From Bacteroidota bacterium (GTDB lineage Bacteria; Bacteroidota; Ignavibacteria; Kapaibacteriales; UBA2268), in contig WRLB01000001.1 of NCBI GenBank assembly GCA_009777815.1, forward strand, positions 1 through 62,739: a DNA stretch of 62,739 nucleotides, read 5' to 3'. Made by a program: the position numbers and the translations under genes. Below are positions 1-62,739 of this stretch, piece by piece (within the stretch, counting starts at the first letter, position 1; the number at the start of each line of letters is the position of its first letter). The notes beneath the pieces are model-generated. The model was given only the letters and a program-made list of their open reading frames with translations. It was not told where the DNA came from and ran no database searches.

Positions 1-101
1 TAGATATTACTTCATTAATTGCTGGTCGCTATCTTTTGGTTATGGAGGTAAATGGAGATGTTTTTGAGTTTCCATTCATACTAAATATTATCAAGGAATA
101 A
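1..101 (+). CDS. 3' end (partial, enters from upstream of the window) of a T9SS-sorted secreted protein, paralog of 2334..4907
   Basis: Frame is open from nt 3 to TAA at 99-101. It encodes ..DITSLIAGRYLLVMEVNGDVFEFPFILNIIKE, nucleotide-identical to 4807..4907. Confidence 0.6.
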   Translation, partial: DITSLIAGRYLLVMEVNGDVFEFPFILNIIKE

Positions 102-122
102 AGCGTTTGTATAAAAAAAACG

Positions 123-130
123 TATTTTTG
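123..130 (+). promoter_or_regulatory. Bacteroidota-type -7 box TATTTTTG upstream of 196..1095
   Basis: Exact match to TAnnTTTG. It lies inside the 130-bp junction that is duplicated at 4807..4936. Confidence 0.4.
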
Positions 131-195
131 CAAAAATAACAGTTAAAGATTTATAAATTTATTCCGATAATTAAATAAATATAATATAAAAAAAT

Positions 196-1095
196 ATGAT
201 TCAAAATATAATGAAAACATTATTAATAGCGGGATTGATGATATTAGCCGCAACAAAAATATCTGCACAGCAGGTAATTAATTTCTATGCTTTAGAAGAG
301 CCATATCATATTCTGACTAAAGCAGATGTAGATGCTATTTTAGAAGCCGAATGGGACGGTGGCGAATTTGTAGCTGAAATTAGCCCTGATATAACGGTAA
401 TTGGCGAAAGTGCGTTTTTGGCTTATGATTATTTCCCGTATGCCAATCCTATTAATCTATACTTATTAGAAGCAAATGCCCCTAATGTAGAAATTATTGG
501 TACGTATGCTTTTGCGGGTAGCAATATAAATAAATTTTACTTTCCTGAAGTAATGTCTATTGATACTGCAGCTTTTATAGACTGTAACGGTTTAATTGTT
601 ATAGACCTGCCAAAAGCAACTAAAATAGGTGAGTCAGCTTTTAGATGGTGCTATGGTTTATCTACCGCTAAATTTGGATTAGGTTTCTCTGAACCAACTC
701 AAGTTAGTTTTAATTATGCCGTATTTACTGAAGGACTTACAAATGTGATAGACTTGATATTAAGCCAATACACTATCCCAATGCCCGATATAGAGGCAAA
801 AACTTGGCAGTATTTTTTTAAGAATGACTACGATGAATATATTTATAAATGGCGAAGCATTACGATGTATATAGGAATAGAAGAAAAAACAAGTAACTAC
901 ATCTATTATTTGGGCAATAATAGGTATTTATTAGAAAACATAGAACAAGCAGAGTTATTTGATTTGGCAGGAATACAAAATAAAAAGTTTAGCAATGAAA
1001 AAATAGTAGACTTAAATGAATTAAAAACAGGAATTTATTTCCTGCAGTATTTTTATGGAGGAAAAATACAAACTGAAAAAATAATTAAATATTAA
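196..1095 (+). CDS. Secreted BspA-type leucine-rich-repeat surface protein with T9SS C-terminal sorting domain
   Basis: 299-aa ORF with signal peptide MKTLLIAGLMILAATKISAQ. Repeated xIGxxAF units (VIGESAF, IIGTYAF, SIDTAAF, KIGESAF). C-terminus ..GIYFLQYFYGGKIQTEKIIKY is T9SS-CTD-like. Confidence 0.75.
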   Translation: MIQNIMKTLLIAGLMILAATKISAQQVINFYALEEPYHILTKADVDAILEAEWDGGEFVAEISPDITVIGESAFLAYDYFPYANPINLYLLEANAPNVEIIGTYAFAGSNINKFYFPEVMSIDTAAFIDCNGLIVIDLPKATKIGESAFRWCYGLSTAKFGLGFSEPTQVSFNYAVFTEGLTNVIDLILSQYTIPMPDIEAKTWQYFFKNDYDEYIYKWRSITMYIGIEEKTSNYIYYLGNNRYLLENIEQAELFDLAGIQNKKFSNEKIVDLNELKTGIYFLQYFYGGKIQTEKIIKY

Positions 1096-1184
1096 TGATA
1101 TTTTTATTTGTAAAAACAGATTTGGAAATTAGAATAAAAAAAGTTATTTTTGTTTTTAATAATTGACATTAACATAAAAAATAT

Positions 1185-2306
1185 ATGAAAAAATTAGTAA
1201 AAGTATTAGTAATAGCGGGCTTGATGATATTACCCGCAACAAAAATATCTGCACAAATTTATCACGAAGAGTGCAAAGAGGATCTTCGTGAATTTATGAG
1301 ACAAGGCACGAACTACGAAAAGTTAGGTTTGTCCGAAGCCGATACAAATTCTTGGATAACATCTGAAGATTGGGTGCCAAAAGTAAAAGGTGTATCTTGG
1401 TATGAAAATTGGCTTGAGCCAGAGGACCCAGATTTACGAATATACGAAATTCATTGGGGTAATCTTGATTTGGAAGGCAAGATAAAATTTTATACTCCAA
1501 TTTTAATGGATATGTATTGCAATAATAACAAATTAACAGAAATAGATGTTAGTAGCAATATACATTTGGACCTCTTACATTGTTATTATAATAATCTAAC
1601 AAAATTAGATGTTAGAAATCAAGTCCACTTATCATATCTGTCTTGTTCTTATAACAATTTAACTGAATTATTAGTAAATAAGACAGGTCCTTCTATAGGT
1701 TGTTCCTTCAATAAATTAAAACTTTCTACCCTCCCTGTTTTTAGTTTTGGATGCACATTTATTTATTCGCCGCAAGATACTATTTATGGTGGTATCAAGG
1801 AATATTTAGATACAGTAGATCTTAGTAGCGAATACAAAATTGACACAGATTATTGGGGCACTCATTTTACAATTTACAAGTGGTTTGACATAACTGATGG
1901 CGAAGAAAAAGAAGTTGAACAACCACAAAATGATAGTGGTGTATTCTATTTTGCAAAACAACACGCAGGAAAAAAAATGCGATGCAAAATGTTTAATGAA
2001 GTATTTTCATACTCATTTTTAGTAGATTTCAATCTCAATAAAGATACATTTTGGTTAGTTTATGAAACAGATATATTAGTTGGAATACAAGATAATTATG
2101 ATGCACAGCAACTTTACGAGTTAGAAAATAACGTATATTTGTTAAAAAATGCGATGCAAAATGTTAAATTATTTAATATGTCTGGTCAGAAAGTTTTAGA
2201 ATGTAAAGATGAAGTATTAGATTTAACGCCACTGCCGATAGGCGTATATATTTTGCAATACATAGAAAATAAACAATTAAAAAATATTAAATTAATTAGA
2301 AAGTAA
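1185..2306 (+). CDS. Secreted leucine-rich-repeat protein with T9SS C-terminal sorting domain
   Basis: 373-aa ORF with signal peptide VLVIAGLMILPATKISAQ. About 22-residue LRRs (NNNKLTEIDVSSNIHLDLLHCYYNNLTKLDVRNQVHLSYLSCSYNNLTEL). C-terminus GVYILQYIENKQLKNIKLIRK. TATTTTTG box at 1145-1152. Confidence 0.75.
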   Translation: MKKLVKVLVIAGLMILPATKISAQIYHEECKEDLREFMRQGTNYEKLGLSEADTNSWITSEDWVPKVKGVSWYENWLEPEDPDLRIYEIHWGNLDLEGKIKFYTPILMDMYCNNNKLTEIDVSSNIHLDLLHCYYNNLTKLDVRNQVHLSYLSCSYNNLTELLVNKTGPSIGCSFNKLKLSTLPVFSFGCTFIYSPQDTIYGGIKEYLDTVDLSSEYKIDTDYWGTHFTIYKWFDITDGEEKEVEQPQNDSGVFYFAKQHAGKKMRCKMFNEVFSYSFLVDFNLNKDTFWLVYETDILVGIQDNYDAQQLYELENNVYLLKNAMQNVKLFNMSGQKVLECKDEVLDLTPLPIGVYILQYIENKQLKNIKLIRK

Positions 2307-2333
2307 AATTTTATAATATAAAGATAAATTAAA

Positions 2334-4907
2334 ATGAATAGAAAATCGTTAATTTCATTGTTGCAACTTATAGGTTGCAAAATTGTATTAGTTGTAGTAG
2401 TAATATGTGGTTCTACAACAATAAAAGCGTTTGTAGTAACATCTTTTCCAGAATCTGATTTCTTGGTAATAGACCATACTACATACCAACGTGTTATGCA
2501 ATATCCTCCTGCAGTAAATATTTCAATAGATAGCACAATTATTGGCTATTATTACGAAGGTGGAAATACTTATAAATTAACTGACACAAGCGAATTTATG
2601 ACTGTTATTCTTTGGAATGTAGCACATAAAATTGATGCTTCGAAGGATTTCGTTTTCAGTTGTAAAGTATACTTTGGAAGTGGAAGGAAAAAGAACAATA
2701 AACTACCTCCCAAAACACCTAATGTTGCAGATGGGATTTGTATAATTTTTTCTGACAAAAAAAATATAGATTCAAACACAATTGGTGGCAAGCAAGCTAA
2801 TATTGGTTATGTTGGGATTGATTCTTCTATAGCAGTAGAATTAGACACTGAACGTGACCCGCCACAAAATGAGGGCTTCGAATGGGATGCCTCTAATATA
2901 TCTTGCCACCATATCAGTTATATAAGAGGGAATTCTATGGCGGCTTTAGATGGTATTGCATCACCTATGCAGAATAATTGGGGCAGTGTGGCTACTGGCC
3001 AATGGTATTGCTGTAATGTTGTTTGGCGGCAACATACAACAGGAGGATATGTGCTTGAAACATACCTTGAAGAAAAACAAAGTGGACAAATGCTTTTGAG
3101 ACATAGTAAGCATTTTAGTTCTTTGTCTGATTTTATTGATGGGTTATCAGTGGACTCTAACTGTCAAGCATTAATAAATTTTGGTGTTTCTTCATCCACA
3201 TGTATGAATCCTAATAAACATCAGATTGAGTTCTTGGAACTTCAAACAGGCAACATTGTTTTTGGTGGCGACAGCACACGAGTTCGTATACTATTTGATA
3301 ACTGTGGCTTTACAGGAACAGGATATTCCAACCAAATAAACGCTCATTGCGGCAATATCACTACCGCTTATGATTTTGACGTGGACACATTAATTGTCAA
3401 TTGTTCAGGATTTAGAATTGTTTGTTTAACCGAAGAACGTTATTCTGATGACTGGTATAATTTTGCTTATTTTAATTTGCACAATTTTAATAATCCTGAA
3501 TTTTGCTATATGAAAAATGGTGAGTGTATTCCATTTTACGCTGCGGAAGGCGACACAATCAACCTATATCCTTATATAGCAAACAATCCATCTGACAAAT
3601 ACATAGATACATTTTATATTCGTATGGTTGCTATGGGAGATACTGTATATTTTGGAATAAGGTATTACAACCATTCTATCCTTAAAAATTATTTTTCTGC
3701 CGCTACGAATTTAAAAGATAATATGGAAATAAATGATGACACATTAAACCTTACGCTTGTTCCCGACTCATTGGAGCAATCGATAAAACTTCCGTTGCTT
3801 GATAGTTGCGAGTATGTTATTAGTGGCATAGATAGTAGTATGTTTACGGCGGCTGGCGTTCCTAAAATAGTAGGTTTGCCCGATAGTGCGGTTTTGAGTT
3901 TTCAGTTTTTAGATACCTGTGGCATCAGCACATCATTAGAAATAAGTTTGGATTGCCCTTGTATAGATCCACTTCATATAGCAATAAAAACACCAGAGTG
4001 TGATGATTGTGGCTATGTTGTTTTCTTGCCTACTATAAATTTTAGTCAATCATTGCCAGACCATATAGACGATATTGATACTGCTTATTATAATTGCCTG
4101 AACCCGTTTAGTTCTAAATATAATATAATTAATACGCAAGTAAATATATTAGAAAATAATGATAATTTAGAGATTGAAGACATTTCTGACAGAATATGTA
4201 TAAAGTTTGAATGTCCTCCTTTAGTGTGGCTTCCGACAGGAGAACCCTATGAAATTGCTACTTATAGTATTCGATTGGAAGTATGCTTAACAATAGATGC
4301 AGAGCCAGTAAAAGAGTGCTGTATGAATACAAAATTTACTTTTTCGTGTTATAATTTATTAAAAGAAGGTGGCGTTGTAAATCCTGATGGTTGCGACAAA
4401 ACGGTTGCAGTTTATTATGAATTATATGATATTCCGCCTGTGCCGATGCCACTACATATAGCAATCTACGATAAATTTGGCTACAAGAAAAAAGATGTAA
4501 TGAGCGAAGTTCCAACAAAATTATCAGATACATTATATGCTGATGTTCGGTTATTGCCACCTGATGATTATTATATAGCTATCCTTATGGGCAGTCAATT
4601 TGATGTAGTTCCATTTACGATAGAAGGTATAATAAAATCAGCGGCGGTAGTTCCAAATCCGACATCGGGCATTGCGAGTGTAGATTATGAATTAAATTGT
4701 TTGCCGTCAGAGCCGATGCGAGTAACTATAAATGATATAATAACGGGGAATGAATTGATAGAATTGCATAATGGTTTTGTTCAAACATTATCAGATTCAA
4801 TTCCGATAGATATTACTTCATTAATTGCTGGTCGCTATCTTTTGGTTATGGAGGTAAATGGAGATGTTTTTGAGTTTCCATTCATACTAAATATTATCAA
4901 GGAATAA
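2334..4907 (+). CDS. Large secreted L-type (legume) lectin-like domain protein with T9SS C-terminal sorting domain
   Basis: 857 aa with hydrophobic N-terminus. Lectin-like signature ADGICIIF..ANIGYVGIDSSIAVELDTERD..CHHISY. Cys-rich middle. C-terminus ..GRYLLVMEVNGDVFEFPFILNIIKE. Only 27 nt after the preceding gene and no promoter box, so probably co-transcribed. Confidence 0.7.
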   Translation: MNRKSLISLLQLIGCKIVLVVVVICGSTTIKAFVVTSFPESDFLVIDHTTYQRVMQYPPAVNISIDSTIIGYYYEGGNTYKLTDTSEFMTVILWNVAHKIDASKDFVFSCKVYFGSGRKKNNKLPPKTPNVADGICIIFSDKKNIDSNTIGGKQANIGYVGIDSSIAVELDTERDPPQNEGFEWDASNISCHHISYIRGNSMAALDGIASPMQNNWGSVATGQWYCCNVVWRQHTTGGYVLETYLEEKQSGQMLLRHSKHFSSLSDFIDGLSVDSNCQALINFGVSSSTCMNPNKHQIEFLELQTGNIVFGGDSTRVRILFDNCGFTGTGYSNQINAHCGNITTAYDFDVDTLIVNCSGFRIVCLTEERYSDDWYNFAYFNLHNFNNPEFCYMKNGECIPFYAAEGDTINLYPYIANNPSDKYIDTFYIRMVAMGDTVYFGIRYYNHSILKNYFSAATNLKDNMEINDDTLNLTLVPDSLEQSIKLPLLDSCEYVISGIDSSMFTAAGVPKIVGLPDSAVLSFQFLDTCGISTSLEISLDCPCIDPLHIAIKTPECDDCGYVVFLPTINFSQSLPDHIDDIDTAYYNCLNPFSSKYNIINTQVNILENNDNLEIEDISDRICIKFECPPLVWLPTGEPYEIATYSIRLEVCLTIDAEPVKECCMNTKFTFSCYNLLKEGGVVNPDGCDKTVAVYYELYDIPPVPMPLHIAIYDKFGYKKKDVMSEVPTKLSDTLYADVRLLPPDDYYIAILMGSQFDVVPFTIEGIIKSAAVVPNPTSGIASVDYELNCLPSEPMRVTINDIITGNELIELHNGFVQTLSDSIPIDITSLIAGRYLLVMEVNGDVFEFPFILNIIKE

Positions 4908-4928
4908 AGCGTTTATACAAAAAAAACG

Positions 4929-4936
4929 TATTTTTG
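4929..4936 (+). promoter_or_regulatory. -7 box TATTTTTG upstream of 4965..7430
   Basis: Exact TAnnTTTG, 29 nt before the ATG. Part of the duplicated junction (copy of 123-130). Confidence 0.4.
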
Positions 4937-4964
4937 TAAATTATATTTATCATAGGAAACGAAA

Positions 4965-7430
4965 ATGTATAGATTTTTAACCTCTAAAAGTATGCTGATA
5001 TGTTTTTTGGCTACTTTAATTATTCTTAAATCAGCAAGTATTTCTGCGAATGAAAGTATTATTTTAACTGACCCTACGGGCGGTAAATTTCGCGGAATTG
5101 TTGATACTACTCTCAATGAATTTAATTATATTGAGGGCAAAGTTAATGTGTATTCGCAAGACGAATATATTCCACCTATCGGCATTAAAGAGCCAAATGT
5201 GTATTTCCCAAACAAAAATTTAGATAAATTGTTGGCAAGTGTAAATCAAACAAATTATCTAAGACCTGGAGAATATTTTGCTCTAAAAGTAAATCTAATG
5301 TCTGGCTCTATGGACTATTATAGAGTAGATTTTAAATTAGATGCAAAGTGCCAAGAAGCAATGAATATTGCACCTGTGTGGATGCGAAATGATTTGCTAA
5401 TAAAGTTCCGCGAACTTAATTTAGCAAAAGTAGGAAATGAAGCACTTTATGCTCAACTAATATTGGATGCTGCTAAAGACGATATTAAAATTGTTGATGA
5501 AGTTGCTTTTTTAGTGGCACATATTCCTGTTGAAACGCTATCAAATAGTGCGTTTATCAATGGTGATATGAATCGGCTTATTGCTGATGTTAAGCATATT
5601 TATACGATTGCGGATTCGTTAAAATATGTTGAAATTGTAGAACACGGCAATTATGCCAGCGGGGACTATTACACTACCACCCGATACAAGCATAAAACAA
5701 GCAAAAGTGCCACTCCAATATGGACCGAAATACCATCAGAAATATATTATTGGTATGTAGTTCATCCGCAAATATATCAAGAAACTATCCAATATACTGA
5801 CAACCCAAGCAATACTATACAAAGGACTTGGGGATATTCGTATAGGGATTTTTATTGGTCTAATCCTGACCCTGCTCACGATTATAAACCTGTAAATCAA
5901 AAAACAACAGCAGGTGAAGTTGTATCCATTCCTCGCTTGGGTGAGTTAATGCAATCTCCTGAAGTGCTATTTGATAGAGATTATAATTTGCTTAATTTTA
6001 ATAGACCATTTAATGAGGCAAATAATACTGCTTTAAATGTTTTAGGAAATTGGTGTTCAAGGGCGGTGCCGGGAGACCCGTCAAGCAATGATTTTAGACC
6101 AATAGCACCGAATCAAGTGTTAACTCATCATAGAGGTCGCTGTGGTGAAGATACGCAATTATTAGTTGCTGCTGCAAGAACTTGTTTAATACCTATAATT
6201 ACTCGTATTACACATTGTGAAGACCACGTTTTCGGTGCTGTATATGATGCTGATAGATGGCAACATTTTGAATTTTTTAGAGGTGGTTTAGTCCCTACAA
6301 ATAGTAACGGCACAAGTGGATGGGGCTGGACACATTTAAATGCTAATAGCACCTATGAAGATATGGCTCCCGATTATTGGATAATATCTACTGTAAATGG
6401 TATGCGTCCTGATGGCTATTTTTTAAATAACACAGAAGGTTATACGAAAACTTGTGAAATTGTATTTACTGTAAAAGATAAAGATGGAAACCCTGTAGCA
6501 GGTGCCCGTGTTAATTTACACGGATTGCCTCACGCTTTTGGTTCTGATTTTAATCCTACTTATAGTTTTTCAAGAGATGAATATACAGATAGAAATGGGA
6601 TTGCAAGAATGTTAGTAGGTGATAATAAATATTATTTATATAAAATATACCATACTGGTTTTGTTGGCGGACAATATCCCCAACCAGAAAACACGTATAA
6701 CGTAGCAGTAGGTGGCGTAACAGGTGGACAACTTTCTGGACCAAGGTCGCAATCAGGTATGGTGTATGAACATAATATTGCTATAACTAACTATCAGATA
6801 CCCGCACACAGTATTACAAACGTTAATGACATACCAGCAACAAAATATGCTATGGAAATAAATATGAACATCAGCGATATTCTTGTTGCAAAATCTAATA
6901 ACAGAACGTTTCATTACTGGTCGCCCGATAGCACAGGACATTTAACATATTTTGTCGTTAATCAAACCAACTTTGACAAACTTCAAGCAGGACAGCCATT
7001 CGAAGCATATTCAAAATTTGATTTCAAAGGAAACGGGAAAATGATAATTCCAATCCCTGAAACAGAAAATGATTGGTTTGTTGTAGGAAGTAATAAAAGT
7101 TCAACATTGCATTCACAATTTCTTAATTTTGAAGCATCATTGTTGGTAGCACCTGAACCTACTTATAGTTATTTAAGTATTGAGGAAGATTATATTATTG
7201 AAAACTTTATAGTTTCACCTAATCCTTTTGCTGATTTTTGTAAAATTGAGTTGCCTATGGGAACCGAATCTATAGAAATAACAGATGAATCAGGTGCAAT
7301 AGTATTATTCGTAAATGCTAATGATTTAAGAGAGTTTGATTGGTATCCAACCACAGGCAATGGCGTGTATTTCGTTAGAATAAAACTTAATAGCAAGTTC
7401 TATTTACAAAAAATTATTTTTAATAAGTAA
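4965..7430 (+). CDS. Secreted transglutaminase-like (Cys-His-Asp core) protein with T9SS C-terminal sorting domain
   Basis: 821 aa with signal peptide. Core HHRGRCGEDTQLLVAAARTC ... CEDHVFGAVYDAD. C-terminus GVYFVRIKLNSKFYLQKIIFNK. Confidence 0.75.
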   Translation: MYRFLTSKSMLICFLATLIILKSASISANESIILTDPTGGKFRGIVDTTLNEFNYIEGKVNVYSQDEYIPPIGIKEPNVYFPNKNLDKLLASVNQTNYLRPGEYFALKVNLMSGSMDYYRVDFKLDAKCQEAMNIAPVWMRNDLLIKFRELNLAKVGNEALYAQLILDAAKDDIKIVDEVAFLVAHIPVETLSNSAFINGDMNRLIADVKHIYTIADSLKYVEIVEHGNYASGDYYTTTRYKHKTSKSATPIWTEIPSEIYYWYVVHPQIYQETIQYTDNPSNTIQRTWGYSYRDFYWSNPDPAHDYKPVNQKTTAGEVVSIPRLGELMQSPEVLFDRDYNLLNFNRPFNEANNTALNVLGNWCSRAVPGDPSSNDFRPIAPNQVLTHHRGRCGEDTQLLVAAARTCLIPIITRITHCEDHVFGAVYDADRWQHFEFFRGGLVPTNSNGTSGWGWTHLNANSTYEDMAPDYWIISTVNGMRPDGYFLNNTEGYTKTCEIVFTVKDKDGNPVAGARVNLHGLPHAFGSDFNPTYSFSRDEYTDRNGIARMLVGDNKYYLYKIYHTGFVGGQYPQPENTYNVAVGGVTGGQLSGPRSQSGMVYEHNIAITNYQIPAHSITNVNDIPATKYAMEINMNISDILVAKSNNRTFHYWSPDSTGHLTYFVVNQTNFDKLQAGQPFEAYSKFDFKGNGKMIIPIPETENDWFVVGSNKSSTLHSQFLNFEASLLVAPEPTYSYLSIEEDYIIENFIVSPNPFADFCKIELPMGTESIEITDESGAIVLFVNANDLREFDWYPTTGNGVYFVRIKLNSKFYLQKIIFNK

Positions 7431-7456
7431 ATAAATTTGCTGTTTATAATAATTTT

Positions 7457-7486
7457 AAGCCGAACTTTTGTTTCGGCTTTTTTTTA
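7457..7486 (+). terminator. Rho-independent terminator after 4965..7430
   Basis: Stem AAGCCGAA / TTCGGCTT with 7-nt loop, followed by a T-run. Confidence 0.7.
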
Positions 7487-7559
7487 TGCTATTTTGTTAT
7501 ATTTAGATAAATTTGTTATGGCAGAATGCTGAATTTTCTGTTTTTAGAAGTTACCTATA

Positions 7560-8123
7560 CTAAAACTCTTTTGCTTTGTTTTCTAAAGTTTTATACCATT
7601 TTTCGCCAAAAAAGGCAATTAATGGTTCTTTTAATGCTTGATATAATTTTACATTTTTTTGTTTTCCATTTTTAACGGCTGAAGAACATTCTTTTATTTT
7701 TTCGTAATATATATAAAAAGTATTATTAAAAGAAGCAACTCTAATAGGGAATAGCCAACACGAAATTGGTTTTCTGAAATCTGTTTTATTGCGAAAAAAG
7801 CAATTTTCTATTGAGCATAAAGCGACTTTATTACCCTTGTAATAAACAAAAACACAATCTTTATTATTTATGCAAACTGTATAGTATTTATTTAATTTGC
7901 AATTGGCAACGCCATTTTCTTCTATATATTTTATAGTAGTATCAGATAGCAGATGTTTAGTTATTTCAATATGATTTTCTAAAATAGTGATTTCATTTTC
8001 ATCTAAAGGTGCGCCATATATTCCATAAAAAGTGCAGCACGCTCCCAAACATTGCTCTATATCACAAAGAAAATATTTAGTTAATATATCTTTTTCTACG
8101 AATGTGCCATCTATTTCAATCAT
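7560..8123 (-). CDS. DUF3109-like Cys-rich protein
   Basis: 187 aa. N-terminal FLCDIEQCLGACC motif and further conserved Cys residues, as I recall for DUF3109. caaaaata (TATTTTTG on the minus strand) at 8147-8154. Confidence 0.55.
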   Translation of the reverse strand: MIEIDGTFVEKDILTKYFLCDIEQCLGACCTFYGIYGAPLDENEITILENHIEITKHLLSDTTIKYIEENGVANCKLNKYYTVCINNKDCVFVYYKGNKVALCSIENCFFRNKTDFRKPISCWLFPIRVASFNNTFYIYYEKIKECSSAVKNGKQKNVKLYQALKEPLIAFFGEKWYKTLENKAKEF

Positions 8124-8180
8124 CAGTTTTCTTATAAATTTATACGCAAAAATACGATTTTTATAAAAATTTCATATTCG

Positions 8181-8340
8181 TTATGCTGAACTTGTTTCAG
8201 CATCTCCATAAAAAAAGTAATTATGCAGCAAGGGGGCAAGCCCCCTTGTTAAAATAACGATTATTTAACACGGGGGGCTTGCCCCCGTGATGGATAAAGA
8301 GATTCCGAAACAAGTTCGGAATGACATTTTAGATGTCACC
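8181..8340. repeat. Composite palindromic element: F1 left arm, two GC-rich F2 hairpins, F1 right arm plus F3 tail
   Basis: GCTGAACTTGTTTCAGC 8185-8201. CAAGGGGGCAAGCCCCCTTGTTAA 8229-8252. TTAACACGGGGGGCTTGCCCCCGTG 8265-8289. GATTCCGAAACAAGTTCGGAATGACATTTTAGATGTCACC 8301-8340. Confidence 0.8.
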
Positions 8341-8929
8341 CTAATTTAATTTGTGGCTTGTGCATTTTTACTTTTTGTTGAGTTGCAGCGGCTAATTCTC
8401 TTGCTATACCTAAATGACTATTGCAATCTGCTTTATTAGGAGTTAATGATACTTCCAATATAAAGTCATCAAGTCCTAAATACTCTATTGCACTCATACC
8501 AACGGGAGCATTTTCTGGCAGAACCCAAATGCCCGAATGTTCTAATCCCAAATTTAATTCAGATTGGCTGCAAATCATTCCTTCGGAATAATAATCTCTT
8601 ATTTTTCGTTTTTCTAATTTAAATCCCGCACTTGGCACTACAGCACCAACTACACCTACTATAATTTTTTGTTCAGCATCTACATTTGGCGCACCGCATA
8701 TAATAGATAGTTCTTTTTCGCCGATAGAAACTTTGCATAGCGAGAGTTTGTCGGCATTTGGATGTTTTTCTTTTGTTATAACGTAACCTACATAGAAGCC
8801 ATCGTATATAGTTTTTTGGTCTATATATTTTTCTACTTCTATGCCAAGCATAGTAAGTGTATCAGATAATTCTTTCAGATTGAAATCTAAATCTACATAT
8901 TTTTTTAGCCATTTACAAGATATAAGCAT
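8336..8929 (-). CDS. pheT: Phenylalanine--tRNA ligase beta subunit, N-terminal fragment only (B1 + tRNA-binding domain); probable truncated gene/pseudogene
   Basis: 197 aa. MLISCKWLKKYVDLDFNLKELSDTLTMLGIEVE.., KHPNADKLSLCKVSIG.., LEVSLTPNKADCNSHLGIARELAA are PheT N-terminal hallmarks. Full PheT is about 800 aa. The ORF stops exactly at the edge of the repeat cluster. Confidence 0.6.
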   Translation of the reverse strand: MLISCKWLKKYVDLDFNLKELSDTLTMLGIEVEKYIDQKTIYDGFYVGYVITKEKHPNADKLSLCKVSIGEKELSIICGAPNVDAEQKIIVGVVGAVVPSAGFKLEKRKIRDYYSEGMICSQSELNLGLEHSGIWVLPENAPVGMSAIEYLGLDDFILEVSLTPNKADCNSHLGIARELAAATQQKVKMHKPQIKLG

Positions 8930-9174
8930 TATTTTTTAGATAATTAAATAAATCGTTACAAAAATAAGGTTTTTAAATAATTATAGGCAACATCTACTCT
9001 GCAATCACCACTAAAATTTCCGCACATTTTCTAAACCTTGTATATTTTATTTACATTTTGTTTATATCTCGTTTACTTGTGTGAAACTTCTAACTAATCT
9101 ATTTTTGCATTTTGTTTTTATAACAAAAAAACAAATAACACGAAAAGTTTTTAATAATATTTAAGAGAAATAAT

Positions 9175-10233
9175 ATGCTAATAGAAGTATTTAAAAGTGG
9201 TTCTCATACAGATTCTAATGGAGTAAAAACAACATACTCATTAGAACAAATTAATCAAATAGTAAATTCGTATAATCAGTTTGTTGCTGAACACCCTAAC
9301 GACCTTGCACCATTAGTCAAAGGTCATCCGAAAAACGATGCTCCCGCTTACGGCTGGGTTAAACGCCTCGTTAAAAAGAATAGCACCATCTTCGCAGATA
9401 TTGAAGATATTGATGCTACATTAATTGAGGATATAAAAAAGAAAAAGTTCAAAAACTTTTCTGTCGCATTATATCCCGATTTACTATTACGGCATATAGG
9501 AATACTCGGTGCTGTTCCGCCTGCTGTGAAAGGGCTTAATAAGAATGGTATCGCATATTTCCATAATGATTTAGAATACAATGAATATAGACATTGTGTA
9601 GAAAGAAAAAGTGATGCGAAAAGTCCTAATGAAACTATTTCTAAAGAAACGATTTCAACAGAAAATAGTTCCGATAAAACCTATACAGCCATAGAAATAG
9701 ACGCTTTAACAGATGTTTCAGCAAGTATTTCAGCAGAAAATAATGAAATACAGAAACTAAAAGATATAAACGCTCTGCTTATCAATAAGTTACATTCTTT
9801 AGAGAAACAATCATTTCTTTCGTCAATTCAAACCTTTGCCGAATCTATTTGCTCTTCTCCGAACTCACCTGTAGCCCTCTCTCAAAAGGATGTGCTTATT
9901 GATATTCTTGAGCATTGTTATGACGTAGATAAAAACAATATAAGTATAAATGATATAGAAAATTATTCTTTTGCTTATAGCGAAAATCAAAACGGATTAA
10001 CAGCAAAAATTAAAAAGTTTGTATCAAATTTAAGCACCAATAACAAAGAATTGTGCAGTCCGTTAGAGTTAAAAGAATATAGTAATGATAATGCTTTTGA
10101 GGAATTCATTCACCCTAATGCGAAATTAGATTTAGAAAAAAATGAACTTCACAAAAAGATATTAAATTATATAGCATCGCATCCAGATATGTCTTATAGT
10201 GATGCACTTAACAATGTTGTTTTTCAAACGTAA
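9175..10233 (+). CDS. Hypothetical protein; N-terminal third resembles the phage GPO/Mu-I type capsid scaffold-protease fold, C-terminal half coiled-coil/low complexity
   Basis: 352 aa. MLIEVFKSGSHTDSNGVKTTYSLEQINQIV..PLVKGHPKNDAPAYGWVKRL..FADIEDID..FKNFSVALYP follows the P2 gpO N-terminal pattern from memory. Own TATTTTTG box at 9100-9107 and own terminator. Confidence 0.5.
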   Translation: MLIEVFKSGSHTDSNGVKTTYSLEQINQIVNSYNQFVAEHPNDLAPLVKGHPKNDAPAYGWVKRLVKKNSTIFADIEDIDATLIEDIKKKKFKNFSVALYPDLLLRHIGILGAVPPAVKGLNKNGIAYFHNDLEYNEYRHCVERKSDAKSPNETISKETISTENSSDKTYTAIEIDALTDVSASISAENNEIQKLKDINALLINKLHSLEKQSFLSSIQTFAESICSSPNSPVALSQKDVLIDILEHCYDVDKNNISINDIENYSFAYSENQNGLTAKIKKFVSNLSTNNKELCSPLELKEYSNDNAFEEFIHPNAKLDLEKNELHKKILNYIASHPDMSYSDALNNVVFQT

Positions 10234-10311
10234 TTATTTATAAAAAAAACCTTATTTTTGTATCGTAACATTTTGAATTCTTTTATAGAATTTAAATTTA
10301 ATCCCCCCTTT

Positions 10312-10339
10312 GCCACTACCTTCGGGTAGTGGCTTTTTT
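10312..10339 (+). terminator. Rho-independent terminator after 9175..10233
   Basis: GCCACTACC-TTCG-GGTAGTGGC followed by TTTTTT. Confidence 0.8.
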
Positions 10340-10388
10340 ATGTTCAATAAGTTGACAGAATAAAAAAAAGCAATTATGAAAAACGAAG

Positions 10389-10474
10389 ATGAATCCCAGT
10401 GTTAAAGTAGATGCTGAAACAAGTTCAGCAGGACAGCATTTTGTTAATTGTCATTCCGAACTTGTTTCGGAATC
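10389..10474. repeat. Palindromic element cluster (degenerate F2 half, two F1 hairpins)
   Basis: GCTGAAACAAGTTCAGC 10413-10429. GTCATTCCGAACTTGTTTCGGAATC 10450-10474. Confidence 0.75.
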
Positions 10475-11007
10475 TCATTATTAAAAAATGGTATTTTATT
10501 ATGAACAAATAATAGTAATATAACTCCACAAGTAACACAACTATCCGCTATATTAAATACAGGAAAATGTGTGTATTGTAAAAACCAAAAGTTAATATCA
10601 GGAATATCTACTAATATAAAATCTACCACTCCCCCATAAAATAAGGGTGCAGTTCCGTAAATAACACCATAAAAACATCTATCTATTCCGTTTCCAAATG
10701 CTCCTGCAATTATCAACGTAATAGCAATACCTGCTATAAATGGCACCTCTTTTCGTATTTTATATAAATAATATACTAACAAACCACCTAAAATAATAGA
10801 CATTAACGAAGCAAAAATTTTTGCCCATCCTAATTCAATACCGAACGCTATTCCTGTATTTTCTATGTAAGTTAATTGGATTATATTGCTAATTACAGGC
10901 AAAACTTCGCCGTAATCGAATAGTTGTTTTATAGTTATTTTCGTGACCTGATCTATAATTATTAAAATTGTAGCAATAAGATAATATTTAGTTATATTGT
11001 TTTTCAT
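10444..11007 (-). CDS. lspA: Lipoprotein signal peptidase (signal peptidase II)
   Basis: 187 aa, multi-TM. Motifs NTGIAFG, GNGIDR, VVDFI, FNIADS. The last 10 codons (EIPKQVRNDN) are encoded by the F1 repeat. Confidence 0.9.
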   Translation of the reverse strand: MKNNITKYYLIATILIIIDQVTKITIKQLFDYGEVLPVISNIIQLTYIENTGIAFGIELGWAKIFASLMSIILGGLLVYYLYKIRKEVPFIAGIAITLIIAGAFGNGIDRCFYGVIYGTAPLFYGGVVDFILVDIPDINFWFLQYTHFPVFNIADSCVTCGVILLLFVHNKIPFFNNEIPKQVRNDN

Positions 11008-11011
11008 AATG

Positions 11012-11019
11012 CAAAAATA
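11012..11019 (-). promoter_or_regulatory. -7 box (TATTTTTG on the minus strand), 5 nt from the lspA ATG; leaderless candidate
   Basis: caaaaata at 11012-11019; ATG at 11007. Confidence 0.4.
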
Positions 11020-11085
11020 CGAAAACTTTGCAAAATTATTGTAAAAATAAGGTGCTGTGACGAATACGATAGTAATAACGGGAAA

Positions 11086-11736
11086 TTATTTAGAATTAAT
11101 AACGCCTATATTTCTATATATTTCTATAAACTCTGCTAAAATCATTGCTGTTGCTCCCCATAAAGAAACTGCAGGATGGACTTCCCAAAATGGAACATCT
11201 ATTTCTTCGCCACGTATATTCCATTTCTCTACCTTTACATTATTAAATGAAAAAAAATCCAATGGTTTATAAAAAACCTCTTCTACTTCATCCTTATTAA
11301 CTCTAAAATCCAAGTAATTTTTAGCATATCCGACAACAGGAAATATATGTGAATTAGACGGCATAACATATATCGGAGTAAGTTCCCCCAAAACTTCAAT
11401 AGCATTAGATGGAATACCTATTTCTTCTAATGTTTCTCTTAAAGCGGTTTCTGAATTGGTCTCATTATTTTCTTTTTGTCCGCCGGGGAAACTTATTTGT
11501 CCGCTGTGGTCAAGTAAGTGAAAACTACGCAAAGTAAATACAATATGTAACTTTTCATTTACTTCCCACAATAACAATAAAACCGCACTTTTTTTTGATG
11601 ATTTAGTAGGAGGGTCTATTCTATTTACTCCATTATATTTCGGTGCAAGTAAAGAACGAGAGGCATTACCAGGAAGTTCATTTTTTAATTTTATTTTCAA
11701 TTCTGTAATGATTTGTTTTGTTTTTTCTGTTGCCAT
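11086..11736 (-). CDS. Nudix hydrolase, CoA pyrophosphatase-like
   Basis: Nudix box GQISFPGGQKENNETNSETALRETLEEIGI. I prefer the start at Met26 of the 241-aa ORF (MATEKTK, nt 11736) because a TATTTTTG box (11742-11749, minus strand) lies inside the longer ORF. Confidence 0.8.
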   Translation of the reverse strand: MATEKTKQIITELKIKLKNELPGNASRSLLAPKYNGVNRIDPPTKSSKKSAVLLLLWEVNEKLHIVFTLRSFHLLDHSGQISFPGGQKENNETNSETALRETLEEIGIPSNAIEVLGELTPIYVMPSNSHIFPVVGYAKNYLDFRVNKDEVEEVFYKPLDFFSFNNVKVEKWNIRGEEIDVPFWEVHPAVSLWGATAMILAEFIEIYRNIGVINSK

Positions 11737-11741
11737 ACACA

Positions 11742-11749
11742 CAAAAATA
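11742..11749 (-). promoter_or_regulatory. -7 box 6 nt upstream of the Nudix ATG; leaderless candidate
   Basis: caaaaata on the plus strand equals TATTTTTG on the minus strand. Confidence 0.4.
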
Positions 11750-11868
11750 CGAAAAATATTTTCGCATTCGGAAATGCCGAATAAGTCCAGTATGGCATTT
11801 TTATAAGTCACCTTATCTATAAATTCAAAAAAAATACTATATTTGCATATACTTAAAACAAATTAACG

Positions 11869-14088
11869 ATGGATTATATTCTCGGTGAAAATGAAAAAAA
11901 AGATTACGAAGAACTACTGAATAAATGCAAAAATAGATTCTCTGAATTTGATGAAAAATTATTGTATCTTGCTTTTAATTATTGCATTCTCGCACACGCA
12001 GGCAAATATAGAAAGAGTGGACTAAAATACTATACACATCCGCTTGCAGTTGCTTTTATACTTTTAGATGAGATACCTCTGGATTTGGAATCAGTAATAG
12101 CGGCATTGCTACATAATGTATTGGATGAAAGTGATGTATATAGTTATGAAGATATTAGTTTTGTATTTGGACAAAATATAGCGGCAATAGTAGAAGGAAT
12201 CACCCGAATAAAGTTTGTAGAAAGCCAGCATATAGATAGACCCGACCAATTAGATAATTACCGAAAACTACTACTAACATTATTTACAGACATAAGAATT
12301 ATATTAGTAAAATTAGCAGATAGGTTAGATAATATGCGAACTTTACAATATGTATCTACCGAAAGCCAATTAAAGTTTTCGCAAGAAACATTAGATATAT
12401 ACATACCTTTTGCTAATCGCTTCGGACTTACGAGAATTAAATTTGAATTAGAAGATATTTCATTCAAATACTTACGCCCTGATTTATATAAGGAAATAGA
12501 AGATGCTATAAAAGGCACTCACAAAAGCAGAACAGAGTATGTAAATAAATTCAAAGAACCCATAGTTCGCAGGTTAGAAGAAGAAACATTATTAAAACAT
12601 TACAACGTAACATACAGAATAGATGGTAGAGCAAAAAATATTTACTCTATTTATAATAAAACTTTAATTAGGAAAAAGCCCGTCAATGAACTTTATGATA
12701 TTTTTGCAATACGAATAATACTTGATACAAACAATCCTTTCCTTTGCGACTACGTATATGGTATAGTAGGAAGTTTATATAAGCCGATTCCTGAAACATT
12801 TAAAGATTATATATCTGCCCCGAAGCCGAATGGATATAGTTCGTTGCACACAGCAGTAGCAGGTCCAGATGATAAAATAGTAGAAGTTCAAATAAGAACA
12901 ACACAAATGCATCAAGCATCCGAAGAAGGTATAGCAGCACATTTTAGATATAAAAGTTCTGTCAATGGTGCAACTATTTTAGAAGACACACAAGTGCAAA
13001 AATGGCTCGATGAAGTTCAACATATATTCAAAAGCGTTGGCAAAGAAGATTCTAATAAATTATTATCATTGATATTGCAGACGCGATTGGCAGATAAAAT
13101 ATATGTTTTTACTCCACAAGATGAATTTAGAGAACTACCAAGTGGTGCAACGGTGCTGGATTTTGCTTTTAATATACATACGGATATGGGATTTCAGTGC
13201 CTTGGTGCAAAAGTAAATGGTAAGTTTTGTCTTGTTAATCATAAACTGAACAGCGGTGATAGAGTGGAAGTAATAACCTCAAATAAACAGAAACCCGAAA
13301 AAGAATGGTTAGATTATGTCGTCACACCACGAGCAACTACTAAACTTATTGAGTATTTAAAAAAAGAATCTAACACTACATTAAATCGTGGAAAACAACT
13401 ATGGGAAGATAAAAACATAAAACATAATTTCAGCGCTAATGAAGAAGATTTTGCTGATATGTTAAAGAAATATAATTTTGATGATGCAGCAGATTTTTAC
13501 ATAGCAATAGGTAACGGTTCATTAAATTTAGATGCTATTTATCCAATAATAATGTCTAATATGACAATGAACATTATTGATAAAGTTTATGAATCACAGC
13601 CAAATATGTTAGAAGTATTTACACATCTTGATTCCTATAAAGACAAAGAGTTTATGTTTTCTGATTGCTGTAATCCACTGCCTGGCGATTCTATTTTTGG
13701 AATAAAAATATCTTATAATCAAATAGAAGTTCATAATAGTTATTGCCAAAAACACAAAAAAATACTTGATATACAGCAACCCGATATAGTTTTATTAGAT
13801 TGGGAGTATTTTAACGATAAAGATTTTTATGCAAAATTATTTATAACTGCTAACGAAAGTAATGAAATTATAGATAAAATAATTAGCACTATTAACTCTC
13901 CTCATACTGATAATCATCCTCCCGAAACAACTAAAAACAATCAAATATACAATATAGATTGCGATTATATAAATGGCATTATTAACATCAATATAAGATT
14001 CGGAATTGCTAATAATTACTTTATTAAATCTATAACAGATAGTATAGCAAGTATTAGCGAAGTCCGATTGGTAGAAAGAATAAGATAA
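11869..14088 (+). CDS. rel: Bifunctional (p)ppGpp synthetase/hydrolase, RelA/SpoT family
   Basis: 739 aa. HD region (YYTHPLAVA..HNVLDE), RelA_SpoT synthetase region (YSIYNK..DIFAIRII..GYSSLHTAV..VEVQIRT), TGS (YVFTPQDEFRELPSGATVLDFAF) and an ACT-like C-terminus. TATATTTG box at 11838-11845. Confidence 0.92.
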   Translation: MDYILGENEKKDYEELLNKCKNRFSEFDEKLLYLAFNYCILAHAGKYRKSGLKYYTHPLAVAFILLDEIPLDLESVIAALLHNVLDESDVYSYEDISFVFGQNIAAIVEGITRIKFVESQHIDRPDQLDNYRKLLLTLFTDIRIILVKLADRLDNMRTLQYVSTESQLKFSQETLDIYIPFANRFGLTRIKFELEDISFKYLRPDLYKEIEDAIKGTHKSRTEYVNKFKEPIVRRLEEETLLKHYNVTYRIDGRAKNIYSIYNKTLIRKKPVNELYDIFAIRIILDTNNPFLCDYVYGIVGSLYKPIPETFKDYISAPKPNGYSSLHTAVAGPDDKIVEVQIRTTQMHQASEEGIAAHFRYKSSVNGATILEDTQVQKWLDEVQHIFKSVGKEDSNKLLSLILQTRLADKIYVFTPQDEFRELPSGATVLDFAFNIHTDMGFQCLGAKVNGKFCLVNHKLNSGDRVEVITSNKQKPEKEWLDYVVTPRATTKLIEYLKKESNTTLNRGKQLWEDKNIKHNFSANEEDFADMLKKYNFDDAADFYIAIGNGSLNLDAIYPIIMSNMTMNIIDKVYESQPNMLEVFTHLDSYKDKEFMFSDCCNPLPGDSIFGIKISYNQIEVHNSYCQKHKKILDIQQPDIVLLDWEYFNDKDFYAKLFITANESNEIIDKIISTINSPHTDNHPPETTKNNQIYNIDCDYINGIININIRFGIANNYFIKSITDSIASISEVRLVERIR

Positions 14089-14150
14089 GGATTTACTGAA
14101 TATTTTTTTATACAAAAATACTATTTTTGCAGAAATATATAATAAATATT

Positions 14151-14699
14151 ATGGAAAATTATATAAAAAAATTAAAAGAAATAATATTAAAATATCCCGA
14201 TTTATATCAAAAAAAAATGTATAAAAAAGGTGACCATTTGCTTGCAGAAGACAATATCGCAAATAATCTTTATTATATTAAAAAAGGTATTGCTAAAGTT
14301 GTTCATTATTGCGAAGGCAAAATGAAAGAAGCAACAATTCTTTTCTTTTCAGAAGATGAATTTATGTCTCCCTATAAAAGTTTTGTAGACAACGATGCTT
14401 CAAAATTTAGCATAGAAGTTATTGAAAATGCTGATATGCTTGTAATTAGCAAAACAAATTGGCAAAAATTAGAACAATTAGAACCCGAAGTTACACATTT
14501 ACTTAAAGATGCAGCACTGAATATAGTATATCAGTTCGCCTATTATATCGTTGATTATATTCGTTTTGATGCCAATAAACGATTAGAATCTATATTAGAA
14601 AAGAAGCCATCTTTAAGACGACTATCCGATGAAGAATTATCTAAACACTTAGGCGTAACGCGAACAACTATTAATAGAGCAAAAAAGAAAAATGTATAA
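14151..14699 (+). CDS. Crp/Fnr-family transcriptional regulator (cNMP-binding-like domain + C-terminal HTH)
   Basis: Beta-barrel-like N-terminal half; C-terminal LSDEELSKHLGVTRTTINRAKKK HTH. The ATG at 14151 is preferred because the TTG at 14127 sits inside the TATTTTTG box at 14122-14129. Confidence 0.65.
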   Translation: MENYIKKLKEIILKYPDLYQKKMYKKGDHLLAEDNIANNLYYIKKGIAKVVHYCEGKMKEATILFFSEDEFMSPYKSFVDNDASKFSIEVIENADMLVISKTNWQKLEQLEPEVTHLLKDAALNIVYQFAYYIVDYIRFDANKRLESILEKKPSLRRLSDEELSKHLGVTRTTINRAKKKNV

Positions 14700-14777
14700 T
14701 TTTATACAAAAAATGTTGAAATTTGACTTGCGTGCTTCGTTTTTTCTGTTTATTTTTGTAATTATTTTTTTACAAAA

Positions 14778-15359
14778 ATGCGTAATTATACTACAAAATT
14801 AGAACAACTAATAAAAAAATATCCTGAAAAGTGGGAAAAGAAAATGTATGATAAAAATGCTTTCTTGGTTGAAGAAGGTAGCACAAGAACACATAATTAC
14901 TACATAGAATCAGGAATAATAAAGGCATCCGTATTTAATGAAGAAATAAACGATGAAACGATAATTAATTTCTTTGCAAAGGGAGATTTTATAATATCAT
15001 ATGCTATTGATCCTAACGAAAGTAAAAAAGCAGTGCTTAACCTTGAGGTCGTAAAAGATGCAGTAATTCGTAGAATAACAATAAAAGATTGGTTTGATAT
15101 TAGAAATAAAGAACCAATAATAGTAACAAAAATTTTGCAAGAATGTTTAGATATGGTTATTAATAGATTAATCTTTAATGGAAAAATTAATGCACTACCG
15201 CGTGCAGAATCACGTTATAGAAAAATGTTTGAAGTTTTTCCTTTTTTTGCGGACCTAAAAGATAATGACGTTGCAAAAATTATGGGAGTAGACCCTCGCA
15301 CAATTACAAATATAAAACACAACAACAAAAAAATAGCAATACCGAAAGTTTTCTTTTAA
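14778..15359 (+). CDS. Crp/Fnr-family transcriptional regulator, tandem paralog
   Basis: 193 aa with the same architecture and the same opening (..KKYPEKWEKKMYDKN.. versus ..KYPDLYQKKMYKKGD..). HTH DNDVAKIMGVDPRTITNIKHN. TATTTTTG at 14751-14758. Confidence 0.6.
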   Translation: MRNYTTKLEQLIKKYPEKWEKKMYDKNAFLVEEGSTRTHNYYIESGIIKASVFNEEINDETIINFFAKGDFIISYAIDPNESKKAVLNLEVVKDAVIRRITIKDWFDIRNKEPIIVTKILQECLDMVINRLIFNGKINALPRAESRYRKMFEVFPFFADLKDNDVAKIMGVDPRTITNIKHNNKKIAIPKVFF

Positions 15360-15621
15360 ATATAGAAATTTTTCTTTTAAATACCGAAAACTTTCCTTTT
15401 TTTGTTCAAATTAAGAGTTTATTTTTGCAATTAGTTCTTTGGCAAAATTGTAATTGAAATAAATTTTAGTGGCAAAGCGGTGAGAGTGATGATGTCGGAT
15501 GGGTTATTGGCAGTTTAATTTCTGAAGCGTTATTGTTCTAACTGTCCATCGTTTTGCTTCTATAAAATTTCTACTTCAAATAGTCAGAGAATTATTTTTT
15601 TTATTTATTTATGGAGGACTT

Positions 15622-16431
15622 ATGTCACTCTTAACCTTAAAAAACAATAACGCTGAATACGAGATAATAGGAAAGGCGTTATTAAGCCCGGCGGAAGGAC
15701 CAAAGGGTAACAATGCAGTAATATCTGCTAAACTTCATAACACTATTAGAGTGCTAATAGTTTGTGCTGTGGTAGGCACAATGCTCTTTATAAGCCCAGA
15801 TAATGTATTCTCTGCTACAAGCAAAAAAACTTATTATGTAACGGTAGAATATATAGATTGCTATGATAATAATGGTAATCCTACTGGGCAACAATCAAGA
15901 ACTGAAACTTGGCGAAATAATAGTAGTGGTACCCCACTATACCAAGAACATAGAAGTTGTTCTGGGGAAACCTCTACATCAGGTAAAAAGCCATTAGTTG
16001 GATCAGATGGTGCAGATATTATTGAAAGTGCATCGACTAGAGCAACACTATTAGACATTCCACTTGCTACATCATTAGCAATGGATTACCCACCAATTAT
16101 TGATACAGTAGATGAATATGACGCACTCTACTATGAATTTGAGTTCCCATTAGATTGGGTGTATTTAAGTATTGCAAATACTTATATTAAGCAAACGTCA
16201 CATTCAGTAACAATATCAACAGACATTTTTGTCCAAGCTAAACTAGTAGATTTATCTACTGGAATAGAACTTACAGGATTCTATAATGTTGCTGTTGGTA
16301 CGGGTTATACCTTTGATGTAACTGATTTGCCAGAAGGATGTATTTATTCAATTATTATTAAACAATACATTCCTGAAGAAGATGATGATTTTATAATTAG
16401 AAGTCATAACTTCTGCAAATCAATTCAATAA
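15622..16431 (+). CDS. Hypothetical membrane-anchored/secreted protein
   Basis: 269 aa. One TM (IRVLIVCAVVGTMLFI) after a 40-aa N-terminus. GGAGGA Shine-Dalgarno 6 nt upstream. Nearest -7 box at 15420-15427 implies a leader of about 190 nt. Confidence 0.55.
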   Translation: MSLLTLKNNNAEYEIIGKALLSPAEGPKGNNAVISAKLHNTIRVLIVCAVVGTMLFISPDNVFSATSKKTYYVTVEYIDCYDNNGNPTGQQSRTETWRNNSSGTPLYQEHRSCSGETSTSGKKPLVGSDGADIIESASTRATLLDIPLATSLAMDYPPIIDTVDEYDALYYEFEFPLDWVYLSIANTYIKQTSHSVTISTDIFVQAKLVDLSTGIELTGFYNVAVGTGYTFDVTDLPEGCIYSIIIKQYIPEEDDDFIIRSHNFCKSIQ

Positions 16432-16469
16432 AAACTACCACAAAAAACAACTCAACAAAAAAACGTTTT

Positions 16470-16501
16470 CAGGCAGGACTTGTCTTGCCTGTTTTTTTTT
16501 T
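16470..16501 (+). terminator. Rho-independent terminator after 15622..16431
   Basis: CAGGCAGGA-CTTG-TCTTGCCTG followed by a 10-nt T-run. Confidence 0.8.
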
Positions 16502-16587
16502 ATGTAAGGACAAATGAAATGTTATAACGTGCTTGTTTTGGTATCTCCTCGCATAAAATAAGGAGACGTTTTTATAAGTTACTTTTT

Positions 16588-17307
16588 TCACTTTTTCATA
16601 CACGGGCAAATCAAATCAGAAATTTCTTTATCAATTTTATAATTCTGAAATGGCGTAAAGTTTGCTATCATTTTCTTTACGTTATCAAATTTTTTATATG
16701 CTCCATCTGTATTTTGCTCCCAATATGTCCTTGCTTGCTGATTAGAATAGCCGCAAAACTGCATCAATATCATAGCAGATACGTAACCCGACTGGTGCCA
16801 TCCGTTCCAACAATGCAAATAAACAGGTCCTAAACTCGGCTCATCTATTCTTTCTTTAATCATTTTAATAATATCTTCCTGTGTTTTACGGCTCATACCT
16901 GAATTTTGTATATATCGCAAAGTGTCACTATTTGCACTAATAAATACTTTGTTTTCCACTTTAGAAAAATTAGTTCCATACAGATAAATAGCACTACTAA
17001 ATCCTTCGCTACACAAGTTGTTGAGACCATCTTCGGGCAACGGATTTTGATTGTCACGCTTATTAGTTTTATGATAATAATTATTTGCACCACCTCGGTA
17101 AGCGATACCAAAAAGTATCGTTTTCATATTTCGTGTGCCATACAAATCATCAAAACCGTTACCGAAGTTATCAGTAATTTTTTCATTAAGGCAATTAACT
17201 TTATACCTATTTTTATAATAGGTTGCCTTATCATTTATGTTATTAAATGATTTAGAATAAAGAAACACATTCGCAAATAAAAACAATGCTACTAAAATTG
17301 ATTTCAT
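16588..17307 (-). CDS. Secreted Cys-based phosphatase-fold (PTP/DSP-like) protein with atypical P-loop
   Basis: 239 aa with signal peptide. P-loop-like LHCWNGWHQSG, i.e. HCX5 followed by Q where Arg is expected. -7 box (minus strand) at 17334-17341. Confidence 0.5.
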   Translation of the reverse strand: MKSILVALFLFANVFLYSKSFNNINDKATYYKNRYKVNCLNEKITDNFGNGFDDLYGTRNMKTILFGIAYRGGANNYYHKTNKRDNQNPLPEDGLNNLCSEGFSSAIYLYGTNFSKVENKVFISANSDTLRYIQNSGMSRKTQEDIIKMIKERIDEPSLGPVYLHCWNGWHQSGYVSAMILMQFCGYSNQQARTYWEQNTDGAYKKFDNVKKMIANFTPFQNYKIDKEISDLICPCMKK

Positions 17308-17370
17308 ATATTTTATTAAAAATAATTTTTATGCAAAAATACATAAAAATTGTAAAAAAAACATATTTAG

Positions 17371-17394
17371 CACGAGGGCTTGCCCCCGTGTTAA
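17371..17394. repeat. F2 GC-rich hairpin element
   Basis: CACGAGGGCTTGCCCCCGTGTTAA. Confidence 0.75.
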
Positions 17395-17439
17395 ATTGCT
17401 TAATCATTTTACTAAACTTATTCCTAATTCTTTTAATTG
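17393..17439 (-). repeat. Direct repeat R copy 1 (47 bp), a duplicate of the aspS 3' end
   Basis: AAATTGCTTAATCATTTTACTAAACTTATTCCTAATTCTTTTAATTG, identical to 18400..18446. It supplies the last 12 codons plus stop of the DUF2442 ORF. Confidence 0.9.
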
Positions 17440-17676
17440 ATTAACATTTACACTTTTTTCATATAGAGTTTCGGGAGCAATATCTATATCTTTCCCCCAA
17501 GAAACTGTGCCAAATGATGCTTTTGCTTTATTAAACTCCTTAACATCATTAAGAACACGATAGCATTTATAATCTAAATATCTTTTAAAATCAAATATCT
17601 TTATCTCGCCATTATCAAATTGTAATTCCAATTGATAATCGGGAAGAACCTGAACTTTTACTACATTTATTATCAT
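17404..17676 (-). CDS. DUF2442 domain protein
   Basis: 90 aa. MIINVVKVQVLPDYQLELQFDNGEIKIFDFKRYL.. is typical DUF2442. The C-terminal QLKELGISLVK is borrowed from aspS. Confidence 0.75.
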   Translation of the reverse strand: MIINVVKVQVLPDYQLELQFDNGEIKIFDFKRYLDYKCYRVLNDVKEFNKAKASFGTVSWGKDIDIAPETLYEKSVNVNQLKELGISLVK

Positions 17677-17678
17677 AA

Positions 17679-17939
17679 TTATTTTAATGGTTCTATTTTA
17701 CAAATATCTTCTTTATACATTGCTAAATCCCAATTTGCAAGCAATTCATCTTGATGTAATTCCATCCACGCTTTAATTAGCGCATTTTGCTTTTTGGGCA
17801 TTGCTCCATCAATCATTTCACACTCTTTTATGCTATAAACAGCATTATTAGATTGATAATATGCATGAATATGTGGTGGATTATGTTCTGTGTGATACAT
17901 CCTAATTATTATTCCATAAAAAACAGATATTGTTGGCAT
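17679..17939 (-). CDS. DUF4160 domain protein
   Basis: 86 aa. MPTISVFYGIIIRMYHTEHNPPHIHAYYQ is the DUF4160 signature. Lies 2 nt upstream of the DUF2442 gene (the usual two-gene pair). Confidence 0.8.
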   Translation of the reverse strand: MPTISVFYGIIIRMYHTEHNPPHIHAYYQSNNAVYSIKECEMIDGAMPKKQNALIKAWMELHQDELLANWDLAMYKEDICKIEPLK

Positions 17940-17958
17940 ATTTTATCCTTATTTATTT

Positions 17959-17990
17959 AAACTTATTCCTAATTCTTTTAATTGATTAAC
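17959..17990 (-). repeat. Direct repeat R' (32 bp), partial copy of R upstream of the DUF4160 gene
   Basis: AAACTTATTCCTAATTCTTTTAATTGATTAAC, identical to 17414..17445. Confidence 0.9.
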
Positions 17991-18052
17991 GTTTTTTAAC
18001 TTCTTTTATTCCTTTTATTACTATACAATTTTTGATTACATTATTTTTGCTA

Positions 18053-18070
18053 AATTAGTAACGTTTTTGA
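18053..18070 (+). other. Conserved 17-18 nt motif AATTAGTAACGTTTTTGA (copy 1 of 3)
   Basis: Also at 25855-25871 and 38336-38352, always on the plus strand and always shortly after a TTTG-type box. Confidence 0.6.
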
Positions 18071-18128
18071 TATTTATTTAAAGAATCCCCTATTTATCTG
18101 TTGTTTAAGCGATTTTGCCACCAAAAAA

Positions 18129-18410
18129 CCAATTATATAATTGCTTTTTGCATTATAATATGCAATTTTCGATTTATATAATTGCTTTTTGCATTATAAT
18201 ATGCAATTTTCGATTTATATAATTGCTTTTTGCATTATAATACGCAAATTCCAATTATATAATTGCTTTTCCGATTATATAATTGCTTTTCCGATTATAT
18301 AATTGCTTTTCCAATTATATAATTGCTTTTCCAATTATATAATTGCTTTTCCGATTATATAATTGCTTTTCCGATTTATAAATTGCTTTTTCAAATAACA
18401 AATTGCTTAA
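18129..18410 (+). repeat. Tandem repeat array A: 3 x 41-bp units, then 8 x 20-bp units, ending at the aspS stop codon
   Basis: AATTGCTT starts at 18139, 18180, 18221, 18261, 18281, 18301, 18321, 18341, 18361, 18381 and 18401. The 20-bp unit is AATTGCTTTTCC(G/A)ATTATAT. Confidence 0.95.
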
Positions 18411-18446
18411 TCATTTTACTAAACTTATTCCTAATTCTTTTAATTG
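18400..18446 (-). repeat. Direct repeat R copy 2 (47 bp), the genuine 3' end of aspS
   Basis: Identical to 17393..17439. Confidence 0.9.
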
Positions 18447-20222
18447 TCCTGCGTCTATAACAGACGGACAGCCGTCCATCAATGATGTTGCACTTGTTGT
18501 TTTCGGAAATGCTATTACATCGCGTATATTATCTGTGCCGCAAAGCAACATCACTATTCTATCTATTCCAAGTGCTATTCCGCCGTGTGGTGGCGCCCCG
18601 TATTGCAATGCTTTTAGCAAAAAGCCAAACTTTTCTTCTTTTTCATTATCACTTAATCCAAGCAGTTCAAACACTTTACTTTGCACTTCAGAGTTATGTA
18701 TTCTGATGCTCCCGCCTCCTATTTCATTGCCATTTAAAACTAAATCATAAGCATCTGCATTTATGGTTGAAGGGTCTGTATTTAGCATATTTATCGCATT
18801 ATTTGCATCTAAATTAGGAGAAGTAAAAGGATGATGCTTCGACACATAACGCTCTGCATCCGAATCGTATTCAAATAAAGGAAAATCAATAACATAATGA
18901 AAACTATAAGTGTTTTTTAACTTATCAATAATGCCCAACTGCTTTGCTAATTCCAATCGCAAAGCACCAAGTATAGTTAATGCACGATATTTTTCATCAG
19001 ACGAAATTAAAATCAAATCATTATTTTCTGCATTTGCTATATCTTTTATTGCTTCTATGTCATTATCATTTAAGAACTTAGCAATAGGGGAAGATATCTC
19101 GCCTGATTCATTTATCTTAATATACGCCAAACCTTTTGCTCCATATTTCTTAGCAAAATCAGTTAAATTATCTAATTGCTTTCGCGAATAATTACCTGCT
19201 CCTTTGACATTTATAAGTGCAATATATCCGTCTTTTTGACTTAACACATCCTGAAAAACTTTGAAATCCACATCCTTCATTATATTAGTAATATCTTTAA
19301 TTTTCATATCAAAACGAATATCGGGCTTATCACTTCCATACTGCAACATAGCATCTTCATAAGTCATTCGCGGGAATTTATCGGGCAAGTTAATATTGAG
19401 AATTTCCTTCCAAAGTTCCTTAAAAAGTCCTTCAATAATAGTTAAAATATCATCTCTTTCAATAAAAGACATCTCTAAGTCCAGTTGCGTAAATTCAGGT
19501 TGTCTATCAGAGCGTAAATCCTCATCTCTAAAGCATTTTACAATCTGAATGTATTTATCAAAGCCCGCCATCATTAGTATTTGTTTATAAATCTGTGGAG
19601 ATTGCGGCAAGGCATAAAACTTCCCATTATGTATTCTACTCGGCACAACATAATCTCTTGCACCTTCGGGCGTGGATTTTACTAAAATAGGCGTTTCAAC
19701 TTCTAAAAAGTTATGTTTTTCAAAATATCTATGGATTATTTGATATACCTTATTCCTAATTATAAAATTTCGCTGCAAAGAATGCCTTCGCAAATCCAAA
19801 TAACGATAGCGGAGTTTAAGTTCTTCATTAGTATCTAAATTATCAACGATTTCAAATGGTGGCAGTTCTGCTTTATTTATAATTCCGAAATCATTTAGTA
19901 GTATTTCCATATATCCTGTAGGTATTTTAGGATTAGGGTTGGAACGCAATCTTAAATTACCTTCAGCCCATATAACATATTCTGATTTTAGTGCTTTTGC
20001 TTTTTCGGCGAGTTTAGGATAATTTTCGGTTTCAATAACGAGTTGCATTATTCCGTATCTATCTCTTAAATCAATAAATACAAGTCCGCCCATATCACGG
20101 ACATTATGAATCCATCCATTTAATATGAATTTATTTTTATAATTTTCTTGTTTAAATTCGTTTGGATTAATTACATTTTGAGCGAAGTCATTGCATATAG
20201 CATTTCTTTTTTTCCAGTTCAT
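18411..20222 (-). CDS. aspS: Aspartate--tRNA ligase
   Basis: 603 aa. OB-fold N-terminus (GWIHNVRDMGGLVFIDLRDRYG). Class II motifs (FRDEDLRSDRQPEFTQLDLE, GGGSIRIH, GAPPHGGIALGIDR). Confidence 0.95.
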   Translation of the reverse strand: MNWKKRNAICNDFAQNVINPNEFKQENYKNKFILNGWIHNVRDMGGLVFIDLRDRYGIMQLVIETENYPKLAEKAKALKSEYVIWAEGNLRLRSNPNPKIPTGYMEILLNDFGIINKAELPPFEIVDNLDTNEELKLRYRYLDLRRHSLQRNFIIRNKVYQIIHRYFEKHNFLEVETPILVKSTPEGARDYVVPSRIHNGKFYALPQSPQIYKQILMMAGFDKYIQIVKCFRDEDLRSDRQPEFTQLDLEMSFIERDDILTIIEGLFKELWKEILNINLPDKFPRMTYEDAMLQYGSDKPDIRFDMKIKDITNIMKDVDFKVFQDVLSQKDGYIALINVKGAGNYSRKQLDNLTDFAKKYGAKGLAYIKINESGEISSPIAKFLNDNDIEAIKDIANAENNDLILISSDEKYRALTILGALRLELAKQLGIIDKLKNTYSFHYVIDFPLFEYDSDAERYVSKHHPFTSPNLDANNAINMLNTDPSTINADAYDLVLNGNEIGGGSIRIHNSEVQSKVFELLGLSDNEKEEKFGFLLKALQYGAPPHGGIALGIDRIVMLLCGTDNIRDVIAFPKTTSATSLMDGCPSVIDAGQLKELGISLVK

Positions 20223-20248
20223 ATTATAACATTATTAATTCTATATTG

Positions 20249-20256
20249 CAAAAATA
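20249..20256 (-). promoter_or_regulatory. -7 box for aspS
   Basis: caaaaata equals TATTTTTG on the minus strand, 27 nt upstream of the ATG at 20222. Confidence 0.4.
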
Positions 20257-20269
20257 AGAAAAAAAACCT

Positions 20270-20277
20270 TATTTTTG
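20270..20277 (+). promoter_or_regulatory. -7 box for the prolyl oligopeptidase gene
   Basis: TATTTTTG, 21 nt before the ATG at 20298. Confidence 0.4.
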
Positions 20278-20297
20278 CATTTTATATATATTGCAAT

Positions 20298-22394
20298 ATG
20301 AATATCAAATTAAATTATTTATCTATTTTATTAGTGGCATCAACTATTTCACTAAACTCAATGGAAGCGTTTAATCCACCGCCGACTGAAATCATTCCCG
20401 TTGTGGATACGCTTTTTAATTACAATATAATTGATAACTATCGTTGGCTCGAAGATAAAAAAGACCCGAAAGTCCTCGAATGGTCGCAAGCACAACATAA
20501 TTATACTATCGATTATATTAACAAAAACTTCAAACAATATCCTGGAATGAAGGATGAAATCCGTGCTATTTATGATAGAGATAACATTTCTGCTCCATTT
20601 TTCAAGCACGACAGAGAGTTCTTTTATAAAAAGATGCGTGGCGAACAGCAATCTAAAATTTATACAAGAATCAAAAATAAAGAAGTTTTAATCTTTGACC
20701 CTCTTAAAATTGACCCGACAGGAAAAACCGCAATCAATTCATTTGTTCTCACAAAGAAAGGAGATAAAGCCGCTGTTGGAGTGCAATTCCAAGGGAATGA
20801 AGTCAATACTTTTTATGTTATTGATACAAAAACGGGAAAGCAAATAACAGAACCGCTTTCCGGTTTATCGGGCTGGGCTTGGACTCAAGACGAAAAAGGT
20901 GCTTATCTTTGGGAACGCACCCGCGAAATGTTAGAAAAGCAAATCCCTACGATTACTTATTATCACAAATTAGGTGATAATAGAAAAAATGATATAAAAC
21001 TTCTGCAACCCGATAATCCAAAAGATTTTGCAAGTATTTCTGATGACGATGAAGCACCATATACTATTGTTACAGATTCGGATTTTTGGTCTAATACATT
21101 ATATATTATGCCTCTTTATAATACTACAACAAATAACGATTTAACAAAGAAAAAGCAAATTTTTTCAAGCAAAGAGTTTAAAGCAAACCCTGATATTAGA
21201 AAAGATAAAATATATTTTATGACCAATCATAATGCACCAAATTGGAAAATTATGGTTGCTGATATTACTAATCCTGAATTTGAAAATTGGAAAGATTTTT
21301 ATCCCGAAAAAGAAACTAAACTTGAAGGATATGTTTTTACGAGTGATTATTTTTTAGCATATTATCGCAAAGATGTTTTAGCACATATTGATATTTATGA
21401 TTTGAATGGAAACTTCGTTAAAAAACTTGAAATGCCTGAAACCGCTGAACCATCAAGTATGAGTTATCATAAATTAACTAATACCGTTTATATCTCTTTT
21501 ACTTCTGTTGATGTTCCAACAAAAATATATTCGCTAAATGGCAAGACATTAGAGTGGAAATTCTTTTGGCAAGATACGACTATAAAAGTTGATGCAAAAG
21601 ATATTATTGTAGAACAAAAATTTTATAATTCTTTGGATGGCACTCGCATTCCTTTATTTATAATTCGCAAAAAAGATACTCCGCTTGATGGCAATAATCC
21701 TGTATTAATGTATGGTTATGGTGGTTTTAATAATGTTGTAAAACCAAGTTTTTTGAATCATTATTTATCTTTTATTAATCGCGGTGGCATTTATGTTTTG
21801 GGATGTTTTCGTGGCGGAGGTGAGTATGGTGAAGTGTGGCATCAAGGCGGAATGCTAAAGAATAAACAAAATACTATTTCTGATTGCATTGCTGCTTGCG
21901 AGTTTTTGATAAATGAAAAATATACTAATCCTAAACGAATTGCTTTGCGTGGTGGTTCTAATGGTGGAATACTAATTGGAGGGATGGCTGTTCAGCGACC
22001 TGATTTATTTAATGCGGCTGTGTGTGCTGTTCCGTTGTTAGATATGGTGCGTTATCATTTATTTTTAATGGGTCCTTATTGGATACCTGAATATGGTTCT
22101 GCTGATGTTAAAGAGGATTTAGATTACATTTTAACTTATTCGCCTTATCATAATATTCGGTCAGGGCTTGGAGTTCCATCATTATTGGTTAAAGCAGGTG
22201 AAAATGATGCAAGAGTGGATCCATTACACGCTAAAAAGTTTGCAGCAGCGTTGCAAAATCATATAGGACAAATAGAACCAATTTTCTTACATATTGACTT
22301 CGAAAGCGGACACGGAAGCGGACAAGCAATAGACCAACTAATAGATAACTTATACTTCGAACTCCGCTATATTATGGATAGAATAGGAATGTAA
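20298..22394 (+). CDS. Prolyl oligopeptidase family serine peptidase (S9A), secreted
   Basis: Start at MNIKLNYLSILLVASTISLNS (signal peptide). The longer ORF from 20148 overlaps aspS and the promoter. Catalytic region RGGSNGGILIG, ENDARV, ESGHGSG. Confidence 0.9.
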   Translation: MNIKLNYLSILLVASTISLNSMEAFNPPPTEIIPVVDTLFNYNIIDNYRWLEDKKDPKVLEWSQAQHNYTIDYINKNFKQYPGMKDEIRAIYDRDNISAPFFKHDREFFYKKMRGEQQSKIYTRIKNKEVLIFDPLKIDPTGKTAINSFVLTKKGDKAAVGVQFQGNEVNTFYVIDTKTGKQITEPLSGLSGWAWTQDEKGAYLWERTREMLEKQIPTITYYHKLGDNRKNDIKLLQPDNPKDFASISDDDEAPYTIVTDSDFWSNTLYIMPLYNTTTNNDLTKKKQIFSSKEFKANPDIRKDKIYFMTNHNAPNWKIMVADITNPEFENWKDFYPEKETKLEGYVFTSDYFLAYYRKDVLAHIDIYDLNGNFVKKLEMPETAEPSSMSYHKLTNTVYISFTSVDVPTKIYSLNGKTLEWKFFWQDTTIKVDAKDIIVEQKFYNSLDGTRIPLFIIRKKDTPLDGNNPVLMYGYGGFNNVVKPSFLNHYLSFINRGGIYVLGCFRGGGEYGEVWHQGGMLKNKQNTISDCIAACEFLINEKYTNPKRIALRGGSNGGILIGGMAVQRPDLFNAAVCAVPLLDMVRYHLFLMGPYWIPEYGSADVKEDLDYILTYSPYHNIRSGLGVPSLLVKAGENDARVDPLHAKKFAAALQNHIGQIEPIFLHIDFESGHGSGQAIDQLIDNLYFELRYIMDRIGM

Positions 22395-22405
22395 AAACCA
22401 AAAAT

Positions 22406-22461
22406 GTCATTCCGAATTTATTTCAGTGTCTATTTTAACACGGGGATTCATCCCCGTGTTA
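22406..22461. repeat. F1 left arm + F2 hairpin (left half of the composite element flanking the TA pair)
   Basis: GTCATTCCGAATTTATTTCAGTGTC 22406-22430. TTAACACGGGGATTCATCCCCGTGTTA 22435-22461. Confidence 0.8.
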
Positions 22462-22528
22462 TGTAATAATAAATAAAAAAAAGAAAAAGTTATATTTGTA
22501 TTTTGTAAATTAATTATTTAATAAAAAT

Positions 22529-22771
22529 ATGGCAGTAGCAATTGTAGAAGTTCCGTTTCAATTGGATTTATTACAACAAATAGATAATTTCGTCGAAGAA
22601 AAAACTTGTTCAAGAGCAGATATTATTCTTGAAGCAACTAAAATGTATATTGCACATAAACAAAATTGGCAAGATATATTTTTACTTGGTGACCATCTGG
22701 CTTTAGAGAATAATCTCGCTAAAGACGATGTTATAAACGAAATAAAGGCATACCGGCAAGAAAGAAAATGA
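22529..22771 (+). CDS. Ribbon-helix-helix (CopG-like) antitoxin
   Basis: 80 aa. Beta-strand IVEVPF followed by two helices (LLQQIDNF.., SRADIILEATKMY). 4-nt ATGA overlap with the PIN gene. Confidence 0.65.
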   Translation: MAVAIVEVPFQLDLLQQIDNFVEEKTCSRADIILEATKMYIAHKQNWQDIFLLGDHLALENNLAKDDVINEIKAYRQERK

Positions 22772-23193
22772 AACTCGTATTAGATACAAATGTTTTTATA
22801 TCCTCATTTTTTTGGAGCGGCAATCCTCGGAAAATAATGACAAGAATTATAGAAAGAAAAGATGTCCTGTTTGCTTCTAACGAAATACTACAAGAAGTAT
22901 TTTTTGTTATGTCACGCCCTAAATTTAATGTGTCTCATCATCAAGTTGTTCATTTTGTTAATTCTATTGCAGAAATTTCCAGTCGTGTTAATTTATTGGG
23001 AACAGTAAAAGGAGTTTGTCGTGATAGTGATGACGATAAAATATTGGAATGTGCTATATTAGGCAAAGTAGATTTTATAATTACAGGCGATAAAGATTTA
23101 TTAATTTTGAAAAAATTTAAAGAAATACCCATATTATCTCCTTTGGAATATATTGAAAAGATTAAAAAAATTAATAGATTAAACATCCATTAA
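22768..23193 (+). CDS. PIN-domain toxin (VapC-like, PIN_3 type)
   Basis: 141 aa. MKLVLDTNVFISSF (Asp5), ..NEILQEV.., CRDSDDDKILECA, IITGDKDLL acidic residues. Confidence 0.8.
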   Translation: MKLVLDTNVFISSFFWSGNPRKIMTRIIERKDVLFASNEILQEVFFVMSRPKFNVSHHQVVHFVNSIAEISSRVNLLGTVKGVCRDSDDDKILECAILGKVDFIITGDKDLLILKKFKEIPILSPLEYIEKIKKINRLNIH

Positions 23194-23250
23194 CACGGGG
23201 GCTTGCCCCCGTGCTAATTTTATGGGAATTCCGAAATAAATTCGGAATGA
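23190..23250. repeat. F2 hairpin + F1 right arm (right half of the composite element flanking the TA pair)
   Basis: TTAACACGGGGGCTTGCCCCCGTGCTAA 23190-23217 (contains the PIN stop codon). GGAATTCCGAAATAAATTCGGAATGA 23225-23250. Confidence 0.8.
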
Positions 23251-23382
23251 TATTTTGTATAATTCTCCTCATCTGTGCATTCACCACCGCTGCCGATTGC
23301 CTGATTAACGGCGGACCAATGACAGGAGCGTCAATTACAGACGATATAATAATTGCTGATGGATTAGATATACCTAATGTCC

Positions 23383-24375
23383 TTAAATAATAAAGCAATC
23401 AATCAGTTCGTCAATAGAAATTAAATAAAAACAATTAGCATAATTTGTTTCTGAAATCAAATTATATATAGCAGATTTTTCGTATTTGCAATTAATTATA
23501 TGATTCGTAAAATCATCAATATTACCACTAAAAAAGAAGTCACCATTTAGTTTGCAATCATTAATAATTCCGTCTTTAATATTCAAATTAACAATAACAT
23601 TGCCGCCACTTGTTAGTGTTCGTTTGGTAACATTAAATTCGGGCGACTTGCCATAGTTCCACTCCCAAGATAAAAACTTTTTATGTTCTATATTTTTAAT
23701 TATAGGAATATGTTCTTTGGAAATAGTAATTGTTTCCATATTTTTAGTGACAATATTTAGTATTTCATTTTTAAAATCTTCACTTGTCATATCAGGATTG
23801 CTTAAAAAAGGTTTTATGTTAATAACCTTATCTTTCGCCGATTTAACGCTTTTTGAAAAGATTTTATTGGTGCAAATAGTAAGTGCATTATTCATCTTAT
23901 CCAAATCAGCATCAAATAAAATACTACCATGATGCAAGCACCTATTACCTAAACTGAATTGAGCGTTCCCCGAAAACTTACGTTCATTTAAGATAAGGTC
24001 ATTCCTTCCCGAGAAATTACACTCAAGCCCTAATTTTTCCAAAATATACAATATTGGTTTAGTAAAGGCGTGGAAATTATTAGTGTTTTGCTTGTTTTTA
24101 TGTGTAATAAAACTAAATTGCCAGCAATTTTCATCTGTATAAATAGTTCCGCCGCCACTATTTCTTCTGATAATATCTATATTATTTTGTGTTGCATATA
24201 CGCAATTAATTTCCTCTATCGGATTTTGGAATCTACCAACCATTAAAGTTGGTTTATTATTCCATATAAAAAAATAGTCATCATTTAGATTGCTCTGTTT
24301 ATTAGTCATAATAAACTCTTCCAAAGCAAAACTATACGATGCTTTTAATTGATTATCAAATTCAATATATTTCAT
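23383..24375 (-). CDS. lplA: Lipoate--protein ligase
   Basis: 330 aa. RRNSGGGTIYTDENCWQFSF, GRNDLILNERKFSGNAQ, HHGSILFDADL. Confidence 0.88.
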   Translation of the reverse strand: MKYIEFDNQLKASYSFALEEFIMTNKQSNLNDDYFFIWNNKPTLMVGRFQNPIEEINCVYATQNNIDIIRRNSGGGTIYTDENCWQFSFITHKNKQNTNNFHAFTKPILYILEKLGLECNFSGRNDLILNERKFSGNAQFSLGNRCLHHGSILFDADLDKMNNALTICTNKIFSKSVKSAKDKVINIKPFLSNPDMTSEDFKNEILNIVTKNMETITISKEHIPIIKNIEHKKFLSWEWNYGKSPEFNVTKRTLTSGGNVIVNLNIKDGIINDCKLNGDFFFSGNIDDFTNHIINCKYEKSAIYNLISETNYANCFYLISIDELIDCFII

Positions 24376-24532
24376 AATTATTTTAATTTTTTTATTAATA
24401 TACGTTTTTTCTAATAATTAAATAACATTTTGTTTTTTATGAAACGTAACCTGTAAAAACGCCATACGCAGCATCCCAAATTAAATAAAGAGATGCCCAA
24501 ACAAGTTAGATATGGCTTAACGGCTAACTTTT

Positions 24533-25759
24533 TCACATAAATATAGTATCTTGTCTGTCGGGACCTGTGGATACGATTGAGATAGGGACTTCTACATAAT
24601 CTTCAATGAATTTTATGTAATCTCGTGTGGCAGAAGGAAGTTTATTAAAATCATTCAAGCCCGCAATGTTTTGCTGCCAACCCTTTAATGTAGTGTATTC
24701 TGGCAGAGCATCCGCACATTCATTAACAGGAAACATATTTGTTAAAGCACCTTTTAATTTATATTGCGTTGCTACTTTTATTTCATCAAAAGCGTCTAAT
24801 ACATCTAACTTTGTAATGACAATTTCGGTTATTCCGTTAATCATAACAGAATACTTTAAAGCAACTAAATCAAGCCAACCACACCTACGTTTCCTCCCCG
24901 TAGTAGAGCCAATCTCAAAACCACGCTCTGATAACATTTCGCCTATCGCATTTACTTGCTCCGTAGGAAAAGGACCATTGCCGACACGCGTGCAATATGC
25001 TTTTGTTATGCCAAGCACTTTATTTATTTTAGTTGGCGGAATTGCTGCACCAGTGCAAGCACCACCTGACGTAGTGTTAGAACTCGTAACAAAAGGATAA
25101 GTCCCGTAATCTATGTCTAATAAAGCACCCTGCGCCCCCTCAAGAATGATATTTTTATTCTTATTTATGGCATCGCTCATATAATAAGCCGTATCCTTAA
25201 TAAATGGAAGCAAAGCCATACAATGTGCTATAAATGCGTCAATTTTATCTATTTCCTCATCATTTTTTGTTATTGCCAGTATTTTTGCTCTTAATGCCTG
25301 TTCATTCCTGATATCGTGGACTCTAATCCCTGTTCTACTAATTTTATTAGTATAAGCAGGTCCGATACCCCGTCCTGTTGTGCCGATAGCCGTATTTAAC
25401 TCTTTTTCACGCATTAAATCAAGTTTTTTATAGATAGGCAAAACGATATTAGCATTTTCACTAATAAATAAGCGATTGCTTATATCAATATCATTTTCGG
25501 CTAACATATTTAACTCTTCTGTAAATGCTATCGGGTCAATAACTACGCCATTGCCAATCACACATTCTATGTTTTTATGCAAAATACCTGACGGAATTAG
25601 ATGTAATATATATTTTTTGCTATTGAAAACTAAGGTATGTCCTGCATTTGCTCCGCCTTGATAACGAGCAACAATATCTGCTTTTTCAGAAAGGTAATCG
25701 ACTATTTTTCCTTTACCTTCATCACCCCATTGGGCACCAACAATAATAGATACGCTCAT
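24533..25759 (-). CDS. purA: Adenylosuccinate synthase
   Basis: 408 aa. GAQWGDEGKGKIVD, GGANAGHT, GTTGRGIGPAY, GSTTGRKRRCGWLD. Confidence 0.95.
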   Translation of the reverse strand: MSVSIIVGAQWGDEGKGKIVDYLSEKADIVARYQGGANAGHTLVFNSKKYILHLIPSGILHKNIECVIGNGVVIDPIAFTEELNMLAENDIDISNRLFISENANIVLPIYKKLDLMREKELNTAIGTTGRGIGPAYTNKISRTGIRVHDIRNEQALRAKILAITKNDEEIDKIDAFIAHCMALLPFIKDTAYYMSDAINKNKNIILEGAQGALLDIDYGTYPFVTSSNTTSGGACTGAAIPPTKINKVLGITKAYCTRVGNGPFPTEQVNAIGEMLSERGFEIGSTTGRKRRCGWLDLVALKYSVMINGITEIVITKLDVLDAFDEIKVATQYKLKGALTNMFPVNECADALPEYTTLKGWQQNIAGLNDFNKLPSATRDYIKFIEDYVEVPISIVSTGPDRQDTIFM

Positions 25760-25792
25760 ATATTAGATTTATAATATTTTTAATTTAATATG

Positions 25793-25800
25793 CAAAAATA
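25793..25800 (-). promoter_or_regulatory. -7 box for purA
   Basis: caaaaata equals TATTTTTG on the minus strand, 34 nt upstream of the ATG at 25759. Confidence 0.4.
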
Positions 25801-25854
25801 CTTATTTTTCACTAATTATCTATATAATTGACATATTTTGCGTAAAAAAAACTC

Positions 25855-25871
25855 AATTAGTAACGTTTTGA
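25855..25871 (+). other. Conserved motif AATTAGTAACGTTTTGA (copy 2 of 3), abutting array B
   Basis: Same motif as 18053-18070 with one T fewer. Confidence 0.6.
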
Positions 25872-26060
25872 CGCGAAACGCCTTAATTTGACGCGAAACG
25901 CCTTAATTTGACGCGAAACGCGTTAATTTGACGCGAAACGCCTTAAATTGACGCGAAACGCCTTAATTTGACGCGAAACGCGTTAAATTGACGCGAAACG
26001 CGTTAAATTGACGCGAAACGCCTTAAAATGACGCGAAACGCCTTAAAATGACGCGAAACG
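25869..26060 (+). repeat. Tandem repeat array B: 9 full + 1 partial copies of the 20-bp unit TGACGCGAAACGC(C/G)TTAA(T/A)(T/A)
   Basis: Unit starts at 25869, 25889, ... 26049 (exactly 20 bp apart). Units 3, 6 and 7 contain the inverted repeat ACGCG-AAA-CGCGT. Confidence 0.95.
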
Positions 26061-26142
26061 CACGAAAAAAACTCCTAATTTGATTTTAAGTCACGTAATG
26101 TAAAAGAATAAGAGGATTGCGGATAATTACATATTTTTTCCT

Positions 26143-26150
26143 TATTTTTG
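26143..26150 (+). promoter_or_regulatory. -7 box for rng
   Basis: TATTTTTG, 23 nt before the ATG at 26173. Confidence 0.4.
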
Positions 26151-26172
26151 CAAAAATACAAAATGAAATTAA

Positions 26173-27813
26173 ATGAATATGCGTAAAGAAATAATTATCA
26201 ACTCCGCAATAAATGAACTCCGTATCGCAATCACTGAAGACGGACATTTGGCTGAATATTTTATAGAATTGCCCGAGCGGGAGAAGGTTCTCGGCAATGT
26301 TTATTATGGCAAGATAAAAAGAGTAATTCAAGGGATAGGTGCAGCATTTATTGATTTAGGGAAGGAACAAGATGCTTTTTTATCGTTTTCAGATGTAGAT
26401 TTATCTTATACTTACTCTGACGCAGATGCAGATGCGGATGAGATAGAAAAAGAGGATTACGAAGTTGATAAAGAAGATTACGAGGATTTAGCGGCGAGCA
26501 ACCCTGCAGAAGAGAATAGCAAAACAGATGAGGGGGTGAAGCGGGATTTAGCGGTTTTTAATACAAGATATTCGGGTGATATCTTTCTTAATTTGCAAGA
26601 GGGTAAAGAGATATTGGTTCAAGCAGTTCGGGAGCCATACGGGCGTAAAGGTATGCGTGTGACTACTGAAATTGGCATTCCGGGGAGATATGTTGTTTTG
26701 CTTCCTTTTGAGAACTCTATCGGTATATCAAAACGGATTTGGAACATATCGGAGCGTAAAAGATTAAGACGTATAGCACGGAGCGTATTGCCACAGGGAT
26801 TTGGCTGCATAATCAGAACAGCATCATTAAATAGAAAAGATGGTGAATTATTGGACGACTGGTATAATGTTCTTACGAATTGGAAGAGAATAGAGCAAAA
26901 GATACAATTAGCACGGATAACGCAAACACCATCGCTTGTTTATCAAGATATGACGCTTGCTACAAGCATAATTAGGGATTACTTTACTAAAAATATATCA
27001 CGTGTTATTGTAGATTCAAATAAGTTATATAATACAATTGTTTCGTATTTAGAAATAGCGGACCCTAAATCACTTAACAAAATAGAATATTATAAGGGAC
27101 ATAAGCCGATATTTGAAGTTTTTTCTATAGAAAAAGAGTTAGCAAGAACAAGTAAAAGAGTTTTATCATTGCCGAGCGGCGGCGATATAGTTATAGATAA
27201 AACAGAAGCATTAACAGTAATTGATGTTAATTCAGGGCGGTCGAACGATACAGATAGAGATAAAAATGCTTTGCAGACAAATCTCGAAGCCGCTTATGAA
27301 ATTACTAAACAAATACGCTTAAGGGACATCGGTGGGATAATAGTCGTAGATTTTATAGATATGATAAACGAAAATAATAATAACAAATTGTATAAAGAGA
27401 TGATTAATCTTATAAGATATGATAGGTCTAAAGCCACAATATACCCAATAACTCAACTCGGTTTAATGCAAATTACTCGTCAAAGGATGCAACTTAATCT
27501 TGCAGATAAAGTAAGCACCAATTGTCCTACTTGTTATGGTGCGGGCAGAATTATTTCTAATTCTACGATACTTAATTCTATTGAGAAATGGTTAAAAAAA
27601 TATACGGTTAAGAAAAACGATTTTAAGGTAGAATTATTAGTTCATCCCCAGACGGCAGAATTTCTTACCGCAGGCGATTATCCGATATCAACCAAACTAA
27701 TGCTTAAATACTTTATAAAGTTAATTATACTGCAAGTAGATACAATGCCTATTGATAGTTTTAGGATGCATTCTTTCAGAACCCAAAAAGATATAACAAA
27801 CGATTATATGTAA
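26173..27813 (+). CDS. rng: Ribonuclease G/E family endoribonuclease
   Basis: 546 aa. S1 domain GNVYYGKIKRVIQGIGAAFIDLG. Catalytic region TEALTVIDVNSGR, DIGGIIVVDFIDM. Zn-link-like CPTCYGAGR. Contains an acidic insertion (DADADADEIEKEDYEVDKEDYED). Confidence 0.9.
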   Translation: MNMRKEIIINSAINELRIAITEDGHLAEYFIELPEREKVLGNVYYGKIKRVIQGIGAAFIDLGKEQDAFLSFSDVDLSYTYSDADADADEIEKEDYEVDKEDYEDLAASNPAEENSKTDEGVKRDLAVFNTRYSGDIFLNLQEGKEILVQAVREPYGRKGMRVTTEIGIPGRYVVLLPFENSIGISKRIWNISERKRLRRIARSVLPQGFGCIIRTASLNRKDGELLDDWYNVLTNWKRIEQKIQLARITQTPSLVYQDMTLATSIIRDYFTKNISRVIVDSNKLYNTIVSYLEIADPKSLNKIEYYKGHKPIFEVFSIEKELARTSKRVLSLPSGGDIVIDKTEALTVIDVNSGRSNDTDRDKNALQTNLEAAYEITKQIRLRDIGGIIVVDFIDMINENNNNKLYKEMINLIRYDRSKATIYPITQLGLMQITRQRMQLNLADKVSTNCPTCYGAGRIISNSTILNSIEKWLKKYTVKKNDFKVELLVHPQTAEFLTAGDYPISTKLMLKYFIKLIILQVDTMPIDSFRMHSFRTQKDITNDYM

Positions 27814-27844
27814 TAGACGCAGACATAGGTTCGGCAGGGCATTT

Positions 27845-28315
27845 TTAGATGCTACCTATATGTTTTTCTTTTCTAATGCTTTGAAAGAAATCAACAAGCA
27901 AAGATTTACATTTATCGGCATTTATGCCAAAATAAACTTCACAATTATGATTAAAACGCTTGTCCTGAATCACATTAATTACACTGCCACAAGCACCACT
28001 TTTACCATCTTCTGCTCCAATATAAATACGTCTTGGTCTTGCTAATGCTATTGCACCTGCACACATAACACACGGCTCAAGCGTAGTATAAATCTCACAA
28101 TCAGTTAAGTATTTAGTTTTTAAAATATTTATAGCAGTATGAATAGCAATAATTTCAGCATGATATAGCGGATTGTTTAATGCTTGTATTTTATTATGTG
28201 CTTTAGCAATAATTTCATTATTTTTCACAATAATTGCTCCTACAGGCACGTCATTAGTATCTTTTGTCTTAATTGCTTCTTCGATAGCAATATCCATATA
28301 GTGTTGAACAGACAT
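27845..28315 (-). CDS. tadA: tRNA-specific adenosine deaminase
   Basis: HAEIIAI and TLEPCVMCAGAI zinc motifs. The ATG at 28315 is preferred because the TTG at 28351 lies inside the TAATTTTG box (28349-28356, minus strand). Confidence 0.9.
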   Translation of the reverse strand: MSVQHYMDIAIEEAIKTKDTNDVPVGAIIVKNNEIIAKAHNKIQALNNPLYHAEIIAIHTAINILKTKYLTDCEIYTTLEPCVMCAGAIALARPRRIYIGAEDGKSGACGSVINVIQDKRFNHNCEVYFGINADKCKSLLVDFFQSIRKEKHIGSI

Positions 28316-28455
28316 AATTTTAATATGAGTTTTAGTAATTATTTGTTGCAAAATTACATATTTTTTAACGAGGATTTCATTATATCAAAATTAATATTCT
28401 AACAGATAACTTCGGTTTTGCTGTTTTTTTTATATAAAAAAAATGCTGATATGAT

Positions 28456-29439
28456 TTATTTTTTCATAGTTTTTTTCTTTTTGTTGGATTGCAATTTTTG
28501 TTTGTATCTATATTTTTCTATTATGGAGCGTGTATCTATTTTGAGTTGTAGTTCTCTTTTTTCTTTCAAATCGTAGAGGTATTTAGATAATTCGGCAGAA
28601 AATAGCATAATGAAGCAAAAGTAAAATAGCCACACTAACATAGTTATTATTGCAGCGTAAGTGCCATAAAATTTGGAATAATTGGACAGCCCCGATATAT
28701 ACCATGTAAATAAATATTTTGCTAATTCGGTAGAAAAAACAGCAATTAGTGTAGCATTTATAGAAATTCTGTGTATCATTTTTGTTTTTGATGAAGGAAT
28801 TATCCAGTAAATGAAATAGAAAAATACGAACGAAACCGATATGTTCATCAGCAAAACCATTGCTTTAGATAGCCATATATTTACTTCTTCGGGCGCTATA
28901 GAGACACTGTTTATGAACGATGTAGCAAAACTAAATACAGGTAGCAAAACGGCATACAAAATTATTAAAATGTTAAGCAATATAGTCATACCTATATCCT
29001 TAACTTTGGTTTTGAAATAATGTGGCTGTTCCAAACGAAATATGTGCGTAATGCAGGTATTTAGCGTGCTGATGACCGTAGAAGACAGCCATAAAAGTAT
29101 TACAAAACCGAGTATTCCAAAGAATTTATGACTGCCTGCGATATTGTTTATCTCGGATACTATCCCGTTAAGCAATTTTGCATGATTTTCTATGCCTGGT
29201 AGATAACTTTGTATAAGGTATTCGGTGGTAGCGATAAGGACTTCTCGCTCTACAAATATGTTCACAAATAGCACTAATATTAGCACTAAAGGTATAATGT
29301 ATAAGAGGATATTAAATGCTATTCCACCTGCCAGAACAAATAATTTATGCTCACTGATGCTACTTCCTAATTCATAAATAAAATTAAAACCTTTCGATTT
29401 CTCTAATTTATTATACAATTCAATAATTTTCTTTATCAA
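28456..29439 (-). CDS. YihY/BrkB (ribonuclease BN-like) family membrane protein
   Basis: 327 aa, about 6 TM. C-terminal YGTYAAIITMLVWLFYFCFIMLFSAELSKY is typical of the family. TTG start. Confidence 0.75.
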   Translation of the reverse strand: MIKKIIELYNKLEKSKGFNFIYELGSSISEHKLFVLAGGIAFNILLYIIPLVLILVLFVNIFVEREVLIATTEYLIQSYLPGIENHAKLLNGIVSEINNIAGSHKFFGILGFVILLWLSSTVISTLNTCITHIFRLEQPHYFKTKVKDIGMTILLNILIILYAVLLPVFSFATSFINSVSIAPEEVNIWLSKAMVLLMNISVSFVFFYFIYWIIPSSKTKMIHRISINATLIAVFSTELAKYLFTWYISGLSNYSKFYGTYAAIITMLVWLFYFCFIMLFSAELSKYLYDLKEKRELQLKIDTRSIIEKYRYKQKLQSNKKKKTMKK

Positions 29440-29522
29440 CTATACGACTCATTGATTAAAACTTCAACAAAAATAATGAAAAATTATTTTTATTTTTGTA
29501 AAAAATTATCTTATTATTAATT

Positions 29523-30269
29523 ATGTGTAATAGATTTAGTAACAAAGTTGCCGTAGTTACAGGTGGATGTCGCGGCATAGGTAAAGCAATAGTAGAAAGG
29601 TTTCTTAATGAAGGTGCAAAGGTTTATGCACTTGATTATGCTATACCAAATTCTAATGAAGTATTTATAGAAAACAGCAATTTTTCTGATAATATTTTTA
29701 TCAAACAACTTGATGTAACTAATTTTGAGCAAGTCCAAAAAGTTATAGACGAAATAATTAAAGAAGCAGGCAGAATTGATTTTCTTATTAATAATGCGGG
29801 AATTACTCGTGATAACCTTCTTATTAGGATGGAAGAAAAAGATTGGGATGCAGTATTGAATACTAATTTGAAGGGTGTATTTTGCTGCACTAAAGCAACT
29901 ATTAGGCAGATGATGAGCCAAAAATATGGTAGAATTATCAATATGGGGTCAGTAGTTGGTGTTATGGGAAATGCAGGACAAACTAATTATTCCGCTTCAA
30001 AAGCAGGATTAATCGGTTTTACTAAATCCATCGCTAAAGAATATGGTGGCAAAAATATTTTGTGTAATTATGTTGCGCCGGGTTATGTAGAAACGCCAAT
30101 GACTGATGTTCTTTCTGATGCTGTTAAAGAAGAATATCTTAAAAATATTCCTTTAAAACGTGCTGCTACACCTGTGGATATTGCAAATGTCGTTGCATTT
30201 TTTTGTTCGGAAGACGCAAGTTATTTAACAGGACAAGTAGTTCATATTGATGGTGGTATGGTAATGTAA
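29523..30269 (+). CDS. fabG: 3-oxoacyl-[acyl-carrier-protein] reductase
   Basis: 248 aa SDR. VAVVTGGCRGIGKAI, NNAGITRD, YSASKAG, PGYVETPMT. TATTTTTG at 29491-29498. Confidence 0.88.
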   Translation: MCNRFSNKVAVVTGGCRGIGKAIVERFLNEGAKVYALDYAIPNSNEVFIENSNFSDNIFIKQLDVTNFEQVQKVIDEIIKEAGRIDFLINNAGITRDNLLIRMEEKDWDAVLNTNLKGVFCCTKATIRQMMSQKYGRIINMGSVVGVMGNAGQTNYSASKAGLIGFTKSIAKEYGGKNILCNYVAPGYVETPMTDVLSDAVKEEYLKNIPLKRAATPVDIANVVAFFCSEDASYLTGQVVHIDGGMVM

Positions 30270-30535
30270 ATGCACAATTTGTTTTGCTAAATTTTTATGA
30301 AATACTTTTATTATCGTTTTTTCAAAAAAACACATATTTTCATTAATTTAAAATACTTTTACATAATTTTTAGTAATAACTACTACAATGTAGCAAATTA
30401 TTTCATAATAAATAATAAAAATTAAAAATATATAAATTATTTTAAAAATATATTTTATATTTGTATGTTCTATAATTTAAAAATATAGAAAATTTTCTTA
30501 GACATTTTTTTATAATAATATATGGAGTTGCATTA

Positions 30536-31876
30536 ATGGCAGCAAAATTAAAAAAACAATTTGAAGAATACCAAACTGGCGCACAGCATTTAGTCGTGTT
30601 GCTTATAATGATTGTTGGATTCTTCTGTTTATATCAATTCATTGTAATTCCGAATGTTTTCGGAACATTTATTAATTCTTTATTTGCACCGTATGGTGAA
30701 ATGCTCGAAAAAACGGGCTTCGAAGAATTTAAAGACGGCGTAAAAGCTTCTGTTCCTAAAGATGCTGAACATCAAAATTACGCCAATATAGAAATCAATG
30801 GAGAATTGATTACCAAAGAATATATCTTTGATTGTTCTTGGAAAGAAAGAAAAACCGTAGAACACGGTTATGCAAAAGGGGCAAATGAATTTTATTTCAA
30901 ATGTCCTAAACTTGGCGAAAGTGCTATTATCATTGAGCCGTGGGTGTGCCTATGGCTATTAGCATTAGTATTGTCAGTAATATCTGCTTTACTGATAAGT
31001 ATGTTTATGCCTATCGGTATAGGTTATATGTCCGCCCTATTCTACGGACAAATCTATGCTACAGAAGTTAAACTACGCCTACAGACGGGCTTTACAGACA
31101 GAATTATAGAACTGTTAGTTATGCCCGATGAACAGTTTCGCAATGTAGACAACAACGAAGCACGTTCAGTATTCAGAGCAATATGGGATAGAACCGTCAC
31201 CGAAGACCTCGCATCTACCCATGTAATGCAAAACTTTGACGACATCTATTATGATGAAGTTGACAACGTTACGTTCAGAAATGAAATTATCTACAAAAGA
31301 ATTAAAGAGTTCTATTCTGACTTCCTATTAAAAGAAATAGAAGATACTAAAGCAGGTATCAGATGGTCTGAAAACCATTTTCTTGTATTTAACGGATTAA
31401 CGTTGTATATGTCTCACCACTTCTGCGAAAAATACCAAAACATCGTTACAGGTATGGCTTATGGTGGTGCTGCATTCCTTATCGTGTTTATCGGTATTAG
31501 AGGACTAAAATTTATTCCTGCCGACAAACCTTCTTTCATATTTTTAGCAATTATCCTTGAGTTCAGTATGCTTATGTTGATGGCTGTAACATTGCTATTC
31601 ACCGAAGGCGAAGAAAGAATGGACAAAATAATGAAGAAAATGGAAGACGCTAACAAGAGTTCGCTGGAAACTCAAAGAGTCCAAGCAGAAGATATGCACA
31701 TGCTCACAAACGCTCTCGTAGGACAAACTTCAGCACTTATCAAAGACAGAGTAGAAAAAGCAATTGAAGAGTTTATGACCTCTAACGATGAAGTCGAAAA
31801 GAAAATTGCAGGGGCAGTCGCAGATAAGATTCTTGTCAGTTTAAGAAGCAATAAAGAATTAGAATATAAAAAATAA
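30536..31876 (+). CDS. Hypothetical polytopic membrane protein with C-terminal coiled-coil
   Basis: 446 aa. TM segments near residues 20-45, 140-175 and 310-360. Own -7 box (30456-30463), TGGAG Shine-Dalgarno and a strong terminator. No family recognised. Confidence 0.6.
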   Translation: MAAKLKKQFEEYQTGAQHLVVLLIMIVGFFCLYQFIVIPNVFGTFINSLFAPYGEMLEKTGFEEFKDGVKASVPKDAEHQNYANIEINGELITKEYIFDCSWKERKTVEHGYAKGANEFYFKCPKLGESAIIIEPWVCLWLLALVLSVISALLISMFMPIGIGYMSALFYGQIYATEVKLRLQTGFTDRIIELLVMPDEQFRNVDNNEARSVFRAIWDRTVTEDLASTHVMQNFDDIYYDEVDNVTFRNEIIYKRIKEFYSDFLLKEIEDTKAGIRWSENHFLVFNGLTLYMSHHFCEKYQNIVTGMAYGGAAFLIVFIGIRGLKFIPADKPSFIFLAIILEFSMLMLMAVTLLFTEGEERMDKIMKKMEDANKSSLETQRVQAEDMHMLTNALVGQTSALIKDRVEKAIEEFMTSNDEVEKKIAGAVADKILVSLRSNKELEYKK

Positions 31877-31902
31877 TTATTGTTTCATTTTGTTTATTTT
31901 TA

Positions 31903-31929
31903 AAAGACATCTTCGGATGTCTTTTTTTT
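31903..31929 (+). terminator. Rho-independent terminator after 30536..31876
   Basis: AAAGACATC-TTCG-GATGTCTTT followed by a T-run. Confidence 0.85.
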
Positions 31930-32107
31930 GTCAGTGTTCATTTTAAGGAACATAATATTTTTATATTCTCCCTGTCATAGATTATCATTTTTTTGTTATT
32001 TTTGTATAATTTTTTAGATTAAATTAACATTAAATTATGTTAAAAGTAGATATCAATGACAGTGGAGAGTATAGCAGAAAAAAAAGAATAAAAGAAATAT
32101 AACACGC

Positions 32108-32203
32108 AAACAATTTTTTTATAATATATAACGATAACCCCTTATTTCTCGGAGTAGAAAAAGTATAGATGTTTTTATTTCTAAAAAAAGTGTATTTTTG
32201 TAA
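32108..32203 (+). repeat. Cassette-head direct repeat C1 (96 bp, includes a promoter box)
   Basis: AAACAATTTTTTTATAATATATAACGATAACCCCTTATTTCTCGGAGTAGAAAAAGTATAGATGTTTTTATTTCTAAAAAAAGTGTATTTTTGTAA. About 5 mismatches to C2. Confidence 0.95.
32193..32200 (+). promoter_or_regulatory. -7 box of R-M cassette 1
   Basis: TATTTTTG, 11 nt before the ATG at 32211. Lies within repeat C1. Confidence 0.45.
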
Positions 32204-32210
32204 ATAAACT

Positions 32211-32525
32211 ATGTATAAAGAACAAGAACATTTAACACTAAATAATAAACGAACACAAGGACAATATTTTACTAAATATAATCCATTTGAAAATGAAGGG
32301 TTTTTAGAATGGGCAGAAAAGTACAACCTTAAAGAACAAACTATACTTGAACCTTTTGCGGGTGCTAATAATTTAATAGATATGTTGAATGATAGATTAG
32401 CACGATTTAGAGAAGACACAAATGATATATTTTTAACTCCTTTCAAAGGATTAAGAAAAGATAATAAATATAGACGGCGCTTGGATTATGCTTTGGCAAG
32501 GAAGTTAATAAGTGAGGTGGCTTGA
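32211..32525 (+). pseudogene. N-terminal fragment of a gamma-class N6-adenine DNA methyltransferase (truncated after motif I)
   Basis: 104 aa. QGQYFTK (motif X-like GQYFTP) and ILEPFAGANNL (motif I), but no NPPY. The TGA overlaps the dcm ATG (TGATG). Confidence 0.55.
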
Positions 32526-33703
32526 TGTTTAAAGTAGTATCTTTGTTTTGTGGTGCAGGCGGATTAGATTTGGGTTTTAAAAAGCAAAAATTTAAAATTA
32601 TGTTTGCAAATGATTTTGATAAAGATTCCTGTGAAACATATAAAAACAATATAGATAAAAATGTTTTATGTCAGGATATAAAAGAAATAGAAAGTTTATC
32701 TATTCCTGATAATTGTGACGTTGTTTTAGGAGGGTTCCCGTGTCAGGGGTTTTCGGTTGCAAATAACAAAAGATATATAGATGACCCAAGAAATTATTTA
32801 TATAAAGAAATGTTAAGGGTAATTAAAGATAAAAAACCGAAGATATTTGTGGGAGAGAATGTAAAAGGTATGATGACTTTGGCAAAAGGGAAAGCGTTCA
32901 AACAAATACAAGAAGATTTTCAAAGTATTGGTTACGATGTAGAAGCAAAACTGCTTAATACCGCTGATTTTGGTGTCCCCCAAAACAGATTTAGAATTAT
33001 TATTATTGGCAATAATATTAATGTTAAAAATATATTTCCTGACGATATTAAGAAAAAGGTTAGAAAACTAAAAACAACAGAAAATGCAATAAAAGATTTA
33101 AAAGATATTCCAATATCTTATAATCCAATTTGTATAGCCAATAAAAAAATTTATAATCATATAGCATTTCAGAATGTTAGTGATAAATTTTTAGGTAGAA
33201 AATATAGTATAAACCAACACGATATATGTGACTATTTGAAAGAATGGCGAAATAAAAGAAAAATTTCAACAAAAAAAATAGATGAGATTTTTGGTTATAG
33301 GCACACAGCAGGTCATTGGTTCAGAAAAGATAATAATTCAGGTTCTATTCCTAAACCAAGTGATTGGTGGCGGTTAAAAAAAATATTAGATTTTGATGAT
33401 AAATATGATAAGCAAGTAACAACCCTTGAAGAGAAACAAATAACTTTTGACCAATCTTTAAGAATTGTAAATTGGGATACTCCAAGCGATACAATAACGG
33501 CTTCTATACCAGAAATTCATATTAACAGAGAAAGACGTTTGTCCGTTAGAGAATGTGCTAGATTACAAACTTTTCCTGATAAATTTGTATTTTATGGCAG
33601 TTTAAATAGTATGCACAGACAGGTTGGCAACGCTGTTCCCGTTAAGTTTGCTGTAATAATTGCAAAATGTGTTAAATTAATGTTAGAAGGAGAAAAATGT
33701 TAA
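32525..33703 (+). CDS. dcm: DNA (cytosine-5)-methyltransferase
   Basis: Motifs LFCGAGG (I), GGFPCQGFS (IV), ENV (VI), QNRFR (VIII), GNAVP (X). GAGGTGG Shine-Dalgarno upstream. ATG at 32525 (TTG at 32522 also possible). Confidence 0.93.
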   Translation: MFKVVSLFCGAGGLDLGFKKQKFKIMFANDFDKDSCETYKNNIDKNVLCQDIKEIESLSIPDNCDVVLGGFPCQGFSVANNKRYIDDPRNYLYKEMLRVIKDKKPKIFVGENVKGMMTLAKGKAFKQIQEDFQSIGYDVEAKLLNTADFGVPQNRFRIIIIGNNINVKNIFPDDIKKKVRKLKTTENAIKDLKDIPISYNPICIANKKIYNHIAFQNVSDKFLGRKYSINQHDICDYLKEWRNKRKISTKKIDEIFGYRHTAGHWFRKDNNSGSIPKPSDWWRLKKILDFDDKYDKQVTTLEEKQITFDQSLRIVNWDTPSDTITASIPEIHINRERRLSVRECARLQTFPDKFVFYGSLNSMHRQVGNAVPVKFAVIIAKCVKLMLEGEKC

Positions 33704-34449
33704 ATAATTTAGATTTAGAAAAAATAGAAAGTAAATATTTAGAAAAATTTTATCATTTTTTAAAATTTACTGAAGATGAAATGCTAAAAGGATTACAAAC
33801 AAAAGAAAAAATTAAAGATGATTGGTATAAATATTGGAATAGTGGGGCCGGTTCTAGTGATTTTGATATCGGTGCCGAAAGAATAGTATATGCTTTATTT
33901 AATGGAAAAGGTATAGGGCAACCTAATTCTTGTCCAATAGGAAGTGATTTGTTTTTTGAAGTAGATGATGCTTTTATACATATTGATTTAAAAACAGTTC
34001 AAACAAGAAATGTTGGTGATTATAACACTTCCATTTTTGTAGGTGCAAATCAAAACAGTTATAATGGCGATATGATTGTAAATAGAACTGAAATTAGAAA
34101 ATATGGACCACATTTGCCACATTATTATACTTGTGGTAAAATAAAAAAACCTTGTTTAACATATTTTGTAACTATTTTATATGAAGATATAAAATTAGAT
34201 ATTCTGAATATAAATTTATTATGTATGCCAAATGGTCAGTTAATAAATGAATATAGGACAGATGTTTTAAAAGCAGGTAAATTGGTTACGCAAACAAGAT
34301 TTAATTTTTCAAAAACATTAGATTTTAGATTATTAAAAAATAAAAAAAGAGTGAAAATTGTTTATATGAATGAAAATAAAATATTAAAAGATGATAAGTT
34401 GAAAAAAGGATTAAACTTATTATTAGATGTTTATAAAGAACAAAAATAG
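33697..34449 (+). CDS. Putative type II restriction endonuclease partnered with the C5-MTase
   Basis: 250 aa. Overlaps dcm by 7 nt and has a GGAG Shine-Dalgarno. PD-(D/E)XK-like GSDLFFEVDDAFIHIDLK. No other family recognised. Confidence 0.5.
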   Translation: MLNNLDLEKIESKYLEKFYHFLKFTEDEMLKGLQTKEKIKDDWYKYWNSGAGSSDFDIGAERIVYALFNGKGIGQPNSCPIGSDLFFEVDDAFIHIDLKTVQTRNVGDYNTSIFVGANQNSYNGDMIVNRTEIRKYGPHLPHYYTCGKIKKPCLTYFVTILYEDIKLDILNINLLCMPNGQLINEYRTDVLKAGKLVTQTRFNFSKTLDFRLLKNKKRVKIVYMNENKILKDDKLKKGLNLLLDVYKEQK

Positions 34450-34550
34450 TAACTAAAAAGATTAACAGATAACAAAACAAGTTTCGTCTTAACAATAAAC
34501 GAATTAATGGATTTTTTGAAAGAAATAAAGTAAAATACAAATAAAACAGC

Positions 34551-34646
34551 AAACAATTTTTTTATAATATATAATGATAACCCCTTATTTCTCGGAGCAG
34601 AAAAAGTATAGATGTTTTTATTTCTAAAAAAATCTTATTTTTGTAA
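34551..34646 (+). repeat. Cassette-head direct repeat C2 (96 bp, includes a promoter box)
   Basis: Same sequence as C1 with about 5 mismatches. Confidence 0.95.
34636..34643 (+). promoter_or_regulatory. -7 box of R-M cassette 2
   Basis: TATTTTTG, 14 nt before the ATG at 34657. Confidence 0.45.
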
Positions 34647-34656
34647 TATTGTTAAA

Positions 34657-35415
34657 ATGGAAATCATAAATAAAGTTTTTTGTGGTGATAGAATAGAAGT
34701 AATAAATAAGTTGCCTGAAGAGTCAGTGCATTTGATAATTACATCGCCGCCGTATAATGTTGGAATTGCTTATGATAATCATAATGATACAATGCCGTAT
34801 AACGAGTATTTGGAATTTTTAAATGAAACTTGGGAAGCGTGCTATAAGATATTAGTTAATGGTGGCAGAATAGCAATAAATATACCAAGTGTTACGGCTG
34901 ATGGTTGTTATCAACCGCTTTTTTCTGATGTTATACAGCAAATGAAAAAGATTGGCTATATTATGCGAGGCGATATTTTGTGGTATAAGCAATCTATTTC
35001 TAAAAGAACTGCTTGGGGAAGTTGGAAAAGTCCAAGTAATCCATATGTTGTGCAACCATATGAATTTGTGCTAACGTTTTCAAAAGGAACAAAGAAATTA
35101 GAAGGAGATAAAGAAATGATTGATATTACAAAAGAAGAGTTTATAGAATATTCAAATTCTTTTTGGTCAATAAAACCGCAAACACAACCCAAAGGACATC
35201 CTGTGCCTTTTCCAGAGGAGTTAGTTTATAGGTTAATAAAATTTTATACTTATAAAAATAATATAGTGTTGGACCCTTTTGGTGGAAGTGGAACAGTTGC
35301 TGTTGTAGCACAAAAAACAGGTAGAAATTTTATTTATATAGATAAGTCATTAGAATATTGTAAATTAGCAGAACAATTTATTTTAGAACAAAAGGAGAAT
35401 ATATTTTATGTTTAA
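34657..35415 (+). CDS. Beta-class N4/N6 DNA methyltransferase (SPPY type, likely N4-cytosine)
   Basis: Motif IV IITSPPYN precedes motif I VLDPFGGSGTVAVVAQKTGRNFIYID (the N6_N4_Mtase order). Start at MEIINKVFCGD, because the upstream ATG at 34612 lies within the repeat/promoter. Confidence 0.88.
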   Translation: MEIINKVFCGDRIEVINKLPEESVHLIITSPPYNVGIAYDNHNDTMPYNEYLEFLNETWEACYKILVNGGRIAINIPSVTADGCYQPLFSDVIQQMKKIGYIMRGDILWYKQSISKRTAWGSWKSPSNPYVVQPYEFVLTFSKGTKKLEGDKEMIDITKEEFIEYSNSFWSIKPQTQPKGHPVPFPEELVYRLIKFYTYKNNIVLDPFGGSGTVAVVAQKTGRNFIYIDKSLEYCKLAEQFILEQKENIFYV

Positions 35416-36202
35416 TCTTAATCATATAGATTATATAGAAACAAAACTTAAAAAACCCATTGCAAATAAAGGTATTATAGAAATAGGTGTTAATTTTAAT
35501 GATTATTTTTCTTTTAATGATGCAAATAAATATGCTTCGTTATATGCAGAAAATTTTGTTAGAAAAGCAACTACAGATAAATCAAGGCAAGAAAAATCTT
35601 CCAAAGATAGCATATTAGGAAAATTAGTTGAGGAAGTAATAATTTATTTATTAGGTTCTTTTTTTAAAGTTAATAAAAGAGATTTTACAATAACAAATAA
35701 TAAAACCGAAAATGAAATTGTAGAAGATATTATATATTCTCTTTGCATAGAAAGAAAAAATACAGGACATATTAAAAACTTTGATACAGATATAATTATT
35801 TACAACAATAAAAATATTAATACAACTAGAAAAGTTTTTATATTGTCTGCTAAAGGCACTACAAGAGAACGAATTGGTCAATTTTTGTCGCATTTATTTT
35901 TGATGGATCAAGATGTTTTAAATGCAAAATATGGTAAAAATAAATATGAAGTAATTTTTGAAAAAGAAAATATAAAACTGAAATATGCTTTTGTTACGCT
36001 TGATTGGGCGGCAGGCAAAGATTTTATTAAATATACTAAAACAGGTAAAGAAAGAAACTCTGTAAAAGAAACAGAAGTGCAATTAATTTTAGATGATAAA
36101 AAACTCGGCGGTGGAATTTATGTTTTAAACAACAATGAAAATTTTGATGGTATAGGAAACTTTACAACACTCGCAGGAACTATCTGCGATTATTTGAAAT
36201 AA
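35408..36202 (+). CDS. Putative type II restriction endonuclease partnered with the SPPY MTase
   Basis: 264 aa. 8-nt overlap with the MTase and a GGAG Shine-Dalgarno. DTDIIIY ... ILSAKGTTRERIGQ resembles the D...SxK..(R)ER catalytic variant of CCGG-family (Cfr10I/NgoMIV-like) enzymes, from memory. Confidence 0.45.
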   Translation: MFNLNHIDYIETKLKKPIANKGIIEIGVNFNDYFSFNDANKYASLYAENFVRKATTDKSRQEKSSKDSILGKLVEEVIIYLLGSFFKVNKRDFTITNNKTENEIVEDIIYSLCIERKNTGHIKNFDTDIIIYNNKNINTTRKVFILSAKGTTRERIGQFLSHLFLMDQDVLNAKYGKNKYEVIFEKENIKLKYAFVTLDWAAGKDFIKYTKTGKERNSVKETEVQLILDDKKLGGGIYVLNNNENFDGIGNFTTLAGTICDYLK

Positions 36203-36208
36203 AACAGT

Positions 36209-36262
36209 AAACAATTTTTTTATAATATATAATGATAACCCCTTATTTCTCGGAGCAGAAAA
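36209..36262 (+). repeat. Cassette-head direct repeat C3 (54-bp core only), directly upstream of rpsJ
   Basis: AAACAATTTTTTTATAATATATAATGATAACCCCTTATTTCTCGGAGCAGAAAA. Confidence 0.95.
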
Positions 36263-36305
36263 TAGAAAAGTGCAAAGGGAATAAGAATATCTAAGGGAAA
36301 GTATC

Positions 36306-36617
36306 GTGGCAACACAGAAAATTAGAATATGCCTCAGAGCATACGACCATATCTTAATAGATAAATCGTCAGAGCGCATAGTTGATACTCTTAAAAAGAG
36401 TGGCGCCGAAATATCAGGACCAGTTCCGCTACCAACACGGCGCAGTTTATATGTGGTAAATCGTTCTCCACACGTGGATAAGAAATCTCGCGAACAGTTT
36501 GAATCAAGAATTCATAAGAGATTGATAGACATTATTAACTCTACACCAAAAGCAGTAGAAGCCCTAATGCGTTTGGAACTACCTGCAGGCGTAGATGTAG
36601 AAATTAAACAATATTAG
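36306..36617 (+). CDS. rpsJ: 30S ribosomal protein S10
   Basis: GTG start. [39 protein letters not shown]. Confidence 0.95.
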
Positions 36618-36625
36618 GAGGACCA

Positions 36626-37258
36626 ATGAAAATCACAAAGAAAGCCATTTTAGGCAAGAAATTAGGTATGACCCGAGTATTCAGCGAAGACGGAAGAATG
36701 GTTCCTGTAACTGTCGTTGAATGTGGTCCATGTCCTGTCGTTCAAATTAGAACTGACGAAAAAGATGGTTACTCCGCCATCCAAATCGGCTACCAAGTAG
36801 CAAAAGAAAAACATACGCCTCGTCCATTACAAGGACATTTTAAAAAGGCAGGAGTTTCGTTCCAAAGGCATCTTAAAGAGTTTAGGAATTATGAAAAAGA
36901 TGTCAAAGTTGGAGATATTATTACTGTAGAAGAGTTTGCAGTTGGCGATTTAGTCCGTATCTCAGGAACAAGTAAGGGTAAAGGTTGGCAAGGTGTAGTA
37001 AAAAGACATCATTTTAGTGGTGTTGGTATGCAAACACATGGTCAATCAGATAGACAACGACATCCTGGTTCTATCGGTGCTTCATCCGACCCATCAAGAG
37101 TATTTAAGGGCATAAAGATGGCAGGTCAGATGGGCAACAAGCGTGCAACATTACGCAATTTAGAAGTCGTAGAAGTGCTTCCTGAAAAGAACATCCTTTT
37201 AATTAAAGGCGGAGTTCCAGGAGCAAATAATTCATTTTTAGAAATAGATATGGTATAG
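36626..37258 (+). CDS. rplC: 50S ribosomal protein L3
   Basis: 210 aa. [42 protein letters not shown] Shine-Dalgarno. Confidence 0.95.
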
Positions 37259-37267
37259 GAGGCAACA

Positions 37268-37900
37268 ATGTTAGTAAATCTATATAACAAAACAGGAAAT
37301 ACTACGGGACAAATAGAATTGCCCGATAACGTGTTCGCAATAGAACCGAATGAACACGTAATGCACCAAGCAATAGTAACTTACCGTGCTAACCAAAGGC
37401 AAGGAACTAAAAAAACAAAAATACGCTCCGAAGTGTCAGGCGGCGGTAAAAAACCTTGGGGACAAAAAGGTAGAGGTGGAGCAAGAGCAGGTTCTACTCG
37501 CTCACCATTATGGCCAGGCGGCGGAACTATACACGGACCTAAACCCGTTGATTATAGAATGAACCTGCCTAAAAAAGTTAAACGTCTCGCAAGAAAATCT
37601 GCATTCAGCGCCAGAGCAGCAGAACAAAATATTTTCGTATTAGACGAAATGAATATGAACGAAGTTAAAACAAAAACGTTCTCTGAAATGCTAAAAGCAT
37701 TAAATTTAGGTAATACTTCTGTACTTGTTCTCACACCCGAATACAATAAGACATTGTATTTGTCATCAAGGAATATTCCAAATATTACCTTAAATGCTGC
37801 CGATAAAGTATCTACTTACGATATTCTTACACATCGTAAATTACTTATACTAAAAGACGCAATAGAACCTATAGTAAAAACTTTCGAAGGAGGTATATAA
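37268..37900 (+). CDS. rplD: 50S ribosomal protein L4
   Basis: 210 aa. GGGKKPWGQKGRGGARAGSTRSPLWPGGG. AGGAGG Shine-Dalgarno. Confidence 0.95.
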   Translation: MLVNLYNKTGNTTGQIELPDNVFAIEPNEHVMHQAIVTYRANQRQGTKKTKIRSEVSGGGKKPWGQKGRGGARAGSTRSPLWPGGGTIHGPKPVDYRMNLPKKVKRLARKSAFSARAAEQNIFVLDEMNMNEVKTKTFSEMLKALNLGNTSVLVLTPEYNKTLYLSSRNIPNITLNAADKVSTYDILTHRKLLILKDAIEPIVKTFEGGI

Positions 37901-38199
37901 TGCAAATAATCCAAAAACCAATATTGTCCGAAAAGGCAATGAAATACACTGCTGACGGCAGATATGTATTCCAATGCGTTCCTTCTACCAATAAAATAGA
38001 AATAAAGAAGGAAATAGAAAAAATATTCGAAGTTAAAGTAAAAAGTGTTAGAACTTTGAATGTTAAGCCGAAGGCAACACGTAGATTTACACGCACTGCC
38101 GTTCTACGTGGACACACTGCACGCCGTAAGAAAGCATATATCACACTTATGCCAGGATATAACATAGAACTTACAGGCGTAGATACACGTAGCGAATAG
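37900..38199 (+). CDS. rplW: 50S ribosomal protein L23
   Basis: 99 aa. ILSEKAM.., F.V....NK.EIKKEIEKIFEVKV..V. ATG overlaps the rplD stop (TAATG). Confidence 0.93.
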   Translation: MQIIQKPILSEKAMKYTADGRYVFQCVPSTNKIEIKKEIEKIFEVKVKSVRTLNVKPKATRRFTRTAVLRGHTARRKKAYITLMPGYNIELTGVDTRSE

Positions 38200-38225
38200 C
38201 AAATGCCGTGTATAATTAAATAAAT

Positions 38226-38258
38226 ATAGGCGTTGCAAAGCAACGCCTATTTGTGTTT
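38226..38258 (+). terminator. Rho-independent terminator directly after rplW
   Basis: ATAGGCGTTGC-AAA-GCAACGCCTAT followed by TTGTGTTT. Confidence 0.8.
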
Positions 38259-38335
38259 ATTGAACGTTCAAATGTTATAAAAATATGATATGAATATATT
38301 TTTTCTAATCTTTTTCGCATTTTTGTAAAAAAAGG

Positions 38336-38352
38336 AATTAGTAACGTTTTTA
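38336..38352 (+). other. Conserved motif AATTAGTAACGTTTTTA (copy 3 of 3)
   Basis: Same 16-nt core as 18053 and 25855. Here it is not followed by a tandem array. Confidence 0.6.
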
Positions 38353-38516
38353 GAATATTAAAGTTATTTTTTGTAGTAATATGCTGTTATACCAACCTTG
38401 TTTGGGTATCTACTAATTTTTATTATAAGTGTTTATTAAAGAATTAATGGTCTGTGTCAAGCACACTATTAAAAAATACAGAAGTTTTATTTTTAGTGGT
38501 ATATCAATTCAATTAT

Positions 38517-39146
38517 TTAAATAGCAAATAAAGTAGTTGCAGTGGGCAAGATTTTATTTAAAAACGAGGTTCTATGGTATTTGCATATTCCGTATTTTTT
38601 TATTAATTCAATATGTTCTTTTGTTCCATAGCCCTTGTGTTTAGCGAAATTATATTGCGGAAATTCTTTATCCACAATTTCAATCATAAAATTATCTCTA
38701 TAAACTTTTGCTAATATAGATGCCGCAGAAATCGACTTGCAAATACTATCGCCCTTAATAATAGTTCTAAACGGAATAGCATCAGAGCAATATCTATTGC
38801 CATCAATTAGCAAATAATCGGGTTGTATTTTTAGATTTGAAACAGCATTTTCCATTGCTTTCATTGTTGCATTTAGAATATTGATTTCATCAATTATATT
38901 ATTATTTATTTCCGCAATAGAATATGCGATGGCATTATTTATAATAATATCGGATAGTTGGTGTCGTTTTTTTTCTTTTATTAGTTTGCTATCATTTACT
39001 TCGTAGAACAAATTATTATTAATAGTTAGTATTATAGCGGCGGCGACTACAGGTCCAGCGAGTGGTCCTCTTCCTGCTTCATCTATTCCTGCGATATATT
39101 TATAATTTTGTTTTATAAGTTCTTCTTCTATACGAAAATCTGACAT
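38517..39146 (-). CDS. rnhB: Ribonuclease HII
   Basis: GIDEAGRGPLAGPVVAAA, DSK, SIAAASILAK. Start at MSDFRIEE (39146). The 55 extra N-terminal codons of the 264-aa ORF are a read-through of palindromic repeats. Confidence 0.9.
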   Translation of the reverse strand: MSDFRIEEELIKQNYKYIAGIDEAGRGPLAGPVVAAAIILTINNNLFYEVNDSKLIKEKKRHQLSDIIINNAIAYSIAEINNNIIDEINILNATMKAMENAVSNLKIQPDYLLIDGNRYCSDAIPFRTIIKGDSICKSISAASILAKVYRDNFMIEIVDKEFPQYNFAKHKGYGTKEHIELIKKYGICKYHRTSFLNKILPTATTLFAI

Positions 39147-39195
39147 ATAATTGTAAAAATAAAAATATTTAACATCTAAAAATATAGTTTGATAT

Positions 39196-39329
39196 ACTCT
39201 GTTATGCGGACTTGTTTCAGCATCTACTCGCATAAAATAAGTTGATGATGAAACAAGTTCAGCATAACTGCTTTTTAATAAATGGATGTCGAAACAGGTT
39301 CTATATGACATTTTTAGATGTCACCTAAA
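39196..39329. repeat. Cluster of F1 hairpins plus F3 tail
   Basis: TGCGGACTTGTTTCAGCA, GATGAAACAAGTTCAGCA, GTCGAAACAGGTTC, ATGACATTTTTAGATGTCACCTAA. Confidence 0.75.
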
Positions 39330-39330
39330 T

Positions 39331-40101
39331 TCACTCATCTAAAAAAGCAGTCATTGGACTACTTGCAAAAGCATAATTAAATGCACTCCCTAAACCTGAT
39401 TCATATCCCAACCTACCTGCTTCTACTGCCATTGCAAATGCTCTTGCCATATCTATTGGATGTTCTGCTATTGCTATTGCAGTATTTACTAAAACAGCAT
39501 CGGCACCCATTTCCATTGCTTCAGCAGCATCTGATGGCGAACCAATTCCTGCATCAATTATAACAGGAATATTACTTTGCGATATAATTATTTCTAACAT
39601 ATCTTTTGTTCGTAATCCTTTATTGCTACCTATTGGGCTTCCCAAAGGCATAACTGTTGCTGCACCTACGTCTTCTAACAACTTACATAAAACAGGATCC
39701 GCTTGAATATAGGGAAGAACTATAAAGCCCTGTTTTGATAAATCTTCGGTTGCTTTTAAGGTCTCTATTGGGTCGGGCAAAAGATATTTTGGGTCGGGAT
39801 GAATTTCCAATTTTATAAAGTTTGTTTCAAATGCTTCTCGGGCTAATTGAGCAGCAAATACGGCTTCTTTGGCATTGCGGACACCTGACGTATTAGGAAG
39901 TAATTTTATATTTGGATGAACAATATGTTTTAGCATATCATCTTCCGAATCATCTAAATCTATTCGTTTCATAGCAACTGTGACCATTTCTGTTCCTGAT
40001 GCTGCTATTACTTTTTGCATCATATCGTTTGATTGAAACTTTCCTGTTCCAAGAAACAAACGCGATGTAAATATCTTATTACCTATTATTAAATTATTCA
40101 T
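39331..40101 (-). CDS. thiG: Thiazole synthase
   Basis: 256 aa. [43 protein letters not shown]. Confidence 0.93.
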
Positions 40102-40105
40102 ATTT

Positions 40106-42601
40106 TCACTCCAGCAAGAACCCGTATTGATATACTTTTGGTTCTATTTTTGATGCTAATATATCTAATGTCTTTTTTAGATTATTTAGCAAATCCTTGT
40201 AATGTTCATCATCACTTTTAGTAAGCATTCTATTGTTTTTTCTGCCTTGGAAGTATTCACGAATATCATACAAACTGGCATTAGCATTATACTTCGACCT
40301 TGAAAAAGGATTGTCGTTTGCTACTGAATGATAATACTTCCATAACTCTCGCCCTGCATCAAAAACAGCAGTTGCTTCTTTACTAAATTCTCTTTTAGGC
40401 GATGGTATTGTGCCATTTTTGAATACGCCATTCCCGTTATCAATATGTATCTTACCTGCTATGAAATCGGACATAAAATTACTATCAAATGGCTTTCGTG
40501 CTTCCACTTCTTCTTCCGTAAAAGGTATCCAATGGTTAATTCCGTATTTTGCTTGGACATTATTTGCGTTATGAAACAGAGCATAAGCAAGACAATCATT
40601 TTTAAATTCTTTATCTTTTATCCAACCATCATTAGGATGCAAAAACTGGTCCCTATCGTTCAACCAAGTAGGTTTTACTATTTTCTGAACTGAAAGATAA
40701 ATGCAAGAACTAATTAAATTATCTTTTGTAATTTTATATGACGTAGTTTTGTAACTTTCAACTCCGCTATGAATATTAACAAAATTAGTATGTTGAAAAT
40801 CATTACCACCCTTATATCCCCAAGCAATGATATCATTTTCATTATCGTAATTATCGCTTAACCAATCATTTATTCGCGAATATTGGTCATAACAATAAAC
40901 TTTTTTGTCATTTAATTTTTTTACATCTTTTATTTCTTTAAATATTTCTTTATTATCTTTTTTCGCAAAATAGACATCAAATTTATAATCTTTAATTTCA
41001 TCTTTTATTGCTGTATTCCAACATTGAAATGCAATTGGAAATTGCCCTTTCACATTGTCAAAAGTCCAAGCAGGAATCAAAAATCCTTTTTCAAAATGTG
41101 CCTTAAAAAACTGACGGAATTGTTTAAAATTAGTTCCTTGAATATGTTTTAGTTTAGAAAAATGTCCTATTTTGCAATTAGGTATTTCAAAGTATATTCT
41201 TGCTAAAAATTGTGCGAACACTTCCTTACTCGCTGCTCCAAGTTCTTTTTTATAGTCATCTCTTATTTTTGTTTTGCCAATATTTTTCCTTCCTGCTTTT
41301 CCTTGAACAACTCGCATTCCTGCACTTTCTACATATGGTGGGTTCATAAATATAATAAGATTTTTTGGATCCTTTCTTATAACATTTTGTAATTTTAAAG
41401 GAAGTTTGCTAAAATCATCATTCAAAAAATCAAATTGAAAACAATTATCTTCATATAAATTAAGTTCGTTCTGCTGAACCCTACCCCGAGTAATATATAC
41501 ATTCTCTATGTTTATATCCGATATATACAATTTAGATTTATTAGTTAAGCCCTCCATCAAATTACCCGTTCCGCCCGCACAATCCCAAATAAAATAATCA
41601 TCCAAATCGCCCCAAGCAGAAGACATACACTCTTGCGCCTTCCTAACCCACATAGACGGCGTGAAAAACGCTCCAAGACGCTCACGTATATCCAAAGGAA
41701 CAAGCAAATCCCTACGCTTAAGAATTAAATCCCAATACTGCTCCGAAGGGGGACGCTTATACCTATTCCAAAATTGACAATGTGCCGACTGATTGTCTAT
41801 AAAATTAACTTTAATCTCCGCAATCAAGCCAATATTAGCATCAGGACCCTCTTTTTGTATCTTATAATAATCCGACTCTAACAAAATATAAAGTTTATCA
41901 TTTATAGTCGCTGTATCATTGTCCACCGACATCAAATCAGCAAGGAAAAAATCACCATCAAGAATATTATACGACTGCCTTATAGCATCCCAATCTGCAT
42001 CAATACTAATCTTCACCTCATCACGCCACCTATTATATACCTTGTTAAAATTATCAGAAGTTATCTGCTTTGCCTCCGAAGGACCAACACTATAAATATT
42101 CCTATCTATCCACTCTTTCAGTTCAGTTTTATCTTTTTTAAAATAAAAAACAAGTTGCTTAAAATCGTAAAGATTATCTGACTCATATAAAACCTCCTTA
42201 CGCTCAATAGCACCTTTGATTAAATGCGATATTTTTTTGAACTCTTTTGTGGTCGTATCCGAGGGACGGACCTTCCAATTAAAATCAGCAGTTTTATACT
42301 CATTATAAAGTATCTCTATAGCACTAAAAGGTATAAATGCTATTTTTTCATTATCAAAAACAGAAAGAAACCTCGGCGCTTCATATTCTTTTTGCACCTT
42401 ATAAATAGTGAAAATTAGTTGTGCAAACATTACATCAATGCGAGTAGGTTTCTTCTTGGCTTCGCACCAGATAATAGGTTCGTGATGATATTTCAATTCT
42501 AAATCAATACCTTTAAAACCCGGATTGTATTCACATTTTTTAAAGTAATTTGACCATATCTCGAACTTATTTTTTTCTTCTCTTTCATCTTTTATTAGCA
42601 T
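40106..42601 (-). CDS. Single-chain type IIG/IIL-like restriction-modification enzyme candidate (PD-ExK nuclease N-terminus + gamma-class N6-adenine MTase + C-terminal specificity region)
   Basis: 831 aa. [17 protein letters not shown] (D-x13-ExK). LGAFFTP (motif X), [11 protein letters not shown] (motif I), [11 protein letters not shown] (motif IV). About 330 aa of unassigned C-terminus. Confidence 0.6.
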
Positions 42602-42607
42602 CTTTTA

Positions 42608-43453
42608 TCATTTATTTATGCAAAGATAAAGAAAATTATTCATAAAGTATTCTTTATTTTTGATTGCAGTATTAAATAGTGCTTCAATATTTAGGGGAGT
42701 TTTAACGTTATTATTGTTCGGCTTTACGCACAAATATCCATTGTTTGTTTGCTCGCAATATAAGGCATCATTGCTCGGCTGTTGCTCTATAACAAATTGC
42801 AATTTATTAGTAATTTCAGCAACGCTGTTATTCAAAAGTATCTGATTTTGCTCCAAAATTATTATAGGGTCAATCATATTTTCCAAATCTTTCACCTGAT
42901 GTGTAGAAATAATAAAAGTAGTATTTTCATTTAGCAAATTGGAAATAAGTTGCCTGAAAATAGTTTTAGAAGGGATATCAAGCCCATTCGTTGGCTCATC
43001 CATAAGAAGCAAAGGAGTTTTACAAGCCAGAGCAAAAGCAATCATAGTTTTCTTTTGCTGTCCGTAAGAAAACTCTTTCATTTTCTTTTTAGTATCTATG
43101 CTAAATATTTGTAAATATTCTGTGAAATTTTTATACGAGAAGTTTGGATATAGTTTGCCATATATATTTGCATATTCATTTGGCTTAATCGGTTGAGGAT
43201 TAAATACTTCAGGCAGGTAATATATTTTTTCGAGCATACTTGGTGTTCTTTTTTTAGTATCTGCATCAAAAGTTTTGCAATTACCTGAATTAGGGAACAA
43301 CAGACCACAAATTAATCTTAATAAAGTTGTTTTACCTACGCCGTTTTCCCCTAATAGACCATAAATATTCCCCATTTTAACATTTAGATTAATGTTTGAA
43401 AAAATAGGATTATTTTTATTATAGAAAAAAGTTAAATCATTAATTTTAATCAT
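42608..43453 (-). CDS. ABC transporter-type ATP-binding protein (no permease gene adjacent)
   Basis: Walker A GENGVGKTT, signature FSYGQQKK, Walker B LLLMDEPTNGLD, H-loop STH. Start at MIKINDLTFFY (43453). Confidence 0.85.
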   Translation of the reverse strand: MIKINDLTFFYNKNNPIFSNINLNVKMGNIYGLLGENGVGKTTLLRLICGLLFPNSGNCKTFDADTKKRTPSMLEKIYYLPEVFNPQPIKPNEYANIYGKLYPNFSYKNFTEYLQIFSIDTKKKMKEFSYGQQKKTMIAFALACKTPLLLMDEPTNGLDIPSKTIFRQLISNLLNENTTFIISTHQVKDLENMIDPIIILEQNQILLNNSVAEITNKLQFVIEQQPSNDALYCEQTNNGYLCVKPNNNNVKTPLNIEALFNTAIKNKEYFMNNFLYLCINK

Positions 43454-43460
43454 AGTATTG

Positions 43461-43468
43461 CAAAAATA
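43461..43468 (-). promoter_or_regulatory. -7 box 8 nt from the ABC ATPase ATG; leaderless candidate
   Basis: caaaaata equals TATTTTTG on the minus strand. Confidence 0.4.
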
Positions 43469-43562
43469 CATTTTTTATAAAAAAACCTTATTTTTGTAAT
43501 CTTATTTGGTCTCGACATATTAGATCGAGTTTTGTTTAACTATTAATTTAATCGGAGAAAAA

Positions 43563-45956
43563 ATGTCCGAAAATACAAATCCTACAAGTATTGAAAATAA
43601 TGCTGAAAACAATATTCAAAATACTAACGTAGAACTTAATGTAACAGGAAATGAAATGGATGCCGTAAGTAAGAAAAAATCTATTTCACAAATGTTTCCA
43701 AATGTTGCAGAATTTATGGAACAAAACTTCAAACAATTTGAAATGGATGACAAAGAGTTTGAAGAATTAGCATTCAAAGATGTTCCAGAAATTAAAGAAG
43801 ATGAGTTAATTAAAGGTAAAATCGTCTCTATAACGAAAGACGAAGTGCTTGTTGATATTAATTTCAAATCATATGGAATTATACCGAAAGGCGAGTTAGT
43901 TAATTCAGAAGCATACTTCGAAGGCGAAGAAATTGATGTCTATATCGAAAAAGTAGAAGACACCGATGGAAAAATAATTTTATCACGCAGGCGTGCTGAT
44001 TTTATGCGTATATGGAAAGATATACTTGCACTTCATAAAAATCAAGAAGTGATTAAAGTTAAAATTATTCGCAAGATTAAAGGCGGAATGATGGTAGAAT
44101 TATTTGGTATAGAAGCATTTTTACCAGGTTCGCAAATAGATATTCGTCCTATCAAAGATTTTGATTCTTGGGTCGGACAGAATATTGAAGTAAAAGTAGT
44201 AAAGGTAAATAATCCTTATGAAAATGTTATCGTTTCGCATAAGATATTATTAGAAGAACTGCTTGCCGACCAGCGAATGGAAATAATGAACAGATTAGAA
44301 AAAGGTTTAGTGCTTGAAGGAGTAGTTAAAGCAATTTCTGAATTCGGTGTATTTGTTGATTTAGGTGGCATAGATGGTCTTGTCCATATTACTGACTTAA
44401 GTTGGGGTAGAGTGCAGAACCCTCGCGAAGTAGTAGAAGAAGATACAGCAGTGCGAGTAGTTGTGCTTGATTTTGATAAGGTAAAACAACGTATTGCTTT
44501 AGGTATGAAGCAACTTACACCGCATCCTTGGGATGAAATAGGTGATAAGTATGTTGAAGGAACTAAAGTAGGCGGCAAGGTAGTATCACTTACCGAATAT
44601 GGTGCTTTCATAGAAATAGAAAAAGGCATAGAAGGATTAATCCACCTTAGAGAAATGTCTTGGACACAGCACGTTAAATATGCTCACCAAGTATTGCAAA
44701 TAGGACAATATGTAGAAGCACTAGTTTTAAGTATTGATAAGTCAGAGAAAAAACTATCGCTTGGTATGAAACAATTAACACCTGACCCTTGGGAAGATAT
44801 AATTAAAAAATTCCCTATTGGTTCTAAACAACAAGGTGTTATTCGGCACTTATCTACATTTGGTGCTTTTGTTGAACTTGAACAAGGAGTAGAAGGACTA
44901 ATTTATGTAGCGGATTTGAGTTGGACTAAAAGATTTATCCATCCCGCAGAAATATTTAGAAAAGGTGATGATATAGATGTTGTAATCCTAAATGTAGATT
45001 CAGAACAAAGAAGAATATCATTAGGACATAGACAACTTAAAGAAAATCCTTGGGAGAAATTAGAAGAAGTTTATCCAGTGGGTATGGAAACTGAAGCAAG
45101 AATAGAACGTATTATAGAAAAAGGAGTTATTATTGGCTTGCCTGATGACGTAGATGGATTTGTTCCAAGTTCGCAACTTTCATTTGCACCTATAAAACAC
45201 GTTAGAAATTACTTTGAGCCAGGAGATATTTTGCCTTTAAAAGTTGTAGAATTTGATAAAGAAACTAAAAAAATTGTTCTATCTGTGGTTGAGTGTTTGA
45301 GGGGTAAAGACCAAGCAATTATAGATAAATATAATAAGCAACATCCTGTTCCTCATGCTGATAGATACTCTTCGGGTACTGAACTATCTGAACATATTAA
45401 GACGTATCAACCAGGCGACAAAGAAGTAGATGAAATAATAAAACAAGAATTTTCGTATCCTGAACTGCCTGAAGATATTGTTTCTGCTACTATACACGAT
45501 ATAACAGTAGAAAAAAATGCCGAAAAACTTGGTATGACTATAGAGGAATATAAAGAATATTTAGAAATAGAAAAAGCAAAAGAATCTGCAAAAATAGTTT
45601 CTGTTGAGGAGGTTGCTCCTGTCGTAGAAGAAGTTACTCCTGCTGTTGAGGAGGTTGCTCCTGCTGTTGAGGAGGTTGCTCCTGCTGTTGAAGAAGTTGC
45701 TCCCGCTGTAGAAGAAGTTGCTCCTGCCGTGGAAGAGGTTGCTCCTGCCGTAGAGGAAGTTGCTCCTGCCGTGGAAGAAGTTGCTCCTGATGTTGAGGAA
45801 GTTGCTCCTGATGTTGAAGAGGTTGCTGAAACAGAAGAAGTTTCTGATGAAGATGATGAATATAATGAAGATATAGTTTTTGATGAAGACGATGAATATG
45901 ATGATGATGATGAAGTTCCCGATAAAGAAAAGGAAGAACCAGCATCATTGTTTTAA
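43563..45956 (+). CDS. rpsA: 30S ribosomal protein S1 with a long repetitive acidic C-terminal extension
   Basis: 797 aa. Six S1 domains (e.g. GKIVSITKDEVLVDI, GVVKAISEFGVFVDLGGIDGLVHITD, GKVVSLTEYGAFIEIEKGIEGLIH). Tail of VEEVAPA heptads plus a D/E-rich end. Confidence 0.93.
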   Translation: MSENTNPTSIENNAENNIQNTNVELNVTGNEMDAVSKKKSISQMFPNVAEFMEQNFKQFEMDDKEFEELAFKDVPEIKEDELIKGKIVSITKDEVLVDINFKSYGIIPKGELVNSEAYFEGEEIDVYIEKVEDTDGKIILSRRRADFMRIWKDILALHKNQEVIKVKIIRKIKGGMMVELFGIEAFLPGSQIDIRPIKDFDSWVGQNIEVKVVKVNNPYENVIVSHKILLEELLADQRMEIMNRLEKGLVLEGVVKAISEFGVFVDLGGIDGLVHITDLSWGRVQNPREVVEEDTAVRVVVLDFDKVKQRIALGMKQLTPHPWDEIGDKYVEGTKVGGKVVSLTEYGAFIEIEKGIEGLIHLREMSWTQHVKYAHQVLQIGQYVEALVLSIDKSEKKLSLGMKQLTPDPWEDIIKKFPIGSKQQGVIRHLSTFGAFVELEQGVEGLIYVADLSWTKRFIHPAEIFRKGDDIDVVILNVDSEQRRISLGHRQLKENPWEKLEEVYPVGMETEARIERIIEKGVIIGLPDDVDGFVPSSQLSFAPIKHVRNYFEPGDILPLKVVEFDKETKKIVLSVVECLRGKDQAIIDKYNKQHPVPHADRYSSGTELSEHIKTYQPGDKEVDEIIKQEFSYPELPEDIVSATIHDITVEKNAEKLGMTIEEYKEYLEIEKAKESAKIVSVEEVAPVVEEVTPAVEEVAPAVEEVAPAVEEVAPAVEEVAPAVEEVAPAVEEVAPAVEEVAPDVEEVAPDVEEVAETEEVSDEDDEYNEDIVFDEDDEYDDDDEVPDKEKEEPASLF
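45603..45833 (+). repeat. In-frame 21-bp tandem repeat (about 11 units) encoding VEEVAPA heptads in rpsA
   Basis: GTTGAGGAGGTTGCTCCTGCT and synonymous variants (GAA/GAG, GTA/GTT/GTG, CCT/CCC). Confidence 0.9.
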
Positions 45957-45987
45957 TTTTACTAAAAATCTTTTTAAGTAAAATAAC

Positions 45988-46035
45988 AAGCCCCTAAAAA
46001 TTGGAAACAATTTTTAGGGGCTTTTGTTTGTTTTT
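45988..46035 (+). terminator. Rho-independent terminator after rpsA
   Basis: 15-bp stem AAGCCCCTAAAAATT / AATTTTTAGGGGCTT followed by a T-rich tail. Confidence 0.85.
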
Positions 46036-46200
46036 ATAGTATTATGTTTAATTAGAATAGCATCAAGTTACATTTAGTTTAGTCAAATAACAACTCGTTT
46101 TAGCATCACTTATACATAATATTTTAGAGTTTTCTCTTTTCTTCCAAATAATTTTGTATTTTTGTTAAATTTATTTGTATATTTTAAAAGGAAAATTAAA

Positions 46201-46617
46201 ATGTTAGAATTTCTTTTTTATTTTAAAAAATGTTTACTAAATTACGCAAACTTCGAAGGAAGAGCAAGACGTAAAGAATGCTGGATGTTTTATTTCGTAA
46301 ACATTATTATTTGCGCTATTTTAGCAGCATTTTTAATTCTTATTAATCAAAATGAAAATCAATATAGTTGGGCAATCGATATAATTTCAACATTACTTTT
46401 TTTCATTATGACAATTTACGGATTAGCAATAATTATTCCTACCATTGCAGTATCGGTGCGGCGTTTACACGATATAGGCAAAAGTGGTTGGTTTTATTTA
46501 TTATTTTTAGTGCCAATCGTTGGTTCAATTATAATGCTTGTCTTTCTTTGTAGTTCTGGCGATATTGGTGACAATAAATATGGACCTGACCCCAAAGAAA
46601 CACCAATAGTAGAATAG
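46201..46617 (+). CDS. DUF805 family membrane protein
   Basis: GRARRKECWMFY.., SVRRLHDIGKSGW, NKYGPDP. ATG at 46201, because the TTG at 46162 lies inside the TATTTTTG box at 46157-46164. Confidence 0.85.
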   Translation: MLEFLFYFKKCLLNYANFEGRARRKECWMFYFVNIIICAILAAFLILINQNENQYSWAIDIISTLLFFIMTIYGLAIIIPTIAVSVRRLHDIGKSGWFYLLFLVPIVGSIIMLVFLCSSGDIGDNKYGPDPKETPIVE

Positions 46618-46620
46618 AGT

Positions 46621-46687
46621 TATGCCGAACTCGTTTTAGCATCTCCTAATAGAAATAGAGGATACATAAATAAGTTCGGAATGACAG
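46621..46687. repeat. F1-type MITE-like element (two arms, about 67 bp)
   Basis: GCCGAACTCGTTTTAGCATCTCC ... TAAGTTCGGAATGACAG. Confidence 0.7.
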
Positions 46688-46732
46688 ATATTTTTTATAT
46701 GATTATCTATTGTTTAATAAATTATTTTTTAG

Positions 46733-46740
46733 TATATTTG
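46733..46740 (+). promoter_or_regulatory. -7 box 6 nt from the ATG of 46746..48047; leaderless candidate
   Basis: TATATTTG. Confidence 0.4.
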
Positions 46741-46745
46741 TATAA

Positions 46746-48047
46746 ATGATTTGCAATATATTATTAACTTTATTATTTGTTTTGGCGAATGCGTTTTTTG
46801 TAGCAGGAGAATTTGCTATTGTCAAAGTTCGTCTATCACAACTCAAAGTCCGAGTAAAACAAGGAAGCAAATTAGCAAAATATGCCGAAAATATAGTTCA
46901 CAATCTTGATTCATATTTATCTGCAACGCAATTAGGAATTACGCTTTCAAGTTTAGGTTTAGGATGGATAGGGGAGTCCGTAGTAAGTAAAATAATCATA
47001 TCACTATTAAGTATAATAAATGTCAGTATTTCATTAGAAGCAGCACATAGCATCGCATTACCTACTGCATTTGTGCTAATATCATTTTTGCATATAGTGT
47101 TCGGCGAATTAGCACCGAAAAGCATTGCAATAATTTATTCAGAAAATGTTACTCTTGGTTTAAGTATTCCACTTAAAATTATACATTTTGTATTCAAACC
47201 ATTCATTGTTTTGCTAAATGGAACTGCAAATCTTTTTCTAAAAATATTCGGTATTAGAGTTCAAAATGAAACTGAAGAACCACATTCTTCCGAAGAACTA
47301 CGAGTTATTATAGAAGAAAGCACAAAAGGTGGAACTATTAAAGATACCGAAAGCAAACTAATAGAAAATATATTTGACTTCAAAAGTATTCCCGTTAAGC
47401 AAATTATGATACCAAGAAATAAAATAATTGCACTGAAAAAAGATAGCGATATTAATGATATACTTAATTGTTTTATTGATTGTGGTTATTCGCGTATTCC
47501 TGTTTATGATGCAGATATAGATAATATAGTTGGAGTTATTTTTAGTAAAGATTTACTTAAATTTATCAATAGTTCTGTCCAAATTGAATTAGAAAATATT
47601 TTACGGGAGCCGATAACTCTTAATGAAGATGATTTAATTCAAGATGTATTAATAAGGATGCAAAAGACACATATTCAAATTGCTATTGTTTTGAATGAGT
47701 TTGGCGGAACAGCAGGACTAATTACATTAGAAGATATTATAGAAGAAATAGTCGGTGAGATACAAGATGAATACGATGATGAAGAAGAATTAGTAGAAGA
47801 AAAACTTGATGGGGCAGTTGATATATCTGCTTCTATTACTATAAATGACGTAAATGATGTGCTAAAAGAACCATTGCCCGAGAGCGAAGTGTATGAAACA
47901 TTAGGGGGGTATATTTTGCATTCTATCGGACGTATTCCAAATGAAAACGAACAAATTGCCATCGGACAGCATACTTTCACAATAATTGAAAGTAACGAAC
48001 GAAAAATAGAAAAAGTTAGAATAAAAGAAATTGTTCAGTTAGATTAA
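46746..48047 (+). CDS. Hemolysin/CNNM family transporter (DUF21 + CBS pair + CorC_HlyC)
   Basis: 433 aa. N-terminal 4-TM DUF21 (FFVAGEFAIVKVR, GELAPKS), CBS region, C-terminal transporter-associated domain. Confidence 0.85.
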   Translation: MICNILLTLLFVLANAFFVAGEFAIVKVRLSQLKVRVKQGSKLAKYAENIVHNLDSYLSATQLGITLSSLGLGWIGESVVSKIIISLLSIINVSISLEAAHSIALPTAFVLISFLHIVFGELAPKSIAIIYSENVTLGLSIPLKIIHFVFKPFIVLLNGTANLFLKIFGIRVQNETEEPHSSEELRVIIEESTKGGTIKDTESKLIENIFDFKSIPVKQIMIPRNKIIALKKDSDINDILNCFIDCGYSRIPVYDADIDNIVGVIFSKDLLKFINSSVQIELENILREPITLNEDDLIQDVLIRMQKTHIQIAIVLNEFGGTAGLITLEDIIEEIVGEIQDEYDDEEELVEEKLDGAVDISASITINDVNDVLKEPLPESEVYETLGGYILHSIGRIPNENEQIAIGQHTFTIIESNERKIEKVRIKEIVQLD

Positions 48048-48168
48048 AATTGTGTTTTTGCTATACTGAAAGTAAATTCTGTATGACATTTTTAGATGCC
48101 TAATTAAGATATGTTACCTATACTAATTATCAAAAAAACATTATTTTGCAAAGAAAAATATATGATAA

Positions 48169-49746
48169 ATGAAAAAATATATATTTATTTCTGTTATAAT
48201 TTTTATTGTTGCGAGTAATTATTTGTTTGCGGTTTCTGTTCGCAATTATGCTATTGCTCCGCTTAATAGATTAACTATATATTTTGACCAAATGCCCACC
48301 ATTATTGAAGATTCTCTTGCTGATGATAAACAAACTTTATATATTAATATCGGTAATGTTGATTTCAACCCTGATCAACAATTCGCTATCGGCGAAGGCA
48401 TTATTAAAAAAGTTGAACTAATAAAAACTAATAAAAGCACGAATATTGTTATATCTTTATCGGATAAGAGAGGTTTTACTATTGCTAAATTGCCTTATTC
48501 GAGAGGATTAGTTGTTGATTTTTTTGATTGGAAAAAATTAGATTCGGCTGAAGAATCTTATAGATTGGGTCTATTAAGTTTGATAGATAATTATGTAGAA
48601 ATTGCTGAACCTGACCTATTAAAAGGCACTAATGGTGGTATTGGTGATGCGGGTTTCTTTTTGGGAAGCATACATTTTAATAGAGGAAAAATAAATACTG
48701 CATTAAAATTATTTCATTTTGCTGATGTAAAAAAAACAACAATAAACGATAATTATGCCGCTTTAAGTCAAATATATAATCATAAAAAACAAGATTATGA
48801 AGCAGAAAAATATGCAAATGTTTATAAAAACAGAACGGGATTTGGTTCTGTTCCGAATATTTTATTTCCACAAGTTATAGAAACAGGTGAACAGGCAGAT
48901 TTGCTTCCTACTATTGATAGTATTATGAATGCAAATAATAAGCAGGATTTAGTTGATTCTATGCCTGACGATACAGCCGAAATTGATACTAATAAAACTG
49001 AAATAATAGATACAAATAAAATTCAAAATGACGAATCTATTTGGCAGGCAGAAAATTATTTGCTTACAAAATATGCTGTTGGTATTGCTATTGCACTAAT
49101 TTTATTTGTAGTTTATTTATATCTAAAATGGCGGAACAAACAATTATTAGCAATACAAAACCAACAAGCAAAAACTACTAATAAACAACCACAAAATCAA
49201 ACGCAAAAAAAAGAAAACTTTAATAAAATTATGGAAGAAAAAATTAAAATGACAAACCCCGTTCCTCCAAAAATTGAAAAAAAAGTTTCTAACTCAGCAC
49301 CAACTAAACAACAAAATAATGCTACTCCAAAACAAGTTATTAAGCCACCTACTTCTAAAATTGATTATTCTAAAAATGCTAATCAACTCCTTAATTTAAT
49401 TGATAAAATTAAAAATGATGATGATTTAATTACAAGCGATTCTATACTTAATTCAGAACTTTATGCATCTAATCTTAATGCTACAAAAATTAATAAACCT
49501 ATAACAAAAACACATAATCCGAATATAGATTTAGCAAGCCGTCTGCTTTTAGAACAGAAAAAATTAAAACAAGAAAAGTTATCAAATATTCCTAATAACG
49601 AGAAATTAACTCCCGATAAAATTAATGAAGTCGCAAAAAAAATTAGAATAGATAAAGGAAGTTTAGCAACAAAAAGCAATTTAGATAACTTAAAAAACGA
49701 AGACGAATTAAAAAAATTACGCGAAAAGTTTGGTATGAAAAGTTAG
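48169..49746 (+). CDS. Hypothetical membrane protein (N-terminal AMIN-like region, central TM, Lys/Asn/Gln-rich tail)
   Basis: 525 aa with signal/anchor. ..RGLVVDFFDW resembles the AMIN domain end. TM YAVGIAIALILFVVYLYL. Low-complexity C-terminus. Confidence 0.55.
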   Translation: MKKYIFISVIIFIVASNYLFAVSVRNYAIAPLNRLTIYFDQMPTIIEDSLADDKQTLYINIGNVDFNPDQQFAIGEGIIKKVELIKTNKSTNIVISLSDKRGFTIAKLPYSRGLVVDFFDWKKLDSAEESYRLGLLSLIDNYVEIAEPDLLKGTNGGIGDAGFFLGSIHFNRGKINTALKLFHFADVKKTTINDNYAALSQIYNHKKQDYEAEKYANVYKNRTGFGSVPNILFPQVIETGEQADLLPTIDSIMNANNKQDLVDSMPDDTAEIDTNKTEIIDTNKIQNDESIWQAENYLLTKYAVGIAIALILFVVYLYLKWRNKQLLAIQNQQAKTTNKQPQNQTQKKENFNKIMEEKIKMTNPVPPKIEKKVSNSAPTKQQNNATPKQVIKPPTSKIDYSKNANQLLNLIDKIKNDDDLITSDSILNSELYASNLNATKINKPITKTHNPNIDLASRLLLEQKKLKQEKLSNIPNNEKLTPDKINEVAKKIRIDKGSLATKSNLDNLKNEDELKKLREKFGMKS

Positions 49747-49759
49747 TAAGAAAGATTTT

Positions 49760-50329
49760 TTAAACTTTTCTATAGCCCGCAAATCTATTTTCCAAAGAAG
49801 ACCCTAAAATTGTTTGTATAATTACACCTTTTCCCGAAGACGAATGAATCATTTTGCCATCGCCAATAAAAATACCTACATGGTTGATAGTATTTTTTTT
49901 CTTAAAAAACACTAAATCGCCTACAACAGGACTATTAGTATGTTTAAGAAACTTAAATTGTTCAGCAGATGTGCGTGGCAAATCAATACCTACTTCTTTA
50001 TAGACATTTTTTACAAAACCACTACAATCCACTCCTGCTTTAGTATTGCCGCCATATAGATATGGTGTTCCAAGCCATTTTTCAGCAATGTTTTTAATTT
50101 TAGTTCCATTCTTGCTACTAATTTCTTTCGGATAAATTATTTTTGCTTGCGTATTATAATTTTGGTTATAATGTGTATCAATATTTTTATTTTGTGTTTT
50201 ATTGTCATTATTGCTAATATTGGTCGATTTTGCTATATTTTTATTATTAGCGAACCTAACACTTGGCTGACAACCAACTATTAGAAACAGCAAAAAACAA
50301 TTAGAAAACATAATAATTATACTCTTCAT
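49760..50329 (-). CDS. NlpC/P60 (C40) family peptidoglycan peptidase lipoprotein
   Basis: Lipobox LFLIVGC. GTPYLYGGNTKAGVDCSGFV, HVGIFIGDGKMIHSS. Confidence 0.88.
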   Translation of the reverse strand: MKSIIIMFSNCFLLFLIVGCQPSVRFANNKNIAKSTNISNNDNKTQNKNIDTHYNQNYNTQAKIIYPKEISSKNGTKIKNIAEKWLGTPYLYGGNTKAGVDCSGFVKNVYKEVGIDLPRTSAEQFKFLKHTNSPVVGDLVFFKKKNTINHVGIFIGDGKMIHSSSGKGVIIQTILGSSLENRFAGYRKV

Positions 50330-50362
50330 GCTAATATAATGTCAAATATTATGCCGAATATT

Positions 50363-50420
50363 GCTGAACTTGTTTCGGAATCTCCACAAAACAAAACACG
50401 GGGGCAAGCCCCCGTGTTAA
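50363..50420. repeat. F1 arm + F2 hairpin
   Basis: GCTGAACTTGTTTCGGAATCTCC 50363-50385. AACACGGGGGCAAGCCCCCGTGTTAA 50395-50420. Confidence 0.8.
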
Positions 50421-50437
50421 AATGTCTTGCACCGATT

Positions 50438-50638
50438 TTACGGCTGTGGTGTTATTATCAACCTGCCTTTTTTAACGTTAACTTTTTTGATGCGTTGCTT
50501 CTTGTTGGCGACATCAAATATTGCGGTTAATGATGTATTATCACCAATGTTAAAAGTATATGGATTTGCCGTTGATACTAATCCACCGCCGTCATCCCAA
50601 CCTACAAATTTGTAACCCCCATTTGGAGTTGCGTCCAC
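50438..50638 (-). pseudogene. 3' fragment of a surface protein with a Listeria-Bacteroides (Flg_new/InlB-B type) repeat, 5' part lost at the IS remnant
   Basis: ..ATPNGGYKFVGWDDGGGLVSTANPYTFNIGDNTSLTAIF matches the GYxFxGW...F repeat. No plausible start. It abuts the IS1-like sequence. Confidence 0.5.
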
Positions 50639-50639
50639 G

Positions 50640-51124
50640 GATACACTGCAAGATAATCGGGTGCCGGAAGTAATAGAGATGGACGAGATTTACACTCGTG
50701 TAAAAAAAGGGGCTTGCGAGTTCAGGTATGGGTTGCTTATTCTCGGCGGCGAAGTAAAGTTGTTGCATATACGATAGGTGCCAGCAGCAATTGCGCCATA
50801 GAACTTTACAATCTGACTAAGCGTGCAGTAGGCAATATTAGTTGTATTTACACTGATGGCAATTCAAGTTATCGGGAGCGATTTACCGATATTGGCATAT
50901 CTGATTTGCATAAAGTAGCACCGGGCAAGTCACAGACGCATCTGATAGAGAGTGTCAATAGCAGTATCCGAGACAATTTAGCTAGATTTAACAGACGTAG
51001 CAAGCGTTATAGTAAGACATTAGAAATGTTAGATAATACGCTATTATTATTTTTTCATTACAAAAAATACAAACGTCACATAAAGCGAACACTGCCAACG
51101 TTACTGAAATTGTTAAATTTATAA
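50640..51124 (+). mobile_element. IS1-family transposase remnant (N-terminally truncated, frame-disrupted)
   Basis: Frame 0 reads ..VPEVIEMDEIYTRVKKG. After the A7 run at 50702-50708 the homology continues in the -1 frame: VWVAYSRRRSKVVAYTIG..IYTDGNSSY..KSQTHLIESVNSSIRDNLARFNRRSKRYSKTLEML (InsB-like DDE region). Locally higher GC. Confidence 0.7.
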
Positions 51125-51220
51125 ATGTATTGTAGAACATCTTCTAATTCGGATAACATTTTTCGGATATTTTTCATTATTTTTGTTGTTTCTTAATAAT
51201 TCATAATAATAAATTAGAAT

Positions 51221-53317
51221 ATGACGTTTTTAAATCCTGCAGTATTATTCGGATTAATAGCAGCATCGCTGCCAATTCTATTACATATACTAAACTTGCG
51301 AAAACTTAAAACAATAGAGTTTTCATCGTTGCAATTCCTAAAAGAGATGCAAAAGAATAAAATCAGGCGGCTAAAATTGAAGCAGATAATTTTATTAATA
51401 ATTAGGACATTATTAATAGTATGTATCGTGCTTGCATTCGCTAGACCTACAATAGATAGACCTATTACGGGCTTAGATAGTTTTGCTAAATCAAGTTCGG
51501 TTATCCTAATAGATAATTCTTTTTCGCTTGATTTTTCTGATGCAAATGGTAATCGTTTTAATCAATCAAAGAAAATAATTAATGAGATTATAGATAATAT
51601 GAAAGAAGGTGAAGAAGCCACAATTATAGAATTAGCAAATATAAATGAGTTTAAAGTATATGAATTTAGTAGAAGTGTTGATTATTTGAAAGATAATTTA
51701 AGTAAATTGCAGATTTCATATCAGCCGGCAGATTTAGATAAGGGCTTGCAATTAACAGCAAAGGTTTTAGAAAATGCTAACCATATAAATAAAAATATCT
51801 TTATCATATCGGATTATCAGGCAAATGTTTTTGAGCAATCCAATATTAAAAAAATACAAACCAAACACACAAATATCTATGTTATTCCTATCGGAAATAC
51901 TAATAATTCAAATATAAAGAACCTATCAATAGATAGCATAAATATCTTATCACGTATATTTCAAATCAATAAATCAGTGGAGTTAGAGGGCGTTGTTAGA
52001 AATAGTGGCGGCGATGTAGATGCAACTATAATGAAATTATATTTCAACGGCAACAATGTAGCACAGCGAACTTTTAATATCCAATCTGAGCAAACAAGAA
52101 GTATTTCTATCGGTGCAACGGCAATAAATCCGGGCGTAGTTAGTGCTTATATTGAATTAGAAAATGATGCATTTATGGAAGATAATAAAAAGTATTTCGG
52201 TTTTATAATTCCTGATAAGCCGACAATAGCACTATTTAGCAATGATAACATAAATACTAATTTTGTTCATACCGCAATAACTTTAACAGGTAATGAGGGC
52301 TTTGCAAGGGTAAATTATTTTCCGAGCAATCAAGTAGCAAGTGCTAATTTATCGCAATTTGATTTAATAATTGTTGGCAATGGAATATATAGTTCGTCCG
52401 ACTATAAACTTATAAAAGATTATATAAACAATGGTGGTGCTGCTTTGATATTTGCTAACAATCTTACAGACCATTCTGTATTTTCTGATGCAATGTTTGA
52501 GTTTGGTTTTGGCAATGTTAAAGTAAAAGAATATTCAAAACAACAGCCAACACAATTTACTACAACAGATAAAATGCACCCATTATTTGAAGGCGTTTTT
52601 AAGATAGATAACGATTCAAGAAGCGTAGTAGAATCACCTAAAATATATAGAGCAATACCTGCATTAGATGGACAAAGTTTAATAGATATTGGCGATGGAA
52701 GTTTTTTATCCGAGAGTATTATTGGCGATGGCAAGGTTCTTTATTGTGCAGTTGCTCCTATTTTAGAATGGAGCACACTTCCTGTAACAGGCATATTTCC
52801 TACTATTGTAATTCGCAGTATTGCATATTTGGGCTCGCATCCTGAACTATCATATAACTTTGAAATAGGTAGAAATTCTACTATCCAAATCCTCAAAAAA
52901 TATGCTACAAGTAATAATTTTAAAATTATTGACCCTAATGGAAATGAGTTTTTGCGTCAGGCAGTAATGCTTCCAAGTGGTGCAATGCTTGATTTTAGTG
53001 ATATGAATTTGCCAGGTTTATATACGGTATATAATTCTAATAATGTTGTAGTAGCATTAGTAGCACTTAATTTGCAAGGTTCTGAATCAGATTTCACTAA
53101 ATATACAGACGCTCAATTATTAGAAAAATTACGTGAAAGATTTGAAGATAAAACCAAAATAGAACTAATAAATAGTGACGACAATATCAAAAAACGAATA
53201 GAATATACAAGGTCAGGCACCGAACTATGGCGTTTGTTTATATTACTTGCCTTATTACTCGCCATCGCTGAAATGCTCGTCAGAAGAGATAGCACAAAAG
53301 AAACAAAAAGTAGTTAA
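51221..53317 (+). CDS. BatA-N-terminal-domain / vWA-like membrane protein
   Basis: 698 aa. MTFLNPAVLFGLIAASLPILLHILN (aerotolerance BatA_N-type double-TM N-terminus). LIDNSFS (DxSxS MIDAS-like). C-terminal TM. TATTTTTG at 51178-51185. Confidence 0.65.
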   Translation: MTFLNPAVLFGLIAASLPILLHILNLRKLKTIEFSSLQFLKEMQKNKIRRLKLKQIILLIIRTLLIVCIVLAFARPTIDRPITGLDSFAKSSSVILIDNSFSLDFSDANGNRFNQSKKIINEIIDNMKEGEEATIIELANINEFKVYEFSRSVDYLKDNLSKLQISYQPADLDKGLQLTAKVLENANHINKNIFIISDYQANVFEQSNIKKIQTKHTNIYVIPIGNTNNSNIKNLSIDSINILSRIFQINKSVELEGVVRNSGGDVDATIMKLYFNGNNVAQRTFNIQSEQTRSISIGATAINPGVVSAYIELENDAFMEDNKKYFGFIIPDKPTIALFSNDNINTNFVHTAITLTGNEGFARVNYFPSNQVASANLSQFDLIIVGNGIYSSSDYKLIKDYINNGGAALIFANNLTDHSVFSDAMFEFGFGNVKVKEYSKQQPTQFTTTDKMHPLFEGVFKIDNDSRSVVESPKIYRAIPALDGQSLIDIGDGSFLSESIIGDGKVLYCAVAPILEWSTLPVTGIFPTIVIRSIAYLGSHPELSYNFEIGRNSTIQILKKYATSNNFKIIDPNGNEFLRQAVMLPSGAMLDFSDMNLPGLYTVYNSNNVVVALVALNLQGSESDFTKYTDAQLLEKLRERFEDKTKIELINSDDNIKKRIEYTRSGTELWRLFILLALLLAIAEMLVRRDSTKETKSS

Positions 53318-53359
53318 AACTCTTATTTTATGCGAAGGTATGCCGTTTATTTATAAAAA

Positions 53360-53416
53360 AACACGGGGATGAATCCCCGTGTTAATTGTATGTAATTCCG
53401 AACTTGTTTCGGCATC
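53360..53416. repeat. F2 hairpin + F1 arm
   Basis: AACACGGGGATGAATCCCCGTGTTAA 53360-53385. GTAATTCCGAACTTGTTTCGGCATC 53392-53416. Confidence 0.8.
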
Positions 53417-53444
53417 TTACTGATTTATATTACAAAAAAAACCT

Positions 53445-53452
53445 TATTTTTG
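53445..53452 (+). promoter_or_regulatory. -7 box 8 nt from the ridA ATG; leaderless candidate
   Basis: TATTTTTG then TAAAAAA then ATG at 53460. Confidence 0.4.
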
Positions 53453-53459
53453 TAAAAAA

Positions 53460-53849
53460 ATGTTTAGTATAATGAAGAAAATAATTAATTCAAATGAAGC
53501 ACCACCACCTATCGGTCCATATTCGCATTCTGTTATGGCAGAAGGAAAGTTGCTTTTTGTATCAGGGCAAATACCATTCGATAAAAATGGAAATCTTGTA
53601 GGTAATGAAATAATATCGCAAACCCACCAATCAATAAAAAATATAAAAGCAATAGTTGAAGAAGCAGGTGGGGAACTATCCAATGTTGTAAAAACAACCG
53701 TGCTGCTAAATGATATGGCAAACTTTACTAAAATGAACGAAGTATATGAACAATACTTCGGCGAAAGTAAGCCAGCAAGAGCAGCATACCAAGTAGCAAG
53801 ATTGCCCAAAGATGTCCTAGTGGAAATAGAAGCAATTGCCTGTTTGTAA
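53460..53849 (+). CDS. ridA: RidA/YjgF family reactive-intermediate deaminase
   Basis: 129 aa. [18 protein letters not shown], ..[22 protein letters not shown]. Confidence 0.9.
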
Positions 53850-53985
53850 TGCATTATAACACTTGGAATAAATAGAGTTTAAAAAATCTTTTTTATTTGT
53901 TGCACATATAAAAAATGTGTGACGGGGTATTTTAATAGATTGCTATTACTATTAAATAATAATTAGCAATAAGAGAATTCAGAAT

Positions 53986-54252
53986 TCATTTTTTGCTTCT
54001 AACAGAAAATAATAATACTGTAAATAAAGCCGAAAATACTACTGCGATAATTGGCTCTACATATCCTTCATAAAAAGATAATTCACCCGAATCAGAACTC
54101 AATGTATCTAATTTGAGTGAATCATTTTGTATTATTTCTACTGTATCTATTAAGTTATTATTAGTATCTACTTCAGCCCCTACACTGATATAAAAACCAA
54201 TAAAAAATAGAAATATAGCAACAATAATTTTATACTTTATTCGGTGTAGCAT
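53986..54252 (-). CDS. Small hypothetical membrane protein downstream of nuoC
   Basis: N-terminal signal/TM KIIVAIFLFFIGFYISVGA and C-terminal TM IIAVVFSALFTVLLF. Start uncertain (Met at 54282, 54261 or 54252); overlaps the nuoC 3' end. Confidence 0.35.
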   Translation of the reverse strand: MLHRIKYKIIVAIFLFFIGFYISVGAEVDTNNNLIDTVEIIQNDSLKLDTLSSDSGELSFYEGYVEPIIAVVFSALFTVLLFSVRSKK

Positions 54253-54718
54253 CAATACCATTATATTCTTTTGGAGCAACATAATCTTTTCTTAACGGAA
54301 AACCTTCCCAATCATCAGGACACAAAATCCTATCTAAATTAAAATGCCCTTCAAATTTTATTCCGAACATATCAAATGCTTCTCGTTCGTGCCAATTTGC
54401 TGTTTTCCATACTCTTTCTATGGTAGGAACGATAGGTTTTTTTCTATCTAATTTAACTTTTAGCACTAATTTATGTTTTAACGGAATTGAATATAGATGA
54501 TATACTACGCCAATTGCATCTTTATAATCCATACCTGTAAGCATTGAAAAGTAATCAAATTGCATTTCGCTATTATCTCGCAAAAACATTGCAATCTCTT
54601 TTATGCTGTTGGGATTAACATTAATAAATGAATCAGAACCTGCTTCAAGTTCCACAAGTTCTATTACTTGGTCACCAAAATTTTCTTTTAATTTACTATA
54701 AATATCTTTTGTTTGCAT
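54230..54718 (-). CDS. nuoC: NADH-quinone oxidoreductase subunit C (30-kDa subunit)
   Basis: 162 aa. ANWHEREAFDMFGIKFEGH.NL.RIL, DDWEGFPLRKDY. Confidence 0.88.
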   Translation of the reverse strand: MQTKDIYSKLKENFGDQVIELVELEAGSDSFINVNPNSIKEIAMFLRDNSEMQFDYFSMLTGMDYKDAIGVVYHLYSIPLKHKLVLKVKLDRKKPIVPTIERVWKTANWHEREAFDMFGIKFEGHFNLDRILCPDDWEGFPLRKDYVAPKEYNGIDATPNKV

Positions 54719-54992
54719 ATATTTTATGTTTAATTTAACTATATTTTCATAAAAATAATAAAAATATTTTTAATTTATATAATGTCTTTTAATTATTTAC
54801 AATAAGATTGCATACATTATACAAGAAAAATACAAGAAAAATACAAGTATAATTAAAATATATTGTAAATGTTTAACAGACTTTATATAAGGTAATTTAT
54901 TAGACATTTTTATATAAATATAAATTGAATAAAATTCTAATTTTTTTATATAAAAGCCAAAGGCAACTCTAAAATGTTATTTTTATATTCTC

Positions 54993-55436
54993 CTACTCCT
55001 TCATCAACATCTTACTGTTTGTTTTTTCAAATTCATTTAAGAACAGAGAGATTTCATAATTATCTAGTTCATCACTTAAATATTTATCTGTGGTTTCTTT
55101 AAATGAATCAGAATCTTCATAAAAATTAATAAGTTCGCCAAAACGCCGTTCCACAATAATTTTACCTAAACGTCCGTCTTTTTTAACCTTTATCCATTTT
55201 TCACGTATCTCTACAATTTCATCATATATTGGCTTTATTACAGTAAACCTATCAAGAAACAAACCGTATTTAATAGAGTTTTCGTATTCCATAAAATCAT
55301 TTATTATAATTTTAATCCCTTTATGTTGTTCCGTAACTATAAATCCATTTTTGTATAAATATTCTGAATTTTCTTCTTCTATGGTTAAATTTATTAATAA
55401 ATTTGATAAAAAGTTTATTATTACTTGGATGATCAT
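54993..55436 (-). CDS. Hypothetical protein (weak WG-repeat-like pattern)
   Basis: 147 aa. Starts 5 nt after the ettA stop, using the GGAG inside the ettA end as Shine-Dalgarno. Ends with the same LMKE-stop as ettA. Confidence 0.5.
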   Translation of the reverse strand: MIIQVIINFLSNLLINLTIEEENSEYLYKNGFIVTEQHKGIKIIINDFMEYENSIKYGLFLDRFTVIKPIYDEIVEIREKWIKVKKDGRLGKIIVERRFGELINFYEDSDSFKETTDKYLSDELDNYEISLFLNEFEKTNSKMLMKE

Positions 55437-55441
55437 TCTTA

Positions 55442-57133
55442 CTACTCCTTCATCAACTTTTTATATCTTACTCTTGTTGGTTCTATATTGCCTAATCTTT
55501 GTTTGCGATTTTCAATATATTCTGAATAACCGCCTTCAAAATAATAAACCTGCGAATCTCCTTCAAAAGCAAGAATATGTGTGGCAACTCTGTCCAAAAA
55601 CCACCTATCGTGTGAAATAATTACAGCACATCCCGCAAATCCTTCTAAACCTTCCTCCAAAGCACGCAAAGTATTTACATCAATATCATTAGTAGGTTCG
55701 TCCAACAAAAGAACATTTGCTTCTTTCTTCAGTGTTAAAGCAAGATGAAGACGATTCCTTTCGCCACCCGATAAGATACCACACTTCTTTTGTTGGTCGG
55801 CACCTGCAAAATTAAAACGAGCAACATAAGCCCGTGAATTAAACGAACGACCTTGAATAGTAATCTCTTCGTGTCCTTCTGAAACAACTTCCCATATAGT
55901 TTTATCGGGGTCAATTTCGGTATGCTGCTGATCTACATATCCAACAACAACGGTATCTCCTATCTTGAACTCGCCCGAATTAGGTGATTCAATTCCCATA
56001 ATCATTCGAAACAGCGTTGTTTTTCCCGCACCATTCGGACCAATAATACCTACAATTCCTGCTGGTGGTAGTTTGAAATTAAGTTTTTCAAAAAGCAATT
56101 TATCATCAAAAGATTTAGAAACATCAACAGAATCAATAACATTATTTCCTAACCGCGGACCATTAGGAATAAATATCTCTAATTTTTCTTCTTTTTCTTT
56201 AACATCTTCATTTAGCATATTTTCATAAGCAGAAAGACGTGCTTTTGCCTTGGCGTGCCTTGCTTTTGGAGACATTCTAACCCATTCCAGTTCTCGTTCT
56301 AATGTTTTTTGTCGTTTAGATTCTTGCTTACCTTCTTGCTCTAATCTTTTTGCTTTTTGCTCCAACCAAGAAGAATAATTGCCTTGATATGGAATACCTT
56401 CGCCTCTATCCAACTCTAAAATCCAACCCGCAACATTATCTAAAAAATATCTATCGTGTGTGATAGCAATAACAGTACCTTTATATTGCTGAAGATGTTG
56501 CTCTAACCAATCAACTGATTCGGCATCTAAATGGTTCGTTGGCTCATCCAATAAAAGAATATCGGGTTCAGTTAAAAGCAATCTACACAATGCAACTCTT
56601 CTTCTTTCGCCACCCGACAGGTTTTTAATCGGTGCATCAGCAGACGGACATCTTAACGCATCCATTGCTCGTTCAAGTTTATTATCAAGATTCCAAGCAT
56701 CTTTTGCTTCTAACAAATCGGTAAGTTTGCCTTGTCTTTCTATTAGTTTATTCATTTCATCGTCAGACATCGGCTCGGCAAATTTTGCACTTATATCGTC
56801 ATATTCTTTTAGTAAATCCACAATTTCTTGCATACCTTGTTGTATAGTTTCTTTAACTGTAAGGTTATCATCAAGTTCGGGTTCTTGTGCTAAATGACCG
56901 ATAGAATAGCCCGGCGAAAAAGTAACATCACCTGTATAAGATTTTTCTATTCCTGCAATAATTTTAAGTAGTGTAGATTTGCCTGAACCATTAAGCCCAA
57001 TGATACCAATTTTAGCACCATAATAGAAGGACAGATAGATATTTTTAAGCACTTGTTTATGTGGAGGAAATATTTTATTTATTCCGATAAGGGAAAAAAT
57101 TATTTTTTTATCATCTAAATTAGTTGTAGCCAT
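55442..57133 (-). CDS. ettA: Energy-dependent translational throttle protein EttA (ABC-F)
   Basis: 563 aa. Two ABC cassettes (GLNGSGKST, LSGGERRRVAL, LLLDEPTNHLD; GPNGAGKTT, LSGGERNRLHL, LLLDEPTNDID) with a charged linker. Confidence 0.93.
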   Translation of the reverse strand: MATTNLDDKKIIFSLIGINKIFPPHKQVLKNIYLSFYYGAKIGIIGLNGSGKSTLLKIIAGIEKSYTGDVTFSPGYSIGHLAQEPELDDNLTVKETIQQGMQEIVDLLKEYDDISAKFAEPMSDDEMNKLIERQGKLTDLLEAKDAWNLDNKLERAMDALRCPSADAPIKNLSGGERRRVALCRLLLTEPDILLLDEPTNHLDAESVDWLEQHLQQYKGTVIAITHDRYFLDNVAGWILELDRGEGIPYQGNYSSWLEQKAKRLEQEGKQESKRQKTLERELEWVRMSPKARHAKAKARLSAYENMLNEDVKEKEEKLEIFIPNGPRLGNNVIDSVDVSKSFDDKLLFEKLNFKLPPAGIVGIIGPNGAGKTTLFRMIMGIESPNSGEFKIGDTVVVGYVDQQHTEIDPDKTIWEVVSEGHEEITIQGRSFNSRAYVARFNFAGADQQKKCGILSGGERNRLHLALTLKKEANVLLLDEPTNDIDVNTLRALEEGLEGFAGCAVIISHDRWFLDRVATHILAFEGDSQVYYFEGGYSEYIENRKQRLGNIEPTRVRYKKLMKE

Positions 57134-57237
57134 TTTATTACTTATTTTATAAATATTATGTGCAAAAATAAGGTTTTATTCTAAATTCAAAATAAAAACG
57201 TATTTTTGTAAAGATTATTAACAAATGGCTATTTAAA

Positions 57238-57447
57238 ATGGTACGACCAGAATATATACCACAAAATATAACAGATGAAAATTTAATTTGGTATAATAAC
57301 TATCTTACTAAAGTGGCAAAACATCTTTTGAAACAAGATGGTAAAGCGCTAACAGAAGAAAATATAGAAAATTATAGAAGCCGAATAAATTTAATAAGAA
57401 AGAAAAATATAAACTCAAATGTAAATAAAAAAAACAATACATTTTAA
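57238..57447 (+). CDS. Small hypothetical protein
   Basis: 69 aa, Lys/Asn-rich. TATTTTTG at 57201-57208. Confidence 0.35.
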   Translation: MVRPEYIPQNITDENLIWYNNYLTKVAKHLLKQDGKALTEENIENYRSRINLIRKKNINSNVNKKNNTF

Positions 57448-57453
57448 TAAAAA

Positions 57454-57684
57454 ATGCAGGAAGTTATAGATAAAATTATTAAAATTATAGGTAAAATAAC
57501 TATTGCTGATATTATTTCAATTATAGTTTTTATTACTATTCTAAAGGATGGTCGTTTTAGTAAAAAAGAAAGATATATTAGAAAAATAGAAAGATGTATA
57601 AAATCACAAGAAATTAATATAGCACATTTAATGTATGAAAAAAATATTATAGCAAGAGATTTTATACAATTTCATACAAAATAA
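57454..57684 (+). CDS. Small hypothetical membrane-anchored protein
   Basis: 76 aa. One TM (ITIADIISIIVFITIL), then a basic tail. Lies 6 nt after the preceding small ORF. Confidence 0.35.
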   Translation: MQEVIDKIIKIIGKITIADIISIIVFITILKDGRFSKKERYIRKIERCIKSQEINIAHLMYEKNIIARDFIQFHTK

Positions 57685-57833
57685 TAATTTATTACATTAA
57701 TAAAAAATCTTAAAATAAACAAGGTATTAGATAACAATAAATATAATTATACACTTTTTGTTTCTAATTTCCTTTTTTTTTGAAAAAAAATACGTTTTTT
57801 TCTTATATAACTTGCCAACTTGACTATATAAGA

Positions 57834-57862
57834 AACACTACCCGAAGGCAGTGTTTTAGTAT
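57834..57862. terminator. Possible bidirectional hairpin terminator between 57454..57684 and 57892..58569
   Basis: CACTACCC-GAA-GGCAGTG hairpin with one internal mismatch and T-rich flanks on both strands. Confidence 0.4.
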
Positions 57863-57891
57863 CATGAATAAATTATGTCTTTAGTAATAAA

Positions 57892-58569
57892 CTAAATTTC
57901 AATTGTTTCGCCGAATTCCATTACTCTTGAATTAAAATTATTTGCTTTAACTTTAGTAACGAACTCATTCGGGTCGGCTAAAATAACAGGAAAAGTATTA
58001 TAGTGCATAGGAATTGCTAATTTAGGTTTAACAAATTGCACTGACTTAACGGCATCTTCAATTCCCATCGTAAAATTATCACCAATAGGAACAAGCATTA
58101 CGTCAGGTTGGCTTATTTCGCCGATAAGTTGCATATCTGAAAACAATCCTGTATCGCCGGTGTGATATATTTTTTTACCACCTATATTAATTATAGCACC
58201 AGCAGGAGGACCCATATATACTCCTTCTTCGTTCACCGATGAGTGATGTGCGATAGTTAATTTTACACTTCCGAAAGGAAACTGAAACTCGCCACCGATA
58301 TGAAGGGGATGATATTTTAATCCTTTTGTGCCGAGATATATTGCTAATTCATTAACAGCAATAACAGTAGCATCATTAGATTTTGCTAATTCTACTGTGT
58401 CTCCGAGATGGTCGCCGTGTGCGTGGGTTAATACTATGAAATTAGGATTAATGTCTGCTGCTTTAATAGTTGCAGTCGGATTACCTGTAATAAAAGGGTC
58501 TATTGCTATTATGTTATTCCCATCCGATACAACAAATGCAGAATGCCCAATATAAGTTAATTTTACCAT
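57892..58569 (-). CDS. UPF0173-type metallo-beta-lactamase-fold hydrolase
   Basis: 225 aa. MVKLTYIGHSAFVV.., IDPF, LTHAHGDHLGD. Confidence 0.85.
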   Translation of the reverse strand: MVKLTYIGHSAFVVSDGNNIIAIDPFITGNPTATIKAADINPNFIVLTHAHGDHLGDTVELAKSNDATVIAVNELAIYLGTKGLKYHPLHIGGEFQFPFGSVKLTIAHHSSVNEEGVYMGPPAGAIINIGGKKIYHTGDTGLFSDMQLIGEISQPDVMLVPIGDNFTMGIEDAVKSVQFVKPKLAIPMHYNTFPVILADPNEFVTKVKANNFNSRVMEFGETIEI

Positions 58570-58737
58570 TATATATTCCTTAAAAATAAAATATAATTAT
58601 ACAAAAATACTAAAAATATTTAAATTATTGGTAACCTCTAAAAATACAACTTCAAATATTCTTCCATCCCGCACTGTATTTAAACAGTTAGAACATTTAA
58701 CAAAAAAATAGTAAATTGCCATAAAAATTCGAAATAT

Positions 58738-59415
58738 ATGCGAAAAATCATAATAGCAATAGATGGTCCAGCAGGGGCAGGAAAAACTTCAACCGCAAAG
58801 TTGTTAGCAACTAAATTAAAATATATCTACATAGATACAGGAGCAATGTATAGAGCAGTCACTCTTGCTTATCTTAATTCTAAAACAGAACTTAATAACG
58901 AAAATCTCGCTAAAACTATTAGTAATATCAGCATAGAATTAAAACCATCCGATAACGGACAGATAACACTGCTTAATGGCACAGATGTGAGCGAAGAGAT
59001 ACGTTCCGTTTTAGTAAATCAGTATGTTAGTCCCGTCAGTGCTAATGAACACGTTAGAAAAAAACTTGTAGATATTCAGCGAAAACTCGGAGAAAGAAAA
59101 TGTTGCGTTATGGACGGCAGAGATATAGGAACAATAGTATTCCCCAACGCCGAATTAAAAATTTTTCTTACAGCATCTCTCGAAGAACGAACAAAACGAA
59201 GATGGCTTGAATACAATAAACAGGCAGGGGTAAATAATCTATCTTTTGATGAAGTATCAGAGCAAATATCAAGCAGAGATAAATATGATTCTTCACGTGC
59301 GGTTTCACCATTATATATGGCAGATGACGCAATAAAAATAGACAATTCTAATATAACATTAGAACAGCAAGTAGAAATAATTTATAACCTTGCCATAGAT
59401 ATTATTGGTAATTAA
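58738..59415 (+). CDS. cmk: Cytidylate kinase
   Basis: IAIDGPAGAGKTSTAKLLA..YIDTGAMYRA, GRDIGT. Confidence 0.93.
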   Translation: MRKIIIAIDGPAGAGKTSTAKLLATKLKYIYIDTGAMYRAVTLAYLNSKTELNNENLAKTISNISIELKPSDNGQITLLNGTDVSEEIRSVLVNQYVSPVSANEHVRKKLVDIQRKLGERKCCVMDGRDIGTIVFPNAELKIFLTASLEERTKRRWLEYNKQAGVNNLSFDEVSEQISSRDKYDSSRAVSPLYMADDAIKIDNSNITLEQQVEIIYNLAIDIIGN

Positions 59416-59546
59416 GATACCTCTTTTAAAATATTTAAGAGAACTACTAAAAAGTTATGTCGTGCTTGACATTTTTAGTAGTATCCACTTATTTTCATCT
59501 TTTTTCGTATTTTTGCAATCAGTAATAAAGTAATTGCAATAAAGTA

Positions 59547-60875
59547 ATGTTTGAAAATTTACAAGAAAAATTAGAACTCGCACTAAAAAAAATAAGCGGC
59601 AAAGCAACCATAACAGAAGATAATATAGCAGAAGCATTAAAAGAAATACGAAAAGCATTTTTAGATGCCGATGTTAATTTTAAGGTAGCCAACGACTTCG
59701 TTCAGCAAGTAAAAGTAAAAGCACTCGGCACAAAAGTAAAAGGTATGCTACGTCCCGAGCAAGTTATCGTGAAAATAGTCCACGATGAACTTGTAGAAAC
59801 AATGGGAAATAAAAATAGCGAACTTATGTTAGCACCGCAACCACCAACTATTATTCTTGTGGCAGGATTGCAAGGTTCAGGTAAGACAACGTTTTGTGCT
59901 AAAATGGCTAAAAATCTTCGCAAAAAAGGAAGGCAACCTCTACTTGTTGCTTGTGATATACACCGCCCTGCCGCTATATTACAATTGAAACAACTCGGCG
60001 AACAAATAAATATTCCTGTATTTTCAGAAGACAATTCTGCTCCTCAAATTGCTCAAAATGCAATACAATATGCCAAAAAATTTGCTCGCGATGTAGTAAT
60101 TATTGATACTGCAGGTAGATTAACTATTGACGAAGAAATGATGCAAGAAGTTAAAGACGTATCTTTAATTAGCAAGCCGACAGAGACGCTTTTTGTATGT
60201 GATGCAATGATAGGACAAGATGCTGTTAATACTGCGAAAGCATTTAATGATTTGCTATCTTTAACAGGAGTTGTGCTAACTAAAATGGATGGTGATACAA
60301 GAGGTGGTGCTGCTTTGTCCGTATTAAAAGTAGTAGGGGCACCAATTAAATTTGTTGGTGTCGGAGAAAAAATAGATGATTTAGAACCATTTTATCCTGA
60401 TAGAATAGCATCGCGCATTCTTGGAATGGGCGATATTCTTACTTTGGTAGAAAGAGCAGAACGAGAAATAGATGATAAAAAAGCAGAAGAACTTGAAGAA
60501 AAAATAAGAAAGAACCAATTTACTTTTGATGATTTTTTAGACCAACTTAAAATGCTGAAAAAGATGGGAAATATTAAAGACCTTGTAGGTATGTTGCCCG
60601 GTATGGATAAAAAATTAATAGATACTAATGTTGATAATACGGGCTTAATTCGTATGGAAGCAATTATTAATTCTATGACGAAACAAGAAAGAAGCAACCC
60701 TAAAATTATAAATGGTAGCCGAAGGATGCGAATTGCCAGAGGAAGCGGTAATAGTGTGCAACAAGTTAATATGTTGCTGAAAAAATTTGAAGATATGCAA
60801 AAAATGATGAAAAGTTTGTCGCTGGGTAAAAAATCAAAAATGTCACAGCAATTCAAAAAATGGGGAATAATGTAA
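59547..60875 (+). CDS. ffh: Signal recognition particle protein
   Basis: 442 aa. GLQGSGKTT, DTAGR, TKMDGDTRGGAALS. Met-rich M domain (MLPGMDK.., MRIARGSG). Confidence 0.95.
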   Translation: MFENLQEKLELALKKISGKATITEDNIAEALKEIRKAFLDADVNFKVANDFVQQVKVKALGTKVKGMLRPEQVIVKIVHDELVETMGNKNSELMLAPQPPTIILVAGLQGSGKTTFCAKMAKNLRKKGRQPLLVACDIHRPAAILQLKQLGEQINIPVFSEDNSAPQIAQNAIQYAKKFARDVVIIDTAGRLTIDEEMMQEVKDVSLISKPTETLFVCDAMIGQDAVNTAKAFNDLLSLTGVVLTKMDGDTRGGAALSVLKVVGAPIKFVGVGEKIDDLEPFYPDRIASRILGMGDILTLVERAEREIDDKKAEELEEKIRKNQFTFDDFLDQLKMLKKMGNIKDLVGMLPGMDKKLIDTNVDNTGLIRMEAIINSMTKQERSNPKIINGSRRMRIARGSGNSVQQVNMLLKKFEDMQKMMKSLSLGKKSKMSQQFKKWGIM

Positions 60876-60879
60876 GAAA

Positions 60880-61131
60880 ATGGAAAACAAAAACAATGAA
60901 AGTTATAATGAAAGAAAACAAATTTATCAATCTGTGGGACCATTTTTAAATTTAGGTTTGCAGATGTCAATAACTATTGGTGTGTTTGTTTTGGGAGGTT
61001 GGTGGCTTGACAAACAATTTGATACATCGCCGATATGGACTTTAATTTTGAGTGGTATTGGCATATTTGGTGCATTTTATAGTTTCATCAGAAAAGTAAT
61101 CAATTTAGAAAAAAAGAAGAAAGATGAGTGA
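60880..61131 (+). CDS. AtpZ/AtpI-like small membrane protein
   Basis: 83 aa, two TM. LNLGLQMSITIGVFVLGGWWLDKQFDTSPIWTLILSGIGIFGAFYSF matches the ATPase_gene1 pattern from memory. Confidence 0.5.
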   Translation: MENKNNESYNERKQIYQSVGPFLNLGLQMSITIGVFVLGGWWLDKQFDTSPIWTLILSGIGIFGAFYSFIRKVINLEKKKKDE

Positions 61132-61151
61132 TAATGTTCTTTTTGTTACTT

Positions 61152-61221
61152 GTCATTCCGAACTTATTTCAGCATCTCCTTGTTAATATTAGTAGATTCC
61201 GAAACAAGTTCGGAATGACAG
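61152..61221. repeat. Complete F1 MITE-like element (about 70 bp, two inverted arms, each itself a hairpin)
   Basis: GTCATTCCGAACTTATTTCAGCATCTCC - 15 nt - GATTCCGAAACAAGTTCGGAATGACAG. Confidence 0.85.
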
Positions 61222-61229
61222 ATTTTTGT

Positions 61230-61406
61230 TTAGAAATTTCTAATTGTTGAACAGGTTTTTCTAATTATTTTTAGAAATTTCTAATTTATTTTAGAAATTT
61301 CTAATTGTTGAACAGGTTTTTCTAATTATTTTTAGAAATTTCTAATTTATTTTAGAAATTTCTAATTGTTGAACAGGTTTTTCTAATTTATTTTAGAAAT
61401 TTCTAA
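61230..61406. repeat. Tandem repeat array C: 3 x 61-bp units carrying six perfect 14-bp palindromes TTAGAAATTTCTAA plus three half-sites
   Basis: Palindromes start at 61230, 61271, 61291, 61332, 61352 and 61393. Half-sites TTTTTCTAA at 61256, 61317 and 61378. Effective spacing is 20-21 bp. Confidence 0.95.
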
Positions 61407-61445
61407 TATATTTTTGCTCGTTCTATAATATTTAGTTAAAATTAG

Positions 61446-61469
61446 CACGGGGATTAATCCCCGTGTTAA
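61446..61469. repeat. F2 GC-rich hairpin element
   Basis: CACGGGGATTAATCCCCGTGTTAA. Confidence 0.8.
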
Positions 61470-61495
61470 AGTAGATGTAAAATTAGTTACAGCAA

Positions 61496-62739
61496 CTAAA
61501 CAACTTTATTAACTTTATCTATTAGTTTTTTGTAGATGTCGTCTTGCGATAGTATTTCGTAGTTGCCGAGTATTATTAACTTCTTTTTTGCACGAGTGAT
61601 TGCTACATTTAATTTTCTATCTACAACTAAATCGTCTATTAGTGCTTTATTAGAAAGTATATTTAGTAAATACGAGGAATTTGTTGCTAATGATAATATT
61701 ATTATATCTCGTTCTGAACCTTGAAATCTTTCTACTGTATCAATAGTTATTTTATTTTTATCATCTTCATTTAATTTGTTTCTTATGTCGTTACATTGCA
61801 TTCGCCAAGGAGAAATAATTCCAATAGTTTTGTTATTAATTGCTATTTTTTCTTTAATTTTTGTTATTAATTTTACTATTATATTTACTTCTGTGCTATT
61901 TATTTTAGAATGTTTTTCTGCGGGCGTATTTATAAAAAAGCAATCGCTTTTGTTAAAAGGGAATGCCGAAAAGAATTCGCTATAACTATACTCCATAACT
62001 TTATTATCTTCTTTTTCTAAACACTCATCACCTAATACTAACTTATTATCATAAAACAGCGAATTAGCAAGCGACATTATTTCATTAGACATACGATATT
62101 GCTTATCTAATAAAGCAAAAGCAGGATAATTTTTTGTTTTACATATTTTCAAAAGTCGTTCAAATAAAGAACATTTTAGATTATTTAATCCTATATCTAC
62201 TAACATTTTATCATTAACTTTTAAATACTTCTCTTGCTGAATACTAATAGGTGGCAGTTGTTTTTCATCACCAATCATTATAAATCTTTTACATTTTGAT
62301 AACAAACCTATAATATTAGATTCCAGTATTTGTGCTGCTTCATCAACTATTATTGTATCAATATCTTTTATAAAAAATAGTTCTTGTTGCGAATGGGCTG
62401 TTAAAATTGTTGTAACAAATATGCGACAATTATATATTCTTTTTTCAAATTCATCAATTCCGATATTAGATAATAAATGCTCGGTGTATTGGCTATTTTC
62501 AGGACTTCCGATACGAATAAAATCAAAATCAGGCAAAACATTTTTTATTTTAATAAGATTAGAACAAATCTCTTCTACCGCCCTATTAGTATAAGCAACT
62601 AATAACACATTTTCATTAGTATTATTAAAAAGTATTTGCGTAAGATAGCGTAGGATAAAAGATGTTTTGCCTGTCCCCGGCGGACCTTGAATTAGAAAAT
62701 AATTATTACTATTTAGTGCATTTATTATAATTTGTTTTT
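61496..62739 (-). CDS. Superfamily-1 helicase, Upf1/DNA2-like (AAA_11/AAA_12), 5' end beyond the window
   Basis: The frame stays open upstream of the listed Met to the window edge and encodes Walker A IQGPPGTGKTS (about 62660-62692). Then IIVDEAAQ, MIGDEKQLPP, LDKQYRM, TVERFQGSERDIIILS, LNVAITRAKKKLIILG. Confidence 0.85.
   Translation of the reverse strand, partial: KQIIINALNSNNYFLIQGPPGTGKTSFILRYLTQILFNNTNENVLLVAYTNRAVEEICSNLIKIKNVLPDFDFIRIGSPENSQYTEHLLSNIGIDEFEKRIYNCRIFVTTILTAHSQQELFFIKDIDTIIVDEAAQILESNIIGLLSKCKRFIMIGDEKQLPPISIQQEKYLKVNDKMLVDIGLNNLKCSLFERLLKICKTKNYPAFALLDKQYRMSNEIMSLANSLFYDNKLVLGDECLEKEDNKVMEYSYSEFFSAFPFNKSDCFFINTPAEKHSKINSTEVNIIVKLITKIKEKIAINNKTIGIISPWRMQCNDIRNKLNEDDKNKITIDTVERFQGSERDIIILSLATNSSYLLNILSNKALIDDLVVDRKLNVAITRAKKKLIILGNYEILSQDDIYKKLIDKVNKVV

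Follow-up and report, generated by a model that had tools for sequence, protein, structure and literature searches.

A toxin–antitoxin pair between F2 hairpin repeats of a Kapaibacteriales genome, probably inserted into an existing repeat composite

The window, a stretch of 62,739 nucleotides, contains a small toxin–antitoxin (TA) operon enclosed by two kinds of hairpin repeat, F1 and F2, in the mirror order F1–F2–[TA]–F2–F1. We consider it probable that the TA pair was inserted, as a unit bounded by F2, at the F2 hairpin of an F1–F2–F1 composite that already existed, with recombination between F2 hairpins as the favoured route. The translocated unit is bounded by F2 and not by F1, because a copy that is about 99% identical is present in a second context without the F1 arms. 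Since only these two contexts are available, mobility here refers to a single translocation event. F1 is a bystander at the TA locus and forms a passive frame.

The operon and its flanking hairpins

The four flanking elements described in the first-pass annotation are real and lie where it placed them (Table 1). The left F1 starts 11 nt after the stop codon of a prolyl oligopeptidase gene. It retains an intact outer arm and loop, together with a degenerate inner arm (TTTCAGTGTC vs consensus TTTCAGCATC). The junction leading from the left F1 to the left F2, CTATTTTAACACGGGG, recurs in at least six other F1–F2 dimers. Together with its flanks the left F2 folds at -19.8 kcal/mol. For the 86-nt stretch 23180–23265, which comprises the right F2 and the right F1, the folding energies are -27.3 (+ strand) and -34.4 kcal/mol (- strand). 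The right F2 is likely to terminate the TA operon. The outer end of the right F1, GGAATGA, provides the ATG of the following ORF, and the same module of F1-, ATG and signal peptide is present at six other loci. The remnant of a BspA-type surface protein found here belongs to the 'gene X' family, which has at least 12 copies and a full-length member that matches LRR_5 at 9.7e-15. The signal peptide and the conserved N-terminus are kept, after which the remnant is cut off at the lplA end.

Table 1. Features of the TA locus and of the cargo-free composite (window coordinates)
Feature	Position	Strand	Basis or remark
Cargo-free F1+ F2- F2+ F1- composite	8180..8327	no strand	comparison element of the first-pass annotation
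F1, left copy, TGTCATTCCGAATTTATTTCAGTGTCTA	22405..22432	+	nhmmer match 22405-22426, E 0.0013; full unit to ~22432
F2, left hairpin, AT-loop subtype, CACGGGGATTCATCCCCGTG	22434..22461	no strand	perfect palindrome, 12-nt arms
Segment read as inserted, 755 bp	22459..23213	+	AT-rich leader with promoter-like box, antitoxin, PIN toxin, right F2 up to CCCCGTG
Predicted Bacteroidota-type -7 box (TAnnTTTG), TATATTTG	22491..22498	+	sequence; 31 nt upstream of antitoxin ATG
Antitoxin, 80 aa, probably ribbon-helix-helix	22529..22771	+	weak matches
PIN_3 family toxin, 141 aa	22768..23193	+	PF13470 6.4e-19; TIGR00305 5.3e-23
F2, right hairpin, GC-loop subtype, CACGGGGGCTTGCCCCCGTG	23189..23218	no strand	TTAA flank contains toxin TAA stop, 23191-23193
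Spacer, CTAATTTTATGGGA	23214..23227	+	in cargo-free composites directly after single F2, before F1- (C48, C24, C16, C35)
F1, right copy, intact hairpin, ATTCCGAAATAAATTCGGAAT	23223..23251	-	nhmmer E 4.9e-5
Remnant of BspA-type LRR surface-protein paralog ('gene X' family), 47 aa	23247..23390	+	blastn and tblastn against the genome, alignment

The toxin and antitoxin genes overlap by 4 bp (ATGA, 22768–22771), the toxin ATG occupying 22768–22770 and the antitoxin TGA 22769–22771. The earlier description of the antitoxin as a ribbon-helix-helix (RHH) protein is plausible but weakly supported: it matched no Pfam family, and the matches to NCBIfam aCcr1 (RHH, E 0.0036) and to a CopG protein (7by2, E 0.62) are weak. 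The AF2 monomer model (pLDDT 53) has an unstructured N-terminus followed by two helices. Antitoxin partners with 69–78% identity are found upstream of every homologous toxin examined (L020, L022, L023, L024). The position of the toxin stop codon inside the right F2 was correctly noted for the window but is a secondary feature, as the sister copy (P0001, 137 aa) ends 13 nt before F2. The stop falls within the TTAA of F2 because an additional A in an A-run (A7 vs A6) shifts the frame by +1 and lengthens the C-terminus; homologs have 134–135 aa.

Upstream of the antitoxin gene, the box TATATTTG is presumably a promoter element, in view of the known Bacteroidota consensus. It sits within the motif AAGAAAAAGTTATATTTGTAT, which recurs after F2 hairpins elsewhere. 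Exact matches of 20–24 nt to parts of this promoter stretch occur on C110, C89, C2, C71, C25, C12 and C58, of which those on C89, C71 and C58 cover the motif. The match on C89 belongs to a YefM-YoeB operon (4029–4657) in which F2, the shared promoter motif, the genes and a further F2 are laid out as in the PIN pair. In another assembly the right F2 of this YefM-YoeB locus has a different loop, and on a third contig the context changes from the yoeB end onward.

Both repeats are abundant. The 1.94 Mb genome contains 588 F1 matches, 92% of them outside ORFs, with the consensus TGTC-ATKCYGAA-CTTGT-TTCRGMAT-CTCC derived from 268 exact seeds, and 223 F2 matches with the consensus flanks ATTTAAC...GTTAAAT; in the comparison with relatives the F2 count for this genome is 163. 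About 21–30% of the intergenic gaps hold F1 and 10–17% hold F2. The commonest F1 unit is the F1+/F1- doublet (85 tight pairs). F2 copies lie somewhat closer to stops than to starts. Rfam has no family for F1 or F2, and a literature search with the loop sequence gave nothing. A search of 18 relatives from the same family, the same-genus one among them, gave no F2, and one of 12 same-order genomes contained it once. That F2 is a plain terminator was rejected, as it also occurs in 10% of the divergent gaps and is absent from relatives. The nearest relatives of the toxin are in Bacteroidales, the host is Ignavibacteria/Kapabacteria-like by its purA, and a toxin homolog with 76% identity has no F2 after it. 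The distribution of F2, the Bacteroidales relatives and the F2-less homolog would be consistent with a horizontal origin.

The second copy and the reconstructed empty site

The second copy of the cassette is located on the metagenome contigs L018 and L017, and differs at about 8 positions over 755 bp, which is also the F2-to-F2 spacing at the window locus. The identity spans the left F2, ACACGGGG, to the last G (23213) of the right F2, CCCCCGTG, and the sequence outside is unrelated. Upstream of the second copy are F1+, F1- and F2, and there is no F1 downstream. Its right junction was agreed by two independent assemblies and its left junction comes from one contig, L018; L017 is from the same sample as the window-type contig L012, and the two contexts may reflect different strains instead of separate loci within one genome. 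A paralog of the right flank of the second site (F2, TGCTTTTTT, an A-run, a promoter and a BspA-like gene) that contains no cassette lies at C88 6345. At either site the segment begins directly after CCCCGTG in an AT-loop F2, and its last letters are the CCCCGTG of its own F2. The stretch common to both copies starts at or within the left F2, which we read as the resident F2 of the composite, though either F2 copy may be the resident one.

Removal of the insert, 22459–23213, gives joined flanks (22396–22458 plus 23214–23262) that can be aligned over their full length to a composite found repeatedly in the genome. The match is to F1+ – F2 – CTAATTTT.. – GGGG – F1- units on C48, C24, C16 and C35, an architecture with six copies in the genome; the composite in the window is without the usual 20-nt tail. 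This supports one half of the first-pass proposal, that the TA module was inserted into a MITE-like element. No support was obtained for the other half, in which it would be the cargo of an F1-bounded non-autonomous vehicle, since the sole other copy shares just the F2-to-F2 stretch. A recurrent cargo-free composite indeed exists, but the one that matches has a single F2 and a tail, and is not the element at 8181–8340 with which the locus had been compared.

That comparison element is nevertheless real (Table 1). It folds into a single long hairpin (-71.9 kcal/mol, z = -9.8) and belongs to a family of F1+ F2- F2+ F1- composites with at least five full and about eight truncated copies and a conserved inner spacer. 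A search for further F1–F2...F2–F1 pairs, as had been proposed, revealed no other gene in the genome framed in this way: the TA locus is the one gene-bearing mirrored pair, against about 0.4 expected by chance for gaps below 1 kb. Non-mirrored pairs are also present (91–1132 bp), and genes bracketed by F2 (about 25 seen vs about 18 + 18 expected) show no excess over chance. The mirror order is thus no commoner than chance on counts, the outcome that the first-pass annotation had named as refuting its proposal, and the mirrored arrangement alone is not significant. That one element is nonetheless indicated follows from the sequence relations of the arms and not from the arrangement count.

Possible target-site duplications were found at the cassette edges. 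For the copy in the window these are CTATTTTA / CTAATTTTA, and for the other copy TGCTTACTTCT / TGCTTTTTTAT; at both sites they are too imperfect for a copy that is 99% identical. Exact-protein look-ups with the toxin, antitoxin, peptidase and lplA sequences led to no strain without the cassette, every contig retrieved being either identical to the window or interrupted at repeats. Cassette-directed exact-pattern scans of metagenome contigs gave nothing. The same-genus genome G001 was considered as an empty-site comparison and rejected: its peptidase ortholog (74% identity) is followed by a response-regulator gene, with no lplA, F1 or F2 after it.

Possible routes of insertion

In the favoured reading, one composite repeat would originally have occupied the interval from the prolyl oligopeptidase gene to the truncated BspA-like gene/lplA. 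In it, one GC-rich F2 hairpin, followed by a short tail, would have stood between an F1 hairpin and an inverted F1 copy. The 755-bp cassette, carrying its own promoter-like leader, an RHH-like antitoxin, the PIN_3 toxin and a second F2 hairpin, would have entered exactly at the 3' edge of F2 (CCCCGTG^) to give F1–F2–[TA]–F2–F1. Movement would proceed by F2–F2 recombination, which could take the form of Campbell-type entry and exit of a circle bearing F2, or of a short-homology or template-switch exchange between F2 copies. In either case F2 would be a recombination-active repeat in this lineage. The F2 arms offer only about 11–12 nt of homology, which is short for RecA-dependent exchange. The 73%-complete assembly contains no Y1 transposase, tyrosine recombinase (PF00589), integrase or Ssn-like GIY-YIG nuclease. 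Once in place, the PIN/antitoxin pair would act as an ordinary type II addiction module, with the left F2 insulating the operon and the right F2 probably terminating it.

The arrangement could also be a chance juxtaposition, in which a TA operon with terminator-like hairpins lies between gaps that gained F1 and F2 independently. The frequencies of the repeats make this conceivable: a quarter of the intergenic gaps hold F1, F1 often settles beside F2 (it lies within 25 nt of 35% of the F2 copies, in the 'outer' orientation in 70% of those), and the mirrored-pair count fits chance. However, outward F1 copies on both sides would be expected in only about 1.5% of F2...F2 units under independence, and the joined flanks rebuild a specific six-copy composite including the spacer CTAATTTT..GGGA. 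Moreover, the outer half of the left F1 and that of the right F1 form a 24-nt inverted repeat (22401–22424 / 23233–23256) with 23 of 24 positions complementary (p ~0.007 per pair); only 4 of the 587 other F1 copies are as close to the left arm as the right F1. We regard chance juxtaposition as unlikely.

A dedicated hairpin-targeted system seems quite unlikely. Here an enzyme would insert the promoter–TA–F2 unit at an F2 edge in single-stranded DNA, by analogy with integron attC cassettes or with the peel-and-paste of IS200/IS605-type elements, and the enzyme would be encoded in the unassembled part of the genome or be lost. The identical CCCCGTG borders in both contexts and the same layout around a second, unrelated TA pair, YefM-YoeB, would be consistent with such a system. 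Homologous cassettes in Bacteroidales are bordered by direct repeats of 15–38 nt, as after site-specific integration, and the flanks of the F2 consensus conform to RYYYAAC / GTTRRRY, the pattern of integron core sites. However, both F2 copies at the locus, TTTTAAC..GTTATGT and CATTAAC..GTGCTAA, do not fit this pattern, the 28-nt, perfectly paired F2 is unlike attC, neither a tyrosine recombinase nor a Y1 transposase was found in the assembly, there is no cassette array, and just two insertion contexts are known. The further idea that F2 copies are attachment sites of an undescribed hairpin-edge cassette system receives still less credence from us. A single-strand mechanism would then cut out promoter–TA–hairpin cassettes and place them at the 3' edge of GC-rich hairpins already resident. 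It would be integron-like but without the integron integrase and perhaps with an Ssn-like or other hairpin-specific nuclease, and F1–F2 composites would serve as landing pads.

The possibility that the whole F1–F2–[TA]–F2–F1 unit moves as a composite MITE with cargo, with the F1 inverted repeats as its ends, is highly improbable, since the sole other cassette copy is without the F1 arms, the genome has the one gene-bearing example against about 0.4 expected, half of the left F1 is degenerate, the right F1 belongs to a different recurrent module at the 5' end of BspA-like genes, a clean target-site duplication is absent at the locus, and the assembly, which is 73% complete, yielded no transposase and no autonomous partner whose ends match. 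Directly outside the F1 arms, where target-site duplications had been proposed as a check, no direct repeat and no convincing duplication is found (..AAACCAAAAA before TGTC on the left, TTTTGTATAA after GATA on the right); the sole repeat there is the 5-nt AAAAT, which is part of the repeat consensus. The inverted-repeat ends do resemble those of a MITE, but each arm is one copy of a 588-member hairpin family. Points in favour of such an element are the terminal inverted repeat itself, which is closer than 99% of F1 pairs, the same outer arms in cargo-free composites, a F1+ F2 F2 [~340 bp non-coding] F1- unit at C42 6790–7300, and the F1+ ... gene ... F1- frame around an Ssn nuclease gene in other genomes. 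Partner similarity was rejected as evidence for a split unit, as ordinary F1+/F1- partner arms are no more alike than random pairs.

Relation to known systems and significance

Among the closest known systems are the NTS/dRS3 repeats and Ssn-related motifs (SRM), which are associated with SsnA GIY-YIG single-strand nucleases (Chenal et al. 2025, PMC11893778), and the neisserial intergenic mosaic elements. F1 has the same GTCAT-tagged oriented hairpin frame as NTS, GTCATTCC...GGAATC / CGTCATTCC...GGAATC (PMC11893778), and is likewise present hundreds of times, nearly always between genes; it frequently forms inverted pairs and clusters around genes. By its sequence, F1 resembles the Ssn-nuclease-associated hairpin class. 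In four of five other genomes with F1-type hairpins a GIY-YIG gene of about 100 aa lies between such hairpins, as in NTS-ssnA-NTS, an association that appeared only when the search started from GIY-YIG genes; around 120 random F1 matches in other phyla no small GIY-YIG ORFs were found. The gene is edged by an inverted F1-type pair in L152 and L158; in L165 and L167 each of its sides carries such hairpins in both orientations. There are also differences. The published SRM pattern HGTCWYN(0-2)YYVSBRH... has no matches in this genome, whereas the NTS control does match, and the TA cassette has its junctions at F2, a second hairpin family not described in PMC11893778.

The REP/BIME elements and the REPINs with their IS200/IS605-like RAYT are similar in being short palindromes that form inverted doublets and mosaic clusters between genes, but the Y1 transposase is missing from this assembly. 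To our knowledge, REPINs do not carry genes besides RAYT itself. Integron gene cassettes consist of an ORF plus an attC hairpin, and TA pairs are often carried in chromosomal integrons. The hairpin–genes–hairpin layout, the resident hairpin edge in two contexts and the second TA pair of the same kind recall these cassettes. However, IntI was not found in the 73%-complete assembly, nor was any other tyrosine recombinase, F2 is far shorter than attC and scattered rather than arrayed, and the cassette has its own putative promoter. The pair itself is like VapBC-type type II TA systems in its PIN_3/TIGR00305 toxin, its small upstream antitoxin gene with a 4-nt overlap and its patchy distribution as a horizontally acquired pair. 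It differs in that the antitoxin is in no Pfam family.

The locus provides a sequence-resolved case of a TA operon that came to lie in a different genomic context, each of its two junctions falling at a copy of a short hairpin repeat, in a host genome where such repeats occupy about a quarter of the intergenic gaps. This bears on the question raised by the work on Ssn and NTS about the role of dense hairpin repeats around accessory genes. Earlier in-silico work cited there proposed that dRS3 repeats are homologous regions for recombination (PMC11893778). Here, the points at which gene cassettes were exchanged and synteny is broken are marked by F2. Should the junctions prove specific to an enzyme, small gene cassettes would be moving by a new route; otherwise the case would be one of ordinary repeat-mediated mosaicism.

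Repeat families and architecture of the locus

The host genome G000 is a metagenome-assembled genome (1.94 Mb, 31% GC, 73% complete) that includes the window as contig C1. Judged by purA, the host is Ignavibacteria/Kapabacteria-like and belongs to the FCB group. Profile searches of G000 reveal 588 copies of the hairpin repeat F1 and 223 of the hairpin repeat F2, of which 92% and 94%, respectively, lie outside ORFs; exact F2 copies number 163. F1 occupies 21–30% of the intergenic gaps and F2 10–17%, divergent gaps included. The consensus of F1 is TGTC-AT[G/T]C[T/C]GAA-CTTGT-TTC[A/G]G[C/A]AT-CTCC, and its most frequent unit is an inverted doublet (F1+, about 15 nt, F1−; signs denote orientation) with 85 tight pairs; 73 clusters consist of exactly one such doublet. 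Two composites recur: F1+ F2− F2+ F1−, with at least 5 full and about 8 truncated copies and a conserved inner spacer TTAAAATAACGATTATTTAA, and F1+ F2 CTAATTTTTACTCGTATTTAACAAC F1−, with six copies. F2 was absent from all 18 same-family relatives searched, the same-genus genome included, and was found once among same-order genomes, in one of 12. The F1 loop is patchy within the family, with 244 copies in G000 and 111, 20 and 19 in three other genera.

Features of the toxin–antitoxin locus in the window, and positions of related elements elsewhere
Feature	Position	Strand	Remarks
Locus interval	22395-23390		between prolyl oligopeptidase gene and lplA
Prolyl oligopeptidase gene	stop at 22394	+	left neighbour
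F1 left hairpin	22405-22432		TGTCATTCCGAATTTATTTCAGTGTC
F2 left hairpin	22434-22461		TTAACACGGGGATTCATCCCCGTGTTA
AT-rich leader			67 nt, between left F2 and antitoxin gene
Antitoxin gene	22529-22771		80 aa
PIN_3 toxin gene	22768-23193		141 aa; overlaps antitoxin gene; PF13470 6.4e-19, TIGR00305 5.3e-23
F2 right hairpin	23189-23218		TTAACACGGGGGCTTGCCCCCGTG
Spacer			14 nt, between right F2 and inverted F1
F1 right hairpin, inverted	23223-23251		ATTCCGAAATAAATTCGGAATGA
Truncated BspA-type LRR family ORF	23247-23390		47 aa
lplA	stop at 23383	-	right neighbour
F1 doublet with BspA-type gene start	C3 24375; C27 10920; C74 4745; C44 13570; C10 25060 (rc); C21 3990 (rc)		contigs of G000
Direct repeats, L020	~2684-2721 and ~3399-3436		Bacteroidales; toxin stop inside repeat
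Direct repeats, L022	~1489-1524 and ~2194-2229		Bacteroidales

The flanking F1 and F2 elements were correctly placed and described in the first-pass annotation, as the repeat search and profile matches confirm. In the repeat search of the window the outer F1 halves form a 24-nt inverted repeat (23/24 complementary) and the two F2 copies are spaced 755 bp apart. The cargo-free element at 8180-8327 is likewise confirmed as F1+ F2− F2+ F1−, with 10–13 nt separating the F2 hairpins, and folds as a single long hairpin (−71.9 kcal/mol, z = −9.8). On counts alone the mirrored frame does not exceed chance, formally the outcome that the annotation had named as refuting its reading: the toxin–antitoxin locus (gap 727 bp) is the only gene-bearing mirrored pair among the F1–F2 dimers of G000, about 0.4 mirrored pairs with a gap below 1 kb are expected at random, and non-mirrored pairs exist at 91, 121, 398 and 1132 bp. 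The five mirrored pairs with gaps of 10–11 bp are the cargo-free composites. What counts against pure chance is that no more than 4 of the 587 remaining F1 copies come as close to the left arm as its partner on the right; in ordinary F1 doublets partner arms are no closer to each other than random pairs.

The cassette leader contains TATATTTG (22491-22498), which matches TAnnTTTG, the −7 promoter consensus of Bacteroidota, and is a candidate −7 box of the cassette. The right F2 is a strong hairpin: together with F1R it lies in an 86-nt stretch with a folding energy of −27.3 kcal/mol. It lacks a U-run and is a plausible putative terminator. The gene pair is foreign to its Ignavibacteria-like host, its nearest relatives (72–76% identity) being in Bacteroidales genomes; no F2 follows a 76% identical homolog. 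The proposal that the antitoxin is of the ribbon-helix-helix (RHH) type is plausible rather than established. It matches weakly the NCBIfam RHH family aCcr1 (E 0.0036) and a CopG regulator in the PDB (E 0.62), and no Pfam family. The AlphaFold monomer is of low confidence (pLDDT 53), with an unstructured N-terminus and helices at 12–24 and 29–46, an order compatible with a ribbon-helix-helix that leads into a toxin-binding tail.

A second cassette copy and the reconstructed empty site

A protein search identified a toxin of 137 aa (P0001) that is 99% identical to the window toxin. This second copy was read from two short contigs, L018 (ENA ERZ27257302) for the left side and L017 (JGI 3300002469) for the right side; the latter shares one sample with L012, a contig identical to the window. 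The two versions are nearly identical (about 8 differences) from ACACGGGG in the left F2 to CCCCCGTG in the right F2, and beyond this span they are unrelated in sequence (alignment A3). Upstream of the cassette's F2, L018 has F1+ F1− F2 and then 13 nt, and downstream L017 has no F1 but continues with ATGCTTTTTTATAAAAAAAAC..., then a promoter-like stretch and the gene of a protein with a signal peptide. The right junction is the same in two independent assemblies. Since identity is confined to the F2-to-F2 span and L017 lacks a downstream F1, the unit that changed context is the F2-to-F2 segment of about 776 bp and not the 850 bp from F1 to F1. Whether the two versions represent two loci in one genome or a single locus in two strains, the cassette has moved, and both break points lie at F2.

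The toxin stop codon does lie inside the right F2, as first noticed, but this is a secondary effect of a frameshift: near the toxin end (23158-23193) the window has A7 and the sister copy A6, and the extra A alters the last residues (...KKINRLNIH* versus ...KKLID*; alignment A3). The catalytic core is unaffected, since homologs have 134–135 aa.

The flanks point to a resident repeat. At least six further F1–F2 dimers share the F1L–F2L junction CTATTTTAACACGGGG. F1R belongs to a recurrent module, an F1+/F1− doublet that forms ORF 5′ ends, and is the half nearer to the gene. At six other loci such a doublet directly precedes an ORF, with the ATG supplied by the GGAATGAC end of F1−. These ORFs open with a signal peptide and belong to a BspA-type LRR surface-protein family with at least 12 paralogs in G000; doublet and gene start have spread together. 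With the cassette taken out and its flanks (22396-22458 plus 23214-23262) put together, the product matched the six-copy composite F1+ – F2(AT loop) – CTAATTTT... – GGGG – F1− (C48, C24, C16, C35) end to end, with a 20-nt tail as the sole missing part. The simplest reading is that this composite represents the empty site. On this reading the 755-bp insert (22459-23213) begins exactly after CCCCGTG of the composite's F2 and ends with CCCCGTG of its own F2. At the second site the cassette also follows an AT-loop F2, and the sequence 3′ of the cassette F2 (TGCTTTTTT, A-run, promoter, LRR gene) matches a cassette-free paralog (C88 6345). The first interpretation is thus half right: the gene pair was most likely inserted in a composite palindromic repeat, at F2, rather than being cargo of an F1-bounded vehicle. 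F1 belongs here to the resident repeat and lies outside the cassette.

Two other arrangements in G000 were observed. On C29 (5540-6074) and C42 (6790-7300) two non-coding stretches of 340–400 bp, about 90% alike and packed with CAATTATATAATTG palindromes, are each placed between an F1+ F2 F2 half-composite and another F1; they are long non-coding 'cargo' within the same kind of frame. On C13 (22803-23834) F2 hairpins and other GC-rich nested palindromes bracket an IS1-like transposase whose two overlapping frames correspond to an InsA-like zinc finger and an InsB-like part.

F1 and Ssn-related repeats

The Neisseria repeat NTS is CGTCATTCCCGCGMAVGCGGGAATCYRG (PMC11893778), and its GTCATTCC...GGAATC frame and orientation are common to F1. 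The published degenerate pattern for Ssn-related motifs (PMC11893778) matched the NTS control and nothing in G000; F1 does not fit it. The exact F1 core ATKCYGAACTTGTTTCRGMAT occurs at at least 120 loci in species representatives of many phyla, including Bacteroidota, Sphingomonadales, Treponema, Nitrospirota, Ignavibacteria, Gastranaerophilales, Endomicrobium and one Nanoarchaeota MAG. Across genomes the loop GAACTTGTTTC of F1-type hairpins is constant and the stems covary. In four of five genomes checked, a GIY-YIG (Ssn-like) gene of about 100 aa (YVYIL..LYIGVT..REKQLKNW) lies between F1-type hairpins, edged by an inverted pair (L152, L158) or by both orientations on both sides (L165, L167). 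In view of the NTS-like frame and these genes, F1 can be counted as a new member among the Ssn-related hairpins.

Proposed recombination between F2 copies

A second, unrelated type II pair, YefM-YoeB (C89 4029-4657; PF02604 6e-20, PF06769 4.8e-40), also lies between F2 hairpins and has, after its left AT-loop F2, the motif AAAAGAAAAAGTTATATTTGTAT in common with the window cassette. In another assembly (L172 and L173 were examined) this locus is identical apart from the loop of the right F2, which reads GGGGATAAATCCCC there and GGGGGCTAGCCCCC in G000. A third contig agrees on the left side and, starting with the final 150 nt of yoeB, departs into a different right context. F2-bracketed genes are about as frequent in G000 as expected by chance (about 25 against about 36), so the case for F2 as a junction rests on junction sequences and not on enrichment.

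The cassette boundaries, the reconstructed empty site, the second context and the F2 loop variation are direct observations; the cassette probably moved by F2–F2 recombination. With a palindromic F2 on either side, the resident copy is not distinguishable from the cassette's own, the ambiguity expected after one crossover between a cassette-borne F2 and a resident one. Movement could involve Campbell-type entry and exit, a route that would in addition restore F1–F2–F1 from F1–F2–TA–F2–F1, or short-homology or template-switch exchange among F2 copies. There is a modest chance that the cassette is inserted by a hairpin-specific mechanism. What speaks against a dedicated enzyme is that the assembled 73% of G000 contains no Y1 transposase, no tyrosine recombinase (PF00589, Xer-type included) and no Ssn-like GIY-YIG gene, but for the first two this may reflect a gap in the assembly, not true absence. 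Plain homologous recombination is disfavoured by the F2 arms, which offer just 11–12 nt of homology.

In Bacteroidales, a homologous RHH-like/PIN_3 cassette lies between direct repeats in which the promoter region of the next gene downstream is duplicated. These repeats measure 38 nt (1 mismatch) in L020, 36 nt (perfect) in L022 and 15 nt in L023. The L018/L017 copy shows a promoter duplication of 26 nt (2 mismatches). Such repeats look like an insertion scar of variable length. The F2-bounded cassette adds a new case of repeat-mediated cassette mosaicism.

Follow-up and report, generated by a model that had tools for sequence, protein, structure and literature searches.

Integrons and the related CALINs, which are arrays of attC sites without an integrase, hold short gene cassettes in the same orientation beside a fixed chromosomal site, with an element of ~100 bp repeated between them, and defence genes can be among the cassettes. 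An integron has an IntI-type tyrosine recombinase with attI and Pc, and attC sites are imperfect palindromes that form hairpins as single-stranded DNA, with a conserved structure and a variable sequence. Tandem integrative elements at tRNA att sites have target-reconstituting direct repeats at each junction of the stack, extend over many kb and encode or borrow a tyrosine integrase. [quoted passage not shown] 2000, Gene 259:99; Furuta, Abe & Kobayashi 2010, NAR 38:2428, PMC2853133), in which direct repeats of >30 bp enclose an insert of <20 kb that has R and M homologs and is free of mobility genes, both internally and alongside, and a single copy of the repeat stands at the related empty site. 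Such repeats frequently extend across start or stop sites of translation, and the word ‘tandem’ has no occurrence in PMC2853133.

In the 62,739-nt stretch of DNA analysed here (the window), two R-M gene pairs lie in tandem upstream of rpsJ, and a copy of one direct repeat heads each pair; all genes, repeat copies, leader and tail segments described below are on the + strand. On the left, the array is preceded by the gene for a conserved 446-aa membrane protein without a Pfam match (30536..31876), with a terminator-like hairpin at 31902-31925 (terminator scan). Homologs of this protein with 63-66% identity occur in Ignavibacteria/Kapaibacterium MAGs, in which synteny with rpsJ is absent. The right anchor consists of rpsJ, rplC, rplD and rplW (36306..38199; gene calls, profile search and annotation), with a GTG start codon for rpsJ at 36306 and rplW as the last gene of the S10 operon in this lineage. 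The inserts, 2.3 kb for cassette 1 and 1.6 kb for cassette 2 (range given as 1.6-2.4 kb), have a GC content of 0.27 compared with 0.36-0.39 in the flanks. A Pfam scan of window ORFs of ≥120 aa, covering 63 kb of the genome, gave no match to an integrase, resolvase or invertase, in line with the earlier note on this DNA, and found no recombinase or transposase gene within or adjoining the two inserts; a recombinase family is also missing from the existing annotation of a 25-kb sister contig. The sole transposase-like ORF of the window is an IS1 fragment 14 kb distant.

The M and R genes of both pairs are intact and full length relative to homologs. M1 (32522..33703) encodes a full-length C5-cytosine DNA methyltransferase (PF00145, 3e-79, profile positions 1-321 of 324 covered; TIGR00675, 5e-75). 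R1 (33697..34449), which overlaps M1 by 7 nt, encodes a putative 250-aa type IIP restriction endonuclease of the BglI/SfiI/MwoI fold, with a match to PF27366 (MwoI_N) and an AlphaFold model (pLDDT 86.5) that retrieved BglI (1e-8, TM 0.66) and SfiI (7e-8) in Foldseek. A non-coding 3′ tail (34450..34548) moves with this pair, and in contig L023 (R1 homolog 82%) it is kept up to window position 34546, followed by different DNA. M2 (34657..35415; PF01555, 4e-46) encodes a beta-class N4/N6 DNA methyltransferase with an SPPY motif, and R2 (35408..36202), overlapping it by 8 nt, a putative 264-aa type IIP endonuclease of the CCGG/CCNGG-family fold (PfoI/PspGI/AgeI/BsaWI-like). The R2 model (pLDDT 89.7) retrieved PfoI (5e-7) and PspGI (4e-5), a weak match to PF18643 (RE_BsaWI, 6.6e-5) is accompanied by annotation of the same family in several homologs, and a terminator-like hairpin lies at 36171-36189 (terminator scan). 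Each cassette is thus predicted, from profiles and modelled folds, to be a complete type II system, cassette 1 with a C5 methyltransferase and a BglI/SfiI/MwoI-fold nuclease and cassette 2 with an N4/N6 methyltransferase and a PfoI/PspGI/BsaWI-fold nuclease, and the gene overlaps in both pairs suggest translational coupling. The gene content of the earlier note (a 104-aa ORF, a C5 methyltransferase with an overlapping 250-aa ORF, an SPPY N6_N4 methyltransferase with an overlapping 264-aa ORF, and rpsJ with a GTG start) holds, except that the 104-aa ORF (32211..32525), there taken as a methyltransferase fragment belonging to cassette 1, is instead a leftover of an earlier occupant. Its residues 10-59 match residues 1-50, and its residues 41-103 match residues 254-317, of Eco57I-family methyltransferases, the full-length relatives of which match PF07669. 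Judged by these matches, it derives from a ~320-aa Eco57I-family (gamma-class) DNA methyltransferase by an in-frame internal deletion that joins the N-terminal ~50 aa to the C-terminal ~60 aa, with the catalytic middle gone, and it is missing from the homologous M-R unit of L029.

A repeat search of the window found one family with three direct copies, at 32106-32203, 34549-34646 and 36207-36304, and the window contains exactly three instances of the 22-mer GATAACCCCTTATTTCTCGGAG (0 expected, 100 shuffles), in agreement with the direct repeats first noticed at 32108, 34551 and 36209. Copies 1 and 2 are 95% identical over 98 nt (extent given as 96-98 bp), and the match of copy 3 is confined to the first ~56 nt. 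Local alignment pairs copy 1 with copy 2 over ~125 bp, of which the leftmost ~28 nt are only weakly similar; copies 1 and 3 have 68 bp in common, and between copies 2 and 3 a run of 66 bp is identical, including AAATAAAACAG, previously seen upstream of these same two. The start of the repeated unit, ACA(C)G(C/T)AAACAA, lies a few nt to the left of the position first given. Each copy contains a 54-bp core, located at 32108..32161 in copy 1, at 34551-34604 in copy 2 (34551..34646) and at 36209-36262 in copy 3 (36196..36262), which adjoins rpsJ and has AAATAAAACAG before its core; the copy-1 core differs at two positions from those of copies 2 and 3. Copies 1 and 2 continue into a 42-bp extension, X42 (32162..32203 and 34605-34646), and in strain L002 copy 3 reaches 4 nt further right. 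All three cores in the window are at the rpsJ locus and an exact-match scan of a metagenome collection returned two contigs, which is not the distribution of the generic promoter or REP element that the earlier note had set against its own reading. As single-stranded DNA, the 117-nt units fold no better than shuffled sequences on either strand (z = -0.17 to +0.20), so the repeat is, as first stated, not an attC-like inverted repeat.

Alignment with relatives identifies the core as DNA native to the rpsJ upstream region, comprising the putative promoter position and the predicted 5′ arm of a conserved leader hairpin; the core of copy 1 duplicates both. A single core stands directly before rpsJ, without cassettes, in L007 and L012, which at 89% nucleotide identity over rpsJ-rplW are sister species rather than the same species, and a diverged form (about 80%), also without a cassette, is recognizable before rpsJ of L015 and L016. 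Copy 3 aligns with the single copy of all four. In L016, a canonical -7 box (TAATTTTG) immediately precedes ATAACCCC and the leader hairpin comes next. In the rpsJ 5′ leader (36234..36305), CCCCUUA of the core is predicted to pair with the UAAGGG Shine-Dalgarno region. The predicted hairpin has 18 pairs, two with compensatory changes among only five sequences, and a single-sequence fold of z = -1.15, so that the conserved structure is only suggested; the duplication breakpoint falls in its apical loop.

X42 has a TAnnTTTG -7 promoter box at 32193-32200 in copy 1, 18 nt before the first ATG, and at 34636-34643 in copy 2 (promoter-box scan). This motif is enriched 27-43 nt upstream of window genes (28 sense matches versus ~6.5 expected) and is predicted to be the usual promoter box of the host, such that X42 would carry a host-type promoter and each cassette its own promoter. 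X42 is missing before the M2-R2 homologs of L021 (M2 homolog of 267 aa) and L022 and before the M1-R1 homolog of L029, and is thus a feature of the locus rather than of the gene pairs. The boundary between the core-plus-X42 module and the cassette, ending in ...TATTTTTGTAA, varies by no more than a few nt among four different cassettes, and the right-hand junctions all fall between AAATAAA and ACA.

These four R-M units, found behind the same module in near-identical strains, are the two window cassettes and those of L006 and L026, both short contigs that cover part of the array. L026 (98% identical) encodes a different methyltransferase, followed by core plus X42 and an identical M2, so that the slot of cassette 1 is filled by another methyltransferase-bearing cassette with the same cassette 2 downstream, as in a defence hotspot. 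L006 has 16 nt resembling the left flank, then core plus X42, a BsaWI-like R gene and a methyltransferase gene, a third R-M pair behind the module. Turnover is visible in the internally deleted methyltransferase remnant behind X42 and in a 5′-truncated R2 homolog in L022. The left anchor is not conserved beside rpsJ in other species, and the upstream neighbour differs in every relative. Upstream of rplB, L015 has a type IIG R-M gene between 48-bp repeats (96% identical), the right copy of which is ~90 nt from rplB, and in L023 rplB-upstream-like sequence adjoins a pair of the cassette-1 type that has the same 3′ tail. The proposed accretion hotspot is supported by the comparison across relatives that the earlier note had recommended: a strain-variable R-M site is fixed before rpsJ, with four units behind one module, different content in L026 and L006, and a single empty core in L007 and L012. 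The order of arrival is unreadable from repeat identity. Copies 2 and 3 are identical and copy 1 is divergent, so a simple order with the inner cassette first is unsupported and gene conversion must be invoked.

We consider it moderately probable that the locus is an array of R-M cassettes, variable between strains and seated on duplicates of the rpsJ promoter/leader, that arose by iterated ‘insertion with long target duplication’. The fixed junctions weigh against target duplication because published long target duplications are ‘long and variable’ (PMC2853133), and fixed ends fit a site-specific process equally well. Such a process could be integron-like, with the ~100-bp core plus X42 as the site for a recombinase encoded elsewhere, and with cassettes that leave as circles with one module and re-enter at the rpsJ core, perhaps also at a similar pre-rplB site. 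Nearly identical module ends and cassette junctions for four unrelated cassettes are consistent with this, as are cassettes bounded almost exactly by ORFs (for cassette 2, the limits are ~10 nt ahead of the M2 ATG and the stop codon of R2), the position of the L023 pair and the precedent of integrase-less CALINs. However, R″/R′ core-site motifs (consensus RYYYAAC / GTTRRRY) were not seen by eye at module ends, no tyrosine or serine recombinase was found among the ORFs and sister contig searched, the module folds no better than shuffled sequence as single-stranded DNA and, in contrast to attC sites, its copies have 95-100% sequence identity. Moreover, native rpsJ upstream DNA accounts for the core, every cassette has its own predicted promoter and homologous gene pairs elsewhere lack the module. 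An integron-like system is thus distinctly improbable, and that label in the earlier note gives way to duplication of the rpsJ promoter/leader, in keeping with the PMC2853133 category.

The array could also be an ordinary defence island between conserved anchors, in which homologous recombination within the core genes on either side swaps whole alleles and the repeats are incidental promoter duplications, with no role in moving cassettes. Content does differ among 98%-identical strains with conserved flanks and without mobility genes, and cassette-like R-M variation between anchors without mobilizing activity is described in the literature (PMC12707154). This account seems unlikely: in all strains seen, each cassette boundary coincides exactly with a repeat, the position of the left anchor beside rpsJ is not conserved in other species, and cassette 2 is paired with different upstream cassettes in the window and in L026, a combination that calls for recombination within the array, for which the repeats are the simplest place. 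That linkage also bears on whether a metagenome assembler joined two single-cassette strain alleles through their common repeat. The window is a MAG contig, and for the same strain an older JGI assembly is interrupted near the array, with L009, L028 and L011 ending or starting at window positions 32024, 32079, 33798 and 35797. A chimera is nevertheless very improbable, because k-mers should span the 98-bp repeat, given the k=141 that an ENA contig with the same order has in its name, and because a second sample independently shows two links, one from another cassette via the module to cassette 2, in L026, and one from cassette 2 via the core to rpsJ, in L002. The NCBI contig (62,739 bp) and the ENA contig also agree.

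Repeats, remnant, strain variation, gene identities and empty site are observed; for iterated target duplication, we infer the following order of events and recombination pathway. An R-M pair would have entered directly upstream of rpsJ with duplication of ~60-66 bp of the native upstream region, which would have kept an intact promoter/leader for the essential S10 genes and placed the second copy at the head of the insert. The 42-bp host-type promoter (TAnnTTTG) may have been contributed by that first insert or its junction. Later R-M pairs would have entered, or replaced content, directly behind the core-plus-X42 module, repeating it between cassettes. The 66-98-bp near-identical direct repeats could serve as substrates for ordinary homologous recombination, and unequal exchange between strains could stack, swap or delete cassettes. 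Cassette interiors may be replaceable via illegitimate or microhomology joins, AAATAAA recurring at right-hand junctions, and import from relatives may be aided by the long arms of homology that the neighbouring, highly conserved ribosomal genes supply. Post-segregational killing, which is known for type II R-M systems, would act against the loss of a cassette.

Compared with the published category, both inserts are small and contain only R and M genes (M1, PF00145; M2, PF01555; R1, BglI/SfiI fold and MwoI_N; R2, PfoI/PspGI fold and weak RE_BsaWI), without transposase or integrase genes. They are flanked by direct repeats of >30 bp (96-98 bp, 95% identical, at cassette 1; 66 bp, 100% identical, at cassette 2), and the single copy stands at the empty site of sister species (L007 and L012; diverged in L015 and L016). 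Here the repeats take in regulatory DNA immediately ahead of the rpsJ start, which leaves rpsJ intact. The locus differs from the category in being iterated, with two cassettes in tandem and at least four alternative cassettes in near-identical strains, in a repeat unit enlarged by a 42-bp promoter that is missing at the empty site, in nearly fixed rather than ‘variable’ junctions, and in its target, the promoter/leader of the S10 ribosomal operon. Unlike integrons and CALINs, its repeats are sequence-identical host promoter/leader copies and its cassettes carry promoters; unlike the E. coli immigration control region, it is conserved across species on the rpsJ side alone and a target-sequence copy delimits every cassette; and unlike tandem elements at tRNA att sites, its units are 1.6-2.4 kb, contain only R-M genes and target the leader of a protein gene. 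The rpsJ array would thus be an iterated, strain-variable form of a known mode of R-M insertion, not an integron, and the type IIG R-M gene before rplB in L015 suggests that the target-duplication mode recurs in the clade.

Three direct copies of one repeat family frame two restriction-modification (R-M) cassettes upstream of rpsJ in the S10 operon, and a repeat search places them at 32106-32203 (copy 1), 34549-34646 (copy 2) and 36207-36304 (copy 3). Copies 1 and 2, each a 54-bp core followed by a 42-bp extension (X42), are 95% identical over 98 nt, and the match of copy 3 is limited to the first ~56 nt. Local alignment relates copies 1 and 2 over ~125 bp, the leftmost 28 nt with only weak similarity, and finds 66 bp common to copies 2 and 3 with 0 mismatches (AAATAAAACAG included) and 68 bp common to copies 1 and 3. 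In the 62.7-kb window a 22-nt segment of the core is present exactly 3 times, with 0 occurrences expected in shuffles. All three approaches confirm the direct copies claimed in the earlier note, and its layout of open reading frames (ORFs) recurs in the ORF listing. Copies 2 and 3 are identical and copy 1 is not, a pattern that implies gene conversion or import; the order of insertion does not follow from repeat identity. A candidate decayed module upstream of copy 1 (31877-32094) was rejected, its similarity to the unit being no better than that of shuffles. Two adjoining 51-nt AT-rich direct repeats, 71% identical, lie at 30416-30521, upstream of a membrane-protein gene. Misassembly is an improbable cause of the stacking. 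The NCBI record (62,739 bp) agrees in cassette order with an ENA contig of 25,220 bp whose name gives k=141, longer than the 98-bp repeat, and in a second sample cassette 2 is again joined to the module on one side and to rpsJ on the other. Contigs of the window's strain in an older JGI assembly end or start near the array (window positions 32024, 32079, 33798 and 35797).

Cassette 1 comprises M1 (32522-33703), a full-length C5 DNA methyltransferase (PF00145, 3e-79), and R1 (33697-34449); cassette 2 comprises M2 (34657-35415), an N6_N4 methyltransferase with an SPPY motif (PF01555, 4e-46), and R2 (35408-36202). Each R gene overlaps the 3' end of its M gene, and neither pair is truncated relative to homologs, so that both cassettes are, on sequence grounds, complete type II systems. 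R1 has no match in the Pfam scan, and precomputed annotation assigns it to a newer family, PF27366 (MwoI_N). Its family is large (about 1,000 clusters, some source-named 'restriction endonuclease' or 'PDDEXK nuclease') and, in a plasmid search, has members on two small plasmids (35-53% identity); the same search gave no match for R2, which has a sub-threshold RE_BsaWI match. PDB sequence searches with R1 and R2, as single sequences and as profiles, returned 0 matches, so the fold assignments come solely through predicted structures. The AlphaFold model of R1 (pLDDT 86.5) resembles BglI (E 1e-8, TM 0.66) and SfiI (7e-8, TM 0.63), and that of R2 (pLDDT 89.7) resembles PfoI, PspGI and AgeI, of the CCGG/CCNGG family. 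Predicted methylation comprises one m5C motif, probably an interrupted palindrome of the BglI/SfiI/MwoI type, and one m4C or m6A motif that includes CCGG or CCNGG. Elsewhere in the window, a PIN-domain protein (22768-23193; PF13470, 6e-19) is probably a toxin-antitoxin toxin.

Cassette content differs between closely related contigs. Two contigs from the same sample, L002 and L026, are 98% identical to the window. The order in L002 is cassette 2, core, rpsJ; in L026, a different N6_N4 methyltransferase gene precedes core+X42 and an M2 gene with an identical protein sequence. A further contig, L006, has 16 nt resembling the left flank of the window, then core+X42, then genes for a BsaWI-family nuclease (4e-13) and a methyltransferase. 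Counted with the window cassettes, these contents place at least four different R-M units behind one and the same core+X42 module, and the accretion hotspot proposed in the earlier note is thereby supported. The end of the module is constant (...TATTTTTGT(A/G)A), and the right ends of cassettes join the next core between AAATAAA and ACA.

The closest relatives of the window are Ignavibacteria/Kapaibacteria-type MAGs. One exact-match scan of the metagenome collection found the core on two contigs only, including L007; L012 was found via the L4 protein. Both L007 and L012 share 89% nucleotide identity with the window across rpsJ-rplW and have a single core directly before rpsJ, with neither X42 nor an R-M gene there, and their upstream neighbours differ (tssC in L007, a WG-repeat gene in L012). 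A recognizable version of the core is kept in the more distant L015 and L016 (about 80%). The single core before rpsJ in cassette-free relatives shows that the core is the native rpsJ upstream region. Homologs of the left-flank membrane protein in GTDB genomes are uninformative for the empty site, since only three distant ones (63-66%) were found, without rpsJ synteny. L016 has a canonical Bacteroidetes-type -7 box (TAATTTTG) that runs exactly up to the start of ATAACCCC. Pairing is predicted between CCCCUUA of the core and UAAGGG, the Shine-Dalgarno region of rpsJ, and would enclose a small hairpin (GCA/UGC; GUA/UAC in L015 and L016). The predicted rpsJ leader (36234-36312) has two compensatory pair changes among five relatives; these five sequences are suggestive of a conserved hairpin, and the leader could be autoregulatory. 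Because the duplication ends in the loop of the predicted hairpin, the core comprises the promoter position and the 5' half of the rpsJ leader. Rfam has no family for either the repeat or the leader (gathering threshold across the whole window; permissive search of 31850-36700), and the core was not found in viral contigs.

Host promoters are clearly of the Bacteroidetes type, judging by enrichment of the TAnnTTTG box. The window contains 28 sense matches against about 6.5 expected, and about 20 of the 45 window genes have the box 27-43 nt upstream (for example, 4929-4936, 26143-26150 and 59508-59515), usually as (G/T)TATTTTTG(C/T)A. A sigma-70 signal was rejected for lack of enrichment (34 found, 32 expected). 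No canonical box lies within 300 nt upstream of rpsJ in the window, and the same holds for L007 and L012. X42 supplies a perfect TAnnTTTG box (32193-32200 and 34636-34643), and the first ATG of each cassette follows 18-21 nt downstream. Neither the empty sites of relatives nor homologous gene pairs elsewhere (L021, L022 and L029) have X42, which therefore belongs to the locus and not to the travelling genes. An origin of X42 as a diverged native leader was rejected, similarity being confined to ~7-12 nt just past the core; a degenerate X42 pattern has four matches in viral contigs, assumed to be AT-rich chance matches. One of these pairs, the L021 homolog of M2-R2 (R 84% identical), is on the contig shared with L015, at a distance of 13 kb from rpsJ and with other genes adjoining. 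The first ~60 codons are missing from an R2 homolog at L022:826-1454 (90% identical), which is followed by a gene that by eye is SAM-methyltransferase-like and resembles the Methyltransf_23 gene just upstream of rpsJ in L015; this locus looks like a decaying cassette.

A 104-aa ORF between copy 1 and M1 preserves part of another methyltransferase. Its residues 10-59 match residues 1-50 of ~320-aa Eco57I-family methyltransferases and its residues 41-103 match residues 254-317, two separate stretches that indicate an in-frame internal deletion with loss of the catalytic middle. The methyltransferase fragment of the earlier note is thus no simple fragment; it consists of two joined ends. An M1-R1-like unit at L029:4818-6744 is 80% identical at the nucleotide level over window positions 32528-34455 and contains M and R only; the remnant is thus a relic of whatever occupied the slot before. 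L029 belongs to a MAG labelled Rickettsiales bacterium, a lineage unrelated to that of the window, and such DNA identity points to recent horizontal transfer of this gene pair; no repeats flank it there.

The clade has a further R-M insertion with long target duplication before a ribosomal gene, in L015 (JGI Ga0466715_382018). The insert, between rplW and rplB (L015:11704-14132), is a 774-aa type IIG R-M fusion gene (HSDR_N_2, N6_Mtase and Eco57I). Its 48-bp direct repeats, one on each side, are 96% identical, and ~90 nt separate the right copy from rplB. Contig L023 carries a cassette-1-type M-R pair (R 82% identical) that retains the ~75-nt non-coding tail of cassette 1 (L023:1205-1339); beyond the tail lies AATATATAAAAACATTCAAATTGCAAAAC, which has a 17-mer in common with the rplB-upstream repeat of L015. 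The rplB site may be where this cassette resides in its organism. In the window the S10 operon ends after rplW, with a convergent RNase HII gene next (38199-39311). Different genes follow rplW in each of L012, L015 and L016; among these and the window, rplB is still downstream only in L015, past the R-M insert.

The array shows all the published features of R-M 'insertion with long target duplication' (PMC2853133): R and M within the insert, an insert of <20 kb, repeats of >30 bp, a single-copy empty site and no mobility genes. That 2010 paper was still seeking contexts hinting at the pathway (PMC2853133). The present case differs from the known insertion mode in being tandem, strain-variable, promoter-carrying and located at a ribosomal-operon leader. 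We infer that the array arose by repeated target-duplicating insertions, the pathway and the order of events included. The first insertion would have copied about 66 bp from upstream of rpsJ and a later one core+X42, to be followed by homologous exchange between repeats, a process able to stack, swap or delete cassettes. Cassette interiors would have been replaced as well, the remnant being a sign of this.

We consider it unlikely that a site-specific process moves the cassettes; the strongest argument for one is that the junctions are near-fixed. No integrase, resolvase or invertase is found among window ORFs of 120 aa or more, and an attC-type site was rejected because the 117-nt units fold as single-stranded DNA no better than shuffles on either strand and no Rfam family matches. 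The 'integron-like' label of the earlier note is not supported. The only mobility-related ORF found is a 136-aa fragment of an IS1-family DDE transposase (50714-51124; PF03400, 7e-10), 14 kb from the array. It is likewise improbable that core+X42 is the working part of an as yet undescribed system for cassette exchange in Ignavibacteria-like bacteria. About 100 bp of ribosomal-operon promoter/leader would then act as a portable site for recombination and expression, at which a recombinase acting in trans, or a dedicated route driven by homology, would stack, swap and move R-M cassettes between the rpsJ and rplB leaders. Such a system, if real, would be a functional analogue of the integron made from a housekeeping promoter.

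The locus offers a natural series. It includes the empty site, four or more alternative cassettes, two cassettes stacked in tandem and a decayed remnant, and the same clade has a further site upstream of rplB; together these could narrow down how long-target-duplication insertion works. The locus also shows that selfish defence genes can settle beside essential, highly conserved genes without harm: by duplicating the promoter and leader they acquire signals for expression as well as long homology arms that aid spread among relatives.
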